Origin: Escherichia coli
GTDB taxonomy: Bacteria > Pseudomonadota > Gammaproteobacteria > Enterobacterales > Enterobacteriaceae
Assembly (NCBI RefSeq): GCF_024502345.1
Contig: NZ_JALDNN010000001.1
Reading direction: 5' to 3' (one strand)
Length of the DNA: 64,000 bases
In this document: one piece after another, positions 1 through 64,000 of the stretch
Layout: each line of letters starts with the position of its first letter
Position numbering within the stretch: position 1 is the first letter of the stretch
Notes under the pieces: generated by a model
Seen by the model: only the letters and a program-made list of their open reading frames with translations
Told to the model about the DNA's origin: nothing
Database searches by the model: none
Program-made: the position numbers and the translations under genes

Positions 1-347
1 AATGTTTGCAAACGCTGGAGCGAGTGGTTGAAACCGGCGTGGACGGCATAAAGCTGCATCCGCTGCATATTGTGAAAGGCAGCATTATGGCGAAAGCCTG
101 GGAAGCGGGGCGTTTGAACGGTATTGAACTGGAGGATTACACGCTCACTGCCGGAGAAATGATTCGCCATACGCCACCGGAAGTGATCTACCACCGCATT
201 TCCGCCAGCGCCCGTCGTCCGACGCTGCTTGCTCCTCTGTGGTGCGAAAATCGATGGACGGGAATGGTCGAGCTGGATCGCTATCTGAATGAACATGGCG
301 TACAGGGATCGGCGCTGGGACGTCCGTGGCTACCTCCTACGGAGTAG
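1..347 (+). CDS. yhcC: radical SAM family protein YhcC, C-terminal part (gene begins upstream of the window)
   Basis: Open frame from window start to stop at 347; sits immediately upstream of arcB as in K-12; identity from synteny only. Confidence 0.7.
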   Translation, partial: CLQTLERVVETGVDGIKLHPLHIVKGSIMAKAWEAGRLNGIELEDYTLTAGEMIRHTPPEVIYHRISASARRPTLLAPLWCENRWTGMVELDRYLNEHGVQGSALGRPWLPPTE

Positions 348-442
348 GTCGTTGAGGGGAATTCCGCATTTCTCACACAATTTATAACGTAACTGTCAGA
401 ATTGGGTATTATTGGGGCAGGTTGTCGTGAAGGAATTCCCTA

Positions 443-2779
443 ATGAAGCAAATTCGTCTGCTGGCGCAGTATTATGTTGACCTGATGATGAAGTTAGGTC
501 TGGTGCGCTTCTCAATGTTGCTGGCGCTGGCCCTCGTCGTTCTTGCCATTGTGGTACAAATGGCGGTAACCATGGTGCTGCATGGTCAGGTCGAAAGCAT
601 TGATGTTATTCGTTCTATCTTCTTTGGTTTGCTGATTACGCCGTGGGCGGTCTACTTTCTATCGGTGGTCGTCGAGCAACTGGAGGAGTCACGACAACGT
701 CTGTCACGGCTGGTGCAAAAACTGGAGGAGATGCGCGAGCGCGATTTGAGCCTCAACGTTCAGTTAAAAGATAATATTGCCCAGCTAAATCAGGAAATTG
801 CCGTTCGTGAAAAAGCGGAAGCAGAACTGCAGGAAACCTTCGGCCAACTGAAAATTGAAATCAAAGAGCGCGAAGAGACACAAATTCAGCTCGAGCAGCA
901 ATCCTCATTCTTACGTTCCTTCCTTGATGCTTCACCCGACCTGGTTTTTTATCGTAACGAAGATAAAGAGTTTTCCGGCTGTAACCGCGCGATGGAGCTG
1001 CTGACCGGAAAAAGCGAAAAACAACTGGTTCATCTGAAACCTGCTGATGTTTACTCACCGGAAGCCGCTGCGAAAGTCATTGAAACCGATGAAAAAGTGT
1101 TCCGTCATAATGTGTCACTGACCTATGAACAGTGGCTGGATTACCCGGACGGGCGCAAAGCCTGCTTTGAAATCCGTAAAGTGCCGTACTACGACCGCGT
1201 GGGTAAACGTCACGGTTTGATGGGCTTTGGTCGCGACATTACCGAGCGTAAGCGGTATCAGGATGCGCTTGAACGGGCCAGCCGCGACAAAACGACGTTT
1301 ATCTCCACCATCAGTCACGAATTGCGTACACCGCTGAACGGTATCGTCGGCCTGAGCCGCATTCTGCTGGATACCGAACTCACCGCCGAGCAGGAAAAAT
1401 ATCTCAAAACTATCCATGTTTCGGCCGTCACGCTGGGGAATATCTTTAACGATATTATCGACATGGATAAGATGGAACGGCGCAAGGTCCAGCTTGATAA
1501 TCAGCCGGTTGATTTCACCAGCTTCCTTGCCGATCTGGAAAATCTCTCCGCATTGCAGGCGCAACAAAAAGGATTGCGCTTTAACCTGGAGCCTACGCTG
1601 CCATTACCGCATCAGGTCATTACCGACGGGACGCGTTTACGGCAGATCCTGTGGAACCTCATCAGTAACGCCGTCAAATTCACCCAGCAAGGCCAGGTTA
1701 CCGTGCGCGTGCGCTACGATGAAGGCGATATGCTGCATTTTGAAGTGGAAGACTCTGGTATCGGCATTCCGCAGGATGAGCTGGATAAAATCTTCGCCAT
1801 GTATTACCAGGTGAAAGACAGTCATGGCGGTAAACCTGCCACCGGCACCGGTATTGGTCTGGCCGTTTCTCGTCGTCTGGCGAAAAATATGGGCGGCGAT
1901 ATTACGGTTACCAGCGAACAGGGCAAAGGTTCAACCTTTACGTTGACGATCCACGCACCGTCGGTGGCAGAAGAGGTCGATGATGCGTTTGATGAAGACG
2001 ATATGCCTTTACCGGCGCTGAATGTGCTACTGGTGGAAGACATTGAACTGAACGTGATTGTTGCGCGTTCTGTGCTGGAAAAATTAGGTAACAGCGTTGA
2101 TGTCGCCATGACCGGCAAGGCGGCGCTGGAGATGTTTAAACCGGGCGAATACGACCTGGTGTTGCTGGATATTCAGTTGCCAGATATGACCGGGCTGGAT
2201 ATCTCTCGTGAACTGACGAAGCGTTATCCGCGCGAGGATTTACCGCCGCTGGTGGCCTTAACCGCTAACGTGCTGAAAGACAAACAAGAGTACCTCAATG
2301 CTGGAATGGATGATGTGCTGAGTAAGCCGCTTTCTGTTCCGGCGCTAACCGCGATGATCAAGAAATTCTGGGATACCCAGGATGATGAGGAGAGTACGGT
2401 GACGACAGAAGAGAACAGTAAATCAGAAGCATTGCTCGATATTCCCATGCTGGAACAGTATCTCGAACTTGTAGGACCGAAGCTGATCACCGACGGGTTA
2501 GCGGTGTTTGAGAAGATGATGCCAGGCTATGTCAGCGTGCTGGAGTCGAATCTGACGGCGCAGGATAAAAAAGGCATTGTTGAGGAAGGACATAAAATTA
2601 AAGGTGCGGCGGGGTCAGTGGGGTTACGCCATCTGCAACAGCTGGGTCAGCAAATTCAGTCTCCTGACCTTCCTGCCTGGGAAGATAACGTCGGTGAATG
2701 GATTGAAGAGATGAAAGAAGAGTGGCGTCACGACGTAGAAGTGCTGAAAGCGTGGGTGGCAAAAGCCACTAAAAAATGA
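443..2779 (+). CDS. arcB: aerobic respiration control sensor kinase ArcB
   Basis: 778 aa; N-terminal membrane segment, H-box (SHELRTPLN), ATPase, receiver and HPt regions; length and sequence as recalled for ArcB. Confidence 0.97.
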   Translation: MKQIRLLAQYYVDLMMKLGLVRFSMLLALALVVLAIVVQMAVTMVLHGQVESIDVIRSIFFGLLITPWAVYFLSVVVEQLEESRQRLSRLVQKLEEMRERDLSLNVQLKDNIAQLNQEIAVREKAEAELQETFGQLKIEIKEREETQIQLEQQSSFLRSFLDASPDLVFYRNEDKEFSGCNRAMELLTGKSEKQLVHLKPADVYSPEAAAKVIETDEKVFRHNVSLTYEQWLDYPDGRKACFEIRKVPYYDRVGKRHGLMGFGRDITERKRYQDALERASRDKTTFISTISHELRTPLNGIVGLSRILLDTELTAEQEKYLKTIHVSAVTLGNIFNDIIDMDKMERRKVQLDNQPVDFTSFLADLENLSALQAQQKGLRFNLEPTLPLPHQVITDGTRLRQILWNLISNAVKFTQQGQVTVRVRYDEGDMLHFEVEDSGIGIPQDELDKIFAMYYQVKDSHGGKPATGTGIGLAVSRRLAKNMGGDITVTSEQGKGSTFTLTIHAPSVAEEVDDAFDEDDMPLPALNVLLVEDIELNVIVARSVLEKLGNSVDVAMTGKAALEMFKPGEYDLVLLDIQLPDMTGLDISRELTKRYPREDLPPLVALTANVLKDKQEYLNAGMDDVLSKPLSVPALTAMIKKFWDTQDDEESTVTTEENSKSEALLDIPMLEQYLELVGPKLITDGLAVFEKMMPGYVSVLESNLTAQDKKGIVEEGHKIKGAAGSVGLRHLQQLGQQIQSPDLPAWEDNVGEWIEEMKEEWRHDVEVLKAWVAKATKK

Positions 2780-2891
2780 CCCCGGCTAGACCGGGGTGCG
2801 CGAATACTGCGCCAACACCAGGGAAATCTTGGCTGCGCCGTAAATTATTATGATGAGTTACAAGGGCACAGCACTGTTTTTCAGGCCGCAC
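2771..2891 (-). ncRNA. arcZ: ArcZ small RNA (SraH/RyhA)
   Basis: 121 nt; reverse complement reads GTGCGGCCTGAAAAACAGTGCTG...GGTCTAGCCGGGGTCATTTTTT, matching ArcZ as I recall it; 3' hairpin plus U-tract at 2771-2798 overlaps the arcB stop. Confidence 0.85.
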
Positions 2892-3008
2892 GCAGTTAAG
2901 ATAGCAAAACTTAAATGATTTGTTACATGAATCAGTTAAATGTGTGATGCGTACCATTTTTATTAAAAAAATTAATGTGTTTCAGTCAATTGCGAAAGGA
3001 TGATCACA

Positions 3009-3662
3009 ATGAAGAAAATTGGCGTAATTCTGAGCGGATGCGGCGTCTATGACGGTTCTGAAATTCATGAAGCGGTGTTGACGTTGTTAGCTATTTCACG
3101 CAGCGGTGCGCAGGCGGTCTGCTTTGCACCGGATAAGCAGCAGGTTGATGTTATCAACCATTTAACTGGCGAAGCGATGACGGAAACGCGCAACGTGCTG
3201 ATTGAAGCGGCACGAATAACGCGCGGTGAAATCCGTCCTCTGGCCCAGGCCGATGCCGCTGAACTGGATGCGTTGATTGTGCCGGGGGGGTTTGGCGCGG
3301 CGAAGAATTTAAGCAATTTTGCCACTCTTGGTAGCGAATGCACCGTTGACCGTGAATTAAAGGCGCTGGCACAAGCGATGCATCAGGCCGGAAAACCGCT
3401 TGGTTTTATGTGTATTGCCCCGGCGATGCTGCCGAAAATTTTCGATTTCCCGCTGCGTTTGACCATCGGTACTGATATCGATACCGCAGAAGTGCTGGAA
3501 GAGATGGGCGCGGAGCATGTGCCGTGTCCTGTCGATGATATCGTGGTTGATGAAGACAATAAGATTGTCACCACCCCAGCATATATGCTGGCGCAGAACA
3601 TTGCAGAAGCGGCGAGCGGCATTGATAAGCTGGTTTCCCGCGTGCTGGTTCTGGCTGAATGA
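3009..3662 (+). CDS. elbB: glyoxalase ElbB (DJ-1/PfpI-like)
   Basis: 217 aa from ATG at 3009 (track ORF starts 9 nt earlier); [21 protein letters not shown]. Confidence 0.9.
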
Positions 3663-4387
3663 GTAAAAGCCGCTTAACGGTGTTTAGTTTCGTTCGCCGT
3701 TTTCTTTTGCGGTTAATGGTTGTCCTCGCCGTTTTCTGGGGCGGGGGCATCGCGTTGTTTAGCGTTGCGCCTGTTCCCTTCTCAGCGGTAATGGTCGAGC
3801 GACAGGTCAGCGCCTGGCTGCATGGCAATTTTCGTTACGTGGCACATTCTGACTGGGTCAGTATGGATCAAATCTCGCCGTGGATGGGACTGGCGGTGAT
3901 TGCCGCAGAAGATCAGAAATTTCCTGAGCACTGGGGCTTTGATGTCGCTTCCATTGAGAAAGCCCTGGCGCACAATGAGCGCAATGAAAACCGTATTCGC
4001 GGTGCTTCAACGATTTCTCAACAGACAGCCAAAAATCTCTTTTTATGGGATGGGCGTAGCTGGGTTCGAAAAGGGCTGGAAGCCGGATTAACGCTGGGGA
4101 TAGAAACTGTCTGGAGCAAAAAGCGTATCCTGACGGTTTACCTGAATATCGCCGAATTTGGCGACGGTGTGTTTGGCGTCGAAGCTGCGGCACAACGTTA
4201 TTTCCACAAACCCGCGAGCAAACTTACCCGATCGGAAGCTGCCTTACTGGCAGCTGTATTACCTAATCCACTTCGTTTCAAAGTCTCCGCGCCATCGGGC
4301 TACGTGCGCAGCCGTCAGGCGTGGATTTTACGGCAGATGTATCAGTTAGGCGGTGAGCCGTTTATGCAACAACACCAGCTGGATTAA
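3659..4387 (+). CDS. mtgA: monofunctional peptidoglycan glycosyltransferase MtgA
   Basis: 242 aa; transglycosylase motifs; 4-nt overlap with elbB stop. Confidence 0.92.
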
Positions 4388-5016
4388 GCTTCGCGCGAAG
4401 CGAGGGCCAGCGTTTTGCTCTCACGAGGTTGCAGATCTTTCTGCAGGGCAATAGCCAGCGCCGGTTGGGCGATAAATCGTTTCCACAACCGCTCTTGCTT
4501 ACGCAGACAACACCACTTTGACCAGGTCGCCAGTGGAATCAATGTGCTTTCACCAATGTTGTCGCAGACAACGGGGATAACCTCTGACTCACTAATGCGG
4601 TGACAGAGGATATTCTGCGGCTTCAGCGACATCGTCACGATACGGTTATCCTGCAAATAACACTTCAGATGTTTCAGTAACTGGCGCAGTTGTGCAACGT
4701 CTTCTTCGTAACGGCATTGTTCAGCAAATTCGGTCAGCGTAATGGAGGGCTTGCCGTCAAAATCGGCAATCACATCGTAGACATAACCGGTTCCGCAATC
4801 CGTCTCAACGGTACCGTGATAGCGCGGTATTCCACTCCAGTCTTTTAACCGGCGACCAAGATGCGCGTAGTACTTTAACTCACGACGGATCTCTTTATCG
4901 CCACCATCGCCACGATGGTAGACAATCTTGATACAGCGTTGGGCATCTTCCGGATGCGCATAACATTTCCGATGTCTTCCGGTGCCCAGGGGACTTTGTT
5001 CAGATAAGCGAATCAT
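4384..5016 (-). CDS. yrbL: protein YrbL
   Basis: 210 aa ORF, convergent with mtgA; sequence and position as in K-12. Confidence 0.85.
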
Positions 5017-5229
5017 GCCATCTCCTGGAAATATTTTCTGACGATCTCCAGTATGGTCGATTAACTTAAACGAAACCTAAACAATGCTTCTTAAGGTTTT
5101 CTTAAGGTTCTTCTGAAAGTAAAAAGCGCACGAAATGTACAATTGACGTTGATTGAGAACGATTTCAGTACGTGATTTTCTTATTGTCGGGGGGAGTTTG
5201 AAGGGAGTTGTATGTCAAAGTGATGAAGA

Positions 5230-5502
5230 TTAATCTTCATCAAAACCAGAATTAAAGAGGGCGATAACGGCGGCCAGTGCTTCCTCTTCCTGTGGACCGG
5301 TCGCTTCAACTTCAATCTGCCGCCCTTTGGCAGAATCCAACATCAGCAGCGCAATAACGCTGTTGGCTTCAGCCTCGGTGCCTTCGTCATTACGTAACAG
5401 CACTTCAGCGTCAAAACCCTGCATTAATTCAAACAGCTTCATTGCAGGCCGGGCATGCATGCCCAGCTTGTTTGTGATTTCAACAGTTTGCTTGACGGTC
5501 AT
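5230..5502 (-). CDS. npr: phosphocarrier protein NPr
   Basis: 90 aa HPr-like protein ([10 protein letters not shown]); last gene of the rpoN operon. Confidence 0.93.
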
Positions 5503-6353
5503 GGTTTACGTTTTTCCAGCGTACGATGGCGTGACTGGACGTTTTTACCGCGCGAGCGGAAGTAGTCAGCCAGTTGCTCTGCAATATACACCGAACGGTG
5601 CTTCCCGCCGGTACAACCAATGGCGACCGTCAAGTAGCTACGGTTGTTGGTTTCCAGCATAGGTAACCATAGCTCAAGATAGCTTCGCGTCTGGTAGATA
5701 AAATTGTGTACTTCTGTGTGGCGGTCGAGGAACGCGGCGACAGGTTTATCAAGACCCGTCATTGGACGCAGTTTCGGATCCCAGTGCGGGTTCGGCAAGA
5801 AGCGCACGTCAAAGACGTAATCTGCATCGATAGGGATACCGTGTTTGAAGCCGAAAGACTCAAAGACCATGGTCAGTTCGCGTTCACGTTTACCCAGCAG
5901 ACGGGTACGCAGCATTTCAGCCAGCTCGTGAACGGACATTTCTGAGGTATCGACAATCAGATCCGCTCGCGAACGCAGAGGCTCCAGCAAATCGCTTTCT
6001 TTGTCGATAGCACTTTCCAGCGACAGGTTTTTGCTGGAAAGCGGATGCAGTCGGCGCGTGTCACTGTAACGACGAATTAAGGTATTACGGTCGGCATCCA
6101 GGAACAGGAGTTGCGGTGAGAAAGCGTCAGGCAGGTTACTCATCGCCTGTTCGAATATTTCTGGTGACTCCGGCATATTACGAACATCAATGCTGACGGC
6201 GGCAGAAATCTCGCGATCGGCCAGGGTTCGAGCCAGATCGGGTAACAACACTACGGGAAGGTTATCCACGCAGTAAAAACCCATATCTTCCAGCGCACGC
6301 AGGGCGACAGATTTACCTGAACCTGAACGTCCGCTGACGATCATCAGTACCAT
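5499..6353 (-). CDS. rapZ: RNase adapter protein RapZ
   Basis: 284 aa; Walker A GRSGSGKS; 4-nt overlap with npr. Confidence 0.93.
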
Positions 6354-6398
6354 GTACTGTTTCTCCTCACAACGTCTAAAAGAGACATTACCGAATAA

Positions 6399-6890
6399 CT
6401 ACGCTTCATCCGGAGTACCTTCGGTATCCGTAATGATTTGATACAGCTCTTCATCGCTCTGGGCTGCGCGTAAACGGCGGCAGATGGTTTTGTCCGCCAG
6501 ACGTTTCGCCACCAGCGACAGAGTATGCAGGTGCGTTTTAGTTTGGTCTGCCGGCACCAGCAGGGCAAAAAGTAAGTCCACCGGTTGGTTGTCGATGGCA
6601 TCGAAAGCTATAGGCGTTTCGAGCTGAACGAAAACGCCAACGGCGCGCAGAGTATCTTCTTCCAGTTTGCCATGCGGAATGGCAATACCATTGCCGATAC
6701 CGGTACTGCCCATTTTTTCCCGCGTCAGGATAGCTTCAAAAACCACCTGAGGCGGCAGGCTAAGTTGTTTCGCCGCCAGCTCGCTGATGATTTCCAGGGC
6801 GCGTTTTTTGCTCTGACAGTGGACGCGGCTTCGCGTACATTCCCTGTTAAGAACACTGCTAAGCTGTAGAGTTGTATCATTATTTGTCAT
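6399..6890 (-). CDS. ptsN: nitrogen-related PTS EIIA, PtsN
   Basis: 163 aa from ATG at 6890 (MTNNDTTLQL); track ORF is 8 codons longer. Confidence 0.9.
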   Translation of the reverse strand: MTNNDTTLQLSSVLNRECTRSRVHCQSKKRALEIISELAAKQLSLPPQVVFEAILTREKMGSTGIGNGIAIPHGKLEEDTLRAVGVFVQLETPIAFDAIDNQPVDLLFALLVPADQTKTHLHTLSLVAKRLADKTICRRLRAAQSDEELYQIITDTEGTPDEA

Positions 6891-7007
6891 AATTTCACCT
6901 AAGAACCTGCCCACTCAAACAGTGGAACAGGCTCGGAGCATTAACCGTACAAATGGCCCGTTGTGCCGCACAACAGGCCGCCATGCACATGCTAATTGCC
7001 CGGACAA

Positions 7008-7295
7008 TTAGTGTTGTTTCAGTTTATCTTTATGTTTGGTCAACTGGCGTGCCAGCTTATCAATTAAGCCATCAATGGCAGCGTACATGTCCTGACCTTC
7101 CGCGCTGGCATGAATTTCACCACCGTTTACATGCAGTGTTGCATCTGAGGTGTGGGTGACTTTCTCCACTTTCAGAACAACATAGACCTGGTTGATTCGG
7201 TCAAAATATTGCTCAAGTTTGGCAAATTTGGCTGTAACAAATTCGCGCAGTGCCTCGGTGATCTCGACGTTATTTCCGGTAATGTTGAGCTGCAT
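7008..7295 (-). CDS. hpf: ribosome hibernation promoting factor
   Basis: 95 aa from ATG at 7295 (MQLNITGNNVEIT); track ORF is 28 codons longer. Confidence 0.9.
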   Translation of the reverse strand: MQLNITGNNVEITEALREFVTAKFAKLEQYFDRINQVYVVLKVEKVTHTSDATLHVNGGEIHASAEGQDMYAAIDGLIDKLARQLTKHKDKLKQH

Positions 7296-7317
7296 AGTGT
7301 CTTCCTTATCGGTTGGG

Positions 7318-8751
7318 TCAAACGAGCTGTTTACGCTGGTTTGACGGCGGAATGGATAAAGACTCTCGGTACTTCGCAACAGTGCGGCGTGCCACCATGA
7401 TACCTTGTTCCGACAGCAAAGAGGTTAACTTGCTGTCGCTCAACGGTTTCGCTGGGTTTTCCGCCGCGATTAATTTCTTCACCAGCGCACGAATCGCCGT
7501 GGAGGAAGCTTCGCCGCCGCCCTCGGTATTGACGTGACTGGAAAAGAAATACTTCAGTTCAAAAATGCCTCGTGGACTATGCAGGTATTTTTGCGTGGTC
7601 ACGCGAGATATCGTCGATTCATGCATTTCGACAGCCTGGGCGATATCGGCCAGTACCATCGGTTTCATATATTCTTCACCTTGCTCAAAGAAGGCTTGCT
7701 GCTGTTCAACGATACAGCGACTCACGCGCAGTAGCGTATCGTTACGGCTTTCCAGACTCTTGATCAACCATTTGGCATCCTGCAGATTGCTGCGGATAAA
7801 CTGGCTGTCACCATCGTTGCGCGCGTTATTGCACATCGAGGCGTAGTGCTGGTTGATTTGCAGACGCGGAATGCTGTCACTGTTGAGTTCTACCGTCCAG
7901 TGACCGTTATGCTTACGCACCAGCACATCTGGAATGACATACTCAGGTTCGCCAGTCTGGATCGACTGCCCGGGGCGCGGATCGAGCGACTGGATCAGAT
8001 TGACGGCTTCTTTCAGCACATCTTCTTTCAGACGCGTGACGCGCATTAAAGTGCGGAAGTCGTGATTGGCTAACAGATCGAGATGATCGCTAATGATCAG
8101 TCTGGCCTCTTCCAGCCACGGCGTGGTTTTATCGAATTGGGAGAGTTGGATTAGCAGGCAGTCACGCAGATCTTTTGCCGCTACACCGACCGGATCAAAC
8201 CGTTGGATCCGCTTAAGGACGGCTTCAACCTCGTCGATGTCGATCTCTTCATCGCCCATACTTTCGAGAATATCTTCCAGCGGGACAGTCAGATAACCGG
8301 TGTCATCAACGGCATCGACGATAGAGGTAGCAATAGCGCGGTCAGTGTCGGAAAACGGTGTCAGCTCGACCTGCCACATCAGGTAATCCTGCAAGGTCTG
8401 CGTCGTTTCGCCCTGATAGACCGGCAGCTCATCGTCAATGTAGTCACCGCTGGTGCCGGATGGTGTACCAGCGGTGTAAATGGTGTCCCAACTGGCATCG
8501 AGCGGCAGCTCTTCCGGCATCTCTTTTTGTTCGAGCGCGTCGGCGGTGTCCAGCGTTTCACTGTCTTGCGTTTCGCGGGTGTCGATTTCTTCATGAGTGT
8601 CGATTTGCTCAAGCAGCGGATTACTCTCCAGCGCCTGCTGTAGCTCCTGCTGAAGTTCCAGCGTCGACAACTGCAACAGACGAATTGCCTGTTGAAGCTG
8701 TGGCGTCATCGCCAGTTGTTGGCTAAGCCTGAGTTGCAAACCTTGCTTCAT
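7318..8751 (-). CDS. rpoN: RNA polymerase sigma-54 factor
   Basis: 477 aa; Gln-rich N-terminus, acidic region, RpoN box ([10 protein letters not shown]). Confidence 0.97.
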
Positions 8752-8798
8752 GTTCAGAATCGTACTCTCCTGCTAAAACGTCGCAAACTTCTACCCTA

Positions 8799-9524
8799 TC
8801 AGAGTCTGAAGTCTTCCCCAAGGTATACACGCTTAACGTGTTCGTCTTGTAAGATTTCTGTAGGCGTGCCGTGGGCGATCAAATGCCCCTGACTGACGAT
8901 ATAAGCGCGTTCACAAACCGCCAGTGTTTCACGCACGTTGTGGTCAGTGATCAGCACGCCCAGGCCGCTGTCGCGCAGGTGCTCAATGATGCGTTTAATG
9001 TCGATAACCGAGATCGGGTCAACCCCGGCAAACGGTTCGTCGAGCAGAATAAATTTCGGATTCGCAGCCAGTGCGCGGGCAATTTCTACACGGCGACGTT
9101 CACCCCCGGAGAGTGACTGCCCCATGCTGTCACGCAGGTGCTCAATGTGAAACTCTTCCATCAGCTCGTTCGCGCGGTCTTCACGTTGTTCAGCAGACAA
9201 GTCGTCACGAATTTGCAGTACCGCCATCAGGTTATCGTAAACGCTGAGGCGACGGAAAATGGAGGCTTCCTGCGGCAGATATCCGATACCGCGGCGCGCG
9301 CGTGCATGCAGAGGCAGCAGACTGATATCGTCATCATCAATAATGATGTTGCCCGCATCGCGCGGCACAATGCCAACAACCATATAGAAAGTGGTGGTCT
9401 TACCGGCACCGTTTGGCCCCAGCAGACCGACAATTTCCCCGGAGTTGACGGTCAGGCTGACGTCTTCTACCACGCGACGGCCTTTATAGGCTTTTGCAAG
9501 GTTCTTTGCAGTTAATGTTGCCAT
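8799..9524 (-). CDS. lptB: LPS export ABC transporter ATPase LptB
   Basis: 241 aa; Walker [13 protein letters not shown] signature LSGGERRR. Confidence 0.97.
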
Positions 9525-9530
9525 AACGAA

Positions 9531-10088
9531 TTAATTACCCTTCTTCTGTGCCGGGGTCTGGCCTTTGTTGTTTTTGTCCTGCAGCTGCGACGGCACCAGA
9601 ACGGTGGTTACGCGCTTGCCTTTGTCGCTGAAAGCCTGCATTTTCTGCTCTTTCACCAGGTAAGTGATCTTATCGCCCTTAATGTTGCTATCGACCTGCT
9701 GCAGATAAGCATTACCCGTCAGAACGACAAAATCTTTTGCCAGTTCGTAGTGCATCTGGGAAGCGTGACCTTCAACGGGTTTACCGTTGTCCTGCATCTG
9801 GTAGAACGTTGCCGGTTTACCGTAGCCGTCAATCACTTCTTTACCTTGTTCGCCACCCGGACGGGTAACGACCACTTTGTCGGCATTAATTTTGATGGTG
9901 CCCTGGGTGACGATGACATTACCGGTAAAGGTAACCACGTTGCCTTGCATATCAAGAGATTGCTGGTCCGATTCAATGTGGATCGGCTGATCAGTGTCTC
10001 CGGTTACGGCAAATGCCGGAATGCTGGCGGCCAGAAGTGAGCTGGCAAGCACAAGATTAAGGCTGAGTTTGTTTGTTTTGAATTTCAT
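9531..10088 (-). CDS. lptA: LPS transport periplasmic protein LptA
   Basis: 185 aa from ATG at 10088 (MKFKTNKLSLNL); signal peptide; overlaps lptC 3' end. Confidence 0.92.
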   Translation of the reverse strand: MKFKTNKLSLNLVLASSLLAASIPAFAVTGDTDQPIHIESDQQSLDMQGNVVTFTGNVIVTQGTIKINADKVVVTRPGGEQGKEVIDGYGKPATFYQMQDNGKPVEGHASQMHYELAKDFVVLTGNAYLQQVDSNIKGDKITYLVKEQKMQAFSDKGKRVTTVLVPSQLQDKNNKGQTPAQKKGN

Positions 10089-10632
10089 AGGATGTTCTAA
10101 CCTTTTCAATCAGCTCGGCGTTCTTGCTGCGTAAGTTGCCGCGCATTTTCAGACCGCTGGAGTTAAATGTTGTTCCGTATAACGTGACGAGGTCTTCAGA
10201 GGTAACATCCTGCGTCACCAGATTGATCTGCGCGTTATCCGTCGTGATTCTGCGAAGTTGAGAGTCCGGCACAAGTGCGTTGACTTCAACGTGTCCATAT
10301 AAATAGAGCATCCGGTCATTGGTCAGCTTGGCTTTATCTGCTTTTACGGACCATGTCGGGATTTTATCCTTATCAAACGTGGTAAGTACCGGCTGCGTAA
10401 ACCACGAAACGGCCTGATCGGAATAATATTCAACGTGTTGAGCAATCAATCGATAGCTTAGTGCCCCTTCTGGGTTATAGACGAGCGTGTCCGTATGCTC
10501 GCTTTTATAGGTGGGATCATTGTTGTTGACGACCACCTGGGCGGTATCGTCTTTTTCGGCCATATTAATGCCGATCATCACCAGAACCGCCAGTGATAGC
10601 ACAATGATAACCCAACGTCTGGCTTTACTCAT
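10057..10632 (-). CDS. lptC: LPS export protein LptC
   Basis: 191 aa; single N-terminal TM helix. Confidence 0.93.
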   Translation of the reverse strand: MSKARRWVIIVLSLAVLVMIGINMAEKDDTAQVVVNNNDPTYKSEHTDTLVYNPEGALSYRLIAQHVEYYSDQAVSWFTQPVLTTFDKDKIPTWSVKADKAKLTNDRMLYLYGHVEVNALVPDSQLRRITTDNAQINLVTQDVTSEDLVTLYGTTFNSSGLKMRGNLRSKNAELIEKVRTSYEIQNKQTQP

Positions 10633-11195
10633 ATCGATTGCCCTTTGGCTTCATCCAGTTTGCCCCGCGCCAGGAGTAATAAGTCGCAAACTTCGCGCAC
10701 TGCGCCACGACCGCCAGCAATGCGCGTCACGTAATCGGCGCGCGGGATCAACAGTGGATGCGCATCGGCCACGGCGACGCTTAAACCCACTTTTTCCATT
10801 ACCGGCCAGTCGATGAGATCATCGCCGACATAAGCCACATTTTCTGGGGCAATCGCCAATTTTTCCAGCAGATCGCTAAAGGCGATCAGTTTGTTTGACT
10901 GCCCCTGATACAAGTGAGTGATCCCCAATGTGGCACAACGATCTTCTACCAGTTTAGCCTTTCGCCCGGTAATGATAGCGACTTCAATATCAGAGGTGAG
11001 CGCACAACGAATGCCATAACCGTCACGAACATTGAACGCTTTCAGCTCTTCGCCGTTATTGCCCATATAAATCAGGCCATCTGACAGTACGCCATCAACG
11101 TCGAGGATTAGCAGACGAATGTTCTCTGCTTTTGCTATAACGTCGGCGCTGACAGGGCCGTAACAGGTCGCAAGCGACGCACCTGCTTTGCTCAT
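10629..11195 (-). CDS. kdsC: KDO 8-phosphate phosphatase KdsC
   Basis: 188 aa HAD family (ILDVDGVLSDG); 4-nt overlap with lptC. Confidence 0.93.
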   Translation of the reverse strand: MSKAGASLATCYGPVSADVIAKAENIRLLILDVDGVLSDGLIYMGNNGEELKAFNVRDGYGIRCALTSDIEVAIITGRKAKLVEDRCATLGITHLYQGQSNKLIAFSDLLEKLAIAPENVAYVGDDLIDWPVMEKVGLSVAVADAHPLLIPRADYVTRIAGGRGAVREVCDLLLLARGKLDEAKGQSI

Positions 11196-11215
11196 TGTTG
11201 TTTATCCTTGAATCT

Positions 11216-12202
11216 TTACACTACGCCTGCACGCAGTAAATCATGCATATGTAACACACCGAGTAAATGGTCGCCATCGGCAACCATCACGGAGGTGATA
11301 TGGCGGGACTGCATTAAGTTCAGTGCCTCAACGGCCAGAATGCCAGGGCGCACGCGTATTCCCCCCGGCGTCATCACATCGGCAATACTTAACTGACGAA
11401 CATCCACGCCCATATCGAAGACACGGCGTAAATCACCGTCGGTAAAGATGCCTTCAATCATCATATTGTCATCGCAAATGACAGTCATACCAAGATTTTT
11501 GCGGGTAACTTCCAGCAACGCGTCACGCAGACTGGCCGTTTTCTTAACATGCGGGATCTCATCGCCCGTATGCATAATATCGTTTACGCGCAGCAGAAGT
11601 TTACGACCCAGTGCGCCGCCTGGGTGTGAGAGCGCAAAATCTTCAGCAGTAAAGCCGCGTGCTTTTAACAGCGCGACAGCGAGGGCATCGCCCATAACCA
11701 GCGTGGCGGTGGTGCTGCTGGTCGGTGCCAGCCCTAACGGACAGGCTTCTTTCGCTACTTTAACACACAGATGCACATCTGCGGCGCGCGCCATGCTGCT
11801 CTCCGGGCGACCGGTGATGCAGATTAACGGTACGTGAAGACGCTTAAGCACTGGAATTAAGGCAGTGATTTCGCTGGATTCACCTGAGTTAGAGATAGCA
11901 ATCACCACATCCTGTGGGGTGACCATGCCTAAATCACCATGCGCGGCTTCACCAGGATGGACGAAAAATGAAGGTGTACCGGTGCTGGCAAACGTTGCGG
12001 CCATTTTGCGCCCGATGTGCCCCGATTTCCCCATCCCCATGACGACAACTTTCCCTTTACACCAGAACATCTTTTCACAGGCAAGCGTGAAATTCTGATT
12101 GATGTATTGATCAAGCTCCGCCAGGCATTCACGTTCAATCGCCAGGACTTCTTTACCTGCTTGCTGAAAGTCAAAACCCGGTTGTAACTCTACGTGCGAC
12201 AT
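11216..12202 (-). CDS. kdsD: arabinose 5-phosphate isomerase KdsD
   Basis: 328 aa from ATG at 12202 (MSHVELQPGFD); SIS plus tandem CBS regions. Confidence 0.92.
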   Translation of the reverse strand: MSHVELQPGFDFQQAGKEVLAIERECLAELDQYINQNFTLACEKMFWCKGKVVVMGMGKSGHIGRKMAATFASTGTPSFFVHPGEAAHGDLGMVTPQDVVIAISNSGESSEITALIPVLKRLHVPLICITGRPESSMARAADVHLCVKVAKEACPLGLAPTSSTTATLVMGDALAVALLKARGFTAEDFALSHPGGALGRKLLLRVNDIMHTGDEIPHVKKTASLRDALLEVTRKNLGMTVICDDNMMIEGIFTDGDLRRVFDMGVDVRQLSIADVMTPGGIRVRPGILAVEALNLMQSRHITSVMVADGDHLLGVLHMHDLLRAGVV

Positions 12203-12215
12203 AATGCGTTTCCAG

Positions 12216-13193
12216 TTATTCAACGAGTATTGGCGATAACCAGTACAACATCGCCAGCCATACGATAAATCCGCCAGTTAATAATACCCCTACACCACGG
12301 CCCGGTTGCGGGGAGCGCCGCCAGCACAGCAACGCAAAAATAATGCTCACCAGCAACATCACGCTGTAGTCACGACTGTACGCCAGTGGATCAATCTCTC
12401 CTGGCGTTATCAGCGCGGGTAAACCCAACACGATGACAATATTAAAAATGTTTGCGCCAATGATATTTCCGACAGCAATGTCGTTTTCACCTTTGCGAAC
12501 GCCCGCTATTGCGGTTGCCAGTTCCGGCAGGCTGGTTCCGATAGCAATTGCCGTCAGACCCATCGTCAACTCGCTGATGGCAAAGTAATTCGCCAGCACC
12601 GTGGCGTTATCAACCACCATCCGCGTGGCCACTGGCATGATGATAAGCGCAATGCCGAGCCATAAAAACGCGACGGGCAATCCGCCGTCACGCGGCAGCT
12701 CTGCAAGCTGCTCTCTGGTCAGGCTGTCAGTCCCCTGACGTTCAGCCTGACGTGCAAGTTTAACAATGAACAGCAGCCATAGCACAGCCAGAAAGAGGAG
12801 AAAGATACCATCGCTGCGACTAAGTTGTCCGTCATAGAGTACGGAACCGGCCACCACGCTGACCAACAACATTAAGGGTAATTCACGGCGTAGAACATCA
12901 GAATGGACGGTAAAAGGACGAACCAGCGCAGCCAGACCGAGGATCAGCAATATATTGATAATGTTTGAGCCGAGGGCTGTACCAACGGCTAAATCGCGTT
13001 GTTCGTGCAGAGACGCGGCAAGCGAGACGATGATTTCTGGTAACGATGTACCAATACTGACCACCGTCATGCCGATGATCAGCGGCGGGATGCCAAAGGT
13101 TCGGCAAAGAATAGACGCGGCAAAAACCAGGCGGTCGGCACTGTAAACGACCAAAAGTAAACCAACAATTAACAGTGCCGTAGCTAAAAGCAT
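12216..13193 (-). CDS. yrbG: Na+/Ca2+ exchanger family inner membrane protein YrbG
   Basis: 325 aa polytopic membrane protein with duplicated GTSLPE motifs. Confidence 0.9.
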   Translation of the reverse strand: MLLATALLIVGLLLVVYSADRLVFAASILCRTFGIPPLIIGMTVVSIGTSLPEIIVSLAASLHEQRDLAVGTALGSNIINILLILGLAALVRPFTVHSDVLRRELPLMLLVSVVAGSVLYDGQLSRSDGIFLLFLAVLWLLFIVKLARQAERQGTDSLTREQLAELPRDGGLPVAFLWLGIALIIMPVATRMVVDNATVLANYFAISELTMGLTAIAIGTSLPELATAIAGVRKGENDIAVGNIIGANIFNIVIVLGLPALITPGEIDPLAYSRDYSVMLLVSIIFALLCWRRSPQPGRGVGVLLTGGFIVWLAMLYWLSPILVE

Positions 13194-13402
13194 CTAACGT
13201 CCTTTCTTCAGGTATACTCGCCGGTCCGCTGAAGATTTTCAGAAAGCCGTAACGGATTCTTAATTTTGACTTTATGCGGCTAAAAAGTAAAACAAATGCC
13301 AGCTTTCGCTAACCACGGCGGGTAATATTCTGTAAATATGTTGGGTTCAAGGTTAAATTGAGCGCCATGCTTAGAAAATCAACGCAAGACGAAGGGTGAA
13401 TT

Positions 13403-15002
<1,600 letters not shown>

Positions 15003-15006
15003 GTTC

Positions 15007-15558
15007 ATGCAAACGAAAAAAAATGAAATTTGGGTGGGTATCTTTTTATTAGCAGCACTACTGGCGGCGCTGTTTGTTTGCCTGAAGGCGGCGAACGTGA
15101 CGTCCATACGTACTGAACCGACCTATACGCTTTATGCGACGTTCGATAACATTGGCGGCCTGAAAGCGCGCTCTCCGGTCAGTATTGGTGGCGTTGTTGT
15201 GGGCCGGGTGGCGGATATTACGCTGGACCCGAAAACCTATCTGCCGCGCGTAACGCTGGAAATTGAACAACGTTATAACCACATTCCTGATACCAGTTCG
15301 CTGAGCATTCGTACTTCCGGCCTGCTGGGGGAACAATATCTGGCATTAAACGTTGGTTTTGAAGACCCGGAACTGGGGACTGCTATCCTGAAGGATGGCG
15401 ATACAATTCAGGACACCAAGTCTGCGATGGTGCTGGAAGATCTCATTGGTCAGTTCCTTTACGGTAGTAAAGGCGATGACAATAAGAATAGTGGCGATGC
15501 GCCAGCTGCTGCGCCAGGTAATAATGAAACCACTGAACCTGTGGGTACAACGAAATAA
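15007..15558 (+). CDS. mlaD: MCE-domain phospholipid-binding protein MlaD
   Basis: 183 aa from ATG at 15007 (MQTKKNEIWVG); track ORF starts at an upstream TTG. Confidence 0.9.
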   Translation: MQTKKNEIWVGIFLLAALLAALFVCLKAANVTSIRTEPTYTLYATFDNIGGLKARSPVSIGGVVVGRVADITLDPKTYLPRVTLEIEQRYNHIPDTSSLSIRTSGLLGEQYLALNVGFEDPELGTAILKDGDTIQDTKSAMVLEDLIGQFLYGSKGDDNKNSGDAPAAAPGNNETTEPVGTTK

Positions 15559-16211
<653 letters not shown>

Positions 16212-16212
<1 letters not shown>

Positions 16213-16505
16213 TGAGCGAGTCACTGAGCTGGATGCAGACGGGTGACACGCTGGCGTTATCCGGAGAGCTGGATCAGGACGTTCTGCTACCGCTTTGGGA
16301 AATGCGTGAGGAAGCGGTGAAGGGGGTTACCTGCATCGATCTTAGCCGTGTGTCCCGCGTGGATACGGGGGGACTGGCACTGCTGCTCCATCTTATCGAT
16401 CTGGCGAAAAAGCAGGGCAACAATGTGACGCTTCAGGGGGTAAACGACAAAGTGTATACCCTGGCGAAATTGTATAATTTGCCTGCTGATGTTCTGCCTC
16501 GTTAA
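16212..16505 (+). CDS. mlaB: STAS-domain protein MlaB
   Basis: 97 aa from ATG at 16212 (MSESLSWMQTGD); start overlaps mlaC stop (TAATG). Confidence 0.85.
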
Positions 16506-16664
16506 ATTTTTTCAGGCCGGATATGGCGTTAACCGCCTGTCCGGCAAACCTGCCTGCAAGTCGAGCCTTGTCTGATTTATCAGCGAGGCTTTTTGCTTAT
16601 TTATGCCAGCGCAACTTTGCTCTAAGATGTTTCGCTGGTTTATTAACTGATGATTGAAGATCCC

Positions 16665-16919
16665 ATGGAAAATAATGAAATTCAGAGCGTGTTGATGAAC
16701 GCTCTCTCCCTCCAGGAAGTCCACGTTTCCGGCGATGGCAGCCACTTTCAGGTTATTGCCGTGGGTGAGTTGTTTGACGGCATGAGTCGGGTTAAAAAAC
16801 AGCAGACGGTCTATGGTCCGCTGATGGAATATATTGCGGATAACCGCATTCATGCTGTGTCGATCAAAGCGTATACCCCTGCGGAGTGGGCGCGCGATCG
16901 CAAACTGAACGGCTTTTGA
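16665..16919 (+). CDS. ibaG: BolA-family acid stress protein IbaG
   Basis: 84 aa from ATG at 16665 ([10 protein letters not shown]). Confidence 0.85.
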
Positions 16920-16973
16920 GCTATGGGCGATTCGCCGGTAGCGGATATGAATTGTTAACTGAGAACAAACTAA

Positions 16974-18233
<1,260 letters not shown>

Positions 18234-18280
18234 TCGTCTGAAAGCTGGCAGCCCCGTACGCGGGGCTACCGCCAGACCAC

Positions 18281-18559
18281 TCATTTTTTCGGTTTAGTGT
18301 AGCTACGCATCAACTGCGTTCTGTCGATAAACTCATGGGTCTGCGGATCATGGTAGCGTGATGGCCAGATAACCCAGGGGTCAGTTCCCAGGGCCTTCGC
18401 AATAATCATCTCTCCTTTCGGCCATGGGCGCGATAATGCATTCGCCAGCGTTGAGGAACTCAAACCATTTCTGCGAGATTCCGCCGCCATTGACGTTCCC
18501 TTCTTGCGCAAACCCGCAATGATGTCAGCGGGATGCCAGTCAATGAAATTACTTTCCAT
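18281..18559 (-). CDS. sfsB: Ner-like DNA-binding protein SfsB (Nlp)
   Basis: 92 aa (MESNFIDWHPADIIAGLRKKG). Confidence 0.85.
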   Translation of the reverse strand: MESNFIDWHPADIIAGLRKKGTSMAAESRRNGLSSSTLANALSRPWPKGEMIIAKALGTDPWVIWPSRYHDPQTHEFIDRTQLMRSYTKPKK

Positions 18560-18787
18560 CTTTCCTCACTCCTTAAGTTAGTCGCTTTCATTCAGAACAC
18601 TTCTTCTGTCGAGCATCACTATACTCCTGATGGCCGATTGCTCTAAAAAGTTCCTGTAAAGAGTGTGAATATTCAGAATATATAAAGATGTATACACTGG
18701 TTTTTCAGTGCATTATTACGCTGAATAAGTATTCTTATGGAGTTTACTGGAATCATCCCGCGCACTGCGCGGGATGAGGGGAGGGGA

Positions 18788-19759
18788 TTAACGATCGCGT
18801 TGAACAGCGATGTGCGCGAGGCCGATGAGTGCTTCTCGCCAAGGGGTGTCCGGGAGCACCTGTAACGCTGCGATGGCTTTGTCTGCTTCTTCCTCGGCGC
18901 GCTGACGCGTCCATTCAAGAGATCCACAAGCGTTCATTGCTTCCAGAACCGGTTCCAGAAGATGGCGACCGTTACCCTGTTCGATGGCGGTACGGATCAT
19001 CTGTGCCTGTTCTGGTGTGCCATGATGCATCGCATGCAGCAGCGGCAGCGTCGGTTTACCTTCGTTCAGATCGTCGCCGACGTTTTTACCTAACTGTTCG
19101 CCATCGGCATTGTAATCGAGTAAATCGTCGATCAACTGGAAAGCAGTGCCGAGATAGCGCCCATAATCCTGCAGGCCTTTCTCCTCCTCCGGCGTACAGC
19201 CAGCCAGAATTCCGGAACACTGCGCGGCAGCCTCAAACAGACGCGCGGTTTTGCTATAGATAACGCGCATGTAGTTTTCTTCAGTGATGTCCGGATCGTT
19301 AACATTCATCAGTTGCAGAACTTCACCTTCTGCGATGACGTTTACGGCTTCTGACATGACTTCCAGCACTTTGAGTGAACCGAGGCTGGTCATCATCTGG
19401 AAAGCGCGGGTATAAATAAAATCGCCTACCAGCACGCTGGCGGCATTGCCAAATGCGGCGTTGGCGGTAGCTTTACCCCTGCGCATATCTGATTCATCCA
19501 CAACGTCGTCGTGCAGCAGAGTCGCCGTGTGGATAAACTCGATCAGGGCAGCAATGGTGACATGCGCATTTCCCTCATAGCCAACAGCTCGTGCAGCCAG
19601 TACAGCAATCATCGGACGAATACGTTTACCGCCGCCGCTGACGATGTAATAGCCTAACTGATTGATCAGTTGGACGTCGGAATTAAGCTGCTCAAGGATT
19701 GCCGCATTAACACCCGCCATATCTTGCGCGGTTAACTCATTGATTTTTTCTAAATTCAT
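18788..19759 (-). CDS. ispB: octaprenyl diphosphate synthase IspB
   Basis: 323 aa; polyprenyl synthase DDxxD motifs (LLHDDVVDESD, DDLLDY). Confidence 0.93.
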   Translation of the reverse strand: MNLEKINELTAQDMAGVNAAILEQLNSDVQLINQLGYYIVSGGGKRIRPMIAVLAARAVGYEGNAHVTIAALIEFIHTATLLHDDVVDESDMRRGKATANAAFGNAASVLVGDFIYTRAFQMMTSLGSLKVLEVMSEAVNVIAEGEVLQLMNVNDPDITEENYMRVIYSKTARLFEAAAQCSGILAGCTPEEEKGLQDYGRYLGTAFQLIDDLLDYNADGEQLGKNVGDDLNEGKPTLPLLHAMHHGTPEQAQMIRTAIEQGNGRHLLEPVLEAMNACGSLEWTRQRAEEEADKAIAALQVLPDTPWREALIGLAHIAVQRDR

Positions 19760-19981
19760 CGCAAAAGCCGGGCTTTTCGCCCCGATTACCTTACTGTGAA
19801 CAAAGGCAACTTAGGGTTTATGGTTAGGAATATAGGGTGATTGTACTGAAAAAATGGCACAGATAAACGTTACCGTACAAGTTGTGTTTTTTTTCTTCGT
19901 GTATTGACTGTAGCACTTGTCAAAGGCGTGCGTTTTGCGTAATATTCGCGCCCTATTGTGAATATTTATAGCGCACTCTGA

Positions 19982-20607
<626 letters not shown>

Positions 20608-20633
20608 GTTTTTCGCGTCCCGGTAACGGATGA

Positions 20634-20662
20634 AAGCCCCGCAACACGTTGCGGGGCTTTTT
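20634..20662 (+). terminator. intrinsic terminator after rpmA
   Basis: Hairpin AGCCCCGCAACACGTTGCGGGGCT followed by TTTTT. Confidence 0.7.
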
Positions 20663-20733
20663 ACATTCGATAACCGGTAAAAATGCGCATGGTGCGACGT
20701 TAATCCGCAAATGCGCTTTGCAGGGAATACGGT

Positions 20734-21699
20734 ATGAAGCAGCAGGCAGGCATTGGCATTCTTTTGGCGCTCACCACAGCAATTTGCTGGGGGGCGTTGC
20801 CAATCGCAATGAAGCAGGTGCTGGAGGTGATGGAACCTCCGACAATCGTGTTTTACCGTTTCTTGATGGCGAGTATTGGCCTGGGTGCCATTCTTGCGGT
20901 GAAGAAGAGGTTGCCGCCATTACGCGTGTTTCGTAAGCCACGCTGGTTGATTTTGTTGGCAGTGGCGACCGCCGGGCTGTTTGGGAACTTCATCCTGTTC
21001 AGCTCATCCTTGCAATACCTGAGTCCGACCGCTTCGCAGGTGATTGGGCAACTCTCGCCAGTTGGCATGATGGTTGCCAGCGTATTTATCCTGAAAGAGA
21101 AAATGCGCAGCACTCAGGTTGTAGGGGCATTGATGCTCCTGAGCGGCCTGGTGATGTTTTTTAACACCAGTCTGGTCGAGATATTTACAAAGCTCACCGA
21201 TTACACCTGGGGAGTTATCTTTGGGGTCGGTGCGGCGACGGTTTGGGTGAGTTATGGCGTGGCGCAAAAGGTTTTATTGCGTCGGCTGGCCTCACCGCAG
21301 ATCCTGTTTTTACTGTACGCTTTATGTACAATTGCGCTCTTCCCTCTGGCAAAGCCTGGAGTGATAGCGCAGCTTAGCCACTGGCAGCTCGCATGTTTAA
21401 TTTTTTGCGGACTGAATACATTGGTAGGATATGGCGCCCTGGCGGAAGCGATGGCTCGCTGGCAGGCAGCGCAGGTGAGCGCGATCATCACGCTCACCCC
21501 ACTGTTTACGCTGTTTTTTTCAGATCTTTTATCACTGGCCTGGCCCGATTTCTTCGCCAGACCGATGTTAAACCTTTTAGGTTATCTCGGTGCGTTTGTC
21601 GTGGTTGCGGGCGCGATGTATTCCGCCATTGGTCATCGTATTTGGGGCGGATTACGTAAGCATACAACGGTGGTATCGCAACCCCGCGCAGGCGAATGA
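20734..21699 (+). CDS. yhbE: EamA/DMT family inner membrane transporter YhbE
   Basis: 321 aa polytopic membrane protein. Confidence 0.85.
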   Translation: MKQQAGIGILLALTTAICWGALPIAMKQVLEVMEPPTIVFYRFLMASIGLGAILAVKKRLPPLRVFRKPRWLILLAVATAGLFGNFILFSSSLQYLSPTASQVIGQLSPVGMMVASVFILKEKMRSTQVVGALMLLSGLVMFFNTSLVEIFTKLTDYTWGVIFGVGAATVWVSYGVAQKVLLRRLASPQILFLLYALCTIALFPLAKPGVIAQLSHWQLACLIFCGLNTLVGYGALAEAMARWQAAQVSAIITLTPLFTLFFSDLLSLAWPDFFARPMLNLLGYLGAFVVVAGAMYSAIGHRIWGGLRKHTTVVSQPRAGE

Positions 21700-22887
<1,188 letters not shown>

Positions 22888-22892
22888 TCAGC

Positions 22893-22925
22893 AAAACCCC
22901 GGCCATGTGCCGGGGTTTCTTTTTG
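22893..22925. terminator. bidirectional intrinsic terminator between convergent obgE and dacB
   Basis: Hairpin CCCCGGCCATGTGCCGGGG flanked by A-run upstream and T-run downstream. Confidence 0.7.
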
Positions 22926-22926
22926 A

Positions 22927-24360
22927 CTAATTGTTCTGATAAATATCTTTATACAAACGGCTTTCAAAACGCACTAACGGAATACGGCGATTACGCTGAT
23001 CCGCAGGTTCTACTGCATAGCCAGAAAGATATTGTACAAACGCCATTCGTTGCCCGCTCGCTGTGGTAATGAATCCCGCCAGGTTATATACCCCCTGCAA
23101 CGAACCGGTTTTCGCTGAGACTTTTCCATCCACGCCCGCCTGATGCAGACCTGCACGGTACTGCAAAGAGCCGTCATAGCCCGCCAGCGGCAGCATGGAG
23201 ATAAAGTTAAGTTCATTGTCGTGTTGGGCAATGTATTGCAGCACCTGCATCATGGTGGCGGGGGCAATCAGGTTATGCCGCGAAAGCCCTGAACCATCGG
23301 CAATAATGGTGTTTCCAATATCGACACCGGCTTGCTGGCGCAGGATCTGACGCACGGCGTCCGACCCGGCCCGCCATGTTCCAGGCACATTGAAGCGCGC
23401 ATGGCCTATCATGCGGAAAACCGTATCGGCGATCATGTTGTCCGACTTTTTCAGCATAATCTTAAGCAGATCGTGCAACGGGGCCGACTGTTTACTGGCA
23501 ACTACCGTTCCAAGTTCGTTAACCTGAGTCTGGCGCAGCAGTGTTCCGCTCCAGGTGATACCTGCCTGTTTTAACTCATCTTTCAGAATTGCCCCGGCAT
23601 AGCTGGCTCCATCCTGCACGGCAAAAGCCAACGGGAGCGGCTCAGAACGTTGCGGCAGGCATCCCGTTAGCGTAAAGCGGTTCAGGTCGCCTGGTACGAC
23701 ATCCAGTTCGCAGTATTGCGCTTCGGCAGAACCACGGGGGAGTGTGCGTACCTGGCTGAACATCGTAACGGGGTAATAAGATGCCACGCGTATAAAAGCC
23801 ATATCACCAGGTTTTGGGGCACTGTAGAGCGAGACGGAGAAACAGTTGCGGTCAACTATGGCGGCGGCAGGCGGAGCGCTAAAGCATTGTGTCATGTCAT
23901 TCCATGGCCAGCCGGGGGCTTTATCGTGGCTGGCGAAAATGGAGGTATCTATCAACACATTGCCATCGATTTGGTTGACGCCAGATTTTTTCAAAGTCGC
24001 GACCATATTGCGAATATCCTGACGTTTTAACGTCGGATCGGCACCAAATCGCGCCACTAAGTCACCCTTAAGTACGCCGTTTTCCACATTGCCTTTGGTT
24101 TCAAGCGTCGTGGTAAAACGAAAATCGGGGCCGAGTTGAATCAACGCCGCCAGCGCAGTAATCACTTTCTGCGTACTGGCGGGCAGCGCCATCTGCTGAC
24201 TGTGGTAATCAATAGCGGGGGCCGACGCGCCGACTTTTTGCACCATCAGGGCAAGGTTGGCACCAGCGGGGAGTTGAGTAATGTACTCATCAACATTTGC
24301 GGCCTGAACACTAAACGCTATACAGCTGGTCAATCCGATGATAAATCTGGAAAATCGCAT
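22927..24360 (-). CDS. dacB: D-alanyl-D-alanine carboxypeptidase/endopeptidase PBP4
   Basis: 477 aa; signal peptide, STQK active-site motif. Confidence 0.95.
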   Translation of the reverse strand: MRFSRFIIGLTSCIAFSVQAANVDEYITQLPAGANLALMVQKVGASAPAIDYHSQQMALPASTQKVITALAALIQLGPDFRFTTTLETKGNVENGVLKGDLVARFGADPTLKRQDIRNMVATLKKSGVNQIDGNVLIDTSIFASHDKAPGWPWNDMTQCFSAPPAAAIVDRNCFSVSLYSAPKPGDMAFIRVASYYPVTMFSQVRTLPRGSAEAQYCELDVVPGDLNRFTLTGCLPQRSEPLPLAFAVQDGASYAGAILKDELKQAGITWSGTLLRQTQVNELGTVVASKQSAPLHDLLKIMLKKSDNMIADTVFRMIGHARFNVPGTWRAGSDAVRQILRQQAGVDIGNTIIADGSGLSRHNLIAPATMMQVLQYIAQHDNELNFISMLPLAGYDGSLQYRAGLHQAGVDGKVSAKTGSLQGVYNLAGFITTASGQRMAFVQYLSGYAVEPADQRNRRIPLVRFESRLYKDIYQNN

Positions 24361-24607
24361 AATCTCGCGCTAACAACCTGGAATCGAGCCGTCATACTAC
24401 GGCGCAACGCCCTATAAAGTAAACGATGACCCTTCGGGAACTTCAGGGTAAAATGACTATCAAAATGTGAATTGTAGCTGACCTGGGACTTGTACCCGGG
24501 TCGGTATTTTTTTGCTTCTGGTCCCGGTGAGGAGTTATGCCGGGCAGGCCGAACAGCCGGGGTGGGTGAAGACTTGCCCCATCAGGAATATTCAAGAGGT
24601 ATAACAA

Positions 24608-25084
<477 letters not shown>

Positions 25085-25127
25085 GAATTACCCAATACTC
25101 AAGATGTTGATGTATTGTAAAGAAAGG

Positions 25128-25151
25128 AAAAAGGCCGCTATGCGGCCTTTT
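25128..25151. terminator. terminator hairpin between convergent greA and yhbY
   Basis: AAAAAGGCCGCTATGCGGCCTTTT. Confidence 0.65.
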
Positions 25152-25239
25152 ATCAACGAACAGAGCGTGGCATTTTGCTCTCCTGCCTGCGGAAAACCCC
25201 TCGTTTTACACAGCAAATGTGTGTAACTTTAGGATAATC

Positions 25240-25533
25240 TTAGCGTGGCAGCGAGATTTTACGTTCTTTAGTTGGGCGATAAAGCACCAGCGTTTTACCG
25301 ATGACCTGTACATTACAGGCGCCGGTTTCGCGCACGATAGCTTCCACGATCAAGGTTTTAGTTTCGCGATCTTCGGTGGCGATTTTCACCTTGATGAGTT
25401 CATGGTGCTCTAACGCTTGTTCAATCTCGGCCAGCACCCCTTCGGTCAAACCATTACTGCCAAGCAGAACAACTGGCTTGAGCGGATGTGCCAGACCTTT
25501 CAGGTGCTGTTTTTGTTTAGTACTCAGATTCAT
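25240..25533 (-). CDS. yhbY: CRS1/YhbY-type RNA-binding protein
   Basis: 97 aa (MNLSTKQKQHLKGLAHPLKPVV). Confidence 0.9.
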   Translation of the reverse strand: MNLSTKQKQHLKGLAHPLKPVVLLGSNGLTEGVLAEIEQALEHHELIKVKIATEDRETKTLIVEAIVRETGACNVQVIGKTLVLYRPTKERKISLPR

Positions 25534-25658
25534 CGTATTTTTTGCTTACGTTGGGATTGAAAACGGGTCATTCTACCGCCATCTCCCATATATCACCAAA
25601 TAGGCGCGTAAAAATTTACGCAATTGGTTACGATGAGTTATCCCCATGGGAAAGTTAA

Positions 25659-26288
25659 ATGACAGGTAAGAAGCGTTCTGCCAGCTCCAGCCGCTGGCTT
25701 CAGGAACACTTTAGCGATAAATATGTTCAACAGGCACAGAAAAAGGGGTTACGTTCCCGTGCCTGGTTTAAACTTGATGAAATACAGCAAAGTGACAAAC
25801 TCTTTAAACCGGGAATGACGGTTGTCGACCTTGGTGCTGCTCCGGGTGGTTGGTCACAATATGTGGTCACCCAAATTGGCGGCAAAGGCCGCATCATCGC
25901 TTGCGATCTTTTACCTATGGATCCTATCGTTGGTGTGGACTTTCTTCAGGGCGATTTTCGTGATGAACTGGTGATGAAAGCACTGCTGGAGCGCGTTGGC
26001 GACAGCAAAGTCCAGGTTGTCATGTCCGATATGGCACCAAACATGAGCGGAACACCGGCGGTGGATATCCCCCGTGCCATGTATCTGGTGGAACTGGCGC
26101 TAGAAATGTGTCGTGATGTATTAGCGCCAGGTGGCAGTTTTGTAGTGAAGGTGTTCCAGGGCGAAGGTTTCGATGAGTATCTAAGGGAAATTCGCTCCCT
26201 GTTTACGAAGGTCAAAGTTCGTAAGCCGGACTCTTCTCGTGCACGTTCGCGGGAAGTGTATATTGTAGCGACCGGGCGTAAACCCTAA
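25659..26288 (+). CDS. rlmE: 23S rRNA 2'-O-ribose U2552 methyltransferase RlmE (FtsJ)
   Basis: 209 aa; SAM-binding motif [13 protein letters not shown]. Confidence 0.95.
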
Positions 26289-26387
26289 CCGGGAGATTTC
26301 AGACGAAAGTTTGAAAGATGCTGGATATAGAGTATCCTGACGCTGTTTTTAACACAGTTGTAATAAGAGGTTAATCCCTTGAGTGAC

Positions 26388-28322
26388 ATGGCGAAAAACC
26401 TAATACTCTGGCTGGTCATTGCCGTTGTGCTGATGTCAGTATTCCAGAGCTTTGGGCCCAGCGAGTCTAATGGCCGTAAGGTGGATTACTCTACCTTCCT
26501 ACAAGAGGTCAATAACGACCAGGTTCGTGAAGCGCGTATCAACGGACGTGAAATCAACGTTACCAAGAAAGATAGTAACCGTTATACCACTTACATTCCG
26601 GTTCAGGATCCGAAATTACTGGATAACCTGTTGACCAAGAACGTCAAGGTTGTCGGTGAACCGCCTGAAGAACCAAGCCTGCTGGCTTCTATCTTCATCT
26701 CCTGGTTCCCGATGCTGTTGCTGATTGGTGTCTGGATCTTCTTCATGCGTCAAATGCAGGGCGGCGGTGGCAAAGGTGCCATGTCGTTTGGTAAGAGCAA
26801 AGCGCGCATGCTGACGGAAGATCAGATCAAAACGACCTTTGCTGACGTTGCGGGCTGCGACGAAGCAAAAGAAGAAGTTGCTGAACTGGTTGAGTATCTG
26901 CGCGAGCCGAGCCGCTTCCAGAAACTCGGCGGTAAGATCCCGAAAGGCGTCCTGATGGTCGGTCCTCCAGGTACCGGTAAAACGCTGCTGGCGAAAGCGA
27001 TTGCAGGCGAAGCGAAAGTTCCGTTCTTTACTATCTCCGGTTCTGACTTCGTAGAAATGTTCGTCGGTGTGGGTGCATCCCGTGTTCGTGACATGTTCGA
27101 ACAGGCGAAGAAAGCGGCACCGTGCATCATCTTTATCGATGAAATCGACGCCGTAGGCCGCCAGCGTGGCGCAGGTCTGGGCGGTGGTCACGATGAACGT
27201 GAACAGACTCTGAACCAGATGCTGGTTGAGATGGATGGCTTCGAAGGTAACGAAGGTATCATCGTTATCGCCGCGACTAACCGTCCGGACGTTCTCGACC
27301 CGGCCCTGCTGCGTCCTGGCCGTTTCGACCGTCAGGTTGTGGTCGGCTTGCCAGATGTTCGCGGTCGTGAGCAGATCCTGAAAGTTCACATGCGTCGCGT
27401 ACCATTGGCACCCGATATCGACGCGGCAATCATTGCCCGTGGTACTCCTGGTTTCTCCGGTGCTGACCTGGCGAACCTGGTGAACGAAGCGGCACTGTTC
27501 GCTGCTCGTGGCAACAAACGCGTTGTGTCGATGGTTGAGTTCGAGAAAGCGAAAGACAAAATCATGATGGGTGCGGAACGTCGCTCCATGGTGATGACGG
27601 AAGCGCAGAAAGAATCGACGGCTTACCACGAAGCGGGTCATGCGATTATCGGTCGCCTGGTGCCGGAGCACGATCCGGTGCACAAAGTGACGATTATCCC
27701 ACGCGGTCGTGCGCTGGGTGTGACTTTCTTCTTGCCTGAGGGCGACGCAATCAGCGCCAGCCGTCAGAAACTGGAAAGCCAGATTTCTACGCTGTACGGT
27801 GGTCGTCTGGCAGAAGAGATCATCTACGGGCCGGAACATGTTTCTACCGGTGCGTCCAACGATATTAAAGTTGCGACCAACCTGGCACGTAACATGGTGA
27901 CTCAGTGGGGCTTCTCTGAGAAATTGGGTCCACTGCTGTACGCGGAAGAAGAAGGTGAAGTGTTCCTCGGCCGTAGCGTAGCGAAAGCGAAACATATGTC
28001 CGATGAAACTGCACGTATCATCGACCAGGAAGTGAAAGCACTGATTGAGCGTAACTATAATCGTGCGCGTCAGCTTCTGACCGACAATATGGATATTCTG
28101 CATGCGATGAAAGATGCTCTCATGAAATATGAGACTATCGACGCACCGCAGATTGATGACCTGATGGCACGTCGCGATGTACGTCCGCCAGCGGGCTGGG
28201 AAGAACCAGGCGCTTCTAACAATTCTGGCGACAATGGTAGTCCAAAGGCTCCTCGTCCGGTTGATGAACCGCGTACGCCGAACCCGGGTAACACCATGTC
28301 AGAGCAGTTAGGCGACAAGTAA
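26388..28322 (+). CDS. ftsH: ATP-dependent zinc metalloprotease FtsH
   Basis: 644 aa from ATG at 26388 ([10 protein letters not shown]); Walker A GPPGTGKT, zinc site HEAGH. Confidence 0.95.
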
Positions 28323-28353
28323 GTTCCCGCATCAGATGACTGTATTTGTACCG

Positions 28354-28384
28354 AAAACCCCGGGGCGTGCTCCGGGGTTTTTTC
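28354..28384 (+). terminator. intrinsic terminator after ftsH
   Basis: AAAACCCCGGGGCGTGCTCCGGGGTTTTTTC. Confidence 0.7.
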
Positions 28385-28411
28385 TTATCAATTCATACCA
28401 GGGATAACATC

Positions 28412-29260
28412 ATGAAACTCTTTGCCCAGGGTACTTCACTGGACCTTAGCCATCCTCACGTAATGGGGATCCTCAACGTCACGCCTGATTCCTTTTCGGA
28501 TGGTGGCACGCATAACTCGCTGATAGATGCGGTGAAACATGCGAATCTGATGATCAACGCTGGCGCGACGATCATTGACGTTGGTGGCGAGTCCACGCGG
28601 CCAGGGGCGGCGGAAGTTAGCGTTGAAGAAGAGTTGCAACGTGTTATTCCTGTGGTTGAGGCAATTGCTCAACGCTTCGAAGTCTGGATCTCGGTCGATA
28701 CATCCAAACCAGAAGTCATCCGTGAGTCAGCAAAAGTTGGCGCTCACATTATTAACGATATCCGCTCCCTTTCCGAACCTGGCGCTCTGGAGGCGGCTGC
28801 AGAAACCGGTTTACCGGTTTGTCTGATGCATATGCAGGGAAATCCAAAAACCATGCAGGAAGCCCCGAAGTATGACGATGTCTTTGCAGAAGTGAATCGC
28901 TACTTTATTGAGCAAATAGCACGTTGCGAGCAGGCGGGTATCGCAAAAGAGAAATTGTTGCTCGACCCCGGATTCGGTTTCGGTAAAAATCTCTCCCATA
29001 ACTATTCATTACTGGCGCGCCTGGCTGAATTTCACCATTTCAACCTGCCGCTGTTGGTGGGTATGTCACGAAAATCGATGATTGGGCAGCTGCTGAACGT
29101 GGGGCCGTCCGAGCGCCTGAGCGGTAGTCTGGCCTGTGCGGTCATTGCCGCAATGCAAGGCGCGCACATCATTCGTGTTCATGACGTCAAAGAAACCGTA
29201 GAAGCGATGCGGGTGGTGGAAGCCACTCTGTCTGCAAAGGAAAACAAACGCTATGAGTAA
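28412..29260 (+). CDS. folP: dihydropteroate synthase FolP
   Basis: 282 aa from ATG at 28412 ([12 protein letters not shown]); track ORF is 22 codons longer. Confidence 0.93.
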
Positions 29261-30590
29261 TCGTAAATATTTCGGTACCGATGGGATTCGTGGTCGTGTA
29301 GGGGATGCGCCGATCACACCTGATTTTGTGCTTAAGCTGGGTTGGGCCGCGGGTAAAGTGCTGGCGCGCCACGGCTCCCGTAAGATTATTATTGGTAAAG
29401 ACACGCGTATTTCTGGCTATATGCTGGAGTCAGCACTGGAAGCGGGTCTGGCGGCAGCGGGCCTTTCCGCACTCTTCACTGGCCCGATGCCAACACCGGC
29501 CGTGGCTTATCTGACGCGTACCTTCCGCGCAGAGGCCGGAATTGTGATATCTGCATCGCATAACCCGTTCTACGATAATGGCATTAAATTCTTCTCTATC
29601 GACGGCACCAAACTGCCGGATGCGGTAGAAGAGGCCATCGAAGCGGAAATGGAAAAGGAGATCAGCTGCGTTGATTCGGCAGAACTGGGTAAAGCCAGCC
29701 GTATCGTTGATGCCGCGGGTCGCTATATCGAGTTTTGCAAAGCCACGTTCCCGAACGAACTTAGCCTCAGTGAACTGAAGATTGTGGTGGATTGTGCAAA
29801 CGGTGCGACTTATCACATCGCGCCGAACGTGCTGCGCGAACTGGGGGCGAACGTTATCGCTATCGGTTGTGAGCCAAACGGTGTAAACATCAATGCCGAA
29901 GTGGGGGCTACCGACGTTCGCGCGCTCCAGGCTCGTGTGCTGGCTGAAAAAGCGGATCTCGGTATTGCCTTCGACGGCGACGGCGATCGCGTGATTATGG
30001 TTGACCATGAAGGCAATAAAGTCGATGGCGATCAGATCATGTATATCATCGCGCGTGAAGGTCTTCGTCAGGGCCAGCTGCGTGGTGGCGCTGTGGGTAC
30101 ATTGATGAGCAACATGGGGCTTGAACTGGCGCTGAAACAGTTAGGAATTCCATTTGCGCGCGCGAAAGTGGGTGACCGCTACGTACTGGAAAAAATGCAG
30201 GAGAAAGGCTGGCGTATCGGTGCAGAGAATTCCGGTCATGTGATCCTGCTGGATAAAACCACTACCGGTGACGGCATCGTTGCTGGCTTGCAGGTGCTGG
30301 CGGCGATGGCACGTAACCATATGAGCCTGCACGACCTTTGCAGCGGCATGAAAATGTTCCCGCAGATTCTGGTTAACGTACGTTACACCGCAGGTAGCGG
30401 CGATCCACTTGAGCATGAGTCAGTTAAAGCCGTGACCGCAGAGGTTGAAGCTGCGCTGGGCAACCGTGGACGCGTGTTGCTGCGTAAATCCGGCACCGAA
30501 CCGTTAATTCGCGTGATGGTGGAAGGCGAAGACGAAGCGCAGGTGACTGAATTTGCACACCGCATCGCCGATGCAGTAAAAGCCGTTTAA
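29253..30590 (+). CDS. glmM: phosphoglucosamine mutase GlmM
   Basis: 445 aa; active-site serine context SASHNP; 8-nt overlap with folP. Confidence 0.95.
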
Positions 30591-30608
30591 AGCGATAAAT
30601 GACTGGCT

Positions 30609-30636
30609 AAAAAGGCGGCGATTGTCGCCTTTTTTC
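30609..30636 (+). terminator. intrinsic terminator after glmM
   Basis: AAAAAGGCGGCGATTGTCGCCTTTTTTC. Confidence 0.7.
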
Positions 30637-30817
30637 TCAGCGAACACATCGGTTTTGCTGTTTTTTTCCGCAGTTGATACAATGCGATAAAATTGCCCTT
30701 GCGAAGGTCATTCGCTTTGGTTAGTATTCACACCCGCTTCAGTGGGAAAGATTAAAAACTCCCGCTTTATTGGTTGAAGCATTGGTACGCGGCAACTCCG
30801 CAAGGAACAGGTTGATT

Positions 30818-31150
30818 ATGTACGAAGCTCTTTTGGTAGTTTTCCTTATTGTGGCAATTGGCCTTGTTGGTCTGATCATGCTGCAGCAAGGTAAAGGCGC
30901 TGATATGGGAGCCTCCTTCGGAGCAGGCGCTTCCGCTACGCTGTTTGGTTCAAGTGGTTCTGGTAACTTCATGACCCGCATGACGGCGCTGCTGGCAACG
31001 TTATTCTTCATCATCAGTCTGGTGCTGGGTAACATCAATAGCAACAAAACCAATAAAGGTAGCGAATGGGAAAATCTGAGTGCACCGGCGAAAACCGAAC
31101 AAACTCAGCCAGCTGCTCCGGCTAAGCCGACCAGCGATATCCCGAACTAA
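30818..31150 (+). CDS. secG: protein translocase subunit SecG
   Basis: 110 aa from ATG at 30818 (MYEALLVVFLIVAIGL). Confidence 0.93.
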   Translation: MYEALLVVFLIVAIGLVGLIMLQQGKGADMGASFGAGASATLFGSSGSGNFMTRMTALLATLFFIISLVLGNINSNKTNKGSEWENLSAPAKTEQTQPAAPAKPTSDIPN

Positions 31151-31164
31151 AAAGTAGTATCCGT

Positions 31165-31251
31165 GCCGAGGTGGTGGAATTGGTAGACACGCTACCTTGA
31201 GGTGGTAGTGCCCAATAGGGCTTACGGGTTCAAGTCCCGTCCTCGGTACCA
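31165..31251 (+). tRNA. leuU: tRNA-Leu (anticodon GAG)
   Basis: 87 nt; acceptor stem GCCGAGG/CCTCGGT, anticodon loop CTTGAGG, long variable arm, 3' CCA encoded. Confidence 0.9.
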
Positions 31252-31262
31252 AATTCCAGAAA

Positions 31263-31288
31263 AGAGACGCTGAAAAGCGTCTTTTTTC
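31263..31288 (+). terminator. intrinsic terminator after secG-leuU
   Basis: Hairpin AGACGCTGAAAAGCGTCT followed by TTTTTT. Confidence 0.75.
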
Positions 31289-31325
31289 GTTTTATAAGCC
31301 AGGTTAAGTATTCTTAATTTGATAA

Positions 31326-32279
31326 CTATTTACCTAGGCATAAATCTGTTTCATCTAGTTTGAAATCTGTAATTTCTAACTTTTGCATTATTACCGGAAG
31401 CACTTGGTGAATTATTCTCATGCCAGTAAGGATCTCGTTCATGTATATATCTGGATGAATGCGAGATTTATTGAAATCGAAACGTTCGGCTTCTGCTGCA
31501 ACGCTAAGTTGGTCAGCGGTGTTATAAACCATTTCCAGAAGTTCGGCTCTTAACGGAATTCCCGCCCTGAATGCCATCATCTTGAGTTGATTCAACCAAT
31601 TTTCGTAGTCTTTTTTAACTCTATAACGAAATTCTTTAAAGTTTGACGCAACAGGAGTATCAATTTCAATTTTGCATGCAGCAAGTGATATCAATGAACT
31701 CTGAATATTGATGGCTTCGCTTGAATAGACATCTAAATCGTCGTCCTGAATCAACTCATCAACATATGCTATGTAGAAACCATAAACATCATTCAGAGCA
31801 TGATAAATATCATTAATTACAGAACAATGAGCATTGCTCTCTAATATCTCCCAAAAAGCCTCTTCTTCATCAGCATTATCGTCGTCAATATTAAGTCCTT
31901 CAGGAAAGGAAAGAGGTGTAGGAAAACCTATTCGCTTTAATACATCAATTGTTTCTTCAACCAAAAAACCATCTTCGTCAGTAAGAAGTTGTGTTATATA
32001 ACCCGTTTCAGCATCGTCCATAGCTCGTCGAGCAAGAAAATGGATAAGTCGATCCCATTTCTCAGCATTCGCGACTGAGCCTGTCCATTCAACTAGTTGA
32101 GGAGAATAATCTCCTATTTGTGTAATATTTCTGAACTTTTTTTCCATATCAGCGGACATGTGTTCCCCTTTTTTCCACTTGCTAATTTGTGTTGAGGAAA
32201 CACCTAAGTGGCTTGCTAAATCTTTTTGAGTGCATTTCAGAGTATGTAATGCGAGGCGTACAAAATATTCACCATTCAT
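31326..32279 (-). CDS. hypothetical protein, N-terminal XRE/Cro-type HTH plus unrecognised acidic C-terminal domain; occupies the slot held by yhbX in K-12
   Basis: 954-nt ORF (317 aa) with AAGGA 7 nt before the ATG; N-terminus TQKDLASHLGVSSTQISKWKKGE fits the Cro/C1 HTH pattern; AT-rich (about 33-36% G+C by hand count); function unknown. Confidence 0.75.
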   Translation of the reverse strand: MNGEYFVRLALHTLKCTQKDLASHLGVSSTQISKWKKGEHMSADMEKKFRNITQIGDYSPQLVEWTGSVANAEKWDRLIHFLARRAMDDAETGYITQLLTDEDGFLVEETIDVLKRIGFPTPLSFPEGLNIDDDNADEEEAFWEILESNAHCSVINDIYHALNDVYGFYIAYVDELIQDDDLDVYSSEAINIQSSLISLAACKIEIDTPVASNFKEFRYRVKKDYENWLNQLKMMAFRAGIPLRAELLEMVYNTADQLSVAAEAERFDFNKSRIHPDIYMNEILTGMRIIHQVLPVIMQKLEITDFKLDETDLCLGK

Positions 32280-32290
32280 CGGTCATTCCT

Positions 32291-32379
32291 TTTACTGAGC
32301 ATAAAAACATAAAGTAAAAATAGAATGCGCTGAAATTTACTTTATTTCATTTAACTTTTACTTTAATTCCGAATTCGGA
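32291..32379. promoter_or_regulatory. repeat-rich putative promoter/operator of the 317-aa HTH gene
   Basis: TTTACT at 32291 with inverted AGTAAA at 32313; direct TTTACTTTA at 32336 and 32357 (21-nt spacing); perfect 12-bp palindrome TCCGAATTCGGA at 32368-32379. Confidence 0.3.
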
Positions 32380-32418
32380 CATGGTGGCCCCTAAACGCAG
32401 TCACATTCTCTTAGCCGT

Positions 32419-32443
32419 AAAAAAAGGCCGCATTTGCGGCCTT
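32419..32443 (-). terminator. intrinsic terminator after argG
   Basis: On the minus strand: GGCCGCAAATGCGGCC followed by TTTTTTT. Confidence 0.75.
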
Positions 32444-32462
32444 TAGCACGAAAGCTATGATA

Positions 32463-33821
<1,359 letters not shown>

Positions 33822-33857
33822 TTAATTAACTGATGATGAGCCTGGATTTCCGCTCTC

Positions 33858-33895
33858 ACTGAATTTTTATGCAAAATAAATGAGTTTTCATTTAA
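33858..33895. promoter_or_regulatory. two adjacent ARG-box-like sites (ArgR operator) upstream of argG
   Basis: ACTGAATTTTTATGCAAA and AAATGAGTTTTCATTTAA resemble the TnTGAATwwwwATTCAnw consensus; 50-90 bp upstream of the argG ATG. Confidence 0.5.
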
Positions 33896-34153
33896 TCATC
33901 TTTTATCGGAGACAGGAAGAGTTTAGTGTGTTTTTTGTAAAATAATGCGCTTAAGGGAGAGCAGGAGAAGGCAAAAGTATTCAACAAATGAAAGTGAACT
34001 GGATATTCATTCACGTGATTAGCAATAAACGTTGACAAAATGTGGCATGGATCACTATAATGCCTGCAGATTTTACGTCCCGTCTCGGTACACCAAATCC
34101 CAGCAGTATTTGCATCTTTTACCCAAAACGAGTAGAATTTGCCACGTTTCAGG

Positions 34154-34230
<77 letters not shown>

Positions 34231-34351
34231 CTTTCCCTTAGAGTCCTTTTTCAAATATACTGTGAAGACTTCGGCCTTCGTAGTGGGATTTGAAAAAATC
34301 CTTCTGGAAAGTGCTCCAGACCGCAGTTGCGGTTATAGGGTTCAGTTATAT

Positions 34352-34378
34352 AAAGCCCCGATTTATCGGGGTTTTTTG
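34352..34378 (+). terminator. terminator/attenuator-like hairpin between metY and rimP
   Basis: AAAGCCCCGATTTATCGGGGTTTTTTG; a second weaker hairpin plus T7 run follows at about 34398-34420. Confidence 0.5.
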
Positions 34379-34436
34379 TTATCTGACTACAGAATAACTG
34401 GGCTTTAGGCCCTTTTTTTATGTCTTGGGGGTGGGC

Positions 34437-34889
34437 TTGTCCACATTAGAGCAAAAATTAACAGAGATGATTACTGCGCCAGTTGAGGCCCTGGGTTTTG
34501 AACTGGTTGGCATCGAATTTATTCGCGGTCGCACATCCACACTGCGCATCTATATTGATAGTGAAGATGGCATCAATGTTGATGATTGTGCTGATGTGAG
34601 CCACCAGGTAAGTGCTGTGCTGGATGTTGAAGATCCCATCACCGTTGCTTATAACCTGGAAGTCTCCTCACCGGGTCTCGATCGCCCACTGTTCACGGCT
34701 GAACACTACGCCCGTTTTGTCGGAGAAGAGGTGACTCTGGTTCTCCGTATGGCGGTACAAAACCGTCGTAAATGGCAGGGCGTTATCAAAGCGGTAGACG
34801 GTGAAATGATCACAGTTACCGTCGAAGGTAAAGATGAAGTGTTCGCGCTGAGTAATATCCAGAAGGCGAACCTGGTTCCCCACTTTTAA
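34437..34889 (+). CDS. rimP: ribosome maturation factor RimP
   Basis: 150 aa if initiated at TTG 34437 ([11 protein letters not shown]); exact start uncertain, track ORF begins at an upstream TTG. Confidence 0.85.
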
Positions 34890-34916
34890 TAGTCTGGATG
34901 AGGTGAAAAGCCCGCG

Positions 34917-36404
<1,488 letters not shown>

Positions 36405-36428
36405 TAAACTGTAGCAGGAAGGAACAGC

Positions 36429-39101
36429 ATGACAGATGTAACGATTAAAACGCTGGCCGCAGAGCGACAGACCTCCGTGGAACGCCTGGTACAGCAATTT
36501 GCTGATGCAGGTATCCGGAAGTCTGCTGACGACTCTGTGTCTGCACAAGAGAAACAGACTTTGATTGACCACCTGAATCAGAAAAATTCAGGCCCGGACA
36601 AATTGACGCTGCAACGTAAAACACGCAGCACCCTTAACATTCCTGGTACCGGTGGAAAAAGCAAATCGGTACAAATCGAAGTCCGCAAGAAACGCACCTT
36701 TGTGAAACGCGATCCGCAAGAGGCTGAACGCCTTGCAGCGGAAGAGCAAGCGCAGCGTGAAGCGGAAGAGCAAGCCCGTCGTGAGGCAGAAGAATCGGCT
36801 AAACGCGAGGCGCAACAAAAAGCTGAACGTGAGGCCGCAGAACAAGCTAAGCGTGAAGCTGCTGAACAAGCGAAACGTGAAGCTGCGGAAAAAGACAAAG
36901 TGAGCAATCAACAAGACGATATGACTAAAAACGCCCAGGCTGAAAAAGCCCGCCGTGAGCAGGAAGCTGCAGAGCTCAAGCGTAAAGCTGAAGAAGAAGC
37001 GCGTCGTAAACTCGAAGAAGAAGCACGTCGCGTTGCTGAAGAAGCACGTCGTATGGCGGAAGAAAACAAATGGACTGATAACGCGGAACCGACTGAAGAT
37101 TCCAGCGATTATCACGTCACTACTTCTCAACATGCTCGCCAGGCAGAAGACGAAAGCGATCGTGAAGTCGAAGGCGGCCGTGGCCGTGGTCGTAACGCGA
37201 AAGCAGCGCGTCCGAAGAAAGGCAACAAACACGCTGAATCAAAAGCTGATCGTGAAGAAGCACGCGCAGCAGTACGTGGCGGTAAAGGCGGAAAACGTAA
37301 AGGTTCTTCCCTGCAGCAAGGCTTCCAGAAGCCTGCTCAGGCCGTTAACCGTGACGTTGTGATCGGCGAAACCATCACCGTTGGCGAACTGGCGAACAAG
37401 ATGGCGGTTAAAGGCTCTCAGGTCATCAAAGCGATGATGAAACTGGGCGCAATGGCAACCATCAACCAGGTTATCGATCAGGAAACCGCACAGCTGGTTG
37501 CTGAAGAGATGGGCCACAAAGTTATCCTGCGTCGTGAAAACGAGCTGGAAGAGGCGGTAATGAGCGACCGTGACACGGGTGCTGCGGCTGAACCGCGCGC
37601 GCCGGTTGTGACCATCATGGGTCACGTTGACCACGGTAAAACCTCTCTGCTGGACTACATTCGTTCAACGAAAGTTGCCTCTGGCGAAGCGGGCGGCATT
37701 ACCCAGCACATTGGTGCATACCACGTTGAAACTGAAAACGGCATGATCACCTTCCTGGACACCCCGGGGCACGCCGCGTTTACTTCAATGCGTGCACGTG
37801 GTGCGCAGGCAACGGACATCGTAGTCCTGGTTGTTGCTGCCGACGACGGCGTGATGCCGCAGACCATCGAAGCAATCCAGCACGCGAAAGCGGCGCAGGT
37901 ACCGGTGGTGGTTGCAGTGAACAAGATTGATAAACCAGAAGCCGATCCGGATCGTGTTAAGAACGAACTCTCCCAGTATGGCATCCTGCCGGAAGAGTGG
38001 GGCGGTGAAAGCCAGTTCGTACACGTATCTGCGAAAGCGGGTACCGGCATCGATGAACTGCTGGACGCTATCCTGCTGCAGGCGGAAGTTCTGGAGCTGA
38101 AAGCGGTACGTAAAGGTATGGCGAGCGGTGCGGTTATCGAATCCTTCCTCGATAAAGGTCGTGGTCCGGTTGCTACCGTTCTGGTACGTGAAGGTACTCT
38201 GCACAAGGGCGATATCGTTCTGTGTGGCTTCGAATACGGTCGTGTTCGTGCGATGCGTAACGAACTGGGTCAGGAAGTGCTGGAAGCGGGTCCGTCCATT
38301 CCGGTGGAAATCCTCGGCCTGTCCGGCGTACCGGCTGCGGGTGATGAAGTTACCGTTGTACGTGACGAGAAGAAAGCGCGTGAAGTTGCACTGTATCGTC
38401 AGGGTAAATTCCGCGAAGTTAAACTGGCGCGTCAGCAGAAATCTAAACTCGAGAACATGTTCGCCAACATGACCGAAGGCGAAGTTCACGAAGTGAACAT
38501 TGTCCTGAAGGCAGACGTACAGGGTTCTGTGGAAGCGATCTCCGACTCCTTGCTGAAACTGTCTACTGACGAAGTTAAAGTGAAGATCATCGGTTCTGGC
38601 GTAGGTGGTATCACCGAAACCGACGCCACCCTGGCTGCGGCGTCCAACGCCATCCTGGTTGGCTTTAATGTACGTGCTGATGCCTCTGCACGTAAAGTGA
38701 TTGAAGCGGAAAGCCTGGATCTGCGTTACTACTCCGTCATCTATAACCTGATCGACGAAGTGAAAGCGGCAATGAGCGGTATGCTGTCTCCGGAACTGAA
38801 ACAACAGATTATCGGTCTGGCGGAAGTTCGTGACGTATTCAAATCACCGAAATTTGGTGCCATTGCAGGTTGTATGGTTACCGAAGGTGTGGTTAAACGT
38901 CACAACCCGATCCGCGTTCTGCGCGACAACGTGGTTATCTACGAAGGCGAGCTGGAGTCCCTGCGCCGCTTCAAAGATGACGTTAACGAAGTCCGTAACG
39001 GTATGGAATGTGGTATCGGCGTTAAGAACTACAACGATGTCCGCACTGGCGATGTGATCGAAGTATTCGAGATCATCGAAATCCAACGTACCATCGCTTA
39101 A
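36429..39101 (+). CDS. infB: translation initiation factor IF-2
   Basis: 890 aa; repetitive [11 protein letters not shown]-terminal region, G domain ([18 protein letters not shown]). Confidence 0.97.
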
Positions 39102-39114
39102 GGTTGTCTGGGTT

Positions 39115-39188
39115 GTAGGCCGGATAAGGCTTTTACGCCGCATCCGGCAGCCGTTGCCTGATGTGACGCTGGCGCGTCTTATCAGGCC
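39115..39188. repeat. REP (repetitive extragenic palindrome) pair
   Basis: GTAGGCCGGATAAGGC...ACGCCGCATCCGGCA and GCCTGATGTGACGCTGGCGCGTCTTATCAGGCC. Confidence 0.7.
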
Positions 39189-39223
39189 AACGTGAACAGC
39201 CCTTCCACCTGAAATTAATTTTA

Positions 39224-39249
39224 AAAAGGGGCTAACAGCCCCTTTTTTG
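39224..39249 (+). terminator. hairpin plus T-run immediately upstream of rbfA
   Basis: AAAAGGGGCTAACAGCCCCTTTTTTG. Confidence 0.55.
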
Positions 39250-39264
39250 TCAGGAGAATTTATT

Positions 39265-39666
39265 ATGGCGAAAGAATTTGGTCGCCCGCAGCGCGTAGCG
39301 CAGGAAATGCAAAAAGAGATCGCTCTCATCCTGCAGCGTGAAATTAAAGATCCTCGCCTGGGCATGATGACCACCGTTTCCGGTGTCGAAATGTCTCGCG
39401 ACCTGGCGTATGCCAAAGTATATGTGACGTTCCTCAACGACAAAGATGAAGACGCGGTTAAAGCGGGCATCAAAGCGTTGCAAGAAGCTTCTGGTTTCAT
39501 CCGCAGCCTGCTGGGGAAAGCGATGCGCCTGCGTATCGTGCCGGAACTGACCTTCTTCTACGACAACTCTCTGGTTGAAGGGATGCGCATGTCAAACCTG
39601 GTGACCAGCGTGGTCAAACATGACGAAGAACGTCGTGTTAACCCGGACGACAGCAAGGAGGACTAA
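39265..39666 (+). CDS. rbfA: ribosome-binding factor A
   Basis: 133 aa from ATG at 39265 ([15 protein letters not shown]). Confidence 0.93.
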
Positions 39667-40610
39667 TGAGTCGTCCTCGTCGTCGCGGTCGCGACATTAA
39701 CGGCGTTTTGTTGCTGGATAAACCGCAGGGTATGTCCAGCAATGATGCGCTGCAAAAAGTGAAACGGATTTATAACGCCAACCGTGCCGGGCATACCGGT
39801 GCGCTGGACCCGCTGGCAACTGGCATGTTGCCAATTTGCCTCGGGGAAGCGACGAAGTTTTCCCAGTATCTGCTGGACTCCGACAAACGCTATCGGGTCA
39901 TTGCGCGTCTTGGACAGCGTACCGATACTTCTGATGCCGACGGACAAATCGTTGAAGAACGTCCGGTAACCTTTAGCGCAGAGCAACTGGCGGCGGCGCT
40001 GGATACTTTCCGTGGCGATATCGAACAGATCCCTTCGATGTATTCAGCACTGAAATATCAGGGTAAAAAACTGTACGAATATGCGCGTCAGGGCATTGAA
40101 GTACCGCGTGAAGCGCGCCCGATTACCGTTTATGAATTGCTGTTTATTCGCCACGAAGGCAATGAGCTGGAGCTGGAAATTCACTGCTCAAAAGGCACTT
40201 ATATCCGCACCATCATTGATGACCTGGGTGAAAAACTCGGTTGTGGCGCGCATGTTATTTACCTGCGTCGTCTGGCGGTAAGTAAATATCCGGTTGAACG
40301 GATGGTGACCCTGGAACATCTGCGTGAACTGGTCGAACAAGCCGAACAGCAGGATATTCCGGCTGCGGAGTTACTTGATCCATTACTGATGCCAATGGAC
40401 AGTCCAGCTTCGGACTACCCGGTGGTGAATCTTCCGTTAACGTCTTCTGTTTACTTCAAAAATGGTAACCCAGTTCGTACATCCGGTGCGCCGCTGGAAG
40501 GACTGGTTCGCGTTACAGAAGGTGAGAACGGCAAATTTATCGGTATGGGCGAAATTGACGATGAAGGCCGCGTTGCGCCTCGTCGTCTGGTGGTTGAATA
40601 CCCGGCGTAA
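39666..40610 (+). CDS. truB: tRNA pseudouridine-55 synthase TruB
   Basis: 314 aa; catalytic Asp context [12 protein letters not shown]. Confidence 0.95.
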
Positions 40611-40662
40611 TGTTAACCGTCTTGCGATAACAGGTCGCTACGAGTAGAATACTGCCGCTTAA

Positions 40663-41137
<475 letters not shown>

Positions 41138-41274
41138 AGGTTCGCGCGGCTAATGAGAGGCTTTACCCACATTGGGCTGGGTTAGGGTTGTCATTAGTCG
41201 CGAGGATGCGCAGAAGATCGGGTATTAACACCAGTGCCGTAAGGTACTGTCTAAGAAAGAGAAAGGATATTACA

Positions 41275-43410
41275 TTGCTTAATCCGATCGTTCGTAAATT
41301 CCAGTACGGCCAACACACCGTGACTCTGGAAACCGGCATGATGGCTCGTCAGGCTACTGCCGCTGTTATGGTTAGCATGGATGACACCGCGGTATTTGTT
41401 ACCGTTGTTGGCCAGAAAAAAGCCAAACCAGGTCAGGACTTCTTCCCACTGACCGTTAACTATCAGGAGCGTACCTACGCTGCTGGTCGTATCCCGGGTA
41501 GCTTCTTCCGTCGTGAAGGCCGCCCAAGCGAAGGCGAAACGCTGATCGCGCGTCTGATTGACCGCCCGATTCGCCCGCTGTTCCCGGAAGGTTTCGTCAA
41601 CGAAGTTCAGGTTATCGCCACCGTGGTTTCTGTTAACCCGCAGGTTAACCCGGATATCGTCGCGATGATTGGTGCTTCCGCAGCACTGTCTCTGTCTGGT
41701 ATTCCGTTCAATGGTCCGATTGGTGCTGCTCGCGTAGGTTACATCAATGACCAGTACGTACTGAACCCGACTCAGGACGAGCTGAAAGAGAGCAAACTGG
41801 ATCTGGTTGTTGCCGGTACTGAAGCCGCTGTTCTGATGGTTGAATCTGAAGCTGAACTGCTGAGCGAAGACCAGATGCTGGGCGCAGTAGTGTTCGGTCA
41901 TGAACAACAGCAGGTTGTTATTCAGAACATCAATGAACTGGTGAAAGAAGCCGGTAAACCACGTTGGGACTGGCAGCCGGAGCCGGTAAACGAAGCGCTG
42001 AACGCGCGCGTTGCTGCACTGGCTGAAGCTCGCCTGAGCGATGCTTACCGCATCACCGACAAACAAGAGCGTTATGCGCAGGTTGATGTCATCAAATCTG
42101 AAACCATCGCGACGCTGCTTGCTGAAGACGAAACCCTGGACGAAAACGAACTGGGTGAAATTCTGCACGCTATCGAGAAAAACGTTGTTCGTAGCCGCGT
42201 ACTGGCAGGCGAACCGCGTATCGACGGTCGTGAAAAAGATATGATCCGTGGTCTGGATGTGCGTACTGGCGTGCTGCCGCGTACTCACGGTTCTGCGCTG
42301 TTCACCCGTGGTGAAACGCAGGCGCTGGTTACTGCAACGCTGGGTACCGCTCGTGACGCACAGGTTCTTGATGAACTGATGGGCGAACGTACCGACACCT
42401 TCCTGTTCCACTACAACTTCCCTCCGTACTCCGTAGGCGAAACCGGCATGGTCGGTTCTCCGAAGCGTCGTGAAATTGGTCACGGTCGTCTGGCGAAGCG
42501 CGGCGTGCTGGCAGTCATGCCGGATATGGACAAATTCCCGTACACCGTACGTGTTGTGTCTGAAATCACTGAATCCAACGGTTCCTCTTCTATGGCTTCC
42601 GTGTGCGGCGCGTCTCTGGCGCTGATGGACGCAGGTGTGCCGATCAAAGCTGCCGTTGCGGGTATCGCAATGGGTCTGGTGAAAGAAGGCGACAACTACG
42701 TTGTACTGTCTGACATTTTGGGCGACGAAGATCACCTGGGCGATATGGACTTCAAAGTTGCGGGTTCCCGCGAGGGTATCTCTGCATTGCAGATGGATAT
42801 CAAAATTGAAGGTATCACCAAAGAGATCATGCAGGTTGCGCTGAACCAGGCTAAAGGTGCGCGTCTGCATATCCTGGGCGTAATGGAACAGGCGATCAAC
42901 GCGCCGCGTGGCGATATCTCTGAGTTCGCACCGCGTATCCATACCATCAAGATCAACCCGGACAAGATCAAAGATGTTATCGGTAAAGGCGGCTCTGTTA
43001 TCCGTGCCCTGACCGAAGAAACCGGCACCACCATCGAAATCGAAGATGACGGTACTGTGAAGATCGCAGCGACCGACGGCGAGAAAGCGAAACACGCTAT
43101 TCGTCGTATCGAAGAGATCACTGCAGAAATTGAAGTGGGCCGCGTCTACACTGGTAAAGTGACCCGTATCGTTGACTTCGGCGCATTTGTTGCCATCGGC
43201 GGCGGTAAAGAAGGTCTGGTACACATCTCTCAAATCGCTGACAAACGCGTTGAGAAAGTGACCGATTACCTGCAGATGGGTCAGGAAGTACCGGTGAAAG
43301 TTCTGGAAGTTGATCGCCAGGGCCGTATCCGTCTGAGCATTAAAGAAGCGACTGAGCAGTCTCAACCTGCTGCAGCACCGGAAGCTCCGGCTGCTGAACA
43401 GGGCGAGTAA
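41275..43410 (+). CDS. pnp: polynucleotide phosphorylase
   Basis: 711 aa if initiated at TTG 41275 ([14 protein letters not shown]); KH and S1 regions at C-terminus. Confidence 0.93.
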
Positions 43411-43517
43411 GGTTGCCATTTGCCCTCCGCTGCGCGGGGGGCTTTTAACCGGGCAGGACGCCTTGTTAGCAACCGGGAACAGGACGTTCATTCAACCGTG
43501 GTCTTCGGGAGTGGGAA

Positions 43518-44402
43518 ATGAAGCCTTTTTTGCGCTGGTGTTTCGTTGCGACAGCACTTACGCTTGCAGGATGCAGTAATACTTCCTGGCGTAAAAGTGA
43601 AGTCCTCGCGGTACCATTGCAACCGACTTTACAGCAGGAAGTGATTCTGGCACGTATGGAACAAATCCTTGCCAGTCGGGCTTTAACCGATGACGAACGC
43701 GCACAGCTTTTATATGAGCGCGGAGTGTTGTATGATAGTCTCGGTCTGAGGGCATTAGCGCGTAACGATTTTTCGCAAGCGCTGGCAATCCGACCGGATA
43801 TGCCTGAAGTATTCAATTACTTAGGCATATATTTAACGCAGGCAGGCAATTTTGATGCTGCCTATGAAGCGTTTGATTCTGTACTTGAGCTTGATCCAAC
43901 TTACAACTACGCGCACTTGAATCGCGGGATCGCATTATATTACGGCGGTCGTGACAAGTTAGCGCAAGATGATCTGCTGGCGTTTTATCAAGACGATCCC
44001 AATGATCCTTTCCGTAGTCTGTGGCTTTATCTCGCCGAGCAGAAGCTCGATGAGAAGCAGGCTAAAGAAGTGTTGAAACAGCACTTCGAAAAATCGGATA
44101 AGGAACAGTGGGGATGGAACATTGTCGAGTTCTACCTGGGCAACATTAGCGAACAAACGTTAATGGAAAGGCTCAAGGCGGACGCAACGGATAACACCTC
44201 GCTCGCTGAGCATCTCAGTGAAACCAACTTCTATTTAGGTAAGTACTACCTAAGTCTGGGGGATTTGGACAGCGCCACGGCACTGTTCAAACTGGCGGTT
44301 GCCAACAACGTTCATAACTTTGTTGAGCACCGATACGCATTGTTGGAATTATCGCTCCTGGGCCAGGACCAAGATGACCTGGCAGAATCGGACCAGCAAT
44401 AG
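43518..44402 (+). CDS. nlpI: TPR-repeat lipoprotein NlpI
   Basis: 294 aa; lipobox LAGC. Confidence 0.95.
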
Positions 44403-44581
44403 CTGACGTACACATCAGCCCGTAATCTTTTTTGATTGCCATCACCTTAACGGGTGAGGGCGTTGTTGTTCGTTAATACACCTACTTTGAGCCGGTTCAC
44501 ACTTTTCAATGAAAATTGCTGATCAATTTCATGATGAGTTATGTAGACTGGCCGCCATTAATTTTGAGGCACACGTACTAC

Positions 44582-46471
44582 ATGGCTGAATTCGAAACCA
44601 CTTTTGCAGATCTGGGCCTGAAGGCTCCTATCCTTGAAGCCCTTAACGATCTGGGTTACGAAAAACCATCTCCAATTCAGGCAGAGTGTATTCCACATCT
44701 GCTGAATGGCCGCGACGTTCTGGGTATGGCCCAGACGGGGAGCGGAAAAACTGCAGCATTCTCTTTACCTCTGTTGCAGAATCTTGATCCTGAGCTGAAA
44801 GCACCACAGATTCTGGTGCTGGCACCGACCCGCGAACTGGCGGTACAGGTTGCTGAAGCAATGACGGATTTCTCTAAACACATGCGCGGCGTAAATGTGG
44901 TTGCTCTGTACGGCGGCCAGCGGTATGACGTGCAATTACGCGCCCTGCGTCAGGGGCCGCAGATCGTTGTCGGTACTCCGGGCCGTCTGCTGGACCACCT
45001 GAAACGTGGCACTCTGGACCTCTCTAAACTGAGCGGTCTGGTTCTGGATGAAGCTGACGAAATGCTGCGCATGGGCTTCATCGAAGACGTTGAAACCATT
45101 ATGGCGCAGATCCCGGAAGGTCATCAGACCGCTCTGTTCTCTGCAACCATGCCGGAAGCGATTCGTCGCATTACCCGCCGCTTTATGAAAGAGCCGCAGG
45201 AAGTGCGCATTCAGTCCAGCGTGACTACCCGTCCTGACATCAGCCAGAGCTACTGGACTGTCTGGGGTATGCGCAAAAACGAAGCACTGGTACGTTTCCT
45301 GGAAGCGGAAGATTTTGATGCGGCGATTATCTTCGTTCGTACCAAAAACGCGACTCTGGAAGTGGCTGAAGCTCTTGAGCGTAACGGCTACAACAGCGCC
45401 GCGCTGAACGGTGACATGAACCAGGCGCTGCGTGAACAGACACTGGAACGCCTGAAAGATGGTCGTCTGGACATCCTGATTGCGACCGACGTTGCAGCCC
45501 GTGGCCTGGACGTTGAGCGTATCAGCCTGGTAGTTAACTACGATATCCCGATGGATTCTGAGTCTTACGTTCACCGTATCGGTCGTACCGGTCGTGCGGG
45601 TCGTGCTGGCCGCGCGCTGCTGTTCGTTGAGAACCGCGAGCGTCGTCTGCTGCGCAACATTGAACGTACTATGAAGCTGACTATTCCGGAAGTAGAACTG
45701 CCGAACGCAGAACTGCTGGGCAAACGCCGTCTGGAAAAATTCGCCGCTAAAGTACAGCAGCAGCTGGAAAGCAGCGATCTGGATCAATACCGCGCACTGC
45801 TGAGCAAAATTCAGCCGACTGCAGAAGGTGAAGAGCTGGATCTCGAAACTCTGGCTGCGGCACTGCTGAAAATGGCACAGGGTGAACGTACTCTGATCGT
45901 ACCGCCAGATGCGCCGATGCGTCCGAAACGTGAATTCCGTGACCGTGATGACCGTGGTCCGCGCGATCGTAACGACCGTGGCCCGCGTGGTGACCGTGAA
46001 GATCGTCCGCGTCGTGAACGTCGTGATGTTGGCGATATGCAGCTGTACCGCATTGAAGTGGGCCGCGATGATGGTGTTGAAGTTCGTCATATCGTTGGTG
46101 CGATTGCTAACGAAGGCGACATCAGCAGCCGTTACATTGGTAACATCAAGCTGTTTGCTTCTCACTCCACCATCGAACTGCCGAAAGGTATGCCGGGTGA
46201 AGTGCTGCAACACTTTACGCGCACTCGCATCCTCAACAAACCGATGAATATGCAGTTGCTGGGCGATGCACAGCCGCATACTGGCGGTGAGCGTCGTGGC
46301 GGTGGTCGTGGTTTCAGTGGCGAGCGTCGTGAAGGCGGTCGTAACTTTAGCGGTGAACGCCGTGAAGGTGGTCGTGGTGATGGTCGTCGTTTTAGCGGCG
46401 AACGTCGTGAAGGCCGCGCTCCGCGTCGTGATGAATCTACCGGTCGTCGTCGTTTCGGTGGTGATGCGTAA
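44582..46471 (+). CDS. deaD: DEAD-box RNA helicase DeaD (CsdA)
   Basis: 629 aa from ATG at 44582 ([13 protein letters not shown]); motifs [15 protein letters not shown]; RG-rich C-terminal repeats. Confidence 0.9.
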
Positions 46472-46513
46472 TCATCGCTGAACAGCGAACACAGTCTGTA
46501 AAATAATATATAC

Positions 46514-46544
46514 AGCCCCGATTTGAACCATCGGGGCTTTTTTT
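46514..46544 (+). terminator. intrinsic terminator after deaD
   Basis: AGCCCCGATTTGAACCATCGGGGCT followed by TTTTTTT. Confidence 0.7.
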
Positions 46545-46552
46545 CTGTCTTT

Positions 46553-46572
46553 TGTACTCGTGTACTGGTACA
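46553..46572. promoter_or_regulatory. TrpR operator-like palindrome in the mtr promoter
   Basis: TGTACTCGTGTACTGGTACA with GTAC half-sites as in trp-type operators; a TyrR-box-like TGTAAAATAATATATACA lies at 46497-46514. Confidence 0.5.
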
Positions 46573-46624
46573 GTGCAATACATAACAACGCAGTCGCACT
46601 ATTTTTCACTGGAGAGAAGCCCTC

Positions 46625-47869
46625 ATGGCAACACTAACCACCACCCAAACGTCACCGTCGCTGCTTGGCGGCGTGGTGATTATCGGCGGCACCATTATTG
46701 GCGCAGGGATGTTTTCTCTGCCAGTGGTCATGTCCGGGGCGTGGTTTTTCTGGTCAATGGCGGCGCTGATCTTTACCTGGTTCTGTATGCTGCATTCCGG
46801 CTTGATGATTCTGGAAGCTAACCTGAATTACAGAATCGGTTCGAGTTTTGACACCATCACCAAAGATTTGCTGGGCAAAGGCTGGAACGTGGTCAACGGC
46901 ATTTCCATTGCCTTTGTGCTCTATATCCTGACCTATGCCTATATTTCTGCCAGTGGTTCGATTCTGCATCACACCTTCGCAGAGATGTCACTAAACGTCC
47001 CGGCACGGGCGGCGGGTTTTGGTTTTGCATTGCTGGTAGCGTTTGTGGTGTGGTTGAGCACTAAAGCCGTCAGTCGCATGACAGCGATTGTGCTGGGGGC
47101 GAAAGTCATTACCTTCTTCCTCACCTTTGGTAGCCTGCTGGGGCATGTGCAGCCTGCGACATTGTTCAACGTCGCCGAAAGCAATGCGTCTTATGCACCG
47201 TATCTGTTGATGACCCTGCCGTTCTGTCTGGCATCGTTTGGTTATCACGGTAACGTGCCAAGCCTGATGAAGTATTACGGCAAAGATCCGAAAACCATCG
47301 TGAAATGCCTGGTGTACGGTACGCTGATGGCGCTGGCGCTGTATACCATCTGGTTGCTGGCGACGATGGGTAACATCCCGCGTCCGGAGTTTATCGGTAT
47401 TGCAGAGAAGGGCGGTAATATTGATGTGCTGGTACAGGCGTTAAGCGGCGTACTGAACAGCCGTAGTCTGGATCTGCTGCTGGTCGTGTTCTCAAACTTT
47501 GCGGTAGCGAGTTCGTTCCTCGGCGTAACGCTGGGTTTGTTTGACTATCTGGCAGATCTGTTTGGTTTCGACGACTCGGCTGTGGGCCGCTTGAAAACGG
47601 CATTGCTGACCTTTGCCCCGCCAGTTGTGGGGGGGCTGTTGTTCCCGAACGGATTCCTGTACGCCATTGGTTATGCTGGTTTAGCGGCTACCATCTGGGC
47701 GGCAATTGTTCCGGCGCTGTTAGCCCGTGCATCGCGTAAACGCTTTGGCAGCCCGAAATTCCGCGTCTGGGGTGGCAAGCCGATGATTGCGCTGATTCTG
47801 GTGTTTGGCGTCGGCAACGCACTGGTGCATATTTTATCGAGCTTTAATTTACTGCCGGTGTATCAGTAA
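46625..47869 (+). CDS. mtr: tryptophan-specific permease Mtr
   Basis: 414 aa polytopic membrane protein. Confidence 0.93.
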
Positions 47870-47872
47870 TCA

Positions 47873-47975
47873 GCGGGCCTTATCCGACATTTCTGCTGCC
47901 TACACAATGCCTGATGCGCTTCGCTTATCAGGCCTACGTAGGACAGCGTTGCCAGCTCGGATAAGGCTTCCCGCG
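47873..47975. repeat. REP cluster
   Basis: Contains GCCTGATGCGCTTCGCTTATCAGGCCTAC flanked by partial REP copies. Confidence 0.7.
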
Positions 47976-47985
47976 TTAAGACACA

Positions 47986-48993
47986 CTATCCCAACAACTC
48001 TTCCTTAACATCCATCGCCAGCTCAAACGAATGCAGGCGCGCCTGGTGGTCGAAAATCTGCCCGTTAACCATAATCTCATCGGCGTCGGTTTCGCGCAGG
48101 ATCGACTGCAAGCCATGACGCACTTTCGCTTTATCGCCCACCAGCGACATACTCAGCGCCTGTTGCACGCCATACTGCTCAGACGGTGACCAGAACTGAT
48201 CCATATTTTGAATCGGCGGCGGCAGTTGCCCGGTTTCGCCACGGCGCAGCTTCACAAAGGCTTGCTGCATTGAGGTAAACAGAAATTCAGCGTCGCGGTT
48301 GCTGTCGGCAGCGATAATATTGATGCACACCATCGCGTATGGTTTTTCCAGTCGTGCCGACGGTTTGAAGTTGCTGCGATAAAGATGCAGCGCCTGGAAC
48401 AACATATCCGGCGCGAAGTGTGAGGCAAACGCAAACGGCAGACCAAGCTGCGCCGCCAGTTGCGCGCTGTAAAGGCTGGAGCCTAACAACCACACGGGGA
48501 TTTTCTCGCCATAGCCTGGTACCGGGCGCACATGCGGATTGGGATCGCGGGCGTCAAACCAGTCCACCAGCTCCGCCACATCGCGGGGGAAATTATCAAT
48601 ATCGCCGCTCATATGACGACGTAGCGCCATCATTGTCCGTTGGTCACTACCCGGAGCACGACCCAGCCCCAAATCGATTCGCCCCGGATAGAGTGTATTA
48701 AGCGTGCCGAACTGTTCTGCAATGACCAACGGTGAGTGGTTAGGCAACATCACGCCGCCAGACCCCAGATGCAGCGTGGTGGTATTCGCCGCCAGATAGC
48801 CAATCAATACCGACGTGGCAGCACTGGCAATGCCAGTCATATTGTGGTGTTCTGCCAGCCAGTAGCGATGATAGCCGCGCTTTTCAGCCAGACGGGCGAG
48901 ATCGAGAGAGTGGGAGAATGCTTCTCGCGCTGAAGAACCTTCGGGAATGGGGGCCAGATCGAGTAGCGAAAACGCAATGGTTTTATCAGTCAT
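47986..48993 (-). CDS. yhbW: luciferase-like monooxygenase family protein YhbW
   Basis: 335 aa. Confidence 0.88.
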
Positions 48994-49073
48994 AACAGCT
49001 CACTTTGTTACCGATTAATCTTTAATACTGCATTAAAGAGTAGTTAAAGTTGTTAACAAAGTGAGCTATTTAC

Positions 49074-49952
49074 TTAGGCTTGCAGCTCCAGTCCTGCCAG
49101 CCGCCACCAGTAGCCGTTACAGTCGCTGTTCGCCGTCAACGGCAGTGGTGCAGCGCCATTTTCATTAGCGCGGAAGGCGTCGAGCATCGCGAAAGTGTCA
49201 GTACCCTGCGGTGACAGGCGGACCACATCAACCAGGCCCTGCATGGATGCCAGCTCGTTACCGAGGTTGTAAACGTAGCCGCTCATGGTCTGAATGCCAT
49301 TGAGTACAAACACTTGTTGGTTTTCCTGCGACAGCACGTTGCGCCCGTTCGGATACTTAATGCAGCAGGTTTCACACTCATCTTTCGGGCGGTCTTCCGA
49401 ACGCGCGGTAAAGCAGCGAGCGGAGTAGGCCAGCGGTAGATGACCGTAGCTCAGGACTTCCACTTCAAACTGGTTGCGAATGCCCAGCTCATCGCACTGA
49501 TTAAGCAGATTCACCAGCCAGTCGCGGGAAAGCTCCACCGGCATACACCAGCGCATCATGCCCTGTTTGAGCAATATTTTCAGCGTCACCGCGTTATAGC
49601 AGTTCAGCGCGTGTCCGGCGACGAACGGCAGTTTGCGTTCAGCGCACATATTCACCACGCCGAGATCGCTGGCTTCAATCAGAAACTCACCGTTCTCAAC
49701 ATAGCGTTTCAGTTCGCCCAGTTCAGATGATGCCTGCACCAGCGCCAGCGTGGAGAGCACTATCTGCTTACCACTTCCGGCGAGCGATTTTGCCATCTCC
49801 AGCCAGTCGCCAACTTTGGTTGCCCGGCGCTTGCTGCAAACCGCTTCGCCAAGATAAATCACGTCGGCGCTGCTGGTGGCGGCCTGCTGATAAAAATCTT
49901 CCAGCGTCTCTTTTGGCCAGTACCACAGCACTGGCCCTAAGGAATATTTCAT
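49074..49952 (-). CDS. ubiV: U32-family protein UbiV (YhbV)
   Basis: 292 aa from ATG at 49952 (MKYSLGPVLWYWPKE). Confidence 0.85.
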   Translation of the reverse strand: MKYSLGPVLWYWPKETLEDFYQQAATSSADVIYLGEAVCSKRRATKVGDWLEMAKSLAGSGKQIVLSTLALVQASSELGELKRYVENGEFLIEASDLGVVNMCAERKLPFVAGHALNCYNAVTLKILLKQGMMRWCMPVELSRDWLVNLLNQCDELGIRNQFEVEVLSYGHLPLAYSARCFTARSEDRPKDECETCCIKYPNGRNVLSQENQQVFVLNGIQTMSGYVYNLGNELASMQGLVDVVRLSPQGTDTFAMLDAFRANENGAAPLPLTANSDCNGYWWRLAGLELQA

Positions 49953-49960
49953 TGATCTTC

Positions 49961-50956
49961 TCACTGCCATTTACGGTGATACGCGCCAAGGGTGGTCTGC
50001 GTGCCTTCGGACATCGACCCGAGCGTCTCCATCCACGCGCTTTGCGGTACGAAGTTTTGCGGATCGGCCTTACAACGGTCGATAGCCTGACGCCAGACTT
50101 TCGCCACTTGGCTGACATACGCCGGGCTACGCTGGCGGCCTTCAATTTTCACCGAAGCGATATTCGACGCCATTAACTCCGGCAGCAGTTCCAGGGTATT
50201 GAGACTGGTTGGTTCTTCCAGCGCGTGATAGCGCTCGCCGTCCACCAGATAACGCCCTTTACACAACGTCGGATAACCTGCGTTTTCGCCGTCCTGATAA
50301 CGGTCGATCAGCACTTCGTTCAGGCGGGATTCCAGCCCCTGCGGCGTTTGCTGCCAGCGCACGAAACGGGCCGGAGAACACGCACCTACAGTGTTGGGCG
50401 ACTCACCCGTCAGATACGACGACAGATAGCAACGGCCTTCCGACATAATGCACAGGCTGCCAAAAGCAAAGACTTCCAGCGGGACAGGTGTGACCCGTGC
50501 CAGCTGTTTCACCTGATGAATCGACAACACGCGCGGCAGCACCACGCGGGCAACGTCAAAATGGCGATGATAAAAGTTAATCGCCTCTTCATTGGTCGCC
50601 GAAGCCTGCACTGACACATGACGCTCAATATGCGGGTAACGCTCGGCGGCGTACTCCAGCATGGCGAGGTCGGCGAGGATCAGCGCGTCGGCACCCAGCT
50701 GCGCCGCCATATCCACGGCGCGCTGCCAACGCGCGTAACCGTCCGGATGCGCAAAAGTGTTAATCGCGATGTGAAGTTTGCGGCGATGTTGATGGACAAA
50801 ACTCACCGCTTCCTGCAATTTTTTCTCGGTAAAGTTAAGGCCGGCGAAGTGACGGGCATTGGTATCATCTTTTAGCCCGATATAAACAGCATCTGCGCCG
50901 TTTTCGATGGCCGCCTTAAGCGCCGGGAGATTTCCGGCAGGGCAGAGCAGCTCCAT
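49961..50956 (-). CDS. ubiU: U32-family protein UbiU (YhbU)
   Basis: 331 aa from ATG at 50956 (MELLCPAGNLPALK). Confidence 0.85.
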   Translation of the reverse strand: MELLCPAGNLPALKAAIENGADAVYIGLKDDTNARHFAGLNFTEKKLQEAVSFVHQHRRKLHIAINTFAHPDGYARWQRAVDMAAQLGADALILADLAMLEYAAERYPHIERHVSVQASATNEEAINFYHRHFDVARVVLPRVLSIHQVKQLARVTPVPLEVFAFGSLCIMSEGRCYLSSYLTGESPNTVGACSPARFVRWQQTPQGLESRLNEVLIDRYQDGENAGYPTLCKGRYLVDGERYHALEEPTSLNTLELLPELMASNIASVKIEGRQRSPAYVSQVAKVWRQAIDRCKADPQNFVPQSAWMETLGSMSEGTQTTLGAYHRKWQ

Positions 50957-51164
50957 AATTTTTCCTGAAGGTTGCGCTATCAAAACGCAAAAATGTTAAC
51001 GAACTGGGATTTTAGTTAACCTTGCTGCGACAATTTTTGATTTAAGGCAGTTAAAGTTGTATTGGTGGTAGCAGCAATTTCATATGGAATTGTTGATTTA
51101 TACCGCTATGTTATTTTTCTGATATGGCAAAATAGGATGATTGTTGAAACAGGGAGTAAAACTC

Positions 51165-51689
51165 GTGTTGGATAAACTGCGTTCCCGCATTGTGCATTTG
51201 GGACCATCTCTGTTGAGTGTACCGGTAAAACTGACGCCATTTGCGCTAAAACGCCAGGTTCTTGAGCAGGTCTTAAGCTGGCAATTCCGCCAGGCGCTGG
51301 ATGATGGTGAGCTGGAGTTCCTTGAAGGCCGCTGGTTAAGTATTCATGTGCGTGATATTGACCTGCAATGGTTTACCTCGGTGGTGAATGGCAAACTGGT
51401 GGTCAGCCAGAACGCGCAAGCTGATGTGAGTTTTAGTGCCGACGCCAGCGATCTGCTGATGATTGCGGCGCGTAAACAAGATCCGGATACGCTCTTCTTC
51501 CAGCGTCGGCTGGTGATTGAAGGCGATACGGAACTGGGGCTGTATGTGAAAAACCTGATGGACGCCATTGAACTGGAGCAAATGCCGAAAGCCTTACGCA
51601 TGATGCTGCTGCAACTGGCGGATTTTGTTGAGGCGGGAATGAAAACCGCGCCTGAAACCAAACAGACATCGGTAGGTGAACCATGCTAA
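51165..51689 (+). CDS. ubiT: SCP2-domain protein UbiT (YhbT)
   Basis: 174 aa if initiated at GTG 51165, with AGGGAG 8 nt upstream; divergent from ubiU. Confidence 0.8.
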   Translation: MLDKLRSRIVHLGPSLLSVPVKLTPFALKRQVLEQVLSWQFRQALDDGELEFLEGRWLSIHVRDIDLQWFTSVVNGKLVVSQNAQADVSFSADASDLLMIAARKQDPDTLFFQRRLVIEGDTELGLYVKNLMDAIELEQMPKALRMMLLQLADFVEAGMKTAPETKQTSVGEPC

Positions 51690-52186
51690 TTCGAGTAGAA
51701 ATTCCCATTGATGCGCCGGGTATTGATGCCCTGCTGCGTCGTTCATTCGAAAGTGATGCGGAAGCGAAGCTGGTTCACGATCTGCGTGAAGATGGCTTTC
51801 TGACGCTGGGGCTGGTGGCGACAGATGACGAAGGTCAGGTCATTGGCTATGTGGCATTTAGTCCGGTTGATGTGCAGGGCGAAGACCTGCAATGGGTCGG
51901 CATGGCACCGTTGGCGGTTGATGAAAAATACCGTGGACAGGGGCTGGCACGCCAACTGGTCTATGAAGGACTCGATTCGCTTAATGAGTTCGGCTATGCC
52001 GCAGTGGTGACGCTGGGCGATCCGGCGCTGTACAGCCGTTTTGGCTTTGAACTGGCGGCACATCACGATCTGCGTTGCCGCTGGCCGGGCACTGAAAGCG
52101 CCTTCCAGGTACATCGTTTAGCGGATGACGCGTTGAATGGCGTAACTGGTCTGGTTGAGTATCACGAGCATTTCAATCGCTTTTAA
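51683..52186 (+). CDS. yhbS: GNAT family N-acetyltransferase YhbS
   Basis: 167 aa. Confidence 0.85.
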
Positions 52187-52475
52187 TCTCCGGGGTTTGC
52201 AGACTGCTTAACAGCTCTGCAAACCCTGCGCCTTCCGCTACCAGACGCTCTTTTTGCCGTTTGGTCAGTTGCTTAACGCGATATTCCGCCCGTAACGCCA
52301 GCGAACGATCGCCCACTGGCGCAGAAAACGCCAGCGTCAGTTCTCCTTTCCCGCGCAGTGCTTTCGCCCCTTTGCCGCTTTGGTGCTGCTGATAGCGGCG
52401 TTCGACATCCGTGGTGATCCCGGTATAAAGCTTATTGTCGGCGGTACGGATCAAGTAAAGAAACCAGGGTGCCAT
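52173..52475 (-). CDS. yhbQ: GIY-YIG domain protein YhbQ
   Basis: 100 aa ([21 protein letters not shown]). Confidence 0.85.
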
Positions 52476-52525
52476 CGTCTGCGTCGCATGTTAAGGTCAG
52501 GCCCACAGTATAAAAGAGAACAGCA

Positions 52526-52948
52526 ATGGAAACACTCATCACCATCAGCCGTTGGTTGGCAAAACAACATGTTGTCACCTGGTGTGTGCAGCAGGAAGGG
52601 GAACTCTGGTGCGCCAATGCCTTTTATCTTTTTGATGCACAGAAAGTCGCCTTCTACATTTTGACGGAAGAAAAAACACGTCATGCGCAGATGAGTGGGC
52701 CGCAGGCGGCAGTTGCCGGAACGGTAAACGGTCAGCCGAAAACGGTAGCGTTAATTCGCGGCGTGCAGTTTAAAGGCGAGATCCACAGGCTGGAAGGTGA
52801 GGAAAGCGACCTCGCACGCCAGGCGTACAATCGTCGCTTTCCGGTTGCCAGAATGCTGTCGGCTCCGGTGTGGGAAATCCGGCTCGATGAAATCAAATTC
52901 ACCGACAACACGCTGGGCTTTGGTAAAAAAATGATTTGGCTACGCGGC

Positions 52949-52969
<21 letters not shown>
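52526..52969 (+). CDS. yhbP: UPF0306 protein YhbP
   Basis: 147 aa. Confidence 0.85.
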
Positions 52970-54230
<1,261 letters not shown>

Positions 54231-54302
54231 TTATTCCCAAGAATTGATAGTGAGCGTAATATTCACGCGCTCAATTATCATAACTTATTCCTGGGGAATG
54301 CT

Positions 54303-55343
54303 ATGACTGGTCAGTCTTCATCTCAGGCGGCAACGCCCATTCAGTGGTGGAAACCCGCGCTTTTCTTTCTCGTTGTCATTGCCGGTCTCTGGTATGTGAA
54401 ATGGCAACCTTACTACGGCAAAGCGTTTACTGCAGCCGAAACCCACAGTATCGGTAAATCTATCCTTGCGCAGGCGGATGCTAATCCATGGCAGGCGGCG
54501 TTGGATTACGCGATGATCTATTTCCTCGCGGTATGGAAAGCGGCGGTGCTGGGGGTGATCCTCGGTTCGTTGATTCAGGTGCTGATCCCGCGTGGCTGGT
54601 TGTTGCGTACGCTTGGGCAATCGCGCTTTCGCGGCACGCTGCTGGGAACGCTGTTTTCACTGCCGGGCATGATGTGTACCTGCTGTGCGGCTCCGGTCGC
54701 GGCGGGAATGCGTCGCCAACAGGTGTCGATGGGCGGTGCGCTGGCATTCTGGATGGGGAATCCGTTGTTAAACCCGGCGACGCTGGTGTTTATGGGTTTT
54801 GTCCTCGGTTGGCAATTTGCCGCGATTCGTCTGGTGGCGGGCCTGGTGATGGTGTTGCTGATTGCGACGCTGGTGCAAAAATGGGTGCGTGAAACACCGC
54901 AAACGCAGGCACCGGTCGAAATTGACATACCGGAAGCACAGGGCGGATTTTTTAGCCGCTGGGGCAGGGCGCTATGGACGCTTTTCTGGAGTACGATCCC
55001 GGTTTACATCCTTGCAGTACTGGTGTTGGGTGCCGCTCGCGTCTGGTTATTCCCCCATGCCGATGGTGCTGTCGATAACAGCCTGATGTGGGTGGTGGCG
55101 ATGGCGGTAGCAGGATGCTTGTTTGTCATTCCCACGGCAGCAGAAATTCCGATTGTACAAACGATGATGCTGGCAGGTATGGGAACTGCTCCGGCGCTGG
55201 CATTGTTGATGACGCTCCCGGCGGTGAGTTTGCCGTCACTGATTATGCTGCGCAAAGCGTTCCCGGCGAAAGCCTTATGGCTGACAGGGGCGATGGTGGC
55301 AGTGTCAGGCGTGATTGTCGGCGGGCTGGCGCTGTTATTCTGA
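54303..55343 (+). CDS. yraQ: permease family inner membrane protein YraQ
   Basis: 346 aa polytopic membrane protein. Confidence 0.85.
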   Translation: MTGQSSSQAATPIQWWKPALFFLVVIAGLWYVKWQPYYGKAFTAAETHSIGKSILAQADANPWQAALDYAMIYFLAVWKAAVLGVILGSLIQVLIPRGWLLRTLGQSRFRGTLLGTLFSLPGMMCTCCAAPVAAGMRRQQVSMGGALAFWMGNPLLNPATLVFMGFVLGWQFAAIRLVAGLVMVLLIATLVQKWVRETPQTQAPVEIDIPEAQGGFFSRWGRALWTLFWSTIPVYILAVLVLGAARVWLFPHADGAVDNSLMWVVAMAVAGCLFVIPTAAEIPIVQTMMLAGMGTAPALALLMTLPAVSLPSLIMLRKAFPAKALWLTGAMVAVSGVIVGGLALLF

Positions 55344-55358
55344 TTTGAGGGAAAACAT

Positions 55359-55442
55359 GTCGGATGCGGCGTAAACGCCTTATCCGACCTACGGTTTGCA
55401 TCGTTGTAGGCCTGATAAGACGCGGCAAGCGTCGCATCAGGC
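55359..55442. repeat. REP pair
   Basis: TGTCGGATGCGGCGTAAACGCCTTATCCGACCTAC and GTAGGCCTGATAAGACGCGGCAAGCGTCGCATCAGGC. Confidence 0.7.
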
Positions 55443-55456
55443 ATTACAAGGGGCTG

Positions 55457-56032
55457 CTATTTAATAAACGTAAACGCCGTAGTTACCCGCTTCACGCCGC
55501 TCACCCGGCTGGCAATATCTGCCGCCGCTTTCGCTTCACGTTCAGTCACCAGCCCCATCAGGAACACTTCACCGTTTTCGGTGGTCACTTTCACGTTGGA
55601 CGATTTCACCAGGTCGCTGGTTAAGAGCTGCGAACGCACTTTGGTGGTGATCCACGTATCATTAGACGCTTCGCCCAGACCAATCGGCTGGCCCTGACGA
55701 ATCTCGTTATACACTTCGTTGGCACCGTCTACGCCCATAGCAATCTGTTTGGCGCGAGCCGAAAGTTCAGCGTTTGGTGACTGCCCAACCAGCAGCACTT
55801 TGCCCTGATAGGCCGTTACATTAATGCGCGCTTCTTTCTTAATCTGTTCGTCTTTCGACAATGCGCTGTTCACGCGCACTTCCAGGGTACCATCGTCCAC
55901 CTGGGTGCCGACACTGCGTGGGTCAGTTGCGGCTTTGGTACCCACAGCAGCGGTACCCACTACGGCAGCGGCAACACAACCTTGCAACAGCAGCGCGGAA
56001 ATAAGGACTGCGATTGGCGATAATGCCTTCAT
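55457..56032 (-). CDS. dolP: BON-domain outer membrane lipoprotein DolP (YraP)
   Basis: 191 aa; lipobox LLQGC. Confidence 0.9.
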   Translation of the reverse strand: MKALSPIAVLISALLLQGCVAAAVVGTAAVGTKAATDPRSVGTQVDDGTLEVRVNSALSKDEQIKKEARINVTAYQGKVLLVGQSPNAELSARAKQIAMGVDGANEVYNEIRQGQPIGLGEASNDTWITTKVRSQLLTSDLVKSSNVKVTTENGEVFLMGLVTEREAKAAADIASRVSGVKRVTTAFTFIK

Positions 56033-56041
56033 GTATTCTCC

Positions 56042-56632
56042 TTAATCATCCTGGTGAGGGAAAAGCGTGTTATCGATCAGATCGCACAGGCAATTTACCG
56101 TCAGCATATGCATTTCCTGAATGCGAGTACTACGATGCGAAGGAATGCGGATCTCCACATCCTGTGGCCCTAACAAACCTGCAAGTTCACCGCCGTCATA
56201 GCCGGTCAATGCCACAATGGTCATATCACGCGTAACGGCAGCTTCTACCGCTTTTACAATATCGCGGCTGTTGCCACGGGTAGAAATGGCTAACAATACA
56301 TCTCCCGCATGACCCAGCGCCCGCACCTGTTTTGCATACACTTCATCATGTAAGCGATCGTTGGCAATCGCCGTTAAGACAACATTATCAGTATTTAGTG
56401 CAATGGCAGGTAAGCTGGGCCGCTCCGTTTCGAAACGGTTGATCATGCTGGCAGCAAAATGCTGTGCATTGGCAGCGGAAGTTCCATTACCACAACAGAG
56501 GATTTTGTTGCCATTGAGCAGAGACTGAACCAGCGTCATGGCCGCACGGGAGATGGCATCCGGAAGCGCCTCTGCCGCCGCAATTTGAGTTTGAATGCTT
56601 TCAGTGAAGCAAGCTTTAATTCTTTCTTGCAC
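56042..56632 (-). CDS. diaA: DnaA initiator-associating protein DiaA (SIS domain)
   Basis: 196 aa. Confidence 0.9.
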
Positions 56633-56651
56633 GCTAATCCTTAAACCTTAA

Positions 56652-57047
56652 TTATGAGTGGTCATTAAAGGCATCCTTAATCCACTCAACCTCATTCCCG
56701 GTGAAGGCTACCACATCGAACCGGCAATCCACAGTATCAAAACTCCCATTATGACGCGCGAGCCACAAGCGGGCAGTCTGTAATAATTTGTGTTGTTTGC
56801 TGCGGGTCACACTGGCTGCCGCGCCGCCATAAAGCGCAGAGCGGCGATAGCGTACCTCGACAAAAACGGTGGTCCGGCCTTCACGCATTATCAGATCGAT
56901 CTCGCCGCCACGCTCGTTCACGTTAGCGGCGATAAACCGCAGTCCTTTGCCTTCCAGCCAGCGAAGCGCTTGTGCTTCCCACGCATCGCCGGTCTGTTTG
57001 GTGGTTAACTGGCGGGGACTACCTGACCTTGTTGGTACTGTAGCCAT
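56652..57047 (-). CDS. yraN: UPF0102 protein YraN
   Basis: 131 aa; 43-nt overlap with lpoA 3' end. Confidence 0.85.
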
Positions 57048-59041
57048 GATAACTTCCTGTTAATCACGCAATCCGGGTTTGCCGTCAGGCTTCCGGTATT
57101 ACCGTTGATTTCAAAACCCTGAACCTGGCGCATTTGTGAGAAATGATTTGCCAGCGACCAGGCATCGACGCCCATCGCATACATGCGAGCCAGTGAATAA
57201 TCGTTATTCACCGCGCTGAGTGCCTGCTGCATTAACGGCAGATTACCGCCCGCCAGCATCGGGATTTCGCTGTACTGCAAACCTTCCATCTCCAGACGGA
57301 AATCCGGGCCTGCGGTGCCTTGTGCGCTGCGGGAGCTGGCGTACAGCATTGCACCGCTCTGGCTACCGTTACGCATGGCGATCATCGGTTTGATAAAAGC
57401 GATTTCACCCGGCGTTGCCACAATGTACACCGCATCGACACGACCGCCATTATTGGTGAACTGGTCATCGGTTGGCGTGGTTTGCAGCGTTGGATTGTTG
57501 GTCGTCATACCGGAGTCGGTTGTCGCTCTGGGAGTAATCGGTGTACCCGTTAAAGCGATACCAGAACCGCCGTTAACACCCGCGCGTAATTCGCTGGTGG
57601 AACCAAATTTTTGTTGCAGAACGGTGCCGCCGCCCAGTTTCTGCCACTCTTGCGCAAACGCATTGGCTACGCGATCGCCCAATGAACTGCGTGGGATCAG
57701 CACCAGCGGCGCTTGTTTACCCTGGTCACGAATATGACGCGCTGCATCGCGCGCTTCGTCTTCCGGTGAAAGCGCGAAGTAACAAATATTGACGCGGTTT
57801 TCGATATTCTCCGGCTGGTTCAGTGCCAGTACGTTCAGCGGGGTGTTGCTCTTCAGCAACTCTTCAACGTTATTTTTCAGCAACGGACCAACCACAATAC
57901 TCGCGCCATCCTGCTGAACCTGGCTTAAGATCTGGCTAAGTGGTTGTGATGAGGTATCGTAGATTTTCAGCTCTGCGGATGGATTTGCGGGTGCGCTTAC
58001 CGCTGCGGTGCTTGTGGCCGGGGCGCTTACAGGCACCGGCTGGGCCGCAGGCTGTTCACCGGTCAGATCGCTAACCGAGGCTTGTGCCGGGCTGGCAACG
58101 CCATCCACGGTTTGCGGCTGAGGTTGTTCAGCTACGTCTGCGGCAGGTGCGGCAGCTACCTGAGCCGCCACTGGCTGAGTGCCGATATTTTTCGCCGCTT
58201 CAAAGCCTTGCTGAATAGTGCGACCAAATACCGCTGCCTGGCCATTCAGCGGCAACAGCAGGGCGATTTTGTTGGTCGAGGCTGGTTTAAACGCTTTTAC
58301 GTTAACCAACTGCGTTGGCAGCATTTTCGCGCCCGGATTGTTCGGATAACGTTTTTGCCAGTCGGCGATCCCGGCTTTCATCATGTCGGGATCGTTACGG
58401 TTATCAAACCAGACGCGCTGCAGATCCAGCCAGCCTTGCAGAATATTTTCGTCGGCGTTGATCACCAGCGTATTCGCCTGTTCCTGAGTCATGGAGGAGA
58501 GCGCCTGCCAGGTGGCATCAATATTCTGCTGTTTTTCTTTCGCGCCGAGCAGCGGTTCCTGAGCAATTAACGCGCGCAGTAAATCAATGGAAGGACGCCC
58601 CTGGCTGGCATCGATTTTTGCCTGCCAGTAACGCGCTTGCTGGTTTTGTTCTAAATCGGCAGGTGTGATTTTCGCCAGCAAGTTTTGCGCGCCAGCAAAA
58701 TCTTTCTGCGCCAGTTTAATCTCTACCGCCAGCAGTGTTTTCTCGCGACGCTGAGAATCGTTCAGTTCTTGCGGTAGTTGGTTAAACAACTCAACCGCCT
58801 GCCCGGTTTTACCTTCTTTCACCAGTGCACGAATGGCGAGTAATTGCCAGTTGATCCTGGTATCATCAGAGCTTTGCTGCATCTGCTGAAGATAAAAGGC
58901 AGAATCAGCCTGCGCCGTGCCCTGCATATAAGCAGTGGACTGATCGGGAGTATGGGTGCCACAACCGGCGAAAATCAGGGCTGCCAGAACAACAGGCAGA
59001 CAACGCGCGGCTTTCAAACGAGAAAATGTTGAGGGTACCAT
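57005..59041 (-). CDS. lpoA: PBP1A activator lipoprotein LpoA
   Basis: 678 aa; lipobox FAGC; Ala/Pro/Gln-rich linker. Confidence 0.9.
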
Positions 59042-59104
59042 AATGTATCCAGTGATATTTTTTTACGCAATGCTCAATATTAAATCGGCAATACGGACGA
59101 CACA

Positions 59105-59965
59105 ATGAAACAACACCAATCGGCGGATAATTCTCAGGGCCAGCTTTACATTGTACCGACGCCAATCGGCAATCTGGCGGATATCACCCAGCGTGCGTTA
59201 GAGGTATTACAGGCCGTTGATCTGATTGCCGCCGAGGATACTCGTCACACCGGTTTATTGCTGCAACATTTTGGGATTAATGCCCGGTTGTTTGCGCTGC
59301 ACGACCATAACGAACAACAAAAAGCCGAAACGCTGCTGGCGAAGCTGCAAGAGGGGCAAAACATTGCGCTGGTTTCCGATGCCGGAACGCCGCTAATTAA
59401 CGATCCTGGCTACCATCTGGTGCGTACCTGCCGTGAAGCGGGGATTTGCGTGGTGCCGCTACCCGGGCCGTGTGCTGCTATCACTGCGTTAAGCGCCGCG
59501 GGTTTACCCTCTGACCGTTTCTGTTACGAAGGCTTTTTACCTGCCAAATCAAAAGGCCGCCGTGATGCGCTAAAAGCCATTGAAGCGGAGCCGCGCACGC
59601 TGATTTTTTATGAATCCACCCACCGTCTGTTAGATAGCCTGGAAGATATCGTTGCGGTATTAGGCGAATCCCGCTACGTGGTTCTGGCGCGTGAGCTGAC
59701 CAAAACCTGGGAAACCATTCACGGCGCGCCCGTTGGCGAGCTGCTGGCGTGGGTAAAAGAAGATGAAAACCGTCGCAAAGGCGAAATGGTGCTGATTATC
59801 GAAGGTCATAAAGCACAGGAAGAAGACTTACCCGCCGATGCCCTGCGCACGCTGGCGCTGCTACAGGCAGAACTGCCGTTGAAAAAAGCGGCGGCGCTGG
59901 CGGCAGAAATTCACGGCGTGAAGAAAAATGCGCTGTATAAGTATGCGCTGGAGCAGCAGGGGTAA
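59105..59965 (+). CDS. rsmI: 16S rRNA C1402 2'-O-methyltransferase RsmI
   Basis: 286 aa; divergent from lpoA. Confidence 0.9.
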
Positions 59966-60007
59966 GAGTGCCGAAGCGTTGCGTTAATCAAAACGCAACG
60001 TCTTCTT

Positions 60008-61099
60008 TTACCGCACGATGACGGTAATGGTGGCGGTGCCCTGAAATTTTCCTGTTTCCAGCTCACCACCGACCAGATTAACTGGCCAGGCGCGCATGTT
60101 GATGGTGCCATGCCCGGAAGGATCAACGGGAAGGATACCGTTCTGAAAAGGAATATTTGCAACTCCGCCGCCGAGATTTTCAATACGAATACCGACATCG
60201 GGCGCATTGTCTGAACTTCTTCGTCTGGCGACCAGGTTGTACTGGTCTACTACCCCAGTTGTACCGTCGATGCGCATTTGCAACGAGTTTTTAATCTTTG
60301 AAGTATCACCACAGTCATAAGTGATATCAAAGTCTACTGGAGTAAAACCGTCTGGCATGGCATTGCGGGTGGTAAACTTCTGACCATTGATGAATCCAAA
60401 ATTAACCTTAATAACATCGCCCTGATTAATTTTGCACGACTGTGGGGCGGTGAGATTTCCCTGAATCGATAACTTGACTAAATCATGGAAGTCACCTGTA
60501 GACGGGCTTCCCATTCCATCGACCCATGCGCCTTTAATGACGGCAATATCCGTTTTCGGAATGGTCATCGAGCCGAGAAATGGCTTGGTGACATACAGGG
60601 TAAAGGTGGTATTTGCACCAATATTAACGGGTCCATAACGAGACGTGTCACCCTGGCAAACACCCGTTTGAGTTGCAGCAGAATATACGGTGTTGCTTTT
60701 TATCTGTGTGAATCGGGTGTTAACAGAAACGGTCTGGTCAGTCACGAGTCCTGGAATGTCATTCGCCTGTAATGTGGTTTTAATATCCAGACTATCATTG
60801 AGTTTGTAATATCCTGCTTGATGTCCAGTGGTGGTAAGTACAGGGCTGACCATATAGACAAGTTTAACTGCCTTACCCGCAGAGCAGGTACAGGCGTATT
60901 GCCAGTTAGTGCTACTTAGCGTGGCAGAGGTAAACTCCCGTCCTGTCACGTTATCTGTCTGGTTCACCGTAACATCATCAACCACACTGCTGTAATTTGT
61001 CGCACCGCTAGTGCTGTCAGCTCCACACCCTCCTGAGGAGGCATAAGCGCAGGATGTGGATATCAACAAAAGTCCTGTTATAAGAGGCGCTCTTTTCAT
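60008..61099 (-). CDS. yraK: fimbrial adhesin-like protein YraK
   Basis: 363 aa from ATG at 61099 (MKRAPLITGLLLISTSCAYA); track ORF extends 86 codons into the usher gene. Confidence 0.8.
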   Translation of the reverse strand: MKRAPLITGLLLISTSCAYASSGGCGADSTSGATNYSSVVDDVTVNQTDNVTGREFTSATLSSTNWQYACTCSAGKAVKLVYMVSPVLTTTGHQAGYYKLNDSLDIKTTLQANDIPGLVTDQTVSVNTRFTQIKSNTVYSAATQTGVCQGDTSRYGPVNIGANTTFTLYVTKPFLGSMTIPKTDIAVIKGAWVDGMGSPSTGDFHDLVKLSIQGNLTAPQSCKINQGDVIKVNFGFINGQKFTTRNAMPDGFTPVDFDITYDCGDTSKIKNSLQMRIDGTTGVVDQYNLVARRRSSDNAPDVGIRIENLGGGVANIPFQNGILPVDPSGHGTINMRAWPVNLVGGELETGKFQGTATITVIVR

Positions 61100-61109
61100 T
61101 TTTTTATCC

Positions 61110-63626
61110 TTAATGGCACTGCGCCGTGCCTTGTAATACAGAGGTTGTTGGTTCTGAATCCGGTGTACTAAAAGCAAACTGACATTGTTGATCTGCCTGA
61201 TTTCCCCAGCGTACAGTCCAGCTTTGTGATTTACTCGATATCCCAGAGAGATATAGTATGCCGCCCTCATCGACGATACTTTGTTGCCCCGTCTCATCGT
61301 TGCTGGCAAGAGCGCCAAAGGGCAACGGTTTACCGTTGCGATCGCTGACTGTAACAAGTACGCGATAACCGATATTGGCGTTGAAACGCGCCGCTACCAT
61401 TGCACCTCTGTTGGGCACCACAAACTGTGTTGTTTGCTCAAGATCGACGTTATCGGGCAGCTGCGTAGTATCTACCGAGAGACGGTTTTCCTGGTAAGTC
61501 GTGAGATAAGGAACCACTGCATAGCCAAAGGGATCAGTAGCAATCCCCGGATAGTTTTGTATCCTCACGCCAGAAGCCCCATTAGCATCGATAAGCGCAA
61601 AAGCGTTGCCCAGATATTGCGAGAGCGTCACGCCATGAGGATGGATAACCACGCCGCCGGTAACGCCGTAATTGTATTGGCTGCTGTCATTACCGTAACT
61701 GTATCCGGCACTGAAGGTGCCATAAGGTGAACGGTAACTGGCGTTCAGGCTACTGTTATGGTTGTTATCGTCATCCAGACTTTGTTCCAGGCTATAGCTC
61801 AGGCGACCATCATCCAGCAGTGAGCCATCAAGACGCATTTCATGTTGGGTTGGGCGATCTTTCTGGCTGGTCATCTGATAGGAAACCCGGCTACGCGGTA
61901 ACCAGCGTTCTAACGGAATACTGAGATTCAAAGAGAGTGCGCGGTCATTATTTTGATCCGTGTAGCGACTGTATTGATAATTCAGGCTGTAACCAATTCC
62001 CCATTGCTGGCCGGAAACCCCAACTGAGATATTCCTGTTTTTATCGTTATTGCCCCAATAGTCTTGCTGCGAACCGGAGGCATACAGACTTACCCCATCA
62101 AATATTGTCTGGCTGATGTTGAATTGAATTTCACTTTTTTGGCGACTGTTATAGTCCCAATTGCGGGTATTGGCTTCATCAAAACTAAAATAGCCATCGT
62201 TGGTATAGCGATAGTAGCTAACAGCGATATTGGTGTTGGTTTCCGGGATATCTTTGATGTACTGCGTACGCCATTGATAGCCATGAAAAGAGTGCTGGTT
62301 ATCGAATTGGGTGTCAGCTCTGTTGATATCCATCGACAACGCGCCCAGTGCGCCAAGTGTGCCGCCGATACCGATCCCCAGCGCATAATAATCTTCAGAA
62401 CCGAGCAGGCCGCCATACAGCGTAAAAGTATTATTCAAACCATATATTGCCGTGGCTTCAGCAAATTCGGGTTCCTTGCTATCACTGTTTGCATCAGCGC
62501 GATAGCGTCCAGCGGTCGCGCTATATTTTAGATGCCCAGGTCGCTGCATCATGGGTAATGAAGAATAAGGCTGGATAAAGCGACGTTGTGTACCGTCACT
62601 TTCTTCAATCGTGACTTCTAAATCGCCGCTGTTGGAAGAGGGGTAGAGATCGTTAATTTCAAAGGCACCCGCTGGCACGTTGCTTTGATAGATCACATAA
62701 CCATTTTGCCTGATAGTCACGATTGCACTACTGTTTGCGATACCGCGTACCGTTGGGGCAAATCCGCGCTGGCTGTTTGGCAACATATTATCGTCGGAAG
62801 CGAGTTGCACGCCAGTAAAGGTGTAGCTGGAAAAAATACTGCCGCTGGTGGCGCTTTCTCCCAGAAGCAACTGAGACTTCAACGCCTTGATATCACGTTG
62901 TAAATAACTACTGATAGTGTTCCAGCTTGACGCCTGATCGTTGCGTGTCCACGTAGAATAGTTACGTAATCGCCAGGGGCCAAAATTAGCACCATTTTGC
63001 ATATTCAGGTACTGTCGTTGGCTACGATTGCCCTGGCGGTAACGGTTATTAGAACCTGTAAACGAGTAGTTGGTAAACAGCGTTGGTATACCATCGTCCC
63101 AACGAGAAGGGGAGACGTAACCTCTTGCATCACGGTACAGTGCAATTTGGGGAATGCTCAAATTAAGTCGCTGATGATTGAAATCAAATTCAGCAGCTGT
63201 ACCGGGAATGATTTGTTCAAGCGAGTTGATCACGCTATCGTCATCTTTTTCAGCCAGCGCCGGGATTTCATCCACCTTAATACCCAGCTCACGTAGTTGT
63301 TCTACCGTAAACTGTGGCTGCAGAAGTTGCTCTGCATTGGCGGTAAATGTAATTTTTTTCTGTGAAACCTTCTTTTTATTCAGCCAGATATCAACCTGAT
63401 AAGTTCCTGGTAGTTGTGCGTATTTTTTTGAAAAACGTGACAGATCAGTTGTTTGCATACCACTTTTTGTAGTTTCCAGCATAATGGGGTCGAAATAATA
63501 CTCTTCGGCGTTAGCGGTAGTGCAAAGCATGCCGCTGCCAGTGAGCACCATCGGCAAACAGCGTTTGATGATGAGCGCCAACTGTTTCGGTGTGCGTTTA
63601 TGTCCCTGGTGGTGTCGTTGTGGCAT
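61110..63626 (-). CDS. yraJ: fimbrial outer membrane usher YraJ
   Basis: 838 aa. Confidence 0.85.
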   Translation of the reverse strand: MPQRHHQGHKRTPKQLALIIKRCLPMVLTGSGMLCTTANAEEYYFDPIMLETTKSGMQTTDLSRFSKKYAQLPGTYQVDIWLNKKKVSQKKITFTANAEQLLQPQFTVEQLRELGIKVDEIPALAEKDDDSVINSLEQIIPGTAAEFDFNHQRLNLSIPQIALYRDARGYVSPSRWDDGIPTLFTNYSFTGSNNRYRQGNRSQRQYLNMQNGANFGPWRLRNYSTWTRNDQASSWNTISSYLQRDIKALKSQLLLGESATSGSIFSSYTFTGVQLASDDNMLPNSQRGFAPTVRGIANSSAIVTIRQNGYVIYQSNVPAGAFEINDLYPSSNSGDLEVTIEESDGTQRRFIQPYSSLPMMQRPGHLKYSATAGRYRADANSDSKEPEFAEATAIYGLNNTFTLYGGLLGSEDYYALGIGIGGTLGALGALSMDINRADTQFDNQHSFHGYQWRTQYIKDIPETNTNIAVSYYRYTNDGYFSFDEANTRNWDYNSRQKSEIQFNISQTIFDGVSLYASGSQQDYWGNNDKNRNISVGVSGQQWGIGYSLNYQYSRYTDQNNDRALSLNLSIPLERWLPRSRVSYQMTSQKDRPTQHEMRLDGSLLDDGRLSYSLEQSLDDDNNHNSSLNASYRSPYGTFSAGYSYGNDSSQYNYGVTGGVVIHPHGVTLSQYLGNAFALIDANGASGVRIQNYPGIATDPFGYAVVPYLTTYQENRLSVDTTQLPDNVDLEQTTQFVVPNRGAMVAARFNANIGYRVLVTVSDRNGKPLPFGALASNDETGQQSIVDEGGILYLSGISSKSQSWTVRWGNQADQQCQFAFSTPDSEPTTSVLQGTAQCH

Positions 63627-63655
63627 TCCCTGATGACCTGTGTTTTTTATATTTG

Positions 63656-64000
63656 TTATTGCAGTGGACGAGTTTCTGTCCTGGAACTGCCGCCATAATC
63701 ATTGATTGCAGCCCATTTCACGTTCTTTCCGCCAGATGCAGGAAGTGGTAACTGTTTATGTTCTCCGGGCGCGATATATTCAATTTTGCTTGTGAGATCG
63801 GTTTTATCGACTGCCAGTCCGGCAAATACGACGTAATATTCAGTTGGGTTATATATATTGAGTGAATGGTCACTACGTTTAAATTCCAGTGATGTCCACG
63901 CATCGTTTACCCGTCCCTTCAGGTGTGCGGGGCGATAAAACATTTTGATCCGTGTTTTAAATACCAGCGTCAACTCGTTAGCATTAACATCATCTGATTT
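63656..64000 (-). CDS. yraI: fimbrial periplasmic chaperone YraI, C-terminal part (gene continues past window end)
   Basis: PapD-like chaperone C-terminal domain (NPTEYYVVF); lies upstream of the usher. Confidence 0.75.

Follow-up and report, generated by a model that had tools for sequence, protein, structure and literature searches.

We analysed a 64,000-nucleotide stretch of an Escherichia coli chromosome (hereafter the window) in which three intergenic spacers, mtr-yhbW, infB-rbfA and yraQ-dolP, contain short imperfect palindromes. The genes mtr and yhbW are convergent, as are yraQ and dolP, and infB and rbfA lie in tandem within the nusA-infB operon (Table 1). A 601-base stretch at mtr-yhbW was 100% identical to strain GF3-3 and had a match in 5,424 of 5,426 complete E. 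coli genomes. An earlier note on this DNA had named the flanking genes correctly and had proposed that the palindromes are of the REP type. Using blastn-short, we compared the whole window with the Y, Z1 and Z2 reference units that Durrant 2024 lists in its Methods (PMC11208160), and found exactly five full-length REP units, with E values of 1e-9 to 1e-12, confined to these gaps and present in all three. The units were 92-97% identical to published Y, Z1 or Z2 over their full length (35/38 to 34/35). No other full-length REP was found in the 64 kb by blastn-short, the next best hits being fragments of 13-17 nt inside coding ORFs, and by this measure the earlier list of REPs was complete and held nothing spurious. 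A perfect 13-nt REP head at 17863-17875 was set aside as a chance match; it lies inside an ORF (16974-18233) and the second half of the repeat is absent. As the note had anticipated, a REP-consensus search found matches in all three intervals: the tail motif TTATCMGRCCTAC occurred five times with at most one mismatch, against 0.07 expected, always in these spacers, and none of 100 shuffled windows reached five matches. The earlier description of REP clusters was right for infB-rbfA and yraQ-dolP, each of which carries a pair, but not for mtr-yhbW (47873-47975), which holds one REP within a locus-specific palindrome. Its interval for infB-rbfA, 39115-39188, was correctly placed but ended too soon, as the pair reaches 39191/39192, and the Y string that it quoted, GCCGGATGCGGCGTAAACGCCTTATCCGGCCTAC, is the consensus rather than a verbatim copy; the actual copies read GTCGGATGCGGCGTAAACGCCTTATCCGACCTAC and, on the minus strand, GCCGGATGCGGCGTAAAAGCCTTATCCGGCCTAC. 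The K-12 RefSeq feature table lists no REP features.

Table 1 Genes, repeat units and associated features of the three spacers.
Feature	Coordinates	Strand	Details
infB	36429-39101	+	tandem with rbfA
Y	39115-39149	-	34/35 to published Y; E=1.4e-12
Head-to-head linker	39150-39155		GCCGTT, 6 nt; between Y 39115-39149 and Z2 39156-39192
Z2	39156-39192	+	35/37 to published Z2
Hairpin + U-run, non-REP	39223-39249	+	AAAAAGGGGCTAACAGCCCCTTTTTTG (T6); perfect 11-nt inverted repeat; strong fold hairpin
rbfA	ATG 39265	+	tandem with infB
mtr	46625-47869	+	convergent with yhbW
Left outer arm	47873-47904		contains GCCTTATCCGA, 10-nt match to Y REP positions 19-28 (tail-side arm)
Z1	47909-47938 (canonical REP 47909-47937)	+	GCCTGATGCGCTTCGCTTATCAGGCCTAC; 29/30 to published Z1; E=1e-9
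IS621 target	47927-47937	+	ATCAGGCCTAC, exact; CT core 47934-47935; in mtr-yhbW Z1; empty in this strain
Right outer arm	47938-47975		GTAGGACAGCGTTGCCAGCTCGGATAAGGCTTCCCGC; pairs with left arm in folds
yhbW	47986-48993	-	convergent with mtr
yraQ	54303-55343	+	convergent with dolP
Y	55358-55392	+	33/35 to published Y; E=2e-11
Tail-to-tail linker	55393-55404		GGTTTGCATCGT, 12 nt; between Y 55358-55392 and Z2 55405-55442
Z2	55405-55442	-	35/38 to published Z2; E=1.4e-9
IS621 target	55406-55416	-	ATCAGGCCTAC, exact; in yraQ-dolP Z2; empty in this strain
dolP	55457-56032	-	convergent with yraQ

We next consider the five units together. Their inverted-repeat arms are 82-86% complementary, and in minimum-energy folds every unit forms a hairpin with an internal loop (fold z-scores of -4.9 to -6.7). 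All are extragenic, 13-40 nt 3' of stop codons, between convergent or tandem gene pairs. A query with the Z1 spacer found a median of 19 places per genome (E<=1e-3) and a megablast query with the Y+Z2 (BIME-2) pair a median of 9, both figures being lower bounds rather than a full census. REP or palindromic units of the Y, Z1 and Z2 types and BIME-2 arrays are said to have been described by Stern in 1984 and by Gilson and Bachellier between 1991 and 1999. The units in the window resemble them in their high identity, in an imperfect stem with a conserved mismatch, in a GTAG foot (CTAC tail on the opposite strand) in four of the five, in their extragenic 3' location and in the alternating Y/Z2 orientation and strain-to-strain variation in unit number; the exception is Z2 39156-39192 of infB-rbfA, which has lost the GTAG foot (GTTG). 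The assignment to BIME-2 rests on the alternating orientation and variable unit number. Could these hairpins instead be locus-specific intrinsic terminators that resemble REPs by chance? They do lie directly 3' of stop codons and fold strongly, but full-length identity of 92-97%, the excess of tail motifs and the many copies per genome are at odds with this idea, as is the lack of a U-tract after any unit, and we regard it as already refuted. No T-run follows the REP units and the terminator scans called nothing inside the spacers; in mtr-yhbW and yraQ-dolP these scans found no canonical intrinsic terminator (hairpin plus U), which leaves these two convergent spacers with no strong 3' structure other than the REP hairpins. 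The elements thus belong to the ordinary REP/BIME repeats of E. coli. Most of the structure in the ORF-free spacers comes from these repeats and from one terminator-like hairpin that precedes rbfA. With their Y/Z1/Z2 identity and many copies per genome, the elements bear out the earlier statement that they are ordinary for the species and fill these ORF-free intervals.

In the infB-rbfA spacer, Y(-) and Z2(+) stand head-to-head in a BIME-2 arrangement. Y starts 13 nt past the infB stop codon (39099-39101) and has its GTAGG foot on the plus strand. The tail of Z2 is CCAAC instead of CCTAC, a single mismatch to the tail motif, so that the bottom strand reads GTTG rather than GTAG and the CT core used by IS621 is missing. 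The E. coli REP-associated tyrosine transposase requires the GTAG foot and a stem bulge (PMC8266576), and because GTTG replaces the required GTAG this Z2 should be inert to the enzyme. The Y unit has two allele classes whose differences are clustered: the window carries the canonical GTAGGCCGG, and K-12 and O157:H7 carry CCATGCGGG, without the GTAG foot. Further downstream, the non-REP hairpin with its U-run lies 16 nt upstream of the rbfA ATG; judged by eye it resembles an intrinsic terminator or an attenuator, and the consensus terminator scan made no call there. We found no paper linking infB or rbfA to REPs.

The same spacer raised another possibility, that the pair encodes a nucleoid-associated ncRNA of the naRNA4 type that would condense the chromosome with HU. 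The Rfam naRNA4 model (RF02564), which derives from the REP325 array, matched 39118-39188 with 76.6 bits against a gathering score of 59.5. REP325/naRNA4, in the yjdM-yjdN spacer, likewise lies between two tandem genes of an operon, and the Y+Z2 pair of infB-rbfA shares its secondary structure; REP325 is a multi-unit array, and infB-rbfA has one pair. However, the Rfam model amounts to a Y+Z2 REP pair, so that any pair of this kind can match it, REP325/naRNA4 had no measurable effect on nucleoid compaction (bioRxiv 10.64898/2026.03.23.713779), and the other two spacers fall below the threshold, the two yraQ-dolP units scoring 38.4 and 34.7 bits and mtr-yhbW 15.5 bits. We therefore consider an naRNA4-like function very improbable.

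The yraQ-dolP pair has the opposite, tail-to-tail arrangement of the BIME-2 kind, with Y(+) followed by Z2(-). Y begins about 15 nt past the yraQ stop codon (55341-55343) and Z2 lies 14 nt from the dolP stop codon, and each forms a hairpin in the fold. The stem of this Y carries a compensated change, GTCGGA...TCCGAC against the consensus GCCGGA...TCCGGC.

The mtr-yhbW spacer is built differently. It contains a single copy of Z1, with GTAGG at the foot on the bottom strand, which forms the inner hairpin in folds of both strands. Z1 is enclosed by two outer arms that contain a perfect 11-nt inverted repeat, GCCTTATCCGA/TCGGATAAGGC, at 47877-47887 and 47957-47967; blastn-short matched both arms to fragments of Y (47877-47886 and 47958-47967, Y positions 19-28). 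In the folds, the entire spacer forms a single nested hairpin of ~100 nt that begins 3 nt after mtr and stops 10 nt before yhbW; its energy is -51.3 kcal/mol for the plus strand (z -5.8) and -54.7 kcal/mol for the minus strand (z -4.9). This composite has one copy per genome, and the other matches listed span mainly the REP core. These two observations led us to reject the possibility that the outer arms are a separate repeat family, and we also rejected a BIME-1/RIP identity. Unlike BIME-1, the mtr-yhbW Z1 stands alone inside a longer locus-specific palindrome, with neither a full Y partner nor the IHF-containing L motif. The IHF consensus had seven matches in the window, none of them within any of the three spacers.

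To trace this spacer across the Enterobacteriaceae, the conserved end of mtr was searched in one genome per species, which gave 55 loci. In Citrobacter, Salmonella, Raoultella and others, two REPs of other classes stand tail-to-tail in the spacer 3' of mtr; their place is taken by a repeat of the CCCTCTCCC...GGGAGAGGG type in Enterobacter, Kluyvera and Leclercia, and by a plain hairpin, a bidirectional terminator, in Franconibacter. The composite that encloses Z1 was common to Escherichia whittamii, Escherichia sp. E1V33 and Escherichia sp. MOD1-EC7003, and Escherichia albertii had the same composite start over the 49 nt available. Given this distribution among several species of the genus, the composite probably predates the Escherichia radiation. 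It is nearly invariant across Escherichia (110/112 positions identical in E. whittamii). Nevertheless, a claim that the spacer is better conserved than its flanking genes was not convincing, as its identity to the window was 89-98% against about 94% in flanking coding DNA, and the signal for constraint is weak and mixed. No compensatory changes were seen at any of 35 pairs of the composite hairpin in six nearly identical Escherichia sequences; because the sequences are so alike, covariation neither supports nor contradicts the structure.

From the Y-arm fragments, and from the REP pairs in sister genera, it seems that this site once held an older REP pair, which decayed, and that Z1 inserted into its linker. 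We found no empty site without Z1 in the mtr-yhbW spacer. A fuller version of this history would make the spacer a fossil of nested insertion. An ancestral tail-to-tail pair, of the kind seen in Citrobacter and Salmonella, would have been reduced to two Y-arm fragments and Z1 would have inserted beside the GTAG foot in the linker. The resulting composite of ~100 nt would then have been kept almost unchanged across Escherichia because mtr and yhbW share no other bidirectional 3'-end structure, and its tail would have become one of the most often occupied natural IS621 sites (7.4%, in at least two divergent backgrounds). Taken as a whole, we hold this scenario to be tentative and probably wrong in one or more of its steps.

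Each of the three spacers varied among the 5,426 complete genomes of E. coli: repeat units had been duplicated, exchanged for a gene cassette or another repeat family, or swapped for other REP alleles. Counterparts at >=80% coverage, which the earlier note had expected in other E. coli, were present in 4,836 (mtr-yhbW), 5,422 (infB-rbfA) and 4,971 (yraQ-dolP) of these genomes. At mtr-yhbW, three forms covered all 5,424 genomes with a match: the REP form just counted, a form with IS621 in the REP (404 genomes) and a form in which a low-GC cassette of 1.45 kb replaces the REP (184 genomes). The cassette encodes a 176-aa protein with no Pfam match and a YkuD L,D-transpeptidase. At yraQ-dolP, 4,971 genomes carried the BIME-2 form, with the Y-Z2 unit duplicated in at least one strain, EC24; in 429 it was replaced by another palindromic repeat, itself multi-copy. 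REPs are thus dispensable at two loci, since 184 genomes (mtr-yhbW) and 429 (yraQ-dolP) lack them. The infB-rbfA pair was kept in 5,422/5,425 genomes (>=80% coverage).

This variation bears on whether the repeats serve the host at all. They could be selfish or decaying REPIN-like, non-autonomous passengers that are tolerated only after stop codons. The variable presence of the repeats, the two loci at which a gene cassette or other repeat families have taken their place, the duplicated unit in one strain, the alleles differing in GTAG retention and the variety of palindromic families or plain terminator found across genera in the mtr-yhbW spacer would all fit such passengers. A purely passive existence is harder to reconcile with the near-universal retention of the infB-rbfA pair and with the 110/112 identity of the mtr-yhbW composite in E. 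whittamii, compared with about 94% in flanking coding DNA, and some REPs measurably affect expression (bioRxiv 10.64898/2026.03.23.713779). We consider the complete lack of a host function possible but doubtful. As for mobility, REPtron/RAYT (TnpA-REP) substrates are recognized by a GTAG 5' of a bulged hairpin (PMC2817692, PMC8266576). Four of the five units in the window share this feature and are candidate substrates, but no recent mobility is evident, and the mtr-yhbW copy is probably older than the split of the Escherichia species.

Two of the units also contain exact targets for IS621, an element of the IS110 family that inserts into REP tails under the guidance of a bridge RNA (Durrant 2024 PMC11208160; Hiraizumi 2024 PMC11208158). 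The naturally observed target is ATCAGGCCTAC, 11 nt with a CT core, and most genomic insertions lie in REPs (Durrant 2024, PMC11208160); the preference for REPs is also described in PMC1525189. The supplements of Durrant 2024 give no gene names for the three loci. Exact matches to the target occur twice in the window, in the Z1 of mtr-yhbW and in the Z2 of yraQ-dolP. Choi reportedly connected IS621 with REP tails in 2003. We found that other strains carry IS621 at both sites, right after the CT core, although both are empty here. The mtr-yhbW REP was occupied in 404/5,426 complete E. coli genomes (7.4%) and the yraQ-dolP Z2 in seven, in agreement with the earlier remark that REPs are known targets of some IS elements.

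An IS621 transposase gene of the IS110 family was found between mtr and yhbW in strains 2012C-4606, IGC_RcoliRes_1.1 and EC581. In 2012C-4606 and IGC_RcoliRes_1.1, the left junction runs from ...TTATCAGGTCT directly into TGTATT... and the right junction from ...ACAGTAT into CTACGTAGG...; the two junctions place IS621 immediately behind the CT of the REP tail. In EC581 the right junction alone was read, and it is identical to those of the other two strains. For yraQ-dolP, an in silico junction made of the window flank and the IS621 left end was searched as a prediction and was intact in the seven genomes; the junction was checked in strain NCCP 13963. The junctions at both sites have the form ...ATCAGG(C/T)CT followed by TGTATT... 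and ...ACAGTAT followed by CTAC....

The remaining three REP tails depart from the target: Y 39115-39125 has C at position 4, Y 55382-55392 has a further change at position 7 (ATCCGACCTAC) and Z2 39181-39191 has a CA core. No IS621 occupancy of these variant tails was seen among the complete E. coli genomes, and none occurs at infB-rbfA, where the spacer was uninterrupted in 5,422/5,425 genomes. The occupied mtr-yhbW allele differs from the window in having T instead of C directly before the CT core. We rejected the idea that this T is a footprint of IS621 insertion, because K-12 carries T without any IS at this site, and because the IS621 copies at yraQ-dolP and ubiG-yfaL retain C; the T is a pre-existing allele. 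Two IS621-bearing mtr-yhbW backgrounds were 5-6% apart in their flanks and 2.6% apart in the IS, and this divergence suggests that IS621 entered the mtr-yhbW REP more than once.

Taking these findings together, our preferred explanation is that the window holds five ordinary REPs, comprising a Z1 nested in an older locus-specific palindrome and two pairs of the BIME-2 kind, which act as 3'-UTR hairpins, are passengers of a transposase and serve as IS621 targets. We put the probability of this explanation as a whole at about 90%. Within it, a role as 3'-UTR hairpins that block RNA decay and damp read-through is likely, judging from the literature. Once transcribed, the REP hairpins would block 3'-to-5' exonucleases and partly stop read-through. 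The upstream messages (mtr, yhbW, yraQ, dolP and infB) would be raised or stabilized, and downstream expression of rbfA-truB would be lowered. REP325 acts as a partial terminator and mRNA stabilizer combined, and convergent gene pairs with a REP have higher expression, although REP effects are context-dependent and not uniform (bioRxiv 10.64898/2026.03.23.713779). At the DNA level, the REPs would be spreading and decaying passengers of the REP-associated tyrosine transposase, and the bridge RNA of IS621 would take the REP tail ATCAGGC-CT-AC as its target. The distance of the repeats from the stop codons may matter as well: the gaps measure 13 nt (infB), 15 nt (yraQ) and 14 nt (dolP), and Liang, Rudd and Deutscher are said to have reported in 2015 that REPs within ~15 nt of a stop codon can stall terminating ribosomes.

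Alternatively, the elements might act mainly as DNA sites for gyrase, DNA polymerase I and nucleoid proteins that organize supercoiling, the RNA hairpins being incidental. Positive supercoils build up between convergent genes, the setting of two of the three loci, and at two of the loci the units form a BIME-2-type Y+Z2 pair. PMC1525189 cites cleavage of BIME-2 by gyrase and binding by Pol I and IHF. However, the IHF consensus is absent from all three spacers, and REP325 showed neither REP-REP chromosomal contacts nor an effect on the nucleoid (bioRxiv 10.64898/2026.03.23.713779). On balance, we think it rather unlikely that this is their main activity, and retain the 3'-UTR hairpin role.

No repeats of E. 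coli are more abundant, or have been known for longer, than the REPs. The REP/BIME identity of these elements and the target preference of IS621 were already known, and the copies behave as expected; the discovery value is therefore small, and what we add is descriptive, namely the nested architecture of mtr-yhbW, the frequencies of the spacer forms and the unequal occupancy by IS621. For annotation, three ORF-free gaps are explained and further gene hunting in them is unneeded. Identical IS621 targets differ greatly in natural occupancy (404 versus seven genomes) and the three variant tails are never occupied; this pattern, as a natural readout of target rules together with the tolerance of each locus for insertion, may be a small bonus for work on bridge-RNA recombinases.

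We found that the REP in the spacer between mtr and yhbW has been hit by IS621, an IS110-family element that inserts after the CT core of the REP tail. The copies at two loci from other genomes (L002 and L006) are 97.4% identical to each other, and their 1-kb flanks are just 94–95% identical. IS621 has probably inserted independently into the same REP in very divergent E. coli backgrounds.

The same spacer can be swapped as a whole. A two-gene cassette of low GC content (36–44%) replaces the REP spacer in 184 of 5,426 E. coli genomes, encoding a 176-aa protein, for which a Pfam search returned no match, and a YkuD L,D-transpeptidase of 239 aa; the 3′ end of the transpeptidase gene overlaps yhbW. 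Cassette-bearing genomes have a small hairpin 3′ of mtr, unlike that of the REP form, and cassette-like sequence also lies 3′ of mtr in Superficieibacter (L011) and Enterobacteriaceae UBA5654 (L027). Two further records concern the composite, the long palindrome of this spacer in which the Z1 REP is nested. Escherichia sp. MOD1-EC7003 (L050, from ~820 onward) carries it with the outermost stem deleted, and similarity to yhbW ends there ~100 nt inside the gene. In a record titled E. coli E69 (L032), of which only 32 nt are available, a CCCTCACCCTAACCCTC-type repeat lies 3′ of mtr in place of the composite.

Replacement also occurs between yraQ and dolP, where the BIME-2 pair is exchanged in 429 genomes for another multi-copy palindromic repeat (CCCCTCTCCCCTTTGGGGAGAGGGTTAGGGTGAGGGG), present at a median of 6 places per genome. 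In these genomes, the 3′ end of yraQ differs too. The repeat may resemble 'Box C'. The same kind of repeat occupies the mtr–yhbW spacer of Enterobacter, Kluyvera, Leclercia and others. Strain EC24 has a doubled unit, Y-Z2-Y-Z2, with a head-to-head linker of 7 nt, which is an instance of BIME unit-number variation.

The Y REP following infB falls into two allele classes with ~14 clustered differences (window 39106-39155 versus L004 (K-12), L069 and L070) and almost identical flanks. The window, AHB5 and turkey strain 64.1 carry the canonical allele (GTAGGCCGG...AGCCGT); K-12, O157:H7 and chicken strain 2824 carry the other (CCATGCGGG...ATGGAT), which lacks the GTAG foot conserved at the REP base. 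The pattern is suggestive of gene conversion, or of one REP copy having been replaced. The Z2 tail at infB–rbfA in turkey strain 64.1 reads CCTAC and thus creates an exact IS621 target there. In the lab strain BM28 lysU, infB is split from rbfA-truB by an IS10-type element, which carries the annotation ISVsa5 and has inserted at the stop codon of infB with a 9-bp duplication (TGCTTAAGG); the insertion point closely precedes the REP pair and falls outside it.

Stop codons lie 13 nt (infB, 39099-39115), 15 nt (yraQ, 55341-55359) and 14 nt (dolP, 55442-55459) from the nearest REP. REP-induced ribosome stalling at termination reportedly has a limit of roughly 15 nt, and these gaps are close to it.

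Spacer variants in other genomes and Rfam matches elsewhere in the window (gathering level)
Feature	Position	Window counterpart	Basis
Two-gene cassette, example (strain R32_14_1F)	L005 3271-4715	in place of 47870-47985	
Replacement repeat, example (strain EC19)	L008 395-515	in place of 55344-55456	
Doubled Y-Z2 unit (strain EC24)	L007 395-598	55358-55442	
IS10-type element (BM28 lysU)	L009 1668-3010	~39093-39101	
ArcZ sRNA	2784-2891		Rfam
greA leader	24391-24512		Rfam
tRNA	31165-31248		Rfam
tRNA	34154-34227		Rfam
rimP leader	34319-34419		Rfam
S15 leader	40701-40815		Rfam
SraG sRNA	41045-41216		Rfam

All seven of these Rfam matches are expected in such a K-12-like region. Finally, the Z1 REP core has ~398 matches on E. 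coli plasmid records, and REP copies are therefore not strictly chromosomal.

Follow-up and report, generated by a model that had tools for sequence, protein, structure and literature searches.

The closest described counterpart of the locus analysed here is ubiT-ubiU-ubiV of Escherichia coli K-12 MG1655 (yhbT-yhbU-yhbV; Pelosi 2019, PMC6747719; Arias-Cartin 2023, PMC10470549), whose genes, biochemistry and control by FNR are already known. According to this literature UbiU and UbiV form a heterodimer with one 4Fe-4S cluster per subunit that hydroxylates the ring during ubiquinone biosynthesis independently of O2, prephenate being the reported oxygen donor, and UbiT is a lipid-binding accessory factor of the SCP2 type. 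The cluster ligands follow the motif CX6CX16CX38C in UbiU and CXnCX12CX3C in UbiV (PMC6747719). Two FNR sites, F1 (TTGATTTAAGGCAG) and F2 (TTGATTTATACCGC), have been placed relative to three transcription start sites (TSSs), with F1 36 nt upstream of the ubiUV TSS, F2 33 nt upstream of the ubiTp2 TSS and the ubiTp1 TSS 19 nt upstream of F2 (Arias-Cartin 2023, PMC10470549). In K-12, mutation of F1 abolishes the production of UbiV, and mutation of F2 abolishes the anaerobic induction of UbiT and leaves its basal expression (PMC10470549). FNR ChIP-chip recovered exactly the F1 motif at yhbT/yhbU (Grainger 2007, PMC1802558), and ChIP-seq placed yhbUV among the directly FNR-activated genes, in a study where 19/23 activated promoters have an FNR site within -41.5 +/- 4 (Myers 2013, PMC3688515).

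We compared with this system a locus in a 64-kb stretch of E. coli DNA, hereafter the window, and put at about 95% the probability that it is the standard E. coli ubiT/ubiU-ubiV locus (K-12 b3157-b3159), working as described for K-12. Order, orientation, gene lengths, the 8-nt gap between ubiU and ubiV and the 208-bp region between the divergent genes are all as in K-12. On the minus strand lie ubiV (49074-49952; 292 aa) and ubiU (49961-50956; 331 aa), both found in the open reading frame list and both coding for U32-family 4Fe-4S subunits of the O2-independent hydroxylase. The spacer between them (49953-49960) reads GAAGATCA in gene orientation and offers a weak ribosome-binding region for ubiV. 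The accessory factor UbiT (174 aa, GTG start) is encoded on the plus strand at 51165-51689, which leaves 208 bp (50957-51164) between the start codons of ubiU and ubiT. The initial annotation had described three full-length genes with an 8-nt gap and about 200 bp between the divergent starts, and this description holds in every part.

The identity of the three genes, which had been made dependent on hits to U32 and SCP2 domains, is likewise borne out. UbiU and UbiV match Pfam PF01136 (Peptidase_U32) with E-values of 2e-67 and 1e-9, and UbiT matches PF02036 (SCP2) with 8e-20. All three also pass the cut-offs of their NCBIfam equivalog models: UbiU scores 559.3 bits against NF047963 (cut-off 440; residues 1-331 on profile positions 1-331), UbiV 362.5 bits against NF047965 over its full length (cut-off 275) and 440.5 bits against NF011991 (cut-off 283), and UbiT 153.6 bits against NF047962 (cut-off 46.9). 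The Fe-S ligands C169, C176, C193 and C232 of UbiU are all there, among cysteines at 5, 169, 176, 193, 232 and 295, as are C39, C180, C193 and C197 of UbiV, which are invariant in 73/73 orthologs. The role assigned to the genes in the initial annotation, anaerobically induced and O2-independent ubiquinone synthesis, agrees with the published work (PMC6747719, PMC10470549).

The locus belongs to the core genome, being present in 5,424/5,426 complete E. coli genomes, and a ubiU-ubiV distance below 500 bp has been found in 99.6% of genomes (PMC11707229). The GTG start of ubiT and its GGGAG ribosome-binding site are kept across genera. Alternative starts at TTG 50983 for ubiU and TTG 51141 for ubiT were dropped in view of the K-12 annotation and the cross-genus conservation of the annotated start codons and ribosome-binding sites, and for ubiV the annotated start was preferred to ATG 49970 because K-12 is annotated in the same way and no ribosome-binding site precedes that ATG. 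The sole small open reading frame of the intergenic region, a 37-aa frame with a TTG start (51062-51175), begins upstream of the ubiTp1 TSS and is unsupported. A scan of the whole window against Rfam gave no RNA family match at the locus.

Over the 2,616 bp of the ubiV-ubiU-ubiT segment the strain is colinear with K-12, with 48 substitutions (1.8%) and no indels. Between 50940 and 51180, a stretch that takes in the whole intergenic region, identity to K-12 is 100%, and this settles the comparison of intergenic regions that the initial annotation had proposed; F1, F2 and all promoter elements are thus those of K-12. The UbiT protein is also identical. UbiU differs from its K-12 counterpart by I190V and A264S, UbiV differs by E19D and R283W, and the 8-nt spacer differs at two positions, one of which (49955) is a variant private to the strain; the segment 49920-49995 has no exact match among the 5,426 complete E. 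coli genomes. UbiU occurs in exactly this form on at least 1000 public contigs.

The strain also carries a rare allele of ubiV, R283W, caused by a change at 49106, which qualifies the word "intact". Could the cluster be in frame and yet functionally impaired, with R283W damaging the hydroxylase? The substitution was not found in any of the 5,426 complete E. coli genomes, where the best match to 49074-49145 has one mismatch, and it comes directly after an NGYW motif kept unchanged in 73/73 orthologs. Residue 283 itself is limited to H, R, K or Q in these 73 orthologs, so that the change to tryptophan is non-conservative. The position does vary among basic and polar residues, however, the Fe-S ligands of both subunits are all intact, and change in the remainder of the locus is mostly synonymous. 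Furthermore, the exact 292-aa UbiV protein is found on 44 public E. coli contigs, indicating that R283W circulates as an allele and is neither a sequencing error nor a dead end. We therefore consider an impaired hydroxylase quite improbable, although full function of the cluster is an assumption because of the non-conservative change at this H/R/K/Q position. We infer that the strain behaves like K-12.

In the shared intergenic region the initial annotation had found no convincing FNR palindrome by eye, and in the literal sense this is right, since no 14-mer of 50957-51164 has fewer than three mismatches to TTGAT-N4-ATCAA. The closest 14-mers, each with 3/10 mismatches, are F1 (51037-51050, plus strand; CTGCCTTAAATCAA in ubiU orientation) and F2 (51093-51106, plus strand), and each of them combines one perfect TTGAT half with one degenerate half. 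Counting mismatches has no discriminating power here, as the window holds 297 sites with up to three mismatches where about 241 are expected by chance, so we turned from the consensus search, which is too unspecific, to a weight matrix derived from 30 published ChIP-chip motifs, the yhbT/yhbU motif being excluded. The matrix scan that had been suggested for this region gave a divided result. F1 stands out clearly, with 12.3 bits and rank 5 of 63,987 window positions, a level reached by 44/3000 shuffles of the intergenic region; F2 is weak, with 4.2 bits and rank 367 of 63,987. The weak score, together with how common three-mismatch matches are by chance, means that F2 is not established from the sequence alone, and its status rests on the published mutagenesis in K-12.

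Could the locus then be without functional FNR sites, its anaerobic induction being indirect or due to another regulator? The distance of every intergenic 14-mer from the consensus, the near-chance frequency of such matches and the low score of F2 would fit this reading, but it is already refuted for K-12, where mutations of F1 and F2 in an identical sequence abolish FNR-dependent expression and where ChIP-chip and ChIP-seq both place an FNR peak at the locus. The rank of F1 and the conservation of both sites in sequence and position across orders speak against it as well. Given the identity of the intergenic sequence to K-12 and the validation of F1 and F2 by mutagenesis there, a call of "no FNR site" would be wrong, and we regard a locus free of functional FNR sites as extremely improbable.

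With both sites taken as FNR sites, their spacing was compared with that expected of class II activator sites, near -41.5. The published edge-to-TSS distances of 36 and 33 nt put the centre of F1 at about -41.5 to -43.5 from the ubiUVp TSS and that of F2 at about -40.5 (40-41 bp upstream) from the ubiTp2 TSS, and the expected spacing is thus seen at both sites, with TSS positions that derive from the literature and with conserved -10 elements where they would be expected. The TSS coordinates given here were back-calculated from the distances quoted in the published text, and their exact values are approximate accordingly. The ubiUVp core promoter (51000-51014, minus strand) has the -10 element TAAAAT (51014 to 51009) and a probable TSS at about 51000-51002, in a block conserved in 16 Enterobacteriaceae genera. 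On the plus strand, the proximal ubiTp2 core promoter (51125-51140) has the extended -10 element TGGCAAAAT (51125-51133), in which (A/G)TGGCA(A/G)AAT is conserved across genera, and a probable TSS at about 51140. The distal, FNR-independent promoter ubiTp1 (51058-51074, plus strand; TSS at about 51073-51074) has TGTATTGG as a candidate TGn-extended -10 element, and we assign this hexamer tentatively. A scan of 48900-51800 for sigma-70 consensus promoters and terminators gave nothing above shuffle expectation and missed all three real promoters.

The way in which the locus would work, with FNR dependence and start sites taken from the literature, is as follows. At low oxygen, [4Fe-4S]-FNR would bind the degenerate F1 and F2 sites, leading to class II activation of ubiUVp from F1 and to activation of the proximal ubiTp2 from F2. 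The constitutive ubiTp1 (TSS at about 51073) would provide a basal level of UbiT under aerobic conditions independently of FNR.

A second regulator might act on the same DNA, and the initial annotation had proposed that ArcA sites be sought there along with those of FNR. The ubiTp2 spacer is overlapped by phased TGTTA-like repeats (51098, 51109 and 51120), through which, for instance, phosphorylated ArcA could directly regulate the region. What we take to be the ArcA consensus sequences were applied to the intergenic region, and TGTTATTTTTCTGATA (51109-51124) has one mismatch to TGTTA-N6-TGTTA, with a third repeat, TTATA, 11 bp upstream; the window as a whole has only seven sites this good, counting its two strands. 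At least two direct repeats with 11-bp spacing are the architecture reported for ArcA. However, when this AT-rich region is shuffled with its composition kept, 5.2% of the shuffles contain an equal site, the repeat is not conserved beyond Escherichia in the cross-genus alignment, and the 15-bp ArcA box is matched in the region with five mismatches at best. In addition, the supplementary tables, possibly incomplete, of an ArcA ChIP-seq and expression study (PMC3798270) contain none of yhbT, yhbU and yhbV; the neighbouring gene yhbW is listed there among the ArcA-affected operons. The evidence for ArcA is weak, and direct control by it seems very improbable. FNR acting at F1 and F2 is the reading that we retain.

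Conservation of the control region was assessed in a gammaproteobacterial comparison set of 81 loci, those of 120 fetched in which ubiT is divergent from ubiU and lies no more than 600 bp away. F1 scores at least 8 bits in 79/81 of them; the TTGAT half of F2 is present in 54/81, and in 47/81 the centre of the site lies 64-67 nt away from the start of ubiT. In a phylogenetic footprint over 16 Enterobacteriaceae genera the conserved blocks are F1 and F2, the two -10 elements and the two ribosome-binding sites. The conservation of F1 and F2 across loci is already published.

Three further observations concern this region. First, the ubiU-ubiT intergenic region is nearly invariant species-wide: its 208 bp have at least 99% identity in all 5,424 E. 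coli genomes, whereas two regions taken as controls reach this level in just 746 and 11 genomes and variation in the coding and intergenic DNA nearby amounts to 1-5%. Second, F1 keeps the sequence CTGCC as its non-consensus half across gammaproteobacterial orders (63/81 loci), which suggests that this half may tune the affinity for FNR or may be read by a second factor. Third, the ubiUV 5'UTR contains a stem-loop predicted by folding (50972-50990, minus strand; UUGCGUU-UUGAU-AGCGCAA, mRNA positions of about +13 to +31) with a minimum free energy of -7.3 kcal/mol and z = -3.4. Other genera have a hairpin of different sequence at the same place (z < -1.5 in 12/15, mean z -2.4), and it is possibly a 5' stabiliser. 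This local hairpin alone stands out within the ubiU 5'UTR, as folding gave no significant global structure for the whole ubiU 5'UTR (z = +0.34) or for the long ubiTp1 5'UTR (z = -1.35). RNAalifold returned no pairs from the MAFFT-aligned hairpins because stem and loop lengths vary between genera, and per-sequence z-scores were used instead. The invariance in 5,424 genomes, the conserved CTGCC and the structure-conserved hairpin are the grounds for suspecting that the control region may encode more regulatory information than two FNR sites and the three known promoters, a suggestion that we hold to be rather unlikely but not negligible.

Between F1 and F2, Citrobacter, Enterobacter and Kluyvera have an intact 17-bp palindrome (TATTGRTNNNRYCAATA), which in Escherichia carries a 3-bp insertion. 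This may mark how the constitutive ubiTp1 promoter arose. The Citrobacter palindrome resembles a PdhR box; a PdhR reading of the Escherichia palindrome was rejected, since its spacing is disrupted and the PdhR targets found by gSELEX in K-12 do not include yhbT/yhbU. A sigma-54 reading of GGCAG...TTGTA beside F1 was also rejected by eye, because its spacing misses by one and it has no GC dinucleotide.

For the annotation of the genome the locus matters little, being part of the core genome and fully published. It does hold a lesson of method: FNR sites with only half of the consensus escape a palindrome search, whether by eye or by mismatch count, and such a search would miss functional sites like F1 and F2 because they are of this kind. 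Here they were recognised because the sequence equals the one mutagenised in K-12 and because of the cross-genus footprint. The invariance of the region, the CTGCC half, the hairpin and R283W could be cheap leads on oxygen-tuned ubiquinone synthesis in E. coli and leave the verdict unchanged.

Beyond K-12, the nearest relatives are the divergent loci found elsewhere in the Gammaproteobacteria ("architecture 3"; Kazemzadeh et al., ISME J 2024, PMC11707229), which share the F1-type site (79/81) and an F2-type half-site at a fixed distance from ubiT, but differ in intergenic length (153 to 490 bp) and in the longer or double hairpins of their ubiUV 5'UTR. Several Enterobacteriaceae genera differ from Escherichia in that their palindrome between F1 and F2 is undisrupted. 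In Pseudomonas aeruginosa, ubiU, ubiV and ubiT form a one-strand operon with the sRNA SicX upstream. The same three proteins are induced there by the FNR homologue Anr, with the same oxygen-sensor logic. Apart from E. coli, P. aeruginosa is the one species for which an experimental demonstration is cited (PMC11707229). More distant are the prephenate-dependent RNA hydroxylases TrhP (YegQ) and RlhA (YdcP), which share the Peptidase_U32 fold family and the four-cysteine Fe-S motif with UbiU and UbiV. Against the TrhP model UbiU scores a sub-threshold 164.9 bits, and both UbiU and UbiV lie far below its cut-off of 534 bits while exceeding their own equivalog cut-offs. The two groups also differ in substrate, which is RNA for TrhP and RlhA and a quinone precursor for UbiU and UbiV.

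The three genes are full length and divergently arranged. On the minus strand, ubiU (49961-50956, 331 aa) and ubiV (49074-49952, 292 aa) are separated by 8 nt between the ubiU stop codon (TGA) and the ubiV ATG, while on the plus strand ubiT (51165-51689, 174 aa) begins with a GTG that lies 208 bp from the ubiU start codon; all three were assigned from the ORF list and the annotation of the K-12 locus. Pfam finds Peptidase_U32 in UbiU (2e-67) and UbiV (1e-9) and SCP2 in UbiT (8e-20), the two domains on which gene identity had been said to depend, and each protein passes its NCBIfam equivalog cut-off (559 bits against 440 for UbiU, 362 against 275 for UbiV and 154 against 47 for UbiT). The eight cysteines that ligate the 4Fe-4S clusters, C169, C176, C193 and C232 of UbiU and C39, C180, C193 and C197 of UbiV (PMC6747719), are all found in the window proteins, and all but two of the 5,426 complete E. 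coli genomes (5,424) carry the locus. The ORFs, K-12 comparison, domain and equivalog matches, cysteines and genome occurrence together confirm in full the intact divergent cluster of the initial annotation, which is borne out in every particular, including the 8-nt gap. Among the complete genome matches, one additional copy of the locus was seen on a plasmid record.

Compared base by base with K-12 over 2,616 bp, the window carries 48 substitutions and no indels. UbiT is identical to its K-12 counterpart, UbiU differs by I190V and A264S, and UbiV differs by E19D and R283W. The intergenic comparison proposed initially gave 100% identity over 50940-51180, within a run without substitutions of 455 bp (50733 to 51187) that reaches into the 5' end of ubiU. 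Neither R283W (49106, codon 283) nor the variant base 49955 in the ubiU-ubiV spacer is present in any of the 5,426 complete E. coli genomes; despite this, the exact window UbiV protein is found on 44 public E. coli contigs. Residue 283 directly follows an invariant NGYW motif; 73 orthologs have H, R, K or Q there.

The initial annotation had seen no clean FNR palindrome between ubiU and ubiT, and indeed TTGAT-N4-ATCAA is not found in 50957-51164, where the best 14-mers have three mismatches. The consensus at three mismatches is almost uninformative, since it matches 297 times in the window, where chance would give about 241. Judged by K-12-identical sequence, however, two of these matches are the published functional FNR sites of K-12, F1 (51037-51050) and F2 (51093-51106). 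In K-12, 36 nt separate F1 (TTGATTTAAGGCAG) from the ubiUV start site downstream of it, and F2 (TTGATTTATACCGC) lies 33 nt upstream of the proximal ubiT promoter, ubiTp2, and 19 nt downstream of the distal one, ubiTp1; FNR activates the ubiUV promoter (ubiUVp) and ubiTp2 but not ubiTp1, a chromosomal F1 mutation abolishes UbiV, and an F2 mutation removes the anaerobic induction of UbiT while its basal aerobic level is kept (Arias-Cartin et al. 2023, PMC10470549). Before that work, FNR ChIP-chip had reported a motif at yhbT/yhbU (ubiT/ubiU) that is exactly F1 (PMC1802558), and ChIP-seq places yhbUV among the operons under direct FNR activation (PMC3688515).

From the published distances, transcription would start at about 51000-51002 for ubiUV (-10 TAAAAT at 51014 to 51009), at about 51140 for ubiTp2 (extended -10 TGGCAAAAT at 51125-51133) and at about 51073-51074 for ubiTp1, so that the centres of F1 and F2 would sit approximately 40-43 bp upstream of the start sites, in a class II position. 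The weight-matrix scan suggested at the outset was run with a symmetric matrix built from the 30 other motifs of Grainger Table 2, leaving out the yhbT/yhbU entry. F1 is strong (12.3 bits, rank 5 among 63,987 window positions, a score that the shuffled intergenic region reached in 44 of 3000 trials) and F2 is weak (4.2 bits, rank 367), indicating that F1 is supported by sequence alone and F2 is not. Two GTTAAC hexamers 20 bp apart (50995-51000 and 51015-51020) lie on either side of the ubiUVp -10 and transcription start; most of 16 aligned Enterobacteriaceae genera keep both, with two copies in 19/81 divergent loci, which may simply be core-promoter conservation.

Footprinting used one genome per species and a DNA-pattern scan anchored on the UbiU N-terminus, yielding 120 loci, 81 of which have a divergent ubiT at most 600 bp away and were used for site counts. 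In the 16-genus Enterobacteriaceae alignment the conserved blocks are both ribosome-binding sites and start codons, including the ubiT GTG, the ubiUVp -10 and start region, the ubiTp2 extended -10, and F1 and F2, each with flanks. With a cut-off of 8 bits, 79/81 loci have an F1-type site. The ATCAA half of F2 occurs in 54/81, and in 47/81 its centre is 64-67 nt away from the ubiT start; such FNR-site conservation has already been published (Kazemzadeh et al., PMC11707229). The consensus half of F1, ATCAA, is found in 71/81 loci, little more often than its non-consensus half CTGCC (63/81; ubiU orientation, GGCAG at 51046-51050), in loci that span Enterobacterales, Vibrionales, Aeromonas and Moritella and are not phylogenetically independent. 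Conservation of these particular bases would not follow from a need for low affinity alone.

Within E. coli, the 208 bp of 50957-51164 show 99% identity or more in every one of the 5,424 carrier genomes, and 100% in most matches sampled, compared with 746 genomes for a 208-bp control centred in the deaD-mtr intergenic region and 11 for a ubiU-internal piece at the same threshold. Only 1/208 positions differs in a divergent E. coli (approximately 6% coding divergence) and 4/208 in E. albertii. That so invariant a region holds extra regulatory content is a doubtful reading. In a few genomes, e.g. NZ_CM130020.1 and NZ_CP043486.1, the match falls into two parts, suggesting that insertions occasionally occur within the control region or close to it.

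A stem-loop at 50972-50990 (minus strand), in the ubiUV 5'UTR close to the start of the transcript, has z = -3.4, and the Rfam scan returned no family for it. A hairpin of different sequence occupies the same position in other Enterobacteriaceae genera (12/15 with z < -1.5, mean -2.4), and E. albertii differs here at two positions, one in the loop and one that changes a G-U pair to G-C. Between F1 and F2 (window 51060-51079) lies the counterpart of a 17-bp palindrome, TATTGRTNNNRYCAATA, that 14 related loci (L119, L056, L016, L097, L045, L049, L033, L061 and others of the footprinting set) have in perfect form; Citrobacter, Enterobacter, Kluyvera, Pluralibacter and Pseudocitrobacter are among the genera represented. 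In Citrobacter it is similar to the PdhR box AATTGGTnnnACCAATT; yhbT/yhbU are not among the K-12 PdhR targets (PMC7660256). In E. coli and E. albertii the palindrome centre is 3 nt longer and the CG upstream of it is now TG, a possible extended -10 for ubiTp1.

Direct control of the ubiT/ubiUV region by ArcA, for which a scan had also been proposed, is unlikely. The scan did find a site with one mismatch to a pair of TGTTA repeats spaced 11 bp apart (TGTTATTTTTCTGATA, 51109-51124), and a third repeat, TTATA, 11 bp upstream gives three phased repeats (TTATA, TGTTA, TGATA) over 51098-51124, between F2 and the ubiTp2 -10. Only seven sites this good exist in the window, yet 5.2% of AT-rich-region shuffles equal it, leaving the signal marginal, and the repeat is specific to Escherichia, with no conservation of TGTTA elsewhere in the 16-genus alignment. 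Furthermore, the available part of the ArcA ChIP-seq supplementary tables does not list yhbT, yhbU or yhbV, but does place the neighbour yhbW (47986-48993) in the ArcA-affected operons with a value of 5.7 (Park et al. 2013, PMC3798270).

The genes flanking the locus match the K-12 arrangement. Just downstream of ubiV is yhbW, a luciferase-like monooxygenase gene, and on the other side yhbS starts at 51683, 7 nt before the end of the ubiT stop (51683-51689), an overlap from which ubiT and yhbS are probably co-transcribed and translationally coupled. The yhbS product is a GNAT-family protein, which may be HqbA, described as a regulator of Hfq (PMC10710024). Rfam matches across the window are ArcZ, the greA leader, two tRNAs, the rimP leader, naRNA4, the S15 leader and SraG (intervals 2784-2891, 24391-24512, 31165-31248, 34154-34419, 39118-39188, 40701-40815 and 41045-41216), as expected for the K-12 arcB-to-yhbO region. 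We regard the side observations as modest leads rather than findings.

By every feature testable in its sequence, the locus belongs to the K-12 ubiTUV system. Enzyme activity and in vivo FNR dependence have been established in K-12, whose control region has the same sequence and whose proteins differ by 0-2 residues, and would carry over by analogy; the cluster and its control are already known from K-12, and what is seen here is nothing new in kind.

Follow-up and report, generated by a model that had tools for sequence, protein, structure and literature searches.

The genes at the end of the analysed stretch of E. coli DNA (64,000 nucleotides, hereafter the window) are very probably the distal three of the E. 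coli yraHIJK chaperone-usher operon, carried here as an undamaged allele of a kind typical outside K-12. The list of open reading frames places yraK, yraJ and the 3′ end of yraI tail-to-head on the minus strand between positions 60008 and 64000. The first of these, yraK (60008..61099), is intact and encodes a predicted two-domain fimbrial tip adhesin (363 aa plus a stop codon; identified by ORF, Pfam and LpfD matches). The adjacent yraJ (61110..63626), also intact, encodes an outer-membrane usher of 838 aa, supported by ORF, Pfam and PDB matches. Only the 3′ part of yraI (63656..64000), recognized by the Pfam model PapD_C, lies in the window: its last 114 codons and stop, cut by the window edge. 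The flanking core gene rsmI (59105..59965), which is outside the operon and was identified from its ORF and annotation, encodes a 16S rRNA C1402 2′-O-methyltransferase. It is located on the plus strand, so its arrangement with the yra genes is convergent, and a spacer of 42 bp separates it from yraK.

No internal stops or frameshifts were found in yraK, yraJ or the visible part of yraI, and the lengths of yraK and yraJ equal those of their K-12 counterparts. This answers the check for damaged reading frames set by the initial annotation. The gene identities and lengths given there agree with the ORFs, Pfam, the annotation and the K-12 comparison, and the tail-to-head order convergent with rsmI is borne out by the ORF list and by the annotation of a near-identical genome. 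The longer version of the yraK frame, extended to 449 aa by a TTG start, was dismissed as a mechanical artefact, since the annotated ATG at 61099 agrees with K-12 and all homologues; the small overlapping ORFs of the list were treated in the same way.

The near-identical genome is NZ_CM149872.1, a pig-derived E. coli chromosome, which in a megablast search matched window positions 59000-64000 with 100% coverage and 99.9% identity (3 base differences in 5001 bases). The closest matches include isolates from pig and cattle and of O111-type. RefSeq labels in the matching region of NZ_CM149872.1 are yraK, yraJ, yraI, rsmI and lpoA, and its YraK (WP_000817005.1) and YraJ proteins are identical to those of the window. 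Beyond the equivalent of the window edge it carries yraI (231 aa), yraH (194 aa) and then agaI. YraH, the major subunit, matches PF00419 (E 6e-27), and its gene is also found in K-12; both genomes place it past the edge, in keeping with the earlier statement that the major subunit gene and the promoter are outside the window. Because yraH, the promoter and the first 117 yraI codons lie beyond base 64000, we infer the completeness of the operon from NZ_CM149872.1.

The same 5 kb stretch is ~98% identical to the yraHIJK region of K-12. In strain MG1655 this operon (b3142-b3145) has the same genes, order and lengths as in the window and NZ_CM149872.1 and the same agaI and rsmI-lpoA flanks, so that the synteny agaI-yraHIJK-rsmI-lpoA is common to K-12 and NZ_CM149872.1. 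The operon is one of twelve chaperone-usher operons catalogued in E. coli K-12 (PMC8174762), and it is listed as a gamma-1 cluster in the E. coli W genome paper (PMC3032704). The yra fimbrial genes described here were thus already known, and the finding is correct but ordinary. According to PMC3032704, which cites Korea et al., poorly known gamma-1 clusters including yraHIJK are cryptic or poorly expressed, as the initial annotation had stated for K-12. The accessible portion of Wurpel et al. 2013 makes no mention of Yra.

Chaperone-usher fimbriae depend on a dedicated usher and periplasmic chaperone, and both were recognized here. YraJ contains PapC_N (residues 44-190, E 4e-46), Usher (206-748, E 8e-217) and PapC_C (757-822, E 2e-19) domains, with the Usher model matched over its full length (1-549). 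Among proteins of solved structure it matches FimD (E ~1e-175) and PapC (E 1e-89). It therefore has the N-terminal domain, the barrel with plug and the C-terminal domains of a chaperone-usher system. The YraI fragment in the window matches PapD_C (E 1e-12), preceded by a match to the last 23 positions of PapD_N that falls below threshold; the full 231-aa YraI of NZ_CM149872.1 contains both PapD_N (E 5e-41) and PapD_C, and its solved relatives include FimC (E 2e-43) and PapD. Together, the window fragment and the full protein of the near-identical genome identify YraI as a PapD-like chaperone with two Ig domains. Near its C-terminus the window YraI carries Arg (base 63682) where K-12 and NZ_CM149872.1 both have Gly.

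YraK, which the initial annotation called adhesin-like, resembles the tip adhesin LpfD in both sequence and predicted fold. Its putative signal peptide (residues 1-20, MKRAPLITGLLLISTSCAYA; 61040..61099, minus strand), read from the sequence with a presumed cleavage site, is followed by a putative receptor-binding N-terminal domain with approximate boundaries (~residues 21-205; 60485..61039, minus strand) and a C-terminal pilin domain (~residues 206-363; 60011..60484, minus strand). Within the latter, residues 211-362 match the family Fimbrial (PF00419, E 8e-31). An alignment of homologues revealed four invariant cysteines in the N-terminal domain (C25, C70, C72 and C148), and the C222/C263 pair is invariant across 57 homologues. 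Mean column conservation across genera is 0.56 for the N-terminal domain versus 0.70 for the C-domain. The PF00419 match, the C222/C263 pair and the superposition of the pilin domain on known pilins (below) place YraK among classical chaperone-usher pilin-type subunits, while its size (363 aa; ~300-360 aa for the type) and its position as the last gene of the operon conform to the layout of a two-domain tip adhesin.

A sequence search of the PDB aligned residues 45-360 of YraK with LpfD (5AFO; E 1e-11), covering both domains. The AlphaFold2 model of YraK has a mean pLDDT of 82.9, with residues 1-17 below 50. When this predicted model was used in Foldseek, LpfD ranked best (E 5.6e-19, ~20% identity), followed by CupB6, CsuE, FimH and PapG, and the top 19 matches were two-domain adhesins. 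The N-terminal domain also matches F17-G/GafD lectin domains over ~200 columns, and the pilin domain matches FimA, FimG and PapA with target-normalised TM-scores of 0.62-0.73 over ~150 columns. Full-length TM-scores against two-domain adhesins are low (0.25-0.40), which limits the structural claim; they probably reflect a differing orientation of the domains and the modelling of YraK without a donor strand.

The initial annotation had raised allelic variation of the tip subunit; such variation exists and is small. All E. coli yraK alleles found by megablast among 5,426 complete genomes (3,521 genomes with a match) have at least 95% nucleotide identity. The window yraK differs from b3145 of K-12 in 2.84% of bases (97.2% identity) and its product in seven residues (S71T, T95A, T119V, V123T, N135S, V299A and V333I), five of which fall in the N-terminal half. 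The yraJ gene differs from b3144 in 1.39% of bases (98.6% identity) and likewise in seven residues, two changes fall in the portion of YraI inside the window, and the yraI-yraJ spacer is 29 nt long in the window versus 28 nt in K-12. Among eight E. coli alleles, 9 of the 12 polymorphic residues of YraK are located in the N-terminal domain. The dN/dS values against K-12 (0.13 for yraK and 0.07 for yraJ) are similar to those of rsmI (0.09) and lpoA (0.10), which indicates that the yra genes are maintained by purifying selection. Positive selection on the tip adhesin was considered and rejected, given the dN/dS range of 0.07-0.18 over seven pairwise comparisons. In the N-terminal half of yraK both dS and dN are raised (dS 0.14 vs 0.03, against K-12), a pattern that suggests a segment of greater age or recombinant origin and not adaptive change. 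For annotation, the window contributes an intact, selectively maintained yra copy, in contrast to O157:H7 and the yra-less strains, and an adhesin allele whose differences from K-12 lie chiefly in its putative receptor-binding half.

Within the spacer between rsmI and yraK lies a terminator-like hairpin (59976..60001), whose 10-pair stem precedes CTTCTTTT when read on the plus strand. The folding energy of positions 59960-60015 is -23.3 kcal/mol (z -4.4) for the plus strand and -20.7 kcal/mol (z -3.9) for the minus strand, and the hairpin sequence is identical in K-12. It is likely a transcription terminator common to the convergent rsmI and yra units. Three promoter-like sites were observed versus 7.1 expected from shuffled sequences, which gives no sign of an internal promoter. 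No Rfam match was obtained across 59-64 kb, and the repeats of the stretch are only short two-copy matches, as chance predicts.

Type 1 fimbriae (fim) use the same class of assembly machinery as yra, YraJ corresponding to FimD and YraI to FimC, with FimH among the fold matches of YraK. In contrast to fim, yra lacks genes for FimF/FimG-type adaptors and for FimI. Expression of type 1 fimbriae is governed by the fimB/fimE invertible switch, and such a switch is not evident near yra in the gene list of NZ_CM149872.1. The long polar fimbriae of adherent-invasive E. coli LF82 provide the solved structure closest to YraK (LpfD, 5AFO) in sequence and in predicted fold; LpfD and YraK share the two-domain adhesin layout, and the ushers and chaperones of the two systems are related. 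The lpf operon, however, has five genes (lpfABCDE) and occupies another locus, whereas yra has four (PMC3032704). Among E. coli systems, UshABCD of EPEC E2348/69 and ST131, a member of the Gamma* clade, is described as most closely related to YraJ, and its four genes are laid out alike, with a subunit, then chaperone and usher, and finally another subunit (PMC5717340). The same paper notes that adhesins of the YraJ clade and of UshABCD are like LpfD or CupB6, and reports that UshABCD never co-occurs with YraJ. The locus tag of UshC (ECSF_0165) suggests, by its number, a position different from that of yra.

By analogy with the well-studied Fim and Pap systems, YraH, YraK and YraI would be exported across the inner membrane via the Sec pathway, and the chaperone YraI would cap the incomplete immunoglobulin-like fold of the subunits by donor-strand complementation. 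The usher YraJ, predicted to form an outer-membrane barrel that has a plug as well as N- and C-terminal domains, would take the YraI-YraK complex first, which would put YraK at the tip of the fibre, and would then polymerise YraH beneath it by donor-strand exchange. As a putative LpfD-type two-domain adhesin, YraK would be joined to the fibre by its C-terminal pilin domain, and its more variable N-terminal beta-sandwich presumably binds a receptor. Transcription would start upstream of yraH, outside the window, and read through to the hairpin shared with rsmI; in laboratory culture the operon is reportedly silent. In the compared locus L001, the upstream region of ~400 bp is rich in AT, with 28% GC in the 500-bp window that covers it.

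The yra operon is not a constant part of E. coli chromosomes. The yraK gene was detected in 65% of the 5,426 complete genomes. In three of the sampled strains, JJ1886 (ST131) among them, the interval from rsmI to agaI cleanly lacks yra, and IS insertions occur in several strains. In O157:H7 it has decayed, with yraK frameshifted and an internal stop in yraJ. Its lack in about a third of the genomes and its decay in O157:H7 indicate that the operon is dispensable. These observations, the crypticity reported for K-12 and the location of yraH, the yraI 5′ part and the promoter outside the window would all suit an evolutionary remnant that makes no fimbria here, through damage beyond the edge or permanent silencing. 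We consider this very unlikely, since no damage is seen in the three reading frames, which are under purifying selection, and the nearest genome has intact yraI and yraH. Papers citing Korea et al. 2010 (PMC12711010, PMC3032704) report function of yra on forced expression in K-12, where according to the former it aids bladder-cell adhesion, and yraH, yraI and yraJ transcripts are higher in HUS-associated non-O157 STEC (PMC6033998).

If the operon is functional, YraK might still have a structural role, as tip or initiator subunit, and not act as a receptor-specific lectin, with Yra fimbriae giving non-specific attachment or biofilm only. No ligand is known for YraK, its identity to LpfD is low, allele variation within E. 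coli is slight and shows no positive selection, and no curated adhesin equivalog was matched: YraK scored 73.5 bits against LpfD (NF011753; cut-off 412) and 38.4 bits against FimH (NF011746; cut-off 472). Given the latter score, mannose binding cannot be assumed, and with all curated scores far under the cut-offs the ligand specificities of LpfD and FimH are not transferable. Nevertheless, the size and two-domain layout of YraK are those of tip adhesins, its best fold matches are all adhesins, its N-terminal domain is the more variable one across genera and alleles, as expected of a receptor-binding module, and the adhesion cited in PMC12711010 is cell-type-specific; a purely structural role is therefore unlikely. 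The nearest curated families of the cluster (LpfD, LpfC, FimD and FimC) and the nearest solved adhesin (LpfD) might also suggest that another fimbrial type, long polar or type 1 fimbriae, has been mistaken for yra. This has next to no probability: it is refuted by megablast identity (97-99.9% to annotated yraK, yraJ and yraI), by the syntenic position between agaI and rsmI, and by the equivalog scores above, including that of the usher against LpfC (740; cut-off 1271). Judged by its sequence, YraK is a relative of LpfD and not itself an LpfD.

Homology between the window and yra-less genomes stops at position 962 of the 59000-64000 query, i.e. at the rsmI stop codon, which by this comparison marks the border of a variable fimbrial slot. 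The cassette in the window is of the type common in E. coli. In two E. coli genomes and in other Escherichia, the agaI-rsmI slot was found to hold four-gene operons that are yra-like and very divergent. One such operon (L017-like) is present in 2 of the 5,426 complete E. coli genomes, with the same breakpoints as the common cassette, and at least four further yra-family types adjoin rsmI in other Escherichia backgrounds; adhesins of the slot operons are 46-53% identical. For other loci of E. coli, the literature already gives a general account of fimbrial operons replacing one another in place (PMC3559732, PMC3032704). We tentatively conjecture that the rsmI-agaI position is a genus-wide interchangeable cassette site, at which yra-family operons are swapped or deleted via recombination in near-identical flanks under selection for receptor specificity, though we would not yet favour this over other accounts. 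Such a site may resemble surface-antigen loci, and its variable occupancy offers a simple natural system for the exchange of fimbrial repertoires.

The published mutual exclusion of YraJ and UshC probably does not reflect allelism at this slot, which is empty in JJ1886 (ST131), and the tag of UshC suggests another locus. Deeply divergent yraK allele classes within E. coli were also considered and rejected: apart from the two L017-like genomes, megablast returned the alleles of at least 95% identity described above. Divergent operons of E. whittamii and of one Logan contig, used as queries, had no match in the 5,426 E. coli genomes, while a query of an 80%-identity type (L016) matched ordinary yra only, at 82%.

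The ORF list places three fimbrial genes on the minus strand at the end of the window: a 363-aa yraK frame, read from a conserved ATG at 61099 and ending at 60008, yraJ (838 aa, 61110-63626), and a yraI frame (63656-64000) that runs past the window edge. They are convergent with rsmI (59105-59965, plus strand), with a 42-bp spacer between them by ORF coordinates. Pfam searches identified a Fimbrial domain in residues 211-362 of YraK (E 8e-31), PapC_N, Usher and PapC_C in YraJ (E 4e-46, 8e-217 and 2e-19, respectively), and PapD_C in the YraI fragment (E 1e-12), bearing out the arrangement proposed in the initial annotation. Comparison with K-12 revealed no stop codon or frameshift inside the yraK, yraJ or visible yraI frames, in line with the earlier impression of intact genes, and yraK and yraJ have retained their K-12 lengths.

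When 59000-64000 of the window was searched by megablast in 5,426 complete E. coli genomes, the whole query matched the pig isolate NZ_CM149872.1 at 99.9% identity; 3 of 5001 bases differ and the YraK and YraJ proteins are identical. RefSeq annotates yraK, yraJ, yraI, rsmI and lpoA in that genome, which confirms the operon assignment. Both NZ_CM149872.1 and K-12 have the order agaI-yraH-yraI-yraJ-yraK, then convergent rsmI, then lpoA, so the major subunit gene yraH and the promoter lie just outside the window, as had been supposed. Relative to K-12, the divergence is 2.84% of bases (7 residues) for yraK, 1.39% (7) for yraJ, 0.87% (2) for the visible part of yraI, 1.05% (2) for rsmI, 1.33% (6) for lpoA and 0.76% (2) for yraN. 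Both the observation and the interpretation in the initial annotation were right: this is a known, catalogued operon carrying an intact common allele, and the window content is as expected throughout. The non-coding yraI-yraJ spacer (63627-63655) is 29 nt long versus 28 nt in K-12, its A-run being one A longer, and base 63682 gives a YraI Gly-to-Arg change, 8 residues before the C-terminus, absent from K-12 and NZ_CM149872.1.

Among solved structures, YraJ matches FimD ushers (E about 1e-175) and PapC (1e-89), while full-length YraI, taken from NZ_CM149872.1, has both PapD domains and matches FimC (2e-43). At the sequence level YraK is related to a single solved structure, LpfD, the tip adhesin of long polar fimbriae (PDB 5AFO; both domains aligned, E 1e-11). 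The predicted YraK structure (mean pLDDT 82.9, disorder limited to the signal peptide) likewise gave LpfD as the top Foldseek match in the PDB (E 5.6e-19), followed by CupB6, CsuE, FimH, PapG and FocH, all two-domain tip adhesins. Its N-terminal half superposes on F17-G/GafD lectin domains, and its C-terminal half on the pilins FimA, FimG and PapA. Full-length TM-scores against the adhesins were low (0.25-0.40), which we attribute to domain orientation. An adhesin likeness to LpfD or CupB6 had been noted for the YraJ clade using Phyre2 (PMC5717340). Of 76 YraK homologues collected, 57 full-length sequences were aligned, and their invariant cysteines are consistent with two N-domain disulfides plus the canonical pilin disulfide. 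The nearest NCBIfam families are LpfD, LpfC, FimD and FimC, but all scores fall far under the equivalog cut-offs; Yra is thus a relative of these systems and a member of none.

The assembly route of Fim and Pap fimbriae, through Sec, chaperone, usher and donor-strand exchange, is well established. By analogy, Yra subunits would be exported by the Sec pathway and stabilised by YraI via donor-strand complementation. YraJ would recruit YraI-YraK first, placing the adhesin at the tip, and YraH would then be polymerised beneath YraK by donor-strand exchange.

The rsmI/yraK spacer contains a hairpin (59976-60001) with folding energies of -23.3 kcal/mol on the plus strand (z -4.4) and -20.7 kcal/mol on the minus strand (z -3.9), followed by a U-run on the rsmI strand; it is plausibly a shared terminator of the rsmI and yra units. 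The operon has a GC content of 43-50%, compared with 51-57% in the flanks. The 400-bp agaI-yraH gap, which lies outside the window edge (12017-12416 of the NZ_CM149872.1 locus), is very AT-rich: a 500-bp segment over it has 28% GC versus about 51% across all 64 kb of the window. Such composition of the operon and the yraH upstream region fits the reported silencing of such operons, and the AT-rich gap itself a promoter region silenced by nucleoid proteins. The crypticity in K-12 stated in the initial annotation agrees with PMC3032704, which counts yraHIJK among the gamma-1 clusters and describes it, like other little-known clusters of this type, as cryptic or poorly expressed in K-12. When expressed, the operon aids bladder-cell adhesion, according to PMC12711010 citing Korea 2010, and HUS-associated non-O157 STEC have higher levels of yra transcripts (PMC6033998).

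Allelic variation of the tip adhesin, raised earlier as an open question, exists but is small. Of the 5,426 genomes, 3,521 have a yraK match (covering at least 80% of its length in 3,183), always at 95% identity or more (1,158 at ≥99%, 2,363 at 95-99%). Eight alleles have 12 variable residues, nine of them within residues 1-205; the main differences of the window protein from the K-12 type are T71, A95, V119 and T123. The dN/dS of yraK (0.07-0.18) is close to that of yraJ (0.07), rsmI (0.09) and lpoA (0.10). Between the window and K-12, dS in yraK is about five-fold higher for the N-terminal half (60485-61099; 0.14) than for the C-terminal half (60011-60484; 0.03), which suggests a recombinant, mosaic or older segment in the putative receptor-binding half. 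Adaptive change there is disfavoured, since synonymous divergence itself is raised. Across genera the N-domain is also less conserved (mean column identity 0.56 versus 0.70 for the C-domain). The variation pattern typical of adhesins is present in yraK, but weak.

An intact copy, as in the window, is the commonest state of the operon, though not a universal one. While rsmI occurs in 5,424 of the 5,426 genomes, only 3,432 match 80% or more of the 5-kb query. In JJ1886 (ST131) and two other sampled strains the whole operon is gone, and the rsmI and agaI stops are 49 bp apart (9971-10019 of the JJ1886 locus). The 3′ ends of the flanking genes vary with occupancy: rsmI is 861 nt long where yra is present and 864 nt where it is absent (window 59960-59965; JJ1886 locus 9964-10031), and agaI has 756 and 768 nt, respectively, which places the breakpoints inside the 3′ ends of both genes. 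In O157:H7 F7386 (6001-9261 of its locus) the operon has decayed: yraK carries an annotated frameshift, an internal stop interrupts yraJ, and only 67% of the window yraK is covered, as two pieces. The neighbouring agaI of this strain (11050-11805) has an internal stop too. yraK features were flagged as predictors of O157:H7 clinical outcome in a 2025 machine-learning study (PMC12711010). An IS903B-associated deletion removed most of the operon and the aga cluster in one strain (7001-8338 of its locus), and independent insertions of ISEc52, IS2, IS3 family, IS1203 and ISKpn26 elements interrupt yraJ or yraK in several others, including NZ_CP025856.1, NZ_CP148374.1, NZ_CP125889.1 and NZ_AP027191.1.

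The agaI-rsmI interval (window 59966-64000), occupied by yraHIJK in most E. coli, is a polymorphic slot. Two of the 5,426 genomes, NZ_CP151004.1 and NZ_CM192120.1, carry a very divergent yra-like four-gene operon. The copy examined, that of NZ_CP151004.1, sits between agaI and rsmI (2900-8976 of the locus), and its flanks keep 97.6-98.5% identity to the ordinary arrangement as far as both stop codons; the cassette DNA is at most 69% identical, the usher 58% and the adhesin 49%. A 1,047-bp spacer of 33% GC takes the place of the agaI-yraH gap. Four further divergent types lie beside rsmI, in Escherichia whittamii (L013, 4098-9116) and Escherichia-like contigs (L015, L016 and L017). The E. whittamii four-gene operon is convergent with rsmI (usher 63%, adhesin 46% identical), its RsmI, LpoA, YraN and DiaA being 96-99% identical to those of E. 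coli; the other three ushers are 59%, 69% and 87% identical. Filled by yra, empty, or filled by a divergent operon, the slot occurs in three or more states in E. coli, and the genus adds several further ones. Exchange of cassettes by recombination in the flanks is a conjectural explanation. Same-locus replacement of fimbrial operons has been noted for other loci (PMC3559732; PMC3032704). The slot probably does not explain why YraJ and UshC are reported to exclude each other, as the UshC tag ECSF_0165 points to another locus.

YraK homologues of only 40-53% identity were found in Citrobacter, Klebsiella, Salmonella, Kluyvera and E. whittamii, and Citrobacter portucalensis has a yra-like operon at an unrelated locus. 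Elsewhere in the window, Rfam matches to ArcZ, the greA leader, two tRNAs, the rimP leader, naRNA4, the S15 leader and SraG (gathering threshold; 2784-2891, 24391-24512, 31165-31248, 34154-34419, 39118-39188, 40701-40815 and 41045-41216) are ordinary E. coli features that identify the window as the arcB-to-yra part of the chromosome.
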